Source: an uncultured virus (IMG/VR IMGVR_UViG_2671180823_000007)
Taxonomy: Duplodnaviria; Heunggongvirae; Uroviricota; Caudoviricetes
Direction: 5' to 3' (one strand)
Virus record (IMG/VR): IMGVR_UViG_2671180823_000007
DNA length: 23,243 bases
Shown here: positions 1 through 23,243 of the stretch, in pieces
Layout of the letters: the number at the start of each line of letters is the position of its first letter
How positions within the stretch are numbered: position 1 is the first letter of the stretch
Notes under the pieces: generated by a model
Seen by the model: only the letters and a program-made list of their open reading frames with translations
What the model was told of the DNA's origin: nothing
The model's database searches: none
Position numbers and translations under genes: made by a program

Positions 1-37
1 AAACGAGAAAAGGCCCCCGGAAGACTCACGGAGGCCT
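1..37 (-). terminator. Rho-independent terminator for the minus-strand gene run
   Basis: Minus strand reads AGGCCUCCG-UGAGUCUUC-CGGGGGCCU (one U-G pair), running into UUUCUCGUUU. Confidence 0.7.
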
Positions 38-144
38 GAACTCTGGGCATAGCTCTGCCCACCACACCTGTATAACACGTTACGTCCAACAACCCACGGA
101 GGCGGAGGGCAACTTTTCGGAAATCCCGAAGAGTTCCCGCCTGG

Positions 145-756
145 CTATCGGCTGCCTTGCTCCTGCGAAGCGGGAGCAGGTCCCGGCTCAGCCTCGGGTT
201 GGGGCGTCGCCTCGGGCTCAGGTATTGCGTCCGGCAGCTCGGCGGACGCCGCGTGAAGGCGTTTCAACTGGCCGCGCAGCCCCATGACTGCTTCGGTATT
301 GCCCTGTAGGAAGAAATCGGACAACCCAGGTACTCGATAGTCCTTCTTAAATGAGAAGTAAGCGAGCGCCCAGCCGCTGCCCACCATGACTATCACCATG
401 GCTATCCCGATAATCACCCCGACCGTGTCGCGTTGGCGGGCCATCATGCCGACAAACCAGAAGGCGCCCACGCCAGCTGCGATGAAGAAGCAGCCTATGA
501 ACCCGTTCAGCAGGTCGGAACGCGGACGGCTATCAGCCATCGCCCGCCCTTTGAGCCGAACCGCCACCGACTGGCGCAGCCACAAGGCGTGCGCGGCGAG
601 CCCGACAGCGGACAACTTGTCCGCCAGCTCAAGGTCTTTGGATAGAGCCTCCCAGGTGCGATGCCGCGAACCCCTCCAGGCCGCCAATGCCCATCCAGAC
701 AGGAGGGTCACGACCGGCAGCACGACCGCCGTCACTACGGTTGCCTTGTCGTCCAT
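145..756 (-). CDS. Membrane protein (about 3 TM helices, Pro/Glu-rich tail)
   Basis: 203-aa ORF with hydrophobic segments at the N-terminus and near residues 82-105 and 111-134. Confidence 0.7.
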   Translation of the reverse strand: MDDKATVVTAVVLPVVTLLSGWALAAWRGSRHRTWEALSKDLELADKLSAVGLAAHALWLRQSVAVRLKGRAMADSRPRSDLLNGFIGCFFIAAGVGAFWFVGMMARQRDTVGVIIGIAMVIVMVGSGWALAYFSFKKDYRVPGLSDFFLQGNTEAVMGLRGQLKRLHAASAELPDAIPEPEATPQPEAEPGPAPASQEQGSR

Positions 757-763
757 GAAGGCC

Positions 764-952
764 CTACTTCGGTTCTACGGGTGCGCCCTGCACGTTGAAC
801 GCGCACCCGGCGTATCGATCCAACGCCGATAGGTCGCGGCATCGCTGCTTGGCGTCGTCTTCGTCCAGCCAGATCGACTCCACCTCGTAGTGATGGATGA
901 TGTCCGAGTCTTTCTCCCAGAACACGGCGATTGCTGCGTACATGGTCGTCAC
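764..952 (-). CDS. Small hypothetical phage protein
   Basis: 62-aa ORF; GTG start overlaps the stop of the upstream gene (GTGA). Confidence 0.6.
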   Translation of the reverse strand: MTTMYAAIAVFWEKDSDIIHHYEVESIWLDEDDAKQRCRDLSALDRYAGCAFNVQGAPVEPK

Positions 953-1371
953 GCTGGCTCCCCTCGATCCTTCGGTGCCAGAACCTTAGCCCGGCAGGTG
1001 TGCACCGCCAGCAGCGCCGCCGCGACCGCTGGAACGTCGGCCCCTCGGAGTGGTCGCGGGATGCCGGCCAACGCGATGCGCCCCGCCTTGTCGAGGCAGA
1101 CCTCACCATCCGCCCAGGGCTGCTCACTCAACGGGACCCGCACCGCCCAGCCGCCGTACCCGTCCGGTCCGACATTCGGTATCTCCACCAGGAGGATTCC
1201 CTCGGCCGCGAGGAGATCTGGGAGCACGGACGCTATTCGCCCGGCCACCTCCTCCGGCGTCCGCACTTCAACGAAAGCCTCAGGGTCCCGGATGAAGCTC
1301 GGGTCATGGGTACGGCTCAACAGGTGCGGGATACCCGCGATCACCCGCGCCAACACCGTGCCGACTGCCAT
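949..1371 (-). CDS. Hypothetical phage protein
   Basis: 3' part of ORF 949..1635; start placed at ATG 1371 (MAVGTVLARV), start uncertain. Confidence 0.55.
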   Translation of the reverse strand: MAVGTVLARVIAGIPHLLSRTHDPSFIRDPEAFVEVRTPEEVAGRIASVLPDLLAAEGILLVEIPNVGPDGYGGWAVRVPLSEQPWADGEVCLDKAGRIALAGIPRPLRGADVPAVAAALLAVHTCRAKVLAPKDRGEPA

Positions 1372-1422
1372 AGACCACGTTCTACCCGCCGCCACCGACA
1401 CAACCCACCTATCGTGAGCGGC

Positions 1423-1956
1423 ATGAAACTCTCTGAGAGTGTGGTGGACGCCCTGGACGCCTACGAGGAATTTCTCATCGTCAAGGACGTGCGCACGAAG
1501 ATTGACGACATGCTGTTCTGGGCGAGGAAGCGGCGCGCGCAGTACAGCCCTATCTACGCCCTCTCCGAGTATTACGTGTCGTACCAGAACGCGTGGTACA
1601 TCGAGGTGACCCGCGACCGCCAGAGTGAAGCGCACGCGGCTGTGAAGGCCGCTGCCGAGAAATACAAGAAAGCACTTCAGATTGCGTGGATGCCAGGCGC
1701 GGAAACGGTCTTAGGTGGCCTCGGATTGCCGAACGCTGCCGACATAGAAGAGCAGGTCGCCCACCGTCCGGCTCTGTGGAAGTGGCAGTACCGAATCGGC
1801 TACCGGTGGAGCCCCATCCTGCCGCACCAGCACCTACCCGGCCAATCATCCCTACTGTCATCCGAATCCAAGCTCTACCCGCTGAATGTCCCTGATCCGT
1901 CAGCAGCAGTGCACTTTTGGAGGGAAGTCGCGAGAGAGAGCCGCAGGACCAGCTAG
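1423..1956 (+). CDS. Hypothetical protein, lone plus-strand gene
   Basis: From ATG 1423 (MKLSESVVDALDAYEEF...) the 931..1956 ORF has protein-like composition and fills a gap between minus-strand genes. Confidence 0.65.
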   Translation: MKLSESVVDALDAYEEFLIVKDVRTKIDDMLFWARKRRAQYSPIYALSEYYVSYQNAWYIEVTRDRQSEAHAAVKAAAEKYKKALQIAWMPGAETVLGGLGLPNAADIEEQVAHRPALWKWQYRIGYRWSPILPHQHLPGQSSLLSSESKLYPLNVPDPSAAVHFWREVARESRRTS

Positions 1957-2378
1957 TCCCATGGGTTGTCGTATCGCCAGTCGCCCATGATGTCGCCGGG
2001 GTGTTCCCTGAACCCCCGCCGGGTGATCTGTTGCCATTCCATCGAGATAGGCATGAGCGGGGGCCGGTCGATCAGTAAGTCCAGGTAGCGCGGTACCTGC
2101 TCGAAGACGGGGGCCGCCTCGGTGCCCGAGCGGTGCTCATCCCAGCCCAGCATGTAGTCAGAGGGCCACACATCCACACGGGATGACGCGAGCACCACCG
2201 TCAGGTAAGTGCCGTGCTCATCGACGGACAGCACTCCCCGTGCCCGCGCCGTCCTCTGGTCACGGATGTTCGGGCCCAACCGCCACCAGCAGTCCAACGC
2301 TCCCGGCACACGCCGGGCCGATGCCTCACGCGGCGCGGCCTCGATCCGCGCCGGCAGGCGGTCAGGCATCGCCGTCAC
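1953..2378 (-). CDS. Hypothetical phage protein
   Basis: 141-aa ORF coupled to the upstream small gene by GTGA. Confidence 0.6.
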   Translation of the reverse strand: MTAMPDRLPARIEAAPREASARRVPGALDCWWRLGPNIRDQRTARARGVLSVDEHGTYLTVVLASSRVDVWPSDYMLGWDEHRSGTEAAPVFEQVPRYLDLLIDRPPLMPISMEWQQITRRGFREHPGDIMGDWRYDNPWD

Positions 2379-2497
2379 GCCCGCTCGCGCTCTCGCCGTG
2401 CCGCCAGCATCGGGCAGTCATTGCCTCCGCAGCCCAGTTCGCAAGGTCTTCCTCGGTAGCCGCACTTTGGGCATTGTTCCGGAACGTCAATACTCAT
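2375..2497 (-). CDS. Small Cys-rich peptide (40 aa)
   Basis: Read manually: MSIDVPEQCPKCGYRGRPCELGCGGNDCPMLAARRERERA; ATGA and GTGA overlaps at both ends. Confidence 0.6.
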   Translation of the reverse strand: MSIDVPEQCPKCGYRGRPCELGCGGNDCPMLAARRERERA

Positions 2498-2799
2498 CCG
2501 CGCTGGTCTTCCCACTCGCGCAGGCGATTCCACGCCGTCATCACGAGATGGTTATCCGCGTCTGTAGGTACGCCGTCGAAGATGTGCAGCGCGGTGTAGC
2601 CGGGCGTGAAATAGGTGAGGCCGTGCTGGCTGGAGACCCCGCCGCCGTACGCGTCGCCCTCGATCTCCCACTCAACGACGGGGCCACCGTCCGGCGCCAC
2701 AATGACGATGCGCTCGGTGACTGTCGTGTCCGCGATGCGGTGAGCCAGCTGTACCAGACGCCAAGCAACCCAGCGGCGGATACCCAACTCCCGGATCAT
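2494..2799 (-). CDS. Hypothetical phage protein
   Basis: MIRELGIRRW... start ATG 2799 overlaps the upstream stop (ATGA). Confidence 0.65.
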   Translation of the reverse strand: MIRELGIRRWVAWRLVQLAHRIADTTVTERIVIVAPDGGPVVEWEIEGDAYGGGVSSQHGLTYFTPGYTALHIFDGVPTDADNHLVMTAWNRLREWEDQRG

Positions 2800-3125
2800 T
2801 CGCCCGGCACCTCGGTCCAGCTCGACGCCCAATGCGACATGACCTTCCACGACATAGGGTGCTGTCGCGCGCAATAACGGGCAGTCCCCTCACTGCCGAT
2901 GGTCACCTCGTCATCGCCGATCATCTGCGCACCCCATACACGCGTGATTCCCCCGAAGGCTTTGTCTATCTCAGCGGACTGGTGTGCGGTCGCTTCTCCT
3001 ACGTTCCCGAATGACTCTTTGCATCCCGTGCAGATGAATTGATCAAGGTACGCAATCCGGTGCTCGCTCAAGACTTCCGACATGAGCTGCTGTGCTTCGC
3101 TTTTCGCAGGACGGCGGTCAGACAC
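2796..3125 (-). CDS. Hypothetical protein with CxxC...H zinc-finger-like motif
   Basis: 109 aa; CTGCKESFGNVGEATAH. Confidence 0.6.
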   Translation of the reverse strand: MSDRRPAKSEAQQLMSEVLSEHRIAYLDQFICTGCKESFGNVGEATAHQSAEIDKAFGGITRVWGAQMIGDDEVTIGSEGTARYCARQHPMSWKVMSHWASSWTEVPGE

Positions 3126-3549
3126 CTTGGACCTTCACCCCGATATAGATGGCGCCCGGCGTGAGATCGTCATCCACCAGGGCCATCTCACCAAACAGGG
3201 TTGCCTTGTCCCCCGACTTGGGGTTGTAGGGCGGGACGGACTCACCGTTGAAGAGGACGTGAAGTGTTTTCGCGTCCTCCGGGCACACGTAGATGAAGCC
3301 GTGGACCGGCTGGTTCGTCGCAACCCGTATGTCCCTCAACGTGTCGATGATGCGTGTGACCATGCGTCTCACCGGGTCGCGGCGAGGAATATCAACTACC
3401 TCCGTCTTTGCGGCGGCAACAGCGGTAGACATCGACCTCATCGCCGCGACGATTTGCGCCAGAGCGAGTTTCAGGTTTCCCGCGTTCAGAGCATCCTCAG
3501 CGCCGTTGACCCAAGAGTCGAAATATTCCAGGGGCTCTGTGTCACTCAT
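3118..3549 (-). CDS. Hypothetical phage protein
   Basis: 143-aa ORF, ATGA-coupled. Confidence 0.65.
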   Translation of the reverse strand: MSDTEPLEYFDSWVNGAEDALNAGNLKLALAQIVAAMRSMSTAVAAAKTEVVDIPRRDPVRRMVTRIIDTLRDIRVATNQPVHGFIYVCPEDAKTLHVLFNGESVPPYNPKSGDKATLFGEMALVDDDLTPGAIYIGVKVQGV

Positions 3550-3935
3550 GATTCGACCACAACGATCATCGGCTTGTCAGGCATCATGTCGGCCAACTCG
3601 GATAACGGGTCGATGTGGGTGTGGTCGTCGTCGGGCAGAGGCGTCACGGCCAGCTCCGCGTCATAGGTGTCCTCCAGACCGGCGAGGTACGCCATATACG
3701 CGTTGGCGTCCGGGAGATCGGGTACGGCGATGTCGGCGAGCTGCGGATGCTGTTCCAGCAGCGCTGGTTTGCATTCGCCTGCGGCACGAGGCAACTGATG
3801 GGTGAACAGGTTGTCGCCGGTCATGAAGTTGAGGAGTTCGTAGATGTCGCCGATATCGCGCGCGAGCATCCGGTCGGTGGTGACGGTCAAGATGGCTCCG
3901 AGGCCGAACATGCGTGAGGTGGGTGTGGTCATCAT
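3546..3935 (-). CDS. Hypothetical phage protein
   Basis: 129-aa ORF with GGAG RBS; motif FMTGDNLFTHQLPRAAGECKPALLEQHPQL. Confidence 0.7.
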   Translation of the reverse strand: MMTTPTSRMFGLGAILTVTTDRMLARDIGDIYELLNFMTGDNLFTHQLPRAAGECKPALLEQHPQLADIAVPDLPDANAYMAYLAGLEDTYDAELAVTPLPDDDHTHIDPLSELADMMPDKPMIVVVES

Positions 3936-3958
3936 TTACTCCAATGTCGATTGGGCAA

Positions 3959-4309
3959 CTAGCGATTTCGCGTGCGCGGCGGCGCTTCGCGTGTGCCAAA
4001 CATTCGGCCAACCTGTCGGGAAGTGTTGTCGAAACATCCGGGGCGAGTTTCATACTGGTAGTCGCACTCGACGTCCGTATCGTAGAGATCATCACGCCCA
4101 GCGTGGTAGCGGTACAGCCCGGATACGACACCAAGTTTCTCGCCGGTTTGCGCATCGTAGATGTCATCTCCGACTTGAAGTTTCGATGTTTCACGCATCT
4201 TCCCGTCCAGCCATTCGCGGCGCGCGTCTATCGCTGCCTGCACTGCCGCGTTCAAGGCATCCAGTTCCGAATGCTCGTCGGCATTCAACGGTCTCTGGGT
4301 CCTCATCAC
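3959..4309 (-). CDS. Hypothetical phage protein
   Basis: GAGGAG RBS before GTG 4309/ATG 4306; overlaps the upstream stop. Confidence 0.6.
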   Translation of the reverse strand: MMRTQRPLNADEHSELDALNAAVQAAIDARREWLDGKMRETSKLQVGDDIYDAQTGEKLGVVSGLYRYHAGRDDLYDTDVECDYQYETRPGCFDNTSRQVGRMFGTREAPPRTRNR

Positions 4310-4779
4310 GCCAGCTCCTCGCTTGTGAAGATCAGAGGTGCGAGCTCGCTCCACGCTTGACCAAGGTCACGACGCAGGAGCTCGATAGACCAATTGGCCG
4401 ACCAGTCCCGTATCGGTTTCAAAGCCTCACGGGCAGTGGCGTTCATTGCGTCGGTCATCGTCCGGTAGTACGCGGGACCGCCGTCTTCTTCCACCCATGC
4501 CCGTTGCGTGGCTTTGATAGCAGGGTCAGACATGGGGTTCTCCAGCGTTCCAGCCCTTGAGGCCTCCAGCGCGGCATTAAGCCGTTTGACAGCAGACCTT
4601 TTCGCGGCCTCGGTTGGTAGTGACTCGTACCGCTTTAGCCATCTAGCGCCTGCCTCCTCCGCCCCTATGGCATCGGCCAGCTCAGCATCGGTGCGTTGCT
4701 CGGGGTCTGGGAAACATTCAAGTTCACGAGCCCGAGCTACGAGCTTGTCTCGGAATGCACTCGATTCCGTCATCGCCAT
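4306..4779 (-). CDS. Hypothetical alpha-helical protein
   Basis: 157-aa ORF overlapping the end of the nucleotidyltransferase gene. Confidence 0.6.
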   Translation of the reverse strand: MAMTESSAFRDKLVARARELECFPDPEQRTDAELADAIGAEEAGARWLKRYESLPTEAAKRSAVKRLNAALEASRAGTLENPMSDPAIKATQRAWVEEDGGPAYYRTMTDAMNATAREALKPIRDWSANWSIELLRRDLGQAWSELAPLIFTSEELA

Positions 4780-5627
4780 CTACTTCGACTGACGGCGATG
4801 TTGTGTGCGTTTCGGATCGCGCCGGAGAGTCGGGCTTCGGACCTGGTACCGCGAGTACGCCAGTGCCGCTGGTACATATCAACCAACCACGTGTTGATCC
4901 GAACCCAGTCCGGGGTATCCGGCAGAGGCTCGGTCGAGATGAAGTGCTCCAGACTCCAGGTCAGATCCGCGAGCCAGCTCTTCACCTCGGGGAGCGAGGT
5001 CTCGCCGCGCCGAACGCGGAGCAGCGCATCACGATGGGCCTTGACCATCGGCAGGTGCAGCTTCCTCTCCGTGACGAGCTGGATACCCTGCATGCCGAGG
5101 CGCAGGGCGTGATACGCGTACTTGGTGTCGAAACCGTACTGTTCGATGAGTTCGGGCCGGTTGGTGTGCCGGTGATGGGTACCTTCGAGTCCTTCACGCT
5201 GAGAGTTCAAGTAGCTCAAGAACTTCTGTCCAGCCTGCGTGGTGACGAACATCTCCGAGGCTGCCTGAAGTTCGGCGCCGAGTTGGCTTTTCACCGTCAG
5301 CTCATTGTCGGGTATCCAAAGCATCAGCAGCACTGAGGGATTGCCATTGGCGGCCAGCCGTGTCCACTTCCGCAGGCTGTAGACACACAGATCGAGGTCG
5401 CCGGGGCCGGAGCGGGCGCCGTCCGGTTGGGTGCGGTACATGTACTGCTCGAACTTCTCCAAACCGATTACGGCCTCGGGAGGTTCGATGCAGATGCCCA
5501 TTTCGTCGCGGTCGTCGGCGCCGGTCGTGACACCATGCAGGCCGGAGCCGACCTGCCCACGAAGAATCGTGTTCTCGTCCGCGATAGCGCGGTGCCGCTC
5601 CGTGCCGTGGCGTGCTTCTGTACTCAC
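4770..5627 (-). CDS. DNA polymerase beta-superfamily nucleotidyltransferase (Nuc-transf/RlaP-like)
   Basis: hGS-x-LHG-x5-DxD motif (VGSGLHGVTTGADDRDEMG), DLDLCVYSLRKW, NGNPS and YGFDTKYAYHALRL match this family. Confidence 0.85.
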   Translation of the reverse strand: MSTEARHGTERHRAIADENTILRGQVGSGLHGVTTGADDRDEMGICIEPPEAVIGLEKFEQYMYRTQPDGARSGPGDLDLCVYSLRKWTRLAANGNPSVLLMLWIPDNELTVKSQLGAELQAASEMFVTTQAGQKFLSYLNSQREGLEGTHHRHTNRPELIEQYGFDTKYAYHALRLGMQGIQLVTERKLHLPMVKAHRDALLRVRRGETSLPEVKSWLADLTWSLEHFISTEPLPDTPDWVRINTWLVDMYQRHWRTRGTRSEARLSGAIRNAHNIAVSRSRWR

Positions 5628-5794
5628 AGTCCACGCTCCAAGTGCTTCTTGAATTGCTTCTTGTCCATGACAATTCCCGTTGTCCAGTCCGGTGTAGCAA
5701 TGGTTTTCGCTAGCGCGCAGTCCGTTTCAGTCGTGAACGGGCCAACGTGCTTCCCGTTGAGCCGGTTCACGATATGGAAAGGGCCGCTACTCAT
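5624..5794 (-). CDS. Small hypothetical protein (56 aa)
   Basis: Read manually: MSSGPFHIVNRLNGKHVGPFTTETDCALAKTIATPDWTTGIVMDKKQFKKHLERGL; 4-nt overlaps with both neighbours. Confidence 0.6.
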   Translation of the reverse strand: MSSGPFHIVNRLNGKHVGPFTTETDCALAKTIATPDWTTGIVMDKKQFKKHLERGL

Positions 5795-6012
5795 CGGGAG
5801 GTGGCCGTTCTACCGTCGATGATTTTCTGGATGAGTTGGGGGCTGCACTTCACGGCGGTGGCGAGAGTGGCGTGGGTCCACTTCTCGCGCTCGTTCGTCC
5901 AGAGTTCCCGTACGAGCCGGTCGCGCTGGCTTCGGTGCTGGCTGGCGGAGTCGCGCTCTTCCCCGGCCAGCCGGTGGTGCTCGCGGGCTTGCTGTGCCCT
6001 CGGGTCCATCAA
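5791..6012 (-). CDS. Small helix-turn-helix DNA-binding protein
   Basis: C-terminal WTHATLATAVKCSPQLIQKII HTH pattern after a long helix. Confidence 0.7.
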   Translation of the reverse strand: MMDPRAQQAREHHRLAGEERDSASQHRSQRDRLVRELWTNEREKWTHATLATAVKCSPQLIQKIIDGRTATSR

Positions 6013-6443
6013 CGTCCCCTGATGTCCACGCGGCGGCGGGATATCTTCTCGATCGCGGTGATGGCTTCCTCTCCGGGGTCTTCGATCTCGAAGATGCCGT
6101 GCTCTGCTGCGTCACGGCCTGACTCGAACAGCGGGACAGGGCTCACATATTCGAATGCGGCCTGTACGTCTTCGGGAGACAGCGCGCCCGTGGCCGCGCC
6201 GATGCGTATCGCAAGTAGTTCCTCGCCGCCGTGGCAGCCGACCCAGCCCGCACAAAGCCGGGCCGCTGCGTCGGCGGCGTCCGTCTGGTGGCACAGGAAC
6301 AGGCCGGGCGGCTGCTCCGAGGTGGGGCCGTCGTAGGCGATGAGTTTCTGATACTCGGTGGCATGCCACACGCCGCTGGGTACGTCCTCCCGGTAGGGGC
6401 ACGACGCGCAGGGGCGCGGCGCGGGGCCGCCGACCCTGCCCAT
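6009..6443 (-). CDS. DUF6283-family Cys/His metal-binding protein
   Basis: PCASCPYR-DVPSGVW...EY-KL..YD...FLCHQ...LCAGW motifs; starts 2 nt after the Ro60 stop. Confidence 0.75.
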   Translation of the reverse strand: MGRVGGPAPRPCASCPYREDVPSGVWHATEYQKLIAYDGPTSEQPPGLFLCHQTDAADAAARLCAGWVGCHGGEELLAIRIGAATGALSPEDVQAAFEYVSPVPLFESGRDAAEHGIFEIEDPGEEAITAIEKISRRRVDIRGR

Positions 6444-6445
6444 CG

Positions 6446-8146
6446 TTACAGGTCACCTCGGGCGAAGTCCGAGATGAGCTGCGGTACAGCGCTATCGAAC
6501 CCGGACACGTCGAGCTGGCGCGGGTCCGAAGGATCTGCGATGGTCTGCCGACCGCCGGTCATCGCGACCACCATCAGGCTGGTGTCCAGGCTGAGCTTGT
6601 TCCGGTACTCGGTGAGAGCCTGGTGCGGGTGGATACCCCCGTACCAGGTCTCGTTGTCGGTGAGGATCACGATGGCGTCGTAGGGGCGAAGCTGCGCCTT
6701 CGCCCAGATCATGGGGAGCGCGCAGTCGGTAGCGCCCATAGGGAGGCCTGCGGTGTATCGGCACACGTCATCGAGGCGGCGGCGCGGCGTGATGTCCAAC
6801 TCCGTGATCCCTGATGAGCGGAAGCTCCCACCGGCCCCGGCGGTGAACCCGATGATGTCGTGGTTGGGCTCCACGTTGGCGGTCACCAGTGCGAGCGCGG
6901 CGGCGGCCTCGCGGCACGTCAGCGGCATACCGGAGATCGCGGCGCTCATGGAGCCGGAGATGTCCAGTGCCAGCAGGGTCCGCTTACCCGAGGGCTCGAC
7001 GGCGCCGTAGGCGTTGTAGAACGCGGCGTCGAGCGCGTCAACGATGCGGCGGTTCGGAGTCCAGGTGGACTCACCGCGCGCAGAACGCCCAGAGGCATAG
7101 GTGCGCTGTGCGACAAGGACATTGATCGGGTGGACGCGGCCCTTTCGTAGCCGGTCTGTGTCCTGGAGCTGCGCGGAGACCCGGCTGCCGAGCTGACCGT
7201 TCAGCACGCCGAGGCGGGTTAGGCGGGGCAGCTGCCGCATGAGGGCGGTCTGCGGGAGGCCGTGCTCGATCAGCGCCTCCCAGATCGCAGGCTCGGTGAG
7301 GGCCTTGTCGGGGAACGCCTCCCACGGTAGGCCGTTGCCCCGGCGGATGATCGCCAGCCACTCGTTGACGGTGGTGGCACGCTGCGCGGCTTCGTAGTCC
7401 GCGATGATGGCAAGCGGGTGCCCGTCAGCCAGTTCCACATTGGGCAGCTTCGGTAGAGCGGGGTTGCGCTCTCCGGCCTTGAGCTGCTCCGGAGTGAGGA
7501 GCGGCTGCTTCCAGTTGTAGTCGTTGAGCCCCTTGCCGACAGCCCAGTTGAACGCCATGCGGCGTGCGGGGTCGCTGGTGGCGGGGCCGCTGAGCCGGAG
7601 CATGTCGCGGTGGGTCCAGCCGTCACGCTGCCGGTACTTGACCAGCTGGTAGGCGAGCCGGTCCACGGGCTTGTCCAGGTACCAGCTGGAGACGGCGCGC
7701 TTCATCGCCGGTCCCCAGCCCCGGAACTGCTCCATGTACTTGGTGAACAGGTACAGGTGGGTGGCGGTGCGCGCGACTCGGGGCAGTGCGGCGGCGGCGG
7801 CACGGCGGCCTTCCACGTTCTCGGAGGCCGAAGCGATAGCGAGCGCGAACAGGGCCGGGTTCTGCTTGGGGGCGCGTCCGGCCTCGGAGACCTCAACGAT
7901 CTTCTGCACGAGGGTGACGGGATCGGTTGCGGCGAGCCGGATCACGACATCGGCGGCGTCGCGGGTGAGGTCCTCGGCGGAGGTGTAGTAGGTGCCGCCG
8001 GTCGTGCCGAGGGTCAGGAATCGGTGGAGCCGGGTCCAGTCGTCGGCCTGGAAGGTGTAGCCCCCGGCGGCGTTCTTGACCTGGCGCGGGTCCGCCTTCT
8101 GGGCCTGAGGGGTGCGCCGCGTGCTGATCGAGGATAGAACGTCCAC
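6446..8146 (-). CDS. rsr: Ro60 / TROVE-vWA RNA-binding protein (Y RNA partner)
   Basis: NAAGGY, RLHRFLTLGT-GGTYY, YQLVKYRQRDGWTHRDMLRL, MIDAS-type LALDISGSM, GATDCALPM, ILTDNETW, LDVSGFDS; AAGGAG RBS before GTG. Confidence 0.96.
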   Translation of the reverse strand: MDVLSSISTRRTPQAQKADPRQVKNAAGGYTFQADDWTRLHRFLTLGTTGGTYYTSAEDLTRDAADVVIRLAATDPVTLVQKIVEVSEAGRAPKQNPALFALAIASASENVEGRRAAAAALPRVARTATHLYLFTKYMEQFRGWGPAMKRAVSSWYLDKPVDRLAYQLVKYRQRDGWTHRDMLRLSGPATSDPARRMAFNWAVGKGLNDYNWKQPLLTPEQLKAGERNPALPKLPNVELADGHPLAIIADYEAAQRATTVNEWLAIIRRGNGLPWEAFPDKALTEPAIWEALIEHGLPQTALMRQLPRLTRLGVLNGQLGSRVSAQLQDTDRLRKGRVHPINVLVAQRTYASGRSARGESTWTPNRRIVDALDAAFYNAYGAVEPSGKRTLLALDISGSMSAAISGMPLTCREAAAALALVTANVEPNHDIIGFTAGAGGSFRSSGITELDITPRRRLDDVCRYTAGLPMGATDCALPMIWAKAQLRPYDAIVILTDNETWYGGIHPHQALTEYRNKLSLDTSLMVVAMTGGRQTIADPSDPRQLDVSGFDSAVPQLISDFARGDL

Positions 8147-8170
8147 CGTGAGCTCCTTGCTGGGTTAGGT

Positions 8171-8247
8171 GGCGCGGGCGTGTGAGTGACCGCCGGGGTT
8201 CATCCAGTTTCGAGGTTGGGGTAACCGACCGTCGTCCTGCTCGCGCC
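8171..8247 (-). ncRNA. Y RNA-like unit 1 (77 nt, scaffold only, no tRNA-like domain)
   Basis: Closing stem GGCGCG/CGCGCC; shared motifs GAGCAGGACG..GGUCGGUUAC and CGGUCA..ACACGCCC; no GUUCRA T-loop. Confidence 0.75.
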
Positions 8248-8264
8248 AAAAGGGGGTTCGGGGT

Positions 8265-8385
8265 GATGTGGGCGTGTATGTGCTGACCGGGATTTCGCTT
8301 TTACACCCGCACCGAGGCGCGAGCGACAGGGGTCGAACCTGCATTACCAATTGAGTGATAACCGACCGAGCGTCCTGCTCACATC
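8265..8385 (-). ncRNA. YrlA-like Y RNA unit 2 (121 nt; T-arm and closed acceptor-like stem, D-arm lost)
   Basis: Closing stem GAUGUG/CACAUC; T-arm GCAGG-UUCGACC-CCUGU; hairpin CGCUCGCGC-CUCG-GUGCGGGUG, then UA with no D-arm. Confidence 0.8.
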
Positions 8386-8414
8386 GAAAAGCTATGGAGT
8401 TATTGATGATTCGC

Positions 8415-8569
8415 GTAGGTGGTGCGGGCGTGTGATTGCTGACCGGTGTTTTAGGTGCTCTACCAAGCTGAGCTATACGGACGCACTACGCGCCCGCAGC
8501 TGGATTTGAACCAGCGACCACCCGCTCCAGATGCGATAACCGATCCTGCGTCCTGCTCACACCATCTAC
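8415..8569 (-). ncRNA. YrlA-like Y RNA unit 3 (155 nt; permuted T-arm, acceptor, D-arm)
   Basis: T-arm GCUGG-UUCAAAU-CCAGC; stem UGCGGGCGC/GCGUCCGUA; D-arm UAGCUCAGCUUGGUAGAGC; closing stem GUAGAUGGUGUG/CGCACCACCUAC. Confidence 0.88.
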
Positions 8570-8583
8570 TACGAAGCCTTGGG

Positions 8584-8722
8584 GATGATGCGGGCGTGTG
8601 TGTGCTGACCGGGGGTAAGCGCTCTACCGACTGAGCTACAACCACTTTCGCGGCTGACGGGACTCGAACCCGCGACCTCTCCATTAGAAGTGGTAACCGA
8701 CCTGCGTCCTGCTCGCATCATC
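8584..8722 (-). ncRNA. YrlA-like Y RNA unit 4 (139 nt; permuted T-arm, acceptor, D-arm)
   Basis: GAGGUC-GCGGG-UUCGAGU-CCCGU T-arm; 7-bp CAGCCGC-GAAA-GUGGUUG acceptor-like hairpin; D-arm UAGCUCAGUCGGUAGAGCG; closing stem GAUGAUGCG/CGCAUCAUC. Confidence 0.9.
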
Positions 8723-8740
8723 AATGTGAAGTTGTATCCG

Positions 8741-8915
8741 GGATGGCGTGGGCGTGTGAGGTGCTTACCGGCGTTGATCTTGGATCAATGCATTCGGCCG
8801 CTCTGCCACGTTCCGCCCGATGAAAGCCCGAAGCTCTTTCAAGCAGCCCGGCGGGATTCGAACCCGCGATCTGATGATTTTCAGATAACCGACTCGCGTC
8901 CTGCTCACGCCATCC
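8741..8915 (-). ncRNA. YrlA-like Y RNA unit 5 (175 nt; class II tRNA-like)
   Basis: T-arm GCGGG-UUCGAAU-CCCGC; D-arm UGGCAGAGCGGCCGAAUGCA; extended stem capped by cUUCGg; closing stem GGAUGGCGUG/CACGCCAUCC. Confidence 0.85.
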
Positions 8916-8939
8916 ATGTTTTTGTTGACTACGCCAAGA

Positions 8940-8970
8940 ACTATACCTCAGTAATGCCTGTTCAGGGCAT
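8940..8970 (-). promoter_or_regulatory. Putative promoter (-10 TATAGT) with inverted repeat, upstream of the Y RNA array
   Basis: Minus-strand TATAGT at 8945-8940, about 25 nt before unit 5; ATGCC-N7-GGCAT at 8954-8970; A-tract upstream; no clear -35. Confidence 0.5.
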
Positions 8971-9069
8971 ATTTTTTGAGGAAATGTTGATTCGCTGGAA
9001 GGTGACTCCCGTACCGGGGAAAGTATGCCGTCGAGGCCCTCGACCTGGCTACCGAATATCGGTGCCAGC

Positions 9070-9819
9070 TCAGTGAGGTACTTCGTCTAGGCCGTTCTCG
9101 CGGAGGGTCGCGGTGACCGCCTCCACGACGCGCGTAGCGGGCCAGTCGTCGGGCGCGGAGATCAGGGTGCCCCCGGCCAGCTCGGTCTTTGTGAGAAGGT
9201 CAACGAGATGGTCAATCTCGCCGACTTCCTTGCTGATCCAGGTGCGGTATCCGGCACCGATCTTCCAATTGTTGCGCCGAGCAAGGCGCATTGCCGCAAG
9301 ATCAGTGAGGGTGAAAGTGGCGGGCTGCCAGGTTGAAGCCACAGCGGCGCACACCTTGTCGCCAACCTCGCTAGAGACGCCGCCCGGCGCGGTCTCGGTC
9401 AGGTCGATGTGGAGGTTGTGCGCCGGCAGTCTCCCGCCGAGACCGATAGACCCCGCACCGATGAAGACCTTGGCAGTGATGGCAGGACCGACGCCCTTCA
9501 GGACGATCGAGTACCCCTCCCTGGGGAGAGCATCGCCGCTGGCGCCGTCAGGGAGTGCTTCGCGCACCGGGCAGCTCCGAACGATGTCGGCCAATGCCTC
9601 GCTGGGCCCAGCCCAAGTCTCCCAGTGGTGCCCCTTCGGGATGTCCCACTGCGCGATTCCCAGATCCGTTCCTAGCTGCGTCAGCAGCGCATCGGTGCGC
9701 GCCGCGATCCATTCGGGTGATTCGCCGGTCGCGACCCAGAACGCGTTCACGAACGACTCTCTCGCCCAGACGGGAGACGCGTTGGTTGGCCCGTTCACAG
9801 CATCGAATTCTACGGTCAT
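9070..9819 (-). CDS. Immunity protein of the polymorphic toxin (Imm52-like)
   Basis: ATGA-coupled to the toxin stop; WKIGAGYRTWI...TELAGGTLI C-terminal pattern resembles REase-toxin immunity proteins. Confidence 0.75.
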   Translation of the reverse strand: MTVEFDAVNGPTNASPVWARESFVNAFWVATGESPEWIAARTDALLTQLGTDLGIAQWDIPKGHHWETWAGPSEALADIVRSCPVREALPDGASGDALPREGYSIVLKGVGPAITAKVFIGAGSIGLGGRLPAHNLHIDLTETAPGGVSSEVGDKVCAAVASTWQPATFTLTDLAAMRLARRNNWKIGAGYRTWISKEVGEIDHLVDLLTKTELAGGTLISAPDDWPATRVVEAVTATLRENGLDEVPH

Positions 9820-11723
9820 GGCTTCTCCGGGGTGTAGATCACGTCAACGTCGAGACCGCGGCCCTCTAGCAGATTCCGAATTATCGCTGCGCTCTGTGGG
9901 TTAGCGACGTGCCACTCAAGGCCAGTCTCAGGGGGCAGGACGCGTATCTGTCGCTGAGCCTCTCTGACGAGCTCGTTCTGGATGTTCTCAGTCCACGGCG
10001 CATCTGGACTCTTGATCAGGGGCGTGTAGTTGTGCTTTGCGTCTAGGAACACCTGCTGATTGCCCCGTTCGATGGGTCCGCTGTCGAATCTGACCACCTC
10101 GCCGGTCTCGGGGTTGGTCATGACGTACTCGGGGATGCGTCCGTCAGGTGTTCGTTCGATACCCGTGATCTGCTCCTGGAAGCCCATCCAGGGCTTGTCG
10201 GGACCACGGTTGACATGCTCCCAACCTGGCGTGGGGTCACCCTTGGTCCAGGTTGCCTCTGGGGTGTGGGGCGGCCACCCACCCGGATGGTGCGGATCGC
10301 CCGACGTGTAGTGCTGCCCCACGCTGGGGTCGAACTGATCGGGTGTCGGTAGTTGGTGCTGGGTTGGGGGTGGGGAGTGGTCGGCGACCGTGGGCGGTGG
10401 ATGGTCTACAACCGGCGCGGGGTGGGTTGCGTCACTCGGGTCTGCGGTGTGCGCTGCGGGTGCTGGTGTGTCATGGAGTGCGCCGGGGCTCGGAAGGTCC
10501 GGGTGCGCGCCCAGGCGTGCAGCGGCGGCTTCTTCGAGTCCAGCGCGTGGCAACAGGCCTTCGGGACCGCCTGCCATTAGCGCCCCGCCATCGACCAGTT
10601 TTTCCCCGAAGTATTGGCCGGGGTTTTCGATGTTGTGCTTGATGCCTTCGGCGATATCGGCGCCCGGCGGGGTGGTCATGTGGTGCTTAAAGGACTCCCA
10701 TTCTCGCCTACCGGCCTCTTCATTGGCCTCCCAAAAACCCTTGTCCCCCAACCCAAGACGGTCCCGCAGATCCGTGAACGGCGCAACCAACTTATCGACG
10801 CCCTTGTCAATGCCCTCGGAAATATCCGTCTTGAAACGCTCGGCAGCCGATGGTTTGTGCTCCTCCGGTGGCTTGTCGTTGCGATTCAGGTAGGTGACGC
10901 TTTCGCCCAGGCCACCCACCTTGGTCTTGTCGATAGTGTCCTTAGCGAACGGGCCGTACTGCGGGGCATTCGGATCGGCAGCAGCGGTGGCAGCGGTCGG
11001 GGTTGTCGCGGGATTCTTGATGTGCTCCAGCTTGTCGCCGAGCGTCCCGGCACCAGGATCGATGGAGGCCGGATCGGTGGCCTTGGGGTACCAGTCCTTG
11101 TAGAAGTTCGCGGGCTGGGCGCTCGGGTCGCCGGGCTTCGGGGTCGCGGCGTCGCGCAGGGCCTTGCGCCCGTCCACAAGCGCCGTTTTGGGGTTGATGC
11201 AGCCGGTGATCGTTTGGGCGGTGGCGTCGGCCTGGGTTTTGAGGGTTTGACAGCCCTTCTCCCACTTGGCGACATACTCTTCGATCTGCCGTTGGATGTC
11301 GGCGACGTGGGCGCGGTTTCGGGCTATCGAGTCATCGCTTTCACCCTCGGCGGGGTGGTAGTCCATCTTGTAGTCCTGAGCGATGGAGACGCCCTGGTCC
11401 TTGTGCGCCAGCACGCTCTCGATGAGGCGTTGGCCGTTGACCAGGGGATCGACCACCTCGTATTGGATGGTGGCGGCAACGAGTTTTCCGCCGTCTTCGG
11501 CGGTGTCGTGGGTGTTATCCGAGCCGTGGCAATCAGTGGATGCAGTGTCATAGGCGGCGTTCGAGGTGCGCCCGGTCCATTCGGTGCCATCGGGAGCCCC
11601 GACCCACCGTTTGTATTCGTCGTAGATTTCCTTGAACTGCCGGGTCTGTGGAAGCCAGGTATCCACCACCGCCATATAGTCATTGGCCTTCTTGGCCATG
11701 AACTCATCCAGTGGCGTCACCAC
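9816..11723 (-). CDS. Type VII-secreted polymorphic toxin with C-terminal Tox-REase-5 nuclease domain
   Basis: N-terminal helical region with EWTG motif; Pro/His-rich linker; C-terminal FQEQITG...VRFDS...FLDAKHNY...EAQRQ...LEWHV; start set at GTG 11723 after AGGGG. Confidence 0.85.
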   Translation of the reverse strand: MVTPLDEFMAKKANDYMAVVDTWLPQTRQFKEIYDEYKRWVGAPDGTEWTGRTSNAAYDTASTDCHGSDNTHDTAEDGGKLVAATIQYEVVDPLVNGQRLIESVLAHKDQGVSIAQDYKMDYHPAEGESDDSIARNRAHVADIQRQIEEYVAKWEKGCQTLKTQADATAQTITGCINPKTALVDGRKALRDAATPKPGDPSAQPANFYKDWYPKATDPASIDPGAGTLGDKLEHIKNPATTPTAATAAADPNAPQYGPFAKDTIDKTKVGGLGESVTYLNRNDKPPEEHKPSAAERFKTDISEGIDKGVDKLVAPFTDLRDRLGLGDKGFWEANEEAGRREWESFKHHMTTPPGADIAEGIKHNIENPGQYFGEKLVDGGALMAGGPEGLLPRAGLEEAAAARLGAHPDLPSPGALHDTPAPAAHTADPSDATHPAPVVDHPPPTVADHSPPPTQHQLPTPDQFDPSVGQHYTSGDPHHPGGWPPHTPEATWTKGDPTPGWEHVNRGPDKPWMGFQEQITGIERTPDGRIPEYVMTNPETGEVVRFDSGPIERGNQQVFLDAKHNYTPLIKSPDAPWTENIQNELVREAQRQIRVLPPETGLEWHVANPQSAAIIRNLLEGRGLDVDVIYTPEKP

Positions 11724-11733
11724 GCGCGTGCCC

Positions 11734-12054
11734 CTATGCCCGCTTCGGTGGCTGATAGATGCTGGGCAGATTGCCGTACCCGGCCGCCAGTGAACTCTCC
11801 GTGATCTTGAAAGCTTGCTGGGCCTCATCAGCGAAATCAGCGATCGTATTCAACCGCGCTGCCCCGATCCGCTTCACATCCGCGATGGCCTTGGACACTC
11901 CATACAGCGCCGCCAAACCTGGATCAGCACCAGCCGGTGGCGAGACACTGGCCGCCGTGCTCTGCGTCAGCTGACCGGCGAGCGTCCTCAGATGCGGACC
12001 GAGCTTCCCCAAGGCCGCAAGATCAAACTTGAGAACGTTCTCATCGCCCGACAT
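11734..12054 (-). CDS. WXG100/ESX-like small secretion partner
   Basis: 106-aa helical protein (LKFDLAALGKLG...AQQAFKITESSLA) just upstream of the toxin; GAAGGGGG RBS. Confidence 0.7.
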   Translation of the reverse strand: MSGDENVLKFDLAALGKLGPHLRTLAGQLTQSTAASVSPPAGADPGLAALYGVSKAIADVKRIGAARLNTIADFADEAQQAFKITESSLAAGYGNLPSIYQPPKRA

Positions 12055-12148
12055 GACACCCCCTTCGGCAACCAACTGTGTGATTGCCAGCACACTACAG
12101 GAGCAGTAGTGGGTTCCGCAGGGGGAGTTGCCAGGGGTGCGGTGTTCG

Positions 12149-12670
12149 CTAGTCGAACAAGGCCAGCTGGCCTACGGGTTCCTCATCGAACTGGAACGCC
12201 CGACGAACAAGCACCTTCTCCAGGTCGAGTATGCGCCAGTGCTCGGCGCGGGCGGTGTCGTCCTCGGCGGCGGTGGGGTGGTAGCGCTTGCATGGCTCCG
12301 AGTGCTCGTGGCGTGCCTCGTGCTGCCAAGGGCAGTGGCACCAGCCATACTGCGTGAGGTTGAGCGCGTGGCTGTCTTTGCGGCATCGCTCGATCTCGGC
12401 GCGGAGGTCCGCCGGCAGGGCGAGGCCGTACGCGGTGATCCGGGTGACCTTGATCGACAGGATGGGCGTTCCGAACGCCGGGCAGTGGACCTTTCCGCCG
12501 TTGGTGCTGAACCCGCCCCGGAGCCATTCGGGGCCGCCTTCAACGTGGCGCAGCGTGCCGCCCCAGTGGCTCTGGGCTAGGTAGTCTGCGCCTGCCTTGC
12601 TGAGGAGTGCGTCGAGGATCATCCAGCCGCCCATCGCGAACAGGAGCCAGCGTTCTTCTTCGGTCAGCAC
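12149..12670 (-). CDS. Hypothetical phage protein
   Basis: 173-aa ORF ending GQLALFD; Cys/His cluster WCHCPW...PCKRYHP. Confidence 0.7.
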   Translation of the reverse strand: MLTEEERWLLFAMGGWMILDALLSKAGADYLAQSHWGGTLRHVEGGPEWLRGGFSTNGGKVHCPAFGTPILSIKVTRITAYGLALPADLRAEIERCRKDSHALNLTQYGWCHCPWQHEARHEHSEPCKRYHPTAAEDDTARAEHWRILDLEKVLVRRAFQFDEEPVGQLALFD

Positions 12671-13035
12671 GGCGGGTCGTTCTCGCGGTGGTATCGGGCC
12701 CAGGCCAGTTTCCGCCGGGATTCGAGGTGGTGTTTCTCGGCGGCGCGGCGGGCCGCGCGTAGGTCGTGGCCTCGGTATAGCTCCGAGGGCACGATGATGA
12801 CACCGGGTTCGGTTGGGTGGTCGTATTCTGCGATCCAGTGTCGTTCAACAACATTCCGGGGCTCGTACCTACCGTCAATCAGATTGCCCAACATATGAAC
12901 TGTGTACTCCCTGAAGTGCAGCCGGAGGCGGTACCTCCCCTCGCTGGCATCGCGGTGGGGCGCGAACCAGCTGACCCCCTTGTCCCAGCGGTCGTATTGG
13001 CCGCGTTGCCAATCCAGGCTTCCGTCGATCATCAC
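12664..13035 (-). CDS. Hypothetical phage protein
   Basis: Start at GTG 13035/ATG 13032 overlaps the upstream stop. Confidence 0.6.
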   Translation of the reverse strand: MMIDGSLDWQRGQYDRWDKGVSWFAPHRDASEGRYRLRLHFREYTVHMLGNLIDGRYEPRNVVERHWIAEYDHPTEPGVIIVPSELYRGHDLRAARRAAEKHHLESRRKLAWARYHRENDPPC

Positions 13036-13793
13036 GGAACCCTCACGGGCTGCATACCGGGGATTGCCATGCGGATGAGCCTGCCTGGGCTCGCCTCGAA
13101 TCCGTTGAGCGTGAACGTAAGCATCTGCCACTCATCCCAACGGGCCATCTGGAGCCAGCCTTTCGCCGGTACAAGCTCCAGGGGCACGCGCTGCACATAG
13201 GGGCCGACATGGAGTAGGGCTTCCACGGGGATAACGATCCGCCGTTCGTGCACCGATCCTGATCTCCGCTCGGTGATCCGGACGCAAGCGAGGTCTCTCC
13301 ACTGGTCGTACACACTGGATATCTCTACCTCGATGGTGGGGACCACCGGCTCAGCCTCGGGCACTTCTTCCGTCACGCTCCAGCGGACCATTGGCACCGC
13401 CGCCATCAGCGCCAGTCGATGTATCGGGCGCTCAATCAGAGCGGCGATTTCCTCTTGAGTGGGTTCCGGTGGGACCACGTCAACATCGGGAACCACGTCA
13501 ACTTGGAACATCGTGGGCGCTGATGTCTGGTACATCCCGATCCCCTGTTGGTTTCGGCGCTGACCGTAGGACGGGTTGCCCGTGTTCCGGTAGGCCGTCT
13601 TCTGCTCGGGTGTTCCGTATGGTCCGGGGCAGCCGCCCAATGCGAGGCCGTGCCATTCGCGGCCGCACACCGCGCACTTGTCCTGGTTGACGTTGTAGTC
13701 GTATCCGCTTCGCTGGCTGTAGCCGGACAGCTGCTCATCAACCAGATCGCCGATAGCGTCGATCACGTCTTGCTCTGGGTTGCGGGTGTTCAA
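13032..13793 (-). CDS. Hypothetical protein with CxxC-x3-HG-Cys motif
   Basis: TTG start after AAGGAG, overlapping the upstream TGA; DVIDAIGDLVDEQL...CAVCGREWHGL. Confidence 0.7.
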   Translation of the reverse strand: MNTRNPEQDVIDAIGDLVDEQLSGYSQRSGYDYNVNQDKCAVCGREWHGLALGGCPGPYGTPEQKTAYRNTGNPSYGQRRNQQGIGMYQTSAPTMFQVDVVPDVDVVPPEPTQEEIAALIERPIHRLALMAAVPMVRWSVTEEVPEAEPVVPTIEVEISSVYDQWRDLACVRITERRSGSVHERRIVIPVEALLHVGPYVQRVPLELVPAKGWLQMARWDEWQMLTFTLNGFEASPGRLIRMAIPGMQPVRVP

Positions 13794-14212
13794 CGGGATC
13801 TCCTTGCGCGGCGGCGCTTTTTGTATTCGAGTACGTCTCCCCACCGGAAGCGGGGGCCGTCTGGGGTGTCGATGGCTCGGACACCGTCGAGGCCTTGCTT
13901 GGCGCGGCTGTTCCACATACGCACGGCGGCGGGTGAGACATAGGCGTGAGCGGCCACTTCGGACGTGGTAAGTAGGTCGTCCTCGGCGGGCGGGGCAAGC
14001 TGAGGCACCACCCACAGCTGGTTGCCTTGGCTGTCGTCCTGCCAGTAGCGGTCGAGGTCGGCGACCGCCTCAAGCGCGCGGTGGTCGGGTGGTAGATGCT
14101 CGGCGAGCACCTCAGTGAGTTGTTCGGCGAGGCGCCGATACGAGAGGGCGACGCGCCGGGTCAGCTCTACCGGTGAGTCCCCCCGGTACCGGTGGACGTT
14201 CGGGTTGGTCAA
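13790..14212 (-). CDS. HTH DNA-binding protein (excisionase/MerR-like HTH at C-terminus)
   Basis: LLTTSEVAAHAYVSPAAVRMWNSR...PRFRWGDVLEY. Confidence 0.7.
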   Translation of the reverse strand: MTNPNVHRYRGDSPVELTRRVALSYRRLAEQLTEVLAEHLPPDHRALEAVADLDRYWQDDSQGNQLWVVPQLAPPAEDDLLTTSEVAAHAYVSPAAVRMWNSRAKQGLDGVRAIDTPDGPRFRWGDVLEYKKRRRARRSR

Positions 14213-14406
14213 CGGGATTCCGCCACCTTCGGCTCAACGAGCGCGGATTCCAGTGCTGGAGTGGCCGGTACAGCTTGCCCCTCGATGTCGTAGGGCATTC
14301 CGAAGTTGAGCTCCAACACGCCTTCAATCATCTTGGCACTCTTGAGTTTTGCTGTCACCCAGCGTCCCGTCTCCGGGTCATGGAAGCTGAGGCTTTCGAT
14401 GCTCAC
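14209..14406 (-). CDS. Small hypothetical protein
   Basis: 65 aa; 4-nt overlaps with both neighbours. Confidence 0.6.
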   Translation of the reverse strand: MSIESLSFHDPETGRWVTAKLKSAKMIEGVLELNFGMPYDIEGQAVPATPALESALVEPKVAESR

Positions 14407-15404
14407 TTCTTGGGGCCTTTCACTGTTTGGCGTTCCTTCGGGGTTTGGTGTGGGATTAGGCCGTTGTTGAGGACACTCTGGATGCTTTCCGCGACGACGC
14501 GGCCCGCGCCGGGCAGATCGACAGCCGGGTCGCTCTCTGCCTTCTTGACGAGGGCAGATATCTCATCAAGCCTCGAATATGCCTCGGCGAGAAGGAATTT
14601 CAACAAGTCTGTCTCCTCTTGTTCTTTGATCAGGTCAATTACTAGTCCTTGGAGCCACTGGTACTCGCGCTCAGGCCAGCGGGCACCGCATGTGGTGCAG
14701 TCGTATTCGGCGGTGCCGTCCCAGCGGCCAACGGTGTAGGCGCCGCATTGCTCGCCTTTGTGATTGACCGCCGGGCACGGCATAGGGTCTGAGTGCCGGA
14801 GCGCGGCGCGGCCAAGTTCCTGGTAGACGAGCCTGGATGCGTGAACGATCTGCGTCGCGATGTCCACGCCGTCGAAGGATTGGAGTTCCCGTGGTTGTCC
14901 GTTCTGGGGGTGCCAGCCTTCATCGCCGTCAGGTATTCGGCCCCACACGAGCATGTCCTGCTCTTTTTGGGCCAGCAGCACATCGAGATTGGGCTCCAGG
15001 ATTTTCACGGCGTGCACGACGGTCGCCTTGTCGTGGGCGGGGAATCCTCTCCGGCCGTGCCGCTGCCGGCCGTTGATGTTCATCGCGGTTTCGACCATCT
15101 CGGCGGCGCGGTCGGCGAGGTCAACGATGTGGGCCTGGAGGGCTTCGCGGTGCTCGTTGATGACGAGGGCGTGTTCGTGGGTGCCGGATACCTTGGCGCC
15201 TCCGGCGATGAACCTCTCCCCCATCCCGTGGTGGAGCCGTTCCCAGTCGGCGGGCATGCCTTTCACCGCGTAGCGGAGTTTTGTGAGGCACCCGTCGCAG
15301 ACCACGCCGTCTGCGATTTGCGCGCCGACATGCTCGTCATCGAGGAGTTCGCGGCGGGTGCAGCGGGCCTCGAAAGCGCAGCGGTACGGGTCGCGTTGTG
15401 TCAC
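14403..15404 (-). CDS. Zinc-ribbon-containing phage protein
   Basis: 333 aa; CDGC, PCP...CG and CTTCGARW motifs. Confidence 0.7.
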   Translation of the reverse strand: MTQRDPYRCAFEARCTRRELLDDEHVGAQIADGVVCDGCLTKLRYAVKGMPADWERLHHGMGERFIAGGAKVSGTHEHALVINEHREALQAHIVDLADRAAEMVETAMNINGRQRHGRRGFPAHDKATVVHAVKILEPNLDVLLAQKEQDMLVWGRIPDGDEGWHPQNGQPRELQSFDGVDIATQIVHASRLVYQELGRAALRHSDPMPCPAVNHKGEQCGAYTVGRWDGTAEYDCTTCGARWPEREYQWLQGLVIDLIKEQEETDLLKFLLAEAYSRLDEISALVKKAESDPAVDLPGAGRVVAESIQSVLNNGLIPHQTPKERQTVKGPKK

Positions 15405-15781
15405 TCGGGGTCTCCGTTCGCAAGTTCAAGGAGGACATCGGCATGGCAGGGTTGGTCGAGCGGGCAGTAGCAGCACAGGTCGTGTCCGCGTAGCAGCGGG
15501 ACTAGGTCCTCTACGCGCTTCATCGAGCCGAGAAGCCAGCGACGGTAAAGCCGCACCGCGTAGGCGGCTGCCCATTCACGTGTCCCGGTGCCCTGGAAAA
15601 ACGTTCCGGGACCCTCGACGGTCCAGACCCGTTCGCGGCGTCGGCTGAATAGGCCGGGCTCTGTTCCGGCGGATATGACCTTGAACGGGTTGCCCCAGCG
15701 TCCGGGCCGGGTGACGCAGATGGCGCCCTCTGGTTTGCGCCAGCCCTTGACTCGTTTCCGCTGGATACGTTGTGGGCTCAT
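15401..15781 (-). CDS. DUF4326 domain protein
   Basis: PQRIQRKR-KGWR-PEGAI-V-RP-RWGNPF and LRGHDLCCYCPLDQPCHADVLLELAN. Confidence 0.88.
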   Translation of the reverse strand: MSPQRIQRKRVKGWRKPEGAICVTRPGRWGNPFKVISAGTEPGLFSRRRERVWTVEGPGTFFQGTGTREWAAAYAVRLYRRWLLGSMKRVEDLVPLLRGHDLCCYCPLDQPCHADVLLELANGDPE

Positions 15782-16002
15782 TTACTCACCCCGAGGTAGT
15801 CGGCGAGCACCTTATGCACGAGCGCGAGCGCCCCGTCGCGGTGGTAGTGATCGACCCTCCCCGATGCCGGTTCCGCTCGGTCGCTGCTAGTCACGGAGTA
15901 TTCGTAGCCTCGGGTGTCCGTGTAATCGCTCCACTCAACGCAATTGACTTCCACGTGACCGACTAGTAGCCCGTTTACCGTGAGATCGACTGAAAGGCTC
16001 AC
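15778..16002 (-). CDS. Small hypothetical protein
   Basis: GTG 16002 after GGAGG, overlaps the upstream stop; HYHRDGALALVHKVL. Confidence 0.65.
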   Translation of the reverse strand: MSLSVDLTVNGLLVGHVEVNCVEWSDYTDTRGYEYSVTSSDRAEPASGRVDHYHRDGALALVHKVLADYLGVSK

Positions 16003-16439
16003 GTGGCCTCCTGTTCCCATGAATTAGCACAGGTGATGCAGGTGCGAAGGAGATACCGGCGCACCGGGTATCCGCCCCAGCCCCAGCCGGTGTCGCAGAA
16101 TCTTTCGAGTTCGGGCACCTCGATGAGGTGGACTGTTTCCGTCGCGCAGGCGGGGCAGGTGTCAAACGAGTTGAACACCATCGGGATTCGATATGGACGC
16201 GTCTTTCTTATGAACCATCCGCTGTCACCCTCACGAGCACCAGGGGGCCAAACTCCAACATCGACCCAAGCGGGCCTCTCTATGGTGATGCCTGGTAGCT
16301 CTATCCGATCTCCGGGGTGGAGGGTGTCGATCAGGACGAGAGTCGGTAGTTCATCCTTCTGATAGAAGAGGTTGAAAGATATAGGCCACCGTTTCCCGTT
16401 GCGTTCCAGCCAGATTGAATCCGGGGTGTGGGCGATCAT
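15999..16439 (-). CDS. Hypothetical protein with C-terminal zinc ribbon
   Basis: CPAC...CITC; coupled at both ends. Confidence 0.6.
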   Translation of the reverse strand: MIAHTPDSIWLERNGKRWPISFNLFYQKDELPTLVLIDTLHPGDRIELPGITIERPAWVDVGVWPPGAREGDSGWFIRKTRPYRIPMVFNSFDTCPACATETVHLIEVPELERFCDTGWGWGGYPVRRYLLRTCITCANSWEQEAT

Positions 16440-17338
16440 TTCTCACCCCACTGCATTTTGCAGTTGGTGCATTCGCGGCCGATGGCGGCGCCTTCGGGCA
16501 GGTCTATGGTGTGGAGGTAGTGGGCATCCACCCAGCCACAGCGAGGGCAGCTGCAAGTGGCTTTGAACTCACGTACCGGGATTGGGCTGGCGTAGCCGAG
16601 TAGGAACTCGGGTGGTGCTGGTTGCTCCGGGATGGCCTCGGCACCCTCGATAACGAAACGTGTACCGGTCCAGAGGTATCCGCACCGCCCAGTCTCGTCG
16701 TAGAACAAGGTGTTCTTGTCTTTCAAGGTCAGTCCAGCAGGAAGCTCACCTACGTGCTGGACGGCTGGTCCCATCTTCAAAGTGGCCGCGATACTTTGGA
16801 CTCGGTACAGGCCAGCGAGGATGGCCGCCAGTTCGGGGCGGTCATCCAAGTGCGGGGCGCCTTCCTGCTGTTCCGCGAGCTGCCGTTCCCATGGTGTTTG
16901 GGGGCGAATCGTGTCAGATTTGGCGAGCCCGTTCGGGCCTCGGGCGAGAGCCTCCTGGAGACTCTTGGCGTACAAATTGGTAACGAGGGCAGGCTGAATC
17001 GTTGACGGATGCCCACGGCACGCTTCTGAACCACACGCACATGCGGGTGCCTGTTCCCAGCACCGGCCATCCCGCGTGATTCCAGCCCGGAGCGGAGATG
17101 TCGAAGCCTGCCCTTGACCGATCGTGACGGCGCCGTCGATGGTGTGGGCGGCAAGGGAGCCGTTCACGGCAGTGATGGTGATGTTGGTGCCGGATATCTG
17201 TGTGGAGTTGTCGCCAGCCACCTGAACCCGGCTCGGGCCAGAATGGTCGCGCCTCCGGCTCCAGACGAGGAGCCATGCAACGTTGCACAACACGACCAGC
17301 GCCAAGGCGATGAGTGCGACCAATACCATTGCGGTCAC
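16436..17338 (-). CDS. Membrane-anchored hypothetical protein with C-terminal zinc ribbon
   Basis: N-terminal TM helix; CPRCG...H...RECTNC at C-terminus. Confidence 0.65.
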   Translation of the reverse strand: MTAMVLVALIALALVVLCNVAWLLVWSRRRDHSGPSRVQVAGDNSTQISGTNITITAVNGSLAAHTIDGAVTIGQGQASTSPLRAGITRDGRCWEQAPACACGSEACRGHPSTIQPALVTNLYAKSLQEALARGPNGLAKSDTIRPQTPWERQLAEQQEGAPHLDDRPELAAILAGLYRVQSIAATLKMGPAVQHVGELPAGLTLKDKNTLFYDETGRCGYLWTGTRFVIEGAEAIPEQPAPPEFLLGYASPIPVREFKATCSCPRCGWVDAHYLHTIDLPEGAAIGRECTNCKMQWGEK

Positions 17339-17568
17339 GTCTTTCTCCTGCTCTCTATCGCTAGGATGTCGTAGACGCAGCCGAGTGCGTCAGGCTGGGA
17401 ATCGAACGCGGCCATGGGTTTCAGCTGGCCGGGCCGCCATACCCACCAACGTGGCGTCGGAATGACACCGGGTAGTGGGGGCAGCTCAGGCCACGGCGGG
17501 CGCTCACCCTTCAAGGATTTCCGTATCCGCCAGCGTTCTAGTTGTTCTGGTGTCCAGTCACGCCCCAT
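17335..17568 (-). CDS. Small hypothetical protein
   Basis: 77-aa ORF in the coupled gene run. Confidence 0.55.
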   Translation of the reverse strand: MGRDWTPEQLERWRIRKSLKGERPPWPELPPLPGVIPTPRWWVWRPGQLKPMAAFDSQPDALGCVYDILAIESRRKT

Positions 17569-17968
17569 CGGGGAACACCTCCTCGTACGGGCGTACCGAA
17601 CGCAAGATGTCCCGGTGGTTCCTTATCGGCGCTTCACATGTTTCGCAGCGCAGGGATTCACCTCGGCCGGAGAGAATCGCGTGGAGGCCGCGTGAAGCTA
17701 CGTCCATGCAGATCTTGATGACCATCTGGGTAGCGCATTCATGGCACATGAAGATCACCCAGTTGCCGAACTCGTTGACGCCGTCGTCCTTGCATTCATC
17801 GGTCGCGTGGGCCTCAATCACGTAGACGGCGGCGTTCGGGCATGGTCCGTCATAGTGTGCGGCGCACTGGCATCCGGTTCGATGGCCTTGGAACTGCCCG
17901 TTCAGATCTGGTAGCTCTGAGGCAATGAGCGCCTGAATCCGAGCCTCCGACAACCGTTCCACCATCAT
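17558..17968 (-). CDS. Cys-rich hypothetical protein
   Basis: ATG 17968 (ATGA overlap); CQC, CHEC, CETC motifs. Confidence 0.65.
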   Translation of the reverse strand: MMVERLSEARIQALIASELPDLNGQFQGHRTGCQCAAHYDGPCPNAAVYVIEAHATDECKDDGVNEFGNWVIFMCHECATQMVIKICMDVASRGLHAILSGRGESLRCETCEAPIRNHRDILRSVRPYEEVFPDGA

Positions 17969-18198
17969 TGCGCCCCGGCGTACGGCGGATAGGTTATGGG
18001 CATCGAGGAGAGGACGGTCACGTACTTGCGCATCCGGTCGGCGATGACCGGGCCGCCGTCCTCGGCGGTCTCCTCGTAGTCGGCCGCATCGGAGAGGCAC
18101 AAGCGCGCCAGTCGCAACCCGAGGTCGATCCCTTCCTGGAAGGCGGTTTGTATGGCCTCCGGCGTGGCGCTGGCGCCTTCGTGGGTCGGCTGGGTCAT
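17965..18198 (-). CDS. Small hypothetical protein
   Basis: 77 aa; ATGA-coupled. Confidence 0.6.
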   Translation of the reverse strand: MTQPTHEGASATPEAIQTAFQEGIDLGLRLARLCLSDAADYEETAEDGGPVIADRMRKYVTVLSSMPITYPPYAGAQ

Positions 18199-18809
18199 CG
18201 GTCGCTCCTGACCGGTTCACCGCAACCGGCGGCCCCGAACTCATCCCACGGGATGAAGCGTTCGACCTCGACCTGACCGTCAGTGGAGGCGACGATCCTG
18301 TCCAGATCGTCGTAGGTTTCCGCTGACCATGTGTCAACCGTTCGACGGCACCAGAATCCCCATAGGCGTCTCCGGCGCCCGGTGATGATCAGGGTCCAGC
18401 AGGGGGTGCGCCCGGTGTTCCATAGGCGCACGCGCGGTGGCCTCTGCCCGTCCGCTTCGAGCTCGCCGACTTCCTGGAGGGTCTTGTCGAGGATGACCCG
18501 GTGCCTCCACTTGGCCGGGCGGAACGCGACGGAACCGGCGCGGCGGCGGCGTTCACCGGTGGGTGTCATTTCGGTGTAGCTGCCCCGCAGGACGATAGAA
18601 ACGAACCACCACGGGTGATCGTGTAGGGCGCGGTCTTCGTCGTCGCGTAGGAACTTGTGGAGGTAGACGTTCAGCCAGCGGTTCCTCGGGATCACGTACC
18701 AGCGCAGCAGGTACGTGGGTTCGCCTTCGGCGCCGATGGGCTGGTGGGGTTCCAGCCGGAGCCACTTCCGCAGCCATCGGTGGTTGTTCGGTCCTGTGGT
18801 GGTGCTCAT
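18195..18809 (-). CDS. Cupin-fold (cysteine dioxygenase-like) phage protein
   Basis: VYLHKFLRDDEDRALHDHPWWFVSIVLRGSYTE...RHRV...CWTLIITG; AAGGAG RBS before ATG 18809. Confidence 0.75.
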   Translation of the reverse strand: MSTTTGPNNHRWLRKWLRLEPHQPIGAEGEPTYLLRWYVIPRNRWLNVYLHKFLRDDEDRALHDHPWWFVSIVLRGSYTEMTPTGERRRRAGSVAFRPAKWRHRVILDKTLQEVGELEADGQRPPRVRLWNTGRTPCWTLIITGRRRRLWGFWCRRTVDTWSAETYDDLDRIVASTDGQVEVERFIPWDEFGAAGCGEPVRSDR

Positions 18810-18982
18810 CGGTTCTCCTTGGCTGCTGGTTGGTTGGGTCGTTGCTTCTGGTGGAGTGGCATCACGCCGTCGCGGCGGATGCGGTACGAGCGCTGGCAGG
18901 TGGGGCAGTAGGCGCGGCCTTCGCGCGGTCGGGTGAGCGGGACCTTGCCGCTGCCGGCGCAGACCTCGTCGCGGACGTTCAC
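18806..18982 (-). CDS. Small zinc-ribbon protein (58 aa)
   Basis: Read manually: MNVRDEVCAGSGKVPLTRPREGRAYCPTCQRSYRIRRDGVMPLHQKQRPNQPAAKENR; overlaps at both ends. Confidence 0.65.
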   Translation of the reverse strand: MNVRDEVCAGSGKVPLTRPREGRAYCPTCQRSYRIRRDGVMPLHQKQRPNQPAAKENR

Positions 18983-19623
18983 CGCTGGTCCTGGAGGCGC
19001 CCGAAGGCGCGGAGCACGGCAGCGGCGGCCTCAACGGAGTCCCACGCGGAGCGATCCCCGCTGTTGCGGTCCGGGTGGGCTCTAGCTCGTGCGGCTCGGT
19101 AGACCTTGTCGAGCGGCGAATTTTTGTCGCCAGCGGCAAGCCGGAGGTGGAGTTCAGCGTCATCGGCGGATTGGCCTCCGGGGGCTGGAGCTCCTGCGGA
19201 AGGGAGTTGCTTCCACCCGGCGTACTGCTGCCCGGTTTGGGTGACGCCGTAACGGTCCACCTTGCGGAGCGCTTCGAGCGCGAGGGCGATGGCGCGGAGG
19301 TTGTCCTGCCAGTTGGTGAAGGTGTCGCAGGGGAACGACAGTGGCCCTGTGCGGGATTCGACGTTCAGGATGACGCCGGGGTGCTCGGGTTTGGCTGTGG
19401 CGCGGGGCATCCCGTCCACGCGGAAGTCTTGCTCACGCATCGCGATCTGGAGGACGGCTGGCGCGTTCCGCTGGCCGTTCCCGAGGTGCCAGAGTTCCCG
19501 GTCGAGCAGGTTGAGGGTTTCGCTCCACTGCGCGGAGAAGTTGGAACGGCGCCGTTCCTCGGTGAGCTGGTGCGGCCAGGCGGTGATCGGGCGCAGGGTC
19601 ATGTTCGTGGGGTAGCTCGTCAT
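18979..19623 (-). CDS. Phage protein with C-terminal DnaJ-like J-domain
   Basis: NLRAIALALEALRKVDRYGV and YRAARARAHPDRNSGD (HPD motif); AAGGAG RBS before ATG 19623. Confidence 0.8.
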   Translation of the reverse strand: MTSYPTNMTLRPITAWPHQLTEERRRSNFSAQWSETLNLLDRELWHLGNGQRNAPAVLQIAMREQDFRVDGMPRATAKPEHPGVILNVESRTGPLSFPCDTFTNWQDNLRAIALALEALRKVDRYGVTQTGQQYAGWKQLPSAGAPAPGGQSADDAELHLRLAAGDKNSPLDKVYRAARARAHPDRNSGDRSAWDSVEAAAAVLRAFGRLQDQR

Positions 19624-20558
19624 GCGGACTCCTTGGGTGCTTCGGGGTTGCATTGGCAGCGGCGGAGGCTGTTGTCGTCGGTGTCGATCCAGCCGCGCCC
19701 GTCGCAGTCAGTGCAGGCGGCGATGCGGGCGCGGCGTTCGGCTTTCTCGCGGGCGGGGCGTTCGGCGTCCCAGGCCTCGCGGCGTTCGCGGTGCCGCTGG
19801 CATGCGCGGCACGGTTCGTCGGTGCCGCCGGGGTGCTTGGGGCAGTAATCGGGGGGCGGCGCGGAGCGCTCCCCAACCCAGGTACCTACGGAAGGTGAGA
19901 TAACACCCTGACCCTCACCCTGACCCGACCCTGAGGCGAACCCTTCTCCAAAGGGTTTCGGGAAGGGTTCCATTTCCCCAGGTGGCGGAAACCCTTCCGG
20001 AAACCCTTCACCAAAGCCTTCTGTAAAGGGTTCAGGAAAGGGTTCCGATAACCCTCGGGTAAGGGTTCCCAAGTGCGCCAACGCTTCCGCGTGTGCCCGC
20101 TTCAAGTTGTCGCGGAGCTTCACCGCTTTCGGGCTTTCACCCGCGATCGACGGCAGAGGTACCCGCTCCAGCTCTTCGGCGAGGACGTAGGCGAGTTTCG
20201 GTGACTCCACGTGGGCCGCCGAGCGGAGCGCGGACAGCATCACGTTGGGCTGCTTGCCAACCTCGTCTCGGCGCATGAACGACCGCACCAAGGTTTCCCC
20301 GGTGTCCTCGTCGGTGAACACGTACCGGCTGCGTTCCAGCCGCGCCAGGGCCTCCTCCACGGCCGTCTCCGGGGGGATGCGTCCGCCGTGGCGGAGGGCC
20401 TTCCGCCAGCGCCGCATGCTGATCGGCTGCACCCCGGCGTAGTTCATGGCCGGTTGCGCGATCAGCACACAGAACAGGAGCTTGTCGAACACCTCCTGCG
20501 CGCAGAAGTCCTCATCGGTCCACATCGAGAACCACATACGCCCGTACTCGCGAGGCAC
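19620..20558 (-). CDS. Putative replication initiator (RepA-like)
   Basis: N-terminal WTDEDF wHTH-like region, central EPF/EGF repeat linker encoded by DNA iterons, C-terminal CPKHP..C..C and CTDCDGRG zinc motifs. Confidence 0.7.
   Translation of the reverse strand: MPREYGRMWFSMWTDEDFCAQEVFDKLLFCVLIAQPAMNYAGVQPISMRRWRKALRHGGRIPPETAVEEALARLERSRYVFTDEDTGETLVRSFMRRDEVGKQPNVMLSALRSAAHVESPKLAYVLAEELERVPLPSIAGESPKAVKLRDNLKRAHAEALAHLGTLTRGLSEPFPEPFTEGFGEGFPEGFPPPGEMEPFPKPFGEGFASGSGQGEGQGVISPSVGTWVGERSAPPPDYCPKHPGGTDEPCRACQRHRERREAWDAERPAREKAERRARIAACTDCDGRGWIDTDDNSLRRCQCNPEAPKESA
19939..20067. repeat. Iteron array AACCCTT/AAGGGTT, candidate phage origin
   Basis: Copies start at 19939, 19951, 19963, 19990, 20002, 20014 (variant), 20026, 20038, 20050 (variant) and 20061; mostly 12-bp spacing, both orientations. 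Confidence 0.75.
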
Positions 20559-20586
20559 TACCGCTCCCCTTCCATCTTGTCGTTGT

Positions 20587-21294
20587 TCACCAGCCGAACT
20601 CCGTGGGGACGTACACCTGTGTCTGAGACCGGATGAATCCCGAATCCAACGGGGGCTGGTCTGATTCCGTCACCCGGATGAGGAGCCGCCACCCACGCCA
20701 ATCCGCAGTCGTCGCGGTGTGAACGTTCCACCAATTCCACGAAAGCCACTGCTCCAGCGGAGAATCCAGATACGCGCCTCGCTCGGAATATGGCGCGCTC
20801 TCAACCTTTTGTGACAGTTCGCGATACAGGCCCGAGTCCTCGCCATGTTCCAGGTCAACGGCCCACGGTTTGCGCATGAACCTTGTTGGGCAGTGGTTTC
20901 CGACATGGATCGTGTGGAAGCGGGGCCGGTAACCCTTCGCCTCTTGGGCGCATTGAGCCTCCATGGACGGCGGGCCAGCGTTGAACGGTGATCCAACCTG
21001 CTCCGTTACGGTGTGGAGACGTGGGACGCCATCGGTGTGCCAGCCCGGTATCGCCGGGATGAAGCCCGGCAGTAGCAGCGAGACCTTCGTGTCCACAAAT
21101 ACGTGCTTGTGGTCACCGACAATTGGCGCCTTTTCCAGGCAGCGCTTGACCGCAGGGCCGCCGAACAGCACTGCGTTCTGGAGGCTCGCGCGCTCCAGGT
21201 TCGGTGTGGCCGGCAGGCATCCCCGCTCCTGCGCGTCGAGCTCGACTCGCGCGCCGTGCTTGGGCGGCTCTACGTTGAACGTGTAGGCGGTCAC
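20587..21294 (-). CDS. Putative 2OG-Fe(II) dioxygenase-like protein
   Basis: IPGWHTDG (HxD), distal NVH and GWRLLIRV fit the double-stranded beta-helix metal/2OG ligand pattern. Confidence 0.6.
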   Translation of the reverse strand: MTAYTFNVEPPKHGARVELDAQERGCLPATPNLERASLQNAVLFGGPAVKRCLEKAPIVGDHKHVFVDTKVSLLLPGFIPAIPGWHTDGVPRLHTVTEQVGSPFNAGPPSMEAQCAQEAKGYRPRFHTIHVGNHCPTRFMRKPWAVDLEHGEDSGLYRELSQKVESAPYSERGAYLDSPLEQWLSWNWWNVHTATTADWRGWRLLIRVTESDQPPLDSGFIRSQTQVYVPTEFGW

Positions 21295-21587
21295 AGTTCA
21301 CCTCCCGCGTCTCGGCGCTGCCGCCTTCGCCGTAGGAGATCCATGGATTCCCTACTCATGTAGCCGATTTGAGTGGCGCCGAGCTTGATAGCTTCCTGGC
21401 GTTTGGATTCGGTTACGTCGTAGTGCGCGGTCACTTTGCCCTCGTGTTGGAACCACGAGCGCCGCAACCCAAGCCGGGCCGCGAAGGCGTGCAGCTCCTT
21501 GTCTGTGTCTGCCATCAGGTGCGACCAGTTGGCTTGGAGGCGGCCGACTCTGGCGGGTCTGCACATGTCATCTATGTAGACGGTCAC
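21291..21587 (-). CDS. DUF4031 domain protein
   Basis: TVYIDD...WSHLMADTDKELHAFAARLGLRRSWFQ...HYDV...R..AIKLGA. Confidence 0.88.
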   Translation of the reverse strand: MTVYIDDMCRPARVGRLQANWSHLMADTDKELHAFAARLGLRRSWFQHEGKVTAHYDVTESKRQEAIKLGATQIGYMSRESMDLLRRRRQRRDAGGEL

Positions 21588-22006
21588 TGGACTACCTGCC
21601 ACGGCTTGTCGTCGCGGACGTGCCACCCGAGCCCCGGCAGCTCAGGCCCACTTTCGACTTCCACCTGCTTGTCGCTCGGCGGCTGAACCACGAGCCATGT
21701 CAACCGCTGCTCAGCGTCCGAGTAGTAGCGGCGGGCGAGCCGCCCATCCCCATGGGTAGCGACGGTCCCCTCGGCGTACCCAAGGCGCGTGGAATTGATC
21801 CGCTGCAGGAGCGCGATCGCAAGAGCTTGAGCCGCTTTCGTATCGATCTTCTTCGTCTGGCCAGCGCCGTAGTCCGGCTTGAAGTTGACAGCTAGCCATG
21901 AGTCATCCACTGTCTCGCGCAGCAGCCGAACCAAGTTGGCTAGCTCGCCCTCGGATACGGTCACGCGACCATCCAGCCTTCTAGGCGTTGGAGGGGTGTC
22001 GGTCAT
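21584..22006 (-). CDS. Hypothetical phage protein
   Basis: ATG 22006 (ATGA overlap) after GGAG. Confidence 0.65.
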   Translation of the reverse strand: MTDTPPTPRRLDGRVTVSEGELANLVRLLRETVDDSWLAVNFKPDYGAGQTKKIDTKAAQALAIALLQRINSTRLGYAEGTVATHGDGRLARRYYSDAEQRLTWLVVQPPSDKQVEVESGPELPGLGWHVRDDKPWQVVQ

Positions 22007-22488
22007 GGTGTGTTCTCCGCTCTCTTGATGATCGCCATGCCCGCAGCCCGGTATGCGAGGGCCTGTACTACGTGCTGTGGCAATGGTTCTGGTGTCTTGT
22101 TGATCGAGACTTTGCGCTTCACTTCGACGCGCCCGAGCGGGTATATAGCGGTCGGTTCGTGAATCCACCACAGGCCGCAGCCGTAAACGGGCGGATGCTC
22201 GATGAGTTCGGCGGGCACGACGTACACGAACCGGTGGCACACCCGGCGCCACGGTTGGACCTTCTCCCAGGTCTCCCTTGCTGCGTCGGCCTTGGAGACC
22301 TTGATCTCAATCGCGGTGCGCTCCAGGCTGTCGAACATCAGCGCGTCTATCCGACGCGTGTAGGGCTGGCCGTGCCCATCGGGTAGCTCAGCCCAGGTTG
22401 GATGGTCGTCGTGTATCACCACTTCGGGTACCAGAGCGGCGTCGCGGTGGTGTTTACGCAGCGCGGCGAGCACATCGGCGGCGTTCAC
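22003..22488 (-). CDS. MmcB-like PD-(D/E)XK nuclease-fold protein
   Basis: RRIDAL...AIEIKVSKAD...K...W...CHRFVYVVPAELI...CGL. Confidence 0.75.
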   Translation of the reverse strand: MNAADVLAALRKHHRDAALVPEVVIHDDHPTWAELPDGHGQPYTRRIDALMFDSLERTAIEIKVSKADAARETWEKVQPWRRVCHRFVYVVPAELIEHPPVYGCGLWWIHEPTAIYPLGRVEVKRKVSINKTPEPLPQHVVQALAYRAAGMAIIKRAENTP

Positions 22489-23127
22489 GACGCGCCACCC
22501 CGTTCAAGGAACTCGATGCCTTCTGCGAGGGTGTCGAGCCCTACCGGCGCCATGTTCCAGGCGTCCACACCGACATGAAGCTGGCGCTGATGCACGTAAG
22601 GCAGATAGCTTGCGGTGCTGTGGGTATGGCCGTGGAGAAGCCACGCGCCTTCATCACGGAGCCGGTACTGGTTGTAGCGCTCGGCAGTGGTGTGGTCCCC
22701 CTGGTAGGGCAGGTGCGACATGAGCACCGTTCGGCCCCCGATACGGCGCCGCGCGAACGGCTGCACCGACTGGAATACCTGGAGGTAGTCGCGCTGCCAT
22801 TTGTGGGAGTCGCGGTACATCGGGTGGCATCGGTCGTGATTGCCGGGCACTAGGTGCTTCTCCCCCGGCCTCCGGTACAGCCAAGCAAGGGACTTCATCT
22901 GGGCGGCCGTTCGTCCCAGAGCTGTTGTCCCCCAAGTCCCATACCTGGTCCCCGGGGTGAACGACGGCATCCCACTTCTCCGCCAAAGTCCGGTCATGCC
23001 ACTCGATAGCCACAAGCTGCCGATCCGCAGGATTGGCCGGCAGGGCGATACCGGCCCGCTCCGCCCGGATCACAGCGACGAGCGCGTGCCCGATATGCAG
23101 GTCCGAAACGAACCAGACGGTCGTCAT
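22485..23127 (-). pseudogene. Calcineurin-like metallophosphoesterase split by a +1 frameshift near 22907 (may be a sequencing error)
   Basis: DLHIGH and LGD in one frame; GNHD and HGHTH in another; 643 nt = 214 codons + 1. Confidence 0.75.
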
Positions 23128-23243
23128 TGGGCTACCGCCTTCTCGGGGTACTGGTCCCACGTGCGCCCGTCCAGCTCACGCCCGGCGCGCTTCTTGCCGA
23201 CACGTTGCATCTGTGCTCGTGGATCATCTACATACGGCGGCTT
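23124..23243 (-). CDS. 3' end of a DUF5131 (phage Gp37/Gp68) family gene, truncated by the window
   Basis: Reads ...MQRVGKKRAGRELDGRTWDQYPEKAVAQ*, a typical C-terminus of this family; ATGA overlap with the phosphoesterase. Confidence 0.75.
   Translation of the reverse strand, partial: KPPYVDDPRAQMQRVGKKRAGRELDGRTWDQYPEKAVAQ

Follow-up and report, generated by a model that had tools for sequence, protein, structure and literature searches.

Which RNAs are encoded directly upstream of the Ro60/Rsr gene of a 74-kb Mycobacterium provirus, and do they amount to a new kind of system? The window, i.e., the whole stretch of 23,243 nucleotides that was analysed, carries on its minus strand five head-to-tail RNA units directly upstream of that gene. 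We consider it highly probable that the five units form a tandem array of YrlA/YrlB-class Y RNA genes of the downstream Ro60 (Rsr), residing in a temperate Mycobacterium phage. The units, numbered U1 to U5 toward Ro60, and the features around them are as follows.

8741 to 8915, minus strand: U1, 175 nt; in the scaffold, a hairpin, a T arm, an acceptor-like stem that is long and closed, a D arm, and an extra hairpin.
8584 to 8722, minus strand: U2, 139 nt; canonical YrlA-type unit whose acceptor-like stem has 7 bp and is closed by GAAA.
8415 to 8569 (core helix 8418 to 8566), minus strand: U3, 155 nt; another YrlA-type unit; its acceptor-like stem has 9 bp.
8265 to 8385, minus strand: U4, 121 nt; YrlB-like unit lacking a D arm, whose scaffold surrounds a hairpin, a T arm, and a 9-bp hairpin.
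8171 to 8247, minus strand: U5, 77 nt; nothing but the scaffold and a short interior devoid of any tRNA-like element.
8940 to 8945, minus strand: TATAGT, a −10-like hexamer that precedes U1 by 25 nt; candidate for the only promoter of the array.
8153 to 8158, minus strand: AAGGAG, Shine-Dalgarno-like, in the Ro60 leader 6 nt before the GTG start.
6446 to 8146, minus strand: Ro60/Rsr gene, 566 aa; Pfam TROVE and vWA_Ro60.
6009 to 6443, minus strand: DUF6283 gene directly downstream of Ro60; Pfam DUF6283 (6.3e-38) and PHROG 18249.
4770 to 5627, minus strand: gene for an RlaP-family nucleotidyltransferase; Pfam RlaP (2.3e-35) and PHROG 388 nucleotidyltransferase (3.1e-64).

Unit boundaries were delimited by script on the minus strand, and the resulting lengths and the linkers of 18, 14, 29, and 17 nt from U1 to U5 confirmed those given in a first-pass annotation of this DNA (14 to 29 nt for the linkers). 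The five units lie 24 to 769 nt upstream of Ro60 on the same strand, with the AAGGAG inside the 24-nt gap between U5 and the GTG start (8146). The pattern CAGGACGN{3,5}TCGGTTA matched five times in the window, always within the array (0.00 matches expected from 100 shuffles). When the whole 74-kb provirus was searched with R1, a scaffold model built in this analysis, exactly these five units were recovered at E ≤ 0.01.

The protein encoded next to the array matched Pfam TROVE (6.8e-50) and vWA_Ro60 (3.5e-56) as well as PHROG 850 RNA-binding protein (8.7e-100). The earlier description of Y-RNA-like genes with a constant Ro60-type scaffold around different interiors, lying on the same strand directly upstream of a phage Ro60, was borne out. 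The NCBIfam Rsr model scored 466.7 bits on Ro60, which is under its equivalog cut-off of 900, and it was the only NCBIfam match on Ro60 and its neighbours. RlaP is an RNA-repair-associated family. PADLOC returned nothing on Ro60, DUF6283, and RlaP; on a 670-aa open reading frame at 9816 to 11828, it gave weak C-terminal matches to PDC-M17A.

The scaffold common to U1 to U5 has a closing stem that covaries, an A/C mismatch, a G-C step of two pairs, and an internal loop with GCAGGACG, as well as a UCGG/CCGG helix, which is followed by GGUUAYC. Pairing was counted over 18 pairs and 301 cells in an alignment of 20 units, to which the window contributed five, related proviruses 10, and two lytic phages five. 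Of the cells, 96.0% were paired, compared with 83.7% in shuffles (0 of 500 as high), and the value dropped to 34.2 to 43.9% when the partner strand was slid; 12 of the 18 pairs carried changes on both sides. Covarying closing stems had been claimed for the array before, and all four stems quoted then are present as written. RNAalifold alone, run on 21 YrlA-type units, predicted the closing stem, the inner helix, the T arm, the 7-bp acceptor-like stem, and the D arm, yielding a consensus of 29 pairs with compensatory changes in 20. The closing stem also appeared in the minimum free energy (MFE) folds of all five units, and that of U3 contains one A/C mismatch.

Within this scaffold, U1 to U3 hold a tRNA-like module with a circular permutation: a hairpin comes first, then the T arm, the closed acceptor-like stem, and lastly the D arm. 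U4 has only the T-arm part of the module and U5 none of it. The phrase tRNA-mimic cargo, applied to the whole array in the first-pass annotation, therefore fits three to four of the five units: it holds for U1 to U3 (T and D arms) and in part for U4 (T arm), from which the D arm is absent, but not for U5. The acceptor-like stem of U1 is about 17 to 19 bp long and shows compensatory changes in two relatives (L007 and L008), and its D arm, read by eye, has a 3-bp stem and an 11-nt loop. The MFE of this unit was −75.1 kcal/mol (z −3.81, 0 of 200 shuffles as good). For U2, the MFE fold recovered the hairpin, the T arm, the acceptor-like stem, and the D arm (z −3.20). U4 folded into a T-arm-like hairpin plus a 9-bp hairpin, and the fold of U5 comprised the closing stem together with the G-C pair step and inner helix; the MFE of U3, U4, and U5 was no better than that of shuffles (z −1.61, −0.47, and −1.03, respectively). 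R1 scores were 101.2, 133.6, 111.8, 86.2, and 61.9 bits for U1 to U5.

The five units were then compared with the published RNA classes. All of them are located within 4 kb of a Ro60/TROVE gene on its strand, and their 5′ and 3′ ends pair in a stem around the module (96% of the scaffold cells), as is characteristic of YrlA. Members of the published class are also bound and stabilised by Ro60/Rsr and bear modifications of the tRNA type. The YrlA order of T arm, closed acceptor-like stem, and D arm is found in U2, U3, and U1 and is lacking in U4 and U5. YrlB is a shorter RNA between YrlA and rsr that has a T arm at most; U4 agrees with it in position and content, and U5 fits it partially, since the T arm is absent. 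These data indicated that U2 and U3 are full YrlA RNAs and U1 is a larger variant, whereas U4, without a D arm, and U5, without a tRNA-like part, are YrlB-like more than YrlA. The published 5′ motif of YrlA, the proposed Rsr contact, is GNCGAAN0-1G in the account of Chen et al. (2014, RNA 20:1715, PMC4201824). At its place, all five units read GCAGGACG, which differs from it at two positions; the motif is GCCGGACG in a chromosomal mycobacterial YrlA (L016, a chromosomal two-unit form) and GCCGA in the phages LinStu and Myrna.

A search with the Rfam YrlA model (RF02553) supported the class in part. No match was obtained in the window at the gathering score of 69 bits. In E-value mode, the best matches of the region were YrlA, namely, U3 with 37.9 bits (E 2e-06, across model positions 1 to 114) and U2 with 34.2 bits; U1, U4, and U5 had no YrlA match in either mode, and U1 matched nothing in Rfam but a tmRNA T-arm fragment. 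With regard to tRNA genes, ARAGORN called none in the window, and the Rfam tRNA model reached 25.3 bits across U2/U3, under its gathering score of 29. In two relatives (L009 and L166), ARAGORN called a tRNA-Thr(UGU) on unit 2 with the scaffold threaded as acceptor and D arm, and we read these calls as artefacts of that threading.

Among the known systems, the closest is that of Mycobacterium smegmatis. According to the sections of Chen et al. (2014, PMC4201824) that deal with it, YrlA and YrlB are encoded upstream of Rsr, bound by Rsr, and derived from one common precursor; YrlA is cleaved by RNase P and CCA-tailed, and YrlB, whose gene lies between those of YrlA and Rsr, builds up as an RNA of its own in complex with Rsr. 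As in the array, these RNAs have 3′ CACACGCCC and then a stem, as well as GGUUACC and then a CACUUCUAAUGG hairpin. Both loci lie upstream of Rsr on its strand, with a tRNA-like unit followed by a shorter T-arm-only unit. Sequence of the U2 type is complementary to the YrlA probes published for M. smegmatis, and U2 matches the complement of the YrlA-5′ probe at 21 of 23 positions by eye; judged by sequence, U2 is the closest counterpart of M. smegmatis YrlA, and it retains the 7-bp acceptor-like stem that makes YrlA a substrate of both RNase P and the enzyme that adds CCA. In contrast to the two chromosomal units of M. smegmatis, the array comprises five prophage units known from sequence, to which belong a large U1 (long closed stem, 3-bp D stem) and a U5 without a T arm.

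Table S1 of the same paper, in which four YrlA per Ro60 is the maximum, lists for Mycobacterium abscessus M93 two putative YrlA RNAs at 271 and 435 nt from a 567-aa Ro. In the window, U3 and U2 are 271 and 437 nt from a 566-aa Ro60, and the M93 entry very probably represents the same type of prophage locus. In that entry, only the two units with T and D arms are tabulated, U1, U4, and U5 not being listed, and a prophage context is not mentioned. The Cluster C mycobacteriophages (Bxz1, ET08, LinStu, and others in Table S2) also carry a phage Ro60 with an upstream same-strand YrlA and share the overall scaffold logic. They differ in being lytic myoviruses rather than temperate, in having one YrlA per phage in that table, and in their motif (GCCGA versus GCAGGA in the array), with CCAUGUCU as the 3′ strand. 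For LinStu, R1 detected three adjacent units; Myrna had two.

More distant systems resemble the array in part. In the portions of Wang et al. (2018, bioRxiv 10.1101/312249) on the rsr-yrlBA-rtcBA operon of Salmonella Typhimurium, the Ro60 partner RNA has a tRNA-shaped effector module, the YrlA crystal structure has a closed acceptor stem and no anticodon loop, and RNA-repair genes lie nearby. The Salmonella RNAs, however, are 3′ of rsr, with the motif GNCGAA and a 6-bp acceptor-like stem, and the neighbours are RtcB and RtcA instead of the RlaP and DUF6283 seen here, where no ligase was found at the array locus. The Ro60 of Thermus phage phiLo, as its report (NAR 2025, PMC12135203) puts it, binds two Y-like RNAs encoded directly upstream (Yrl1 and Yrl2) and forms a RYPER-like complex with host PNPase; those are two simple stem-bulge-stem RNAs with a CGAA motif from a phage of a distant host, and the parts of the report compared here mention no tRNA-like modules. 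In Deinococcus radiodurans, Yrn1/Yrn2 (four small RNAs, a to d) are likewise encoded upstream of rsr on its strand and are bound and stabilised by Rsr, but their lineage is a separate one, in which the binding helix is metazoan-like and the T- and D-like arms come in another order. The five-unit set is larger than the sets in the literature compared here, in which tandem Y RNAs upstream of rsr have already been published.

How unusual is a set of five? The first-pass annotation held that YrlA generally occurs as one or two RNAs, and this did not stand: apart from the four in Table S1, R1 units were present in 80 of 80 actinobacterial Ro60 loci (chromosomal rsr), at one to four per locus, and 75 of these loci had two to four. 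Arrays of five to seven units were seen, in the sampled loci, only in this prophage lineage (Cluster MabK-like). Searching viral sequences with a 14-base pattern gave 80 loci among the matches listed, at least six of them with two or five exact matches; R1 was applied to these and found arrays in all six, the 74 single-match loci being left out of that search. A 17-base pattern in metagenomes gave at least two loci with R1 units and 78 of 80 without, among the matches listed. The array is real, unannotated, and expanded, and it does not represent a new kind of system.

Within the lineage, units at the middle positions are gained, lost, or fitted with other interiors at constant scaffolds. Among six close proviruses, the 5′ scaffolds of U1, U2, U4, and U5 are 100% identical, whereas identity falls to 41% in interiors and to 62% in linkers. 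U3 is the position of interior replacement, with 41% (L006) and 77% (L005) identity to the window between flanks that are 84 to 100% identical, and the only match of the L006 interior was a Y-like unit of a Streptomyces phage (77% over 75 nt). In the 11 arrays compared, the U4-like unit (type B) was always kept and the U5-like unit (type C) was always last, and unit types are common to different array types. By sequence comparison, this interior turnover at constant scaffolds in near-identical proviruses favours modularity.

The same data bear on whether the units are functionless decayed remnants of tRNA genes or tRNA dimers. Their T- and D-arm sequences are tRNA-like, as reflected in the 25.3 bits of the Rfam tRNA model, a published proposal derives YrlA from a tRNA dimer, and Y-like units occur within phage tRNA arrays. 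Decay, however, is at odds with the compensatory changes that keep every helix, with the complete conservation of scaffolds while linkers drift, and with the position of units beside Ro60 in 80 of 80 loci, as it is with the lack of ARAGORN calls in the window. This explanation is disfavoured and has hardly any chance of being right.

Modularity also raises the possibility, put forward in the first-pass annotation, that the array is a modular library of Ro60-loaded tRNA mimics, each of them a decoy for a different host tRNA-targeting nuclease or toxin or an adaptor for a different enzyme; such a library would serve in phage counter-defence. Interiors that vary at constant scaffolds, both between units and between near-identical proviruses, are in line with such a role, and so are the size range of five to seven units, the unit types common to different arrays, the downstream RlaP gene, and the temperate carrier, whose relatives carry toxin-antitoxin and polymorphic-toxin cassettes. 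Moreover, the hairpin 5′ of the T arm resembles an anticodon arm, and ARAGORN gave its tRNA-Thr(UGU) calls in L009 and L166. Nevertheless, a true anticodon arm is missing at the tRNA position, where the scaffold sits, and the acceptor end is a closed loop. Conservation is highest for the U4-like and U5-like unit types, which resemble tRNA least, PADLOC matched none of Ro60, DUF6283, and RlaP, and chromosomal rsr loci carry the same kind of set, with one to four units in 80 of 80 actinobacteria, a distribution that hints at an origin in housekeeping and not in anti-defence. On balance, a library of this sort appears unlikely. A related and somewhat speculative idea, to which we also give rather little credence, is that the middle of the array is a hot spot of cassette exchange, in which the five to seven Ro60-docked tRNA mimics kept by temperate mycobacteriophages would have their modules swapped among prophages that are nearly identical elsewhere, each module engaging a different fast-evolving host tRNA-binding factor, as an RNA counter-defence repertoire. 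If so, the targets might be, e.g., toxins or defence enzymes whose site of action is the elbow or acceptor end of tRNA, and the role would not be plain RNA quality control.

Regarding expression, the TATAGT upstream of U1 is unchanged in the six close proviruses, and GGTATAG is also present upstream of the prophiT37-1 and L166 arrays. Since a sigma-70 consensus scan of 6300 to 9900 gave no full promoter, the array promoter is one that we only infer. A terminator scan detected none on the minus strand and two terminator-like sites, both on the plus strand, versus 1.8 expected. Contigs of two wastewater RNA-Seq libraries contained exact 150-nt pieces on 8260 to 8409, 8427 to 8576, 8460 to 8609, and 8740 to 8889, with zero depth on the Ro60 5′ end (8000 to 8258) and on 8925 to 9100. 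These contigs show neither strand nor ends and may stem from DNA, one run being flagged as "probably DNA," and the pieces are a weak hint of array expression.

The location of U5, whose end lies 24 nt short of the start codon and 12 nt short of AAGGAG, could also mean that part of the array, mainly U5, is a cis leader of the Ro60 mRNA, so that Ro60 would bind its own 5′ untranslated region and set translation or stability. Many chromosomal loci likewise have a short unit that ends about 18 to 40 nt before the Ro60 match (ends at 2983, 2978, 2977, 2976, and 2975 in L015, L013, L018, L020, and L017, with the match starting at 3001). We regard a leader function as very improbable, as the centroid fold of U5 and the leader leaves the Shine-Dalgarno sequence free of pairing, this segment folds no better than shuffles (z +0.44), and M. 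smegmatis YrlB is described as a separate Rsr-bound RNA (PMC4201824).

For an array of Y RNA genes, a working model can be drawn from the published M. smegmatis, Salmonella, Deinococcus, and Thermus phage systems, on which its transcription, cutting, docking, and gating steps are based. The array would be transcribed with, or just before, the Ro60 mRNA from a promoter upstream of U1, and the transcript would be cut into separate RNAs. [quoted passage not shown] Each RNA would dock via its scaffold on the outer surface of the Ro60 ring and be stabilised by Ro60, and its variable module may gate the ring or tether Ro60 to a partner, e.g., PNPase or tRNA-recognising enzymes. Five RNAs with different modules would thereby give five different Ro60 particles. 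In the lineage, the set probably grew to five to seven units by gain, loss, and exchange of middle units.

Rfam YrlA at its curated threshold misses all five genes, and the two GenBank relatives have no unit annotated as a Y RNA. One unit is labelled tRNA-Thr in prophiGD43A-5, one Y-like unit is annotated as tRNA-Asp in Myrna, and the open reading frame gp230 of LinStu overlaps two units. The scaffold model recovers units of this type and could clean up the annotation of actinophages and actinobacteria. Multi-unit Y RNA sets are the rule beside actinobacterial Ro60, and the largest sampled sets, of five to seven units, reside on temperate phages of the M. abscessus group, where the scaffold is fixed and the middle interiors turn over. 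The arrays of this lineage thus provide a natural variant series with which the binding partners of bacterial Y RNA effector modules could be sought.

The array of five units was confirmed. It lies in a provirus record of 74.4 kb (97% complete), and nearly all long ORFs of the window are on the minus strand. The units, U1 to U5 in transcription order, run head-to-tail upstream of the Ro60 gene on the same strand, and when the minus strand was re-delimited, their lengths and linkers (18, 14, 29 and 17 nt from U1 to U5) came out at the same numbers as in the first-pass annotation.

Features of the locus, with folding energy of each unit as z score and number of shuffles as good
6446-8146, minus strand: Ro60/Rsr gene (Pfam TROVE 6.8e-50, vWA_Ro60 3.5e-56; PHROG 850 8.7e-100)
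8171-8247, minus strand: U5, 77 nt; z -1.03, 25/200
8265-8385, minus strand: U4, 121 nt; z -0.47, 61/200
8415-8569, minus strand: U3, 155 nt; z -1.61, 13/200
8584-8722, minus strand: U2, 139 nt; z -3.20, 1/200
8741-8915, minus strand: U1, 175 nt; z -3.81, 0/200
Ro60 neighbours: DUF6283 gene and RlaP-family nucleotidyltransferase gene (Pfam and PHROG matches)

The Ro60 ORF scored 466.7 bits against NCBIfam Rsr (bacterial Ro60), under the equivalog cut-off of 900, and 24 nt, with AAGGAG inside, separate the end of U5 from its GTG start. Family searches including NCBIfam found no RNA ligase among the window's genes. Just upstream of the array, a 670-aa ORF (9816-11828, minus strand) has a weak C-terminal match to a restriction-endonuclease fold (Pfam Tox-REase-5 23.7 bits, cut-off 25; PADLOC PDC-M17A 1.1e-09), and the 249-aa ORF next after it (9070-9819, minus strand) gave zero family matches.

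All five units share one scaffold. On the 5' side, the closing-stem strand is followed by A, GCAGGACG, 3-5 nt, UCGGUUAYC and a variable interior, after which come CCGG(U/C)..(G)CA.., CACACGCCC and the 3' strand of the closing stem. The pattern CAGGACGN{3,5}TCGGTTA was matched at five places in the window, every one in the array, and 100 shuffles expect none. We then built an alignment of 20 units, of which five belong to the window, ten to related proviruses and the rest to the phages LinStu (three) and Myrna (two). In it, the 18-pair scaffold formed standard pairs in 96.0% of 301 cells versus 83.7% in column shuffles (0/500 reached the observed value), and pairing dropped to 34.2-43.9% when the partner was slid by 1-3 columns. 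Of the 18 pairs, 12 vary on both sides; hardly any variation occurs in the inner UCGG/CCGG helix, which thus yields no covariation evidence. An independent RNAalifold run on 21 YrlA-type units, phage and chromosomal, returned a consensus of closing stem, inner helix, 5-bp T arm with a 7-nt loop, 7-bp closed acceptor-like stem and 4-bp D arm, with compensatory changes at 20 of 29 predicted pairs. Decayed tRNA genes were ruled out by the covariation together with the scaffold conservation. The closing stem and G-C step are present in all five MFE structures, and a clear folding advantage over shuffles was seen for U1 and U2 only. That U5 serves instead as a cis-acting leader of Ro60 is highly improbable, its fold giving no support to such a role.

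The YrlA class of Y RNA is described as carrying a tRNA-like module with V, T, AS and D arms, and its genes were reported from 254 bacteria and 22 phages, close to Ro60 and in the same orientation (Chen et al. 2014, PMC4201824). In M. smegmatis, according to the same account, Rsr binds two RNAs encoded upstream of it, YrlA and YrlB, both of which are processed from one common precursor; YrlB has a T arm only, and YrlA is cleaved by RNase P and receives CCA owing to the 7 bp of its acceptor-like stem (PMC4201824). At gathering thresholds, Rfam gave zero matches in the window. In E-value mode, YrlA was the best match in the region on U3 (37.9 bits, full model, E 2e-06) and U2 (34.2 bits), both below the gathering score of 69. 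U2 matches the complement of the M. smegmatis YrlA-5' probe at 21 of 23 positions, and the complement of the 3' probe contains ACACGCCCACAUCACC, also the 3' end of U4 (both compared by eye). U2 corresponds to M. smegmatis YrlA and shares its stem length of 7 bp, with GAAA as the closing sequence; U3 is a second YrlA, with 9 bp in the stem. U1 has a T arm, a closed stem of ~17-19 bp, a D arm (3-bp stem, 11-nt loop) and one additional hairpin; long acceptor-like stems are documented in some YrlA. U4 combines a T arm with a 9-bp hairpin, without a D arm, and U5 is without any tRNA-like element. The units were correctly identified at the outset as Y-RNA-like genes ahead of a phage Ro60, and the description of their interiors as tRNA-mimic cargo holds in full for three, in part for one and not for U5.

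Very probably, this locus type had already been tabulated in 2014. M. abscessus M93 is listed with a 567-aa Ro and two putative YrlA at 271 and 435 nt (Table S1, PMC4201824), and the corresponding distances in the window are 271 nt for U3 and 437 nt for U2, with a Ro60 of 566 aa; from this similar spacing we concluded that the type is the same, although the M93 entry holds just two units, those with both arms, versus five here. The tabulated maximum is four YrlA per Ro60 (Chondromyces apiculatus, Hahella chejuensis and Neisseria elongata; Table S1, PMC4201824), and in phages three, in CcrColossus, with one per mycobacteriophage (Table S2, PMC4201824).

To count copies, we used R1, a covariance model built from the 20-unit alignment and scaffold structure and tuned to the actinobacterial scaffold. 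On the whole provirus, R1 detected exactly U1-U5 at E<=0.01, and elsewhere in the window one weak additional match (17.1 bits, E 0.066). It found five units apiece in five close proviruses (L004-L008) and six in each of the M. abscessus prophages prophiT37-1 and prophiGD43A-5, members of Cluster MabK (Hatfull's group); the terms "Ro-like" and "Y RNA" are absent from the main text of two papers from that group, as are "Ro protein" from the first and "Ro60" from the second. Pattern scans of IMG/VR and metagenomes, tallied per record without de-replication, yielded at least four further six-unit arrays, at least one six-unit array on a 492-kb contig and at least one seven-unit array (record L166, 1004-2051), the largest in these samples. 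At E<=0.01 and no more than 3 kb from Ro60, other actinophages have four units (Cece), three (LinStu, Forza, GMA2), two (Myrna, Beuffert, Faust) or zero (Yaboi), and the whole Myrna genome holds five R1 matches. The best 80 of 295 related actinobacterial Ro60 loci (one-genome-per-species contigs, 3-kb flanks) gave 213 matches at E<=0.01: one in 5 loci, two in 36, three in 20 and four in 19, and neither zero nor five or more in any of the 80, counts that include a few matches on the other strand or 1.5-2.8 kb off and may miss a divergent unit in the ~100-nt gaps of some arrays. Therefore, tandem sets of two to four are the norm, and among the samples surveyed the copy count beside Ro60 confines sets of five to seven to the window's prophage lineage. 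Six loci (L029, L034, L038, L039, L043 and L055; Promicromonospora and others) carry, besides the units immediately upstream of Ro60, pairs of opposite-strand matches 1.5-2.8 kb away, which may represent another Y RNA cluster or an additional Ro60-type locus.

Units were also encountered under other annotations. ARAGORN found zero tRNA in the window; in two relatives, GenBank and ARAGORN place a "tRNA-Thr (tgt)" (prophiGD43A-5 gene 51, 1750-1828; L166, 1153-1231) that overlaps the second Y RNA unit in its 5' half (R1 match 1753-1890). Here ARAGORN takes the scaffold with its closing stem for an acceptor and D arm, and the hairpin that precedes the T arm for an anticodon arm. This is probably a mis-call, which would account for the single tRNA of prophiGD43A-5 (mBio 2021 table), its near-twin prophiGD43B-2 having none. 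We regard the earlier suggestion that the five RNAs form a decoy or adaptor library as unlikely: the acceptor end of the module is closed, the scaffold occupies the place of the anticodon arm, and all actinobacteria sampled carry such multi-unit sets on the chromosome. A point of caution is the resemblance of the hairpin 5' of the T arm to an anticodon arm, along with the threading of unit 2 as tRNA-Thr in two relatives. In Myrna (NC_011273.1, 92300-95600), full-scaffold Y-like units lie inside a tRNA array ~36 kb from Ro60 (95147-95287, 92691-92824, 94668-94800); one match (80.9 bits) overlaps gene 166, annotated as tRNA-Asp, another occupies a gap of 139 nt that has no annotation, and a weak one overlaps an annotated "tRNA Sup TTA". 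Y-like units downstream of Ro60 sit between tRNA genes in Gordonia phage Forza (5233-5372, 5033-5157) and GMA2 (5179-5401), a placement that fits the published idea of YrlA arising from tRNA dimers. LinStu, credited with one YrlA in Chen et al. 2014 (PMC4201824), has three adjacent scaffold-bearing units here, two of which (b, 2187-2338; c, 2362-2445) overlap the 57-codon CDS gp230 (2291-2464), probably not a gene.

Overall identity of the array among six close proviruses is 94%, with 100% in the 5' scaffolds of U1, U2, U4 and U5 and values down to 62% in linkers. For U3, the interior shows 41% identity in L006 and 77% in L005, with scaffolds at 84-97%; the U5 interior shows 50% in L007, and the acceptor-like stems of U1 and U2 carry compensatory substitutions in L007 and L008. 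Clustering of interiors from 11 arrays revealed a conserved unit order: the first unit belongs to either of two types, two or three YrlA-type units follow, another type may come next, and the last two places go to the U4 type and then the U5 type. The additional unit of the seven-unit array (1321-1466) has an interior 77% identical to that of U3. The replaced U3 interior of L006 (2620-2706) has no counterpart among the other arrays compared; its sole match is a Y-like unit of Streptomyces phage Faust (2171-2243; 77% over 75 nt). This turnover shows that interiors have been swapped, or lost differentially, while the scaffold stayed fixed. It supports calling the array modular better than any other evidence, and does not reveal what the interiors do.

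Contigs from two wastewater RNA-Seq libraries contained exact 150-nt pieces of the array at 8260-8409 (U4 and its upstream linker), 8427-8576 (U3), 8460-8609 (U2/U3 junction) and 8740-8889 (U1), and no pieces on 8000-8258 (past U5 into Ro60, first 113 nt) or 8925-9100. Such a pattern would be expected from stable small RNAs or from a precursor, but the contigs are strandless, lack defined ends and may be DNA-derived. A consensus promoter scan found none at the array; the sole candidate is a -10-like TATAGT (8940-8945), invariant in relatives. On the plus strand just upstream of U1, a terminator-like hairpin, ATGCCTGTTCAGGGCAT followed by ATTTTTTGAG (8954-8980), lies antisense to the array; 1.8 such sites are expected by chance in the region.

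Taken together, neither the kind of RNA nor its tandem layout is new, and the 2014 tables already listed two of the five units. The novelty is modest, comprising three types of unit that lack annotation, sets of five to seven units in one temperate-phage lineage (larger than any other in the samples surveyed), middle interiors that turn over, and a scaffold model detecting units that Rfam misses. Beyond a covarying common scaffold beside Ro60, we infer each step of the working. Judging from the published systems, transcription of the array would most likely run towards Ro60 and the transcript would be cleaved to yield five RNAs, each of which would dock on Ro60 via the common scaffold and be stabilised by it. 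The DUF6283 and RlaP neighbours are consistent with the documented link between Ro60 and RNA repair. PNPase is reported as a partner in Deinococcus, in Salmonella and with the Ro60 of phage phiLo (NAR 2025, PMC12135203), and RNase P, the CCA-adding enzyme, TruB and DusA are described as acting on YrlA (Chen et al. 2014, PMC4201824). The differing modules may gate the Ro60 ring or tether it to different partners, among which these four tRNA-recognising enzymes are other possible candidates.
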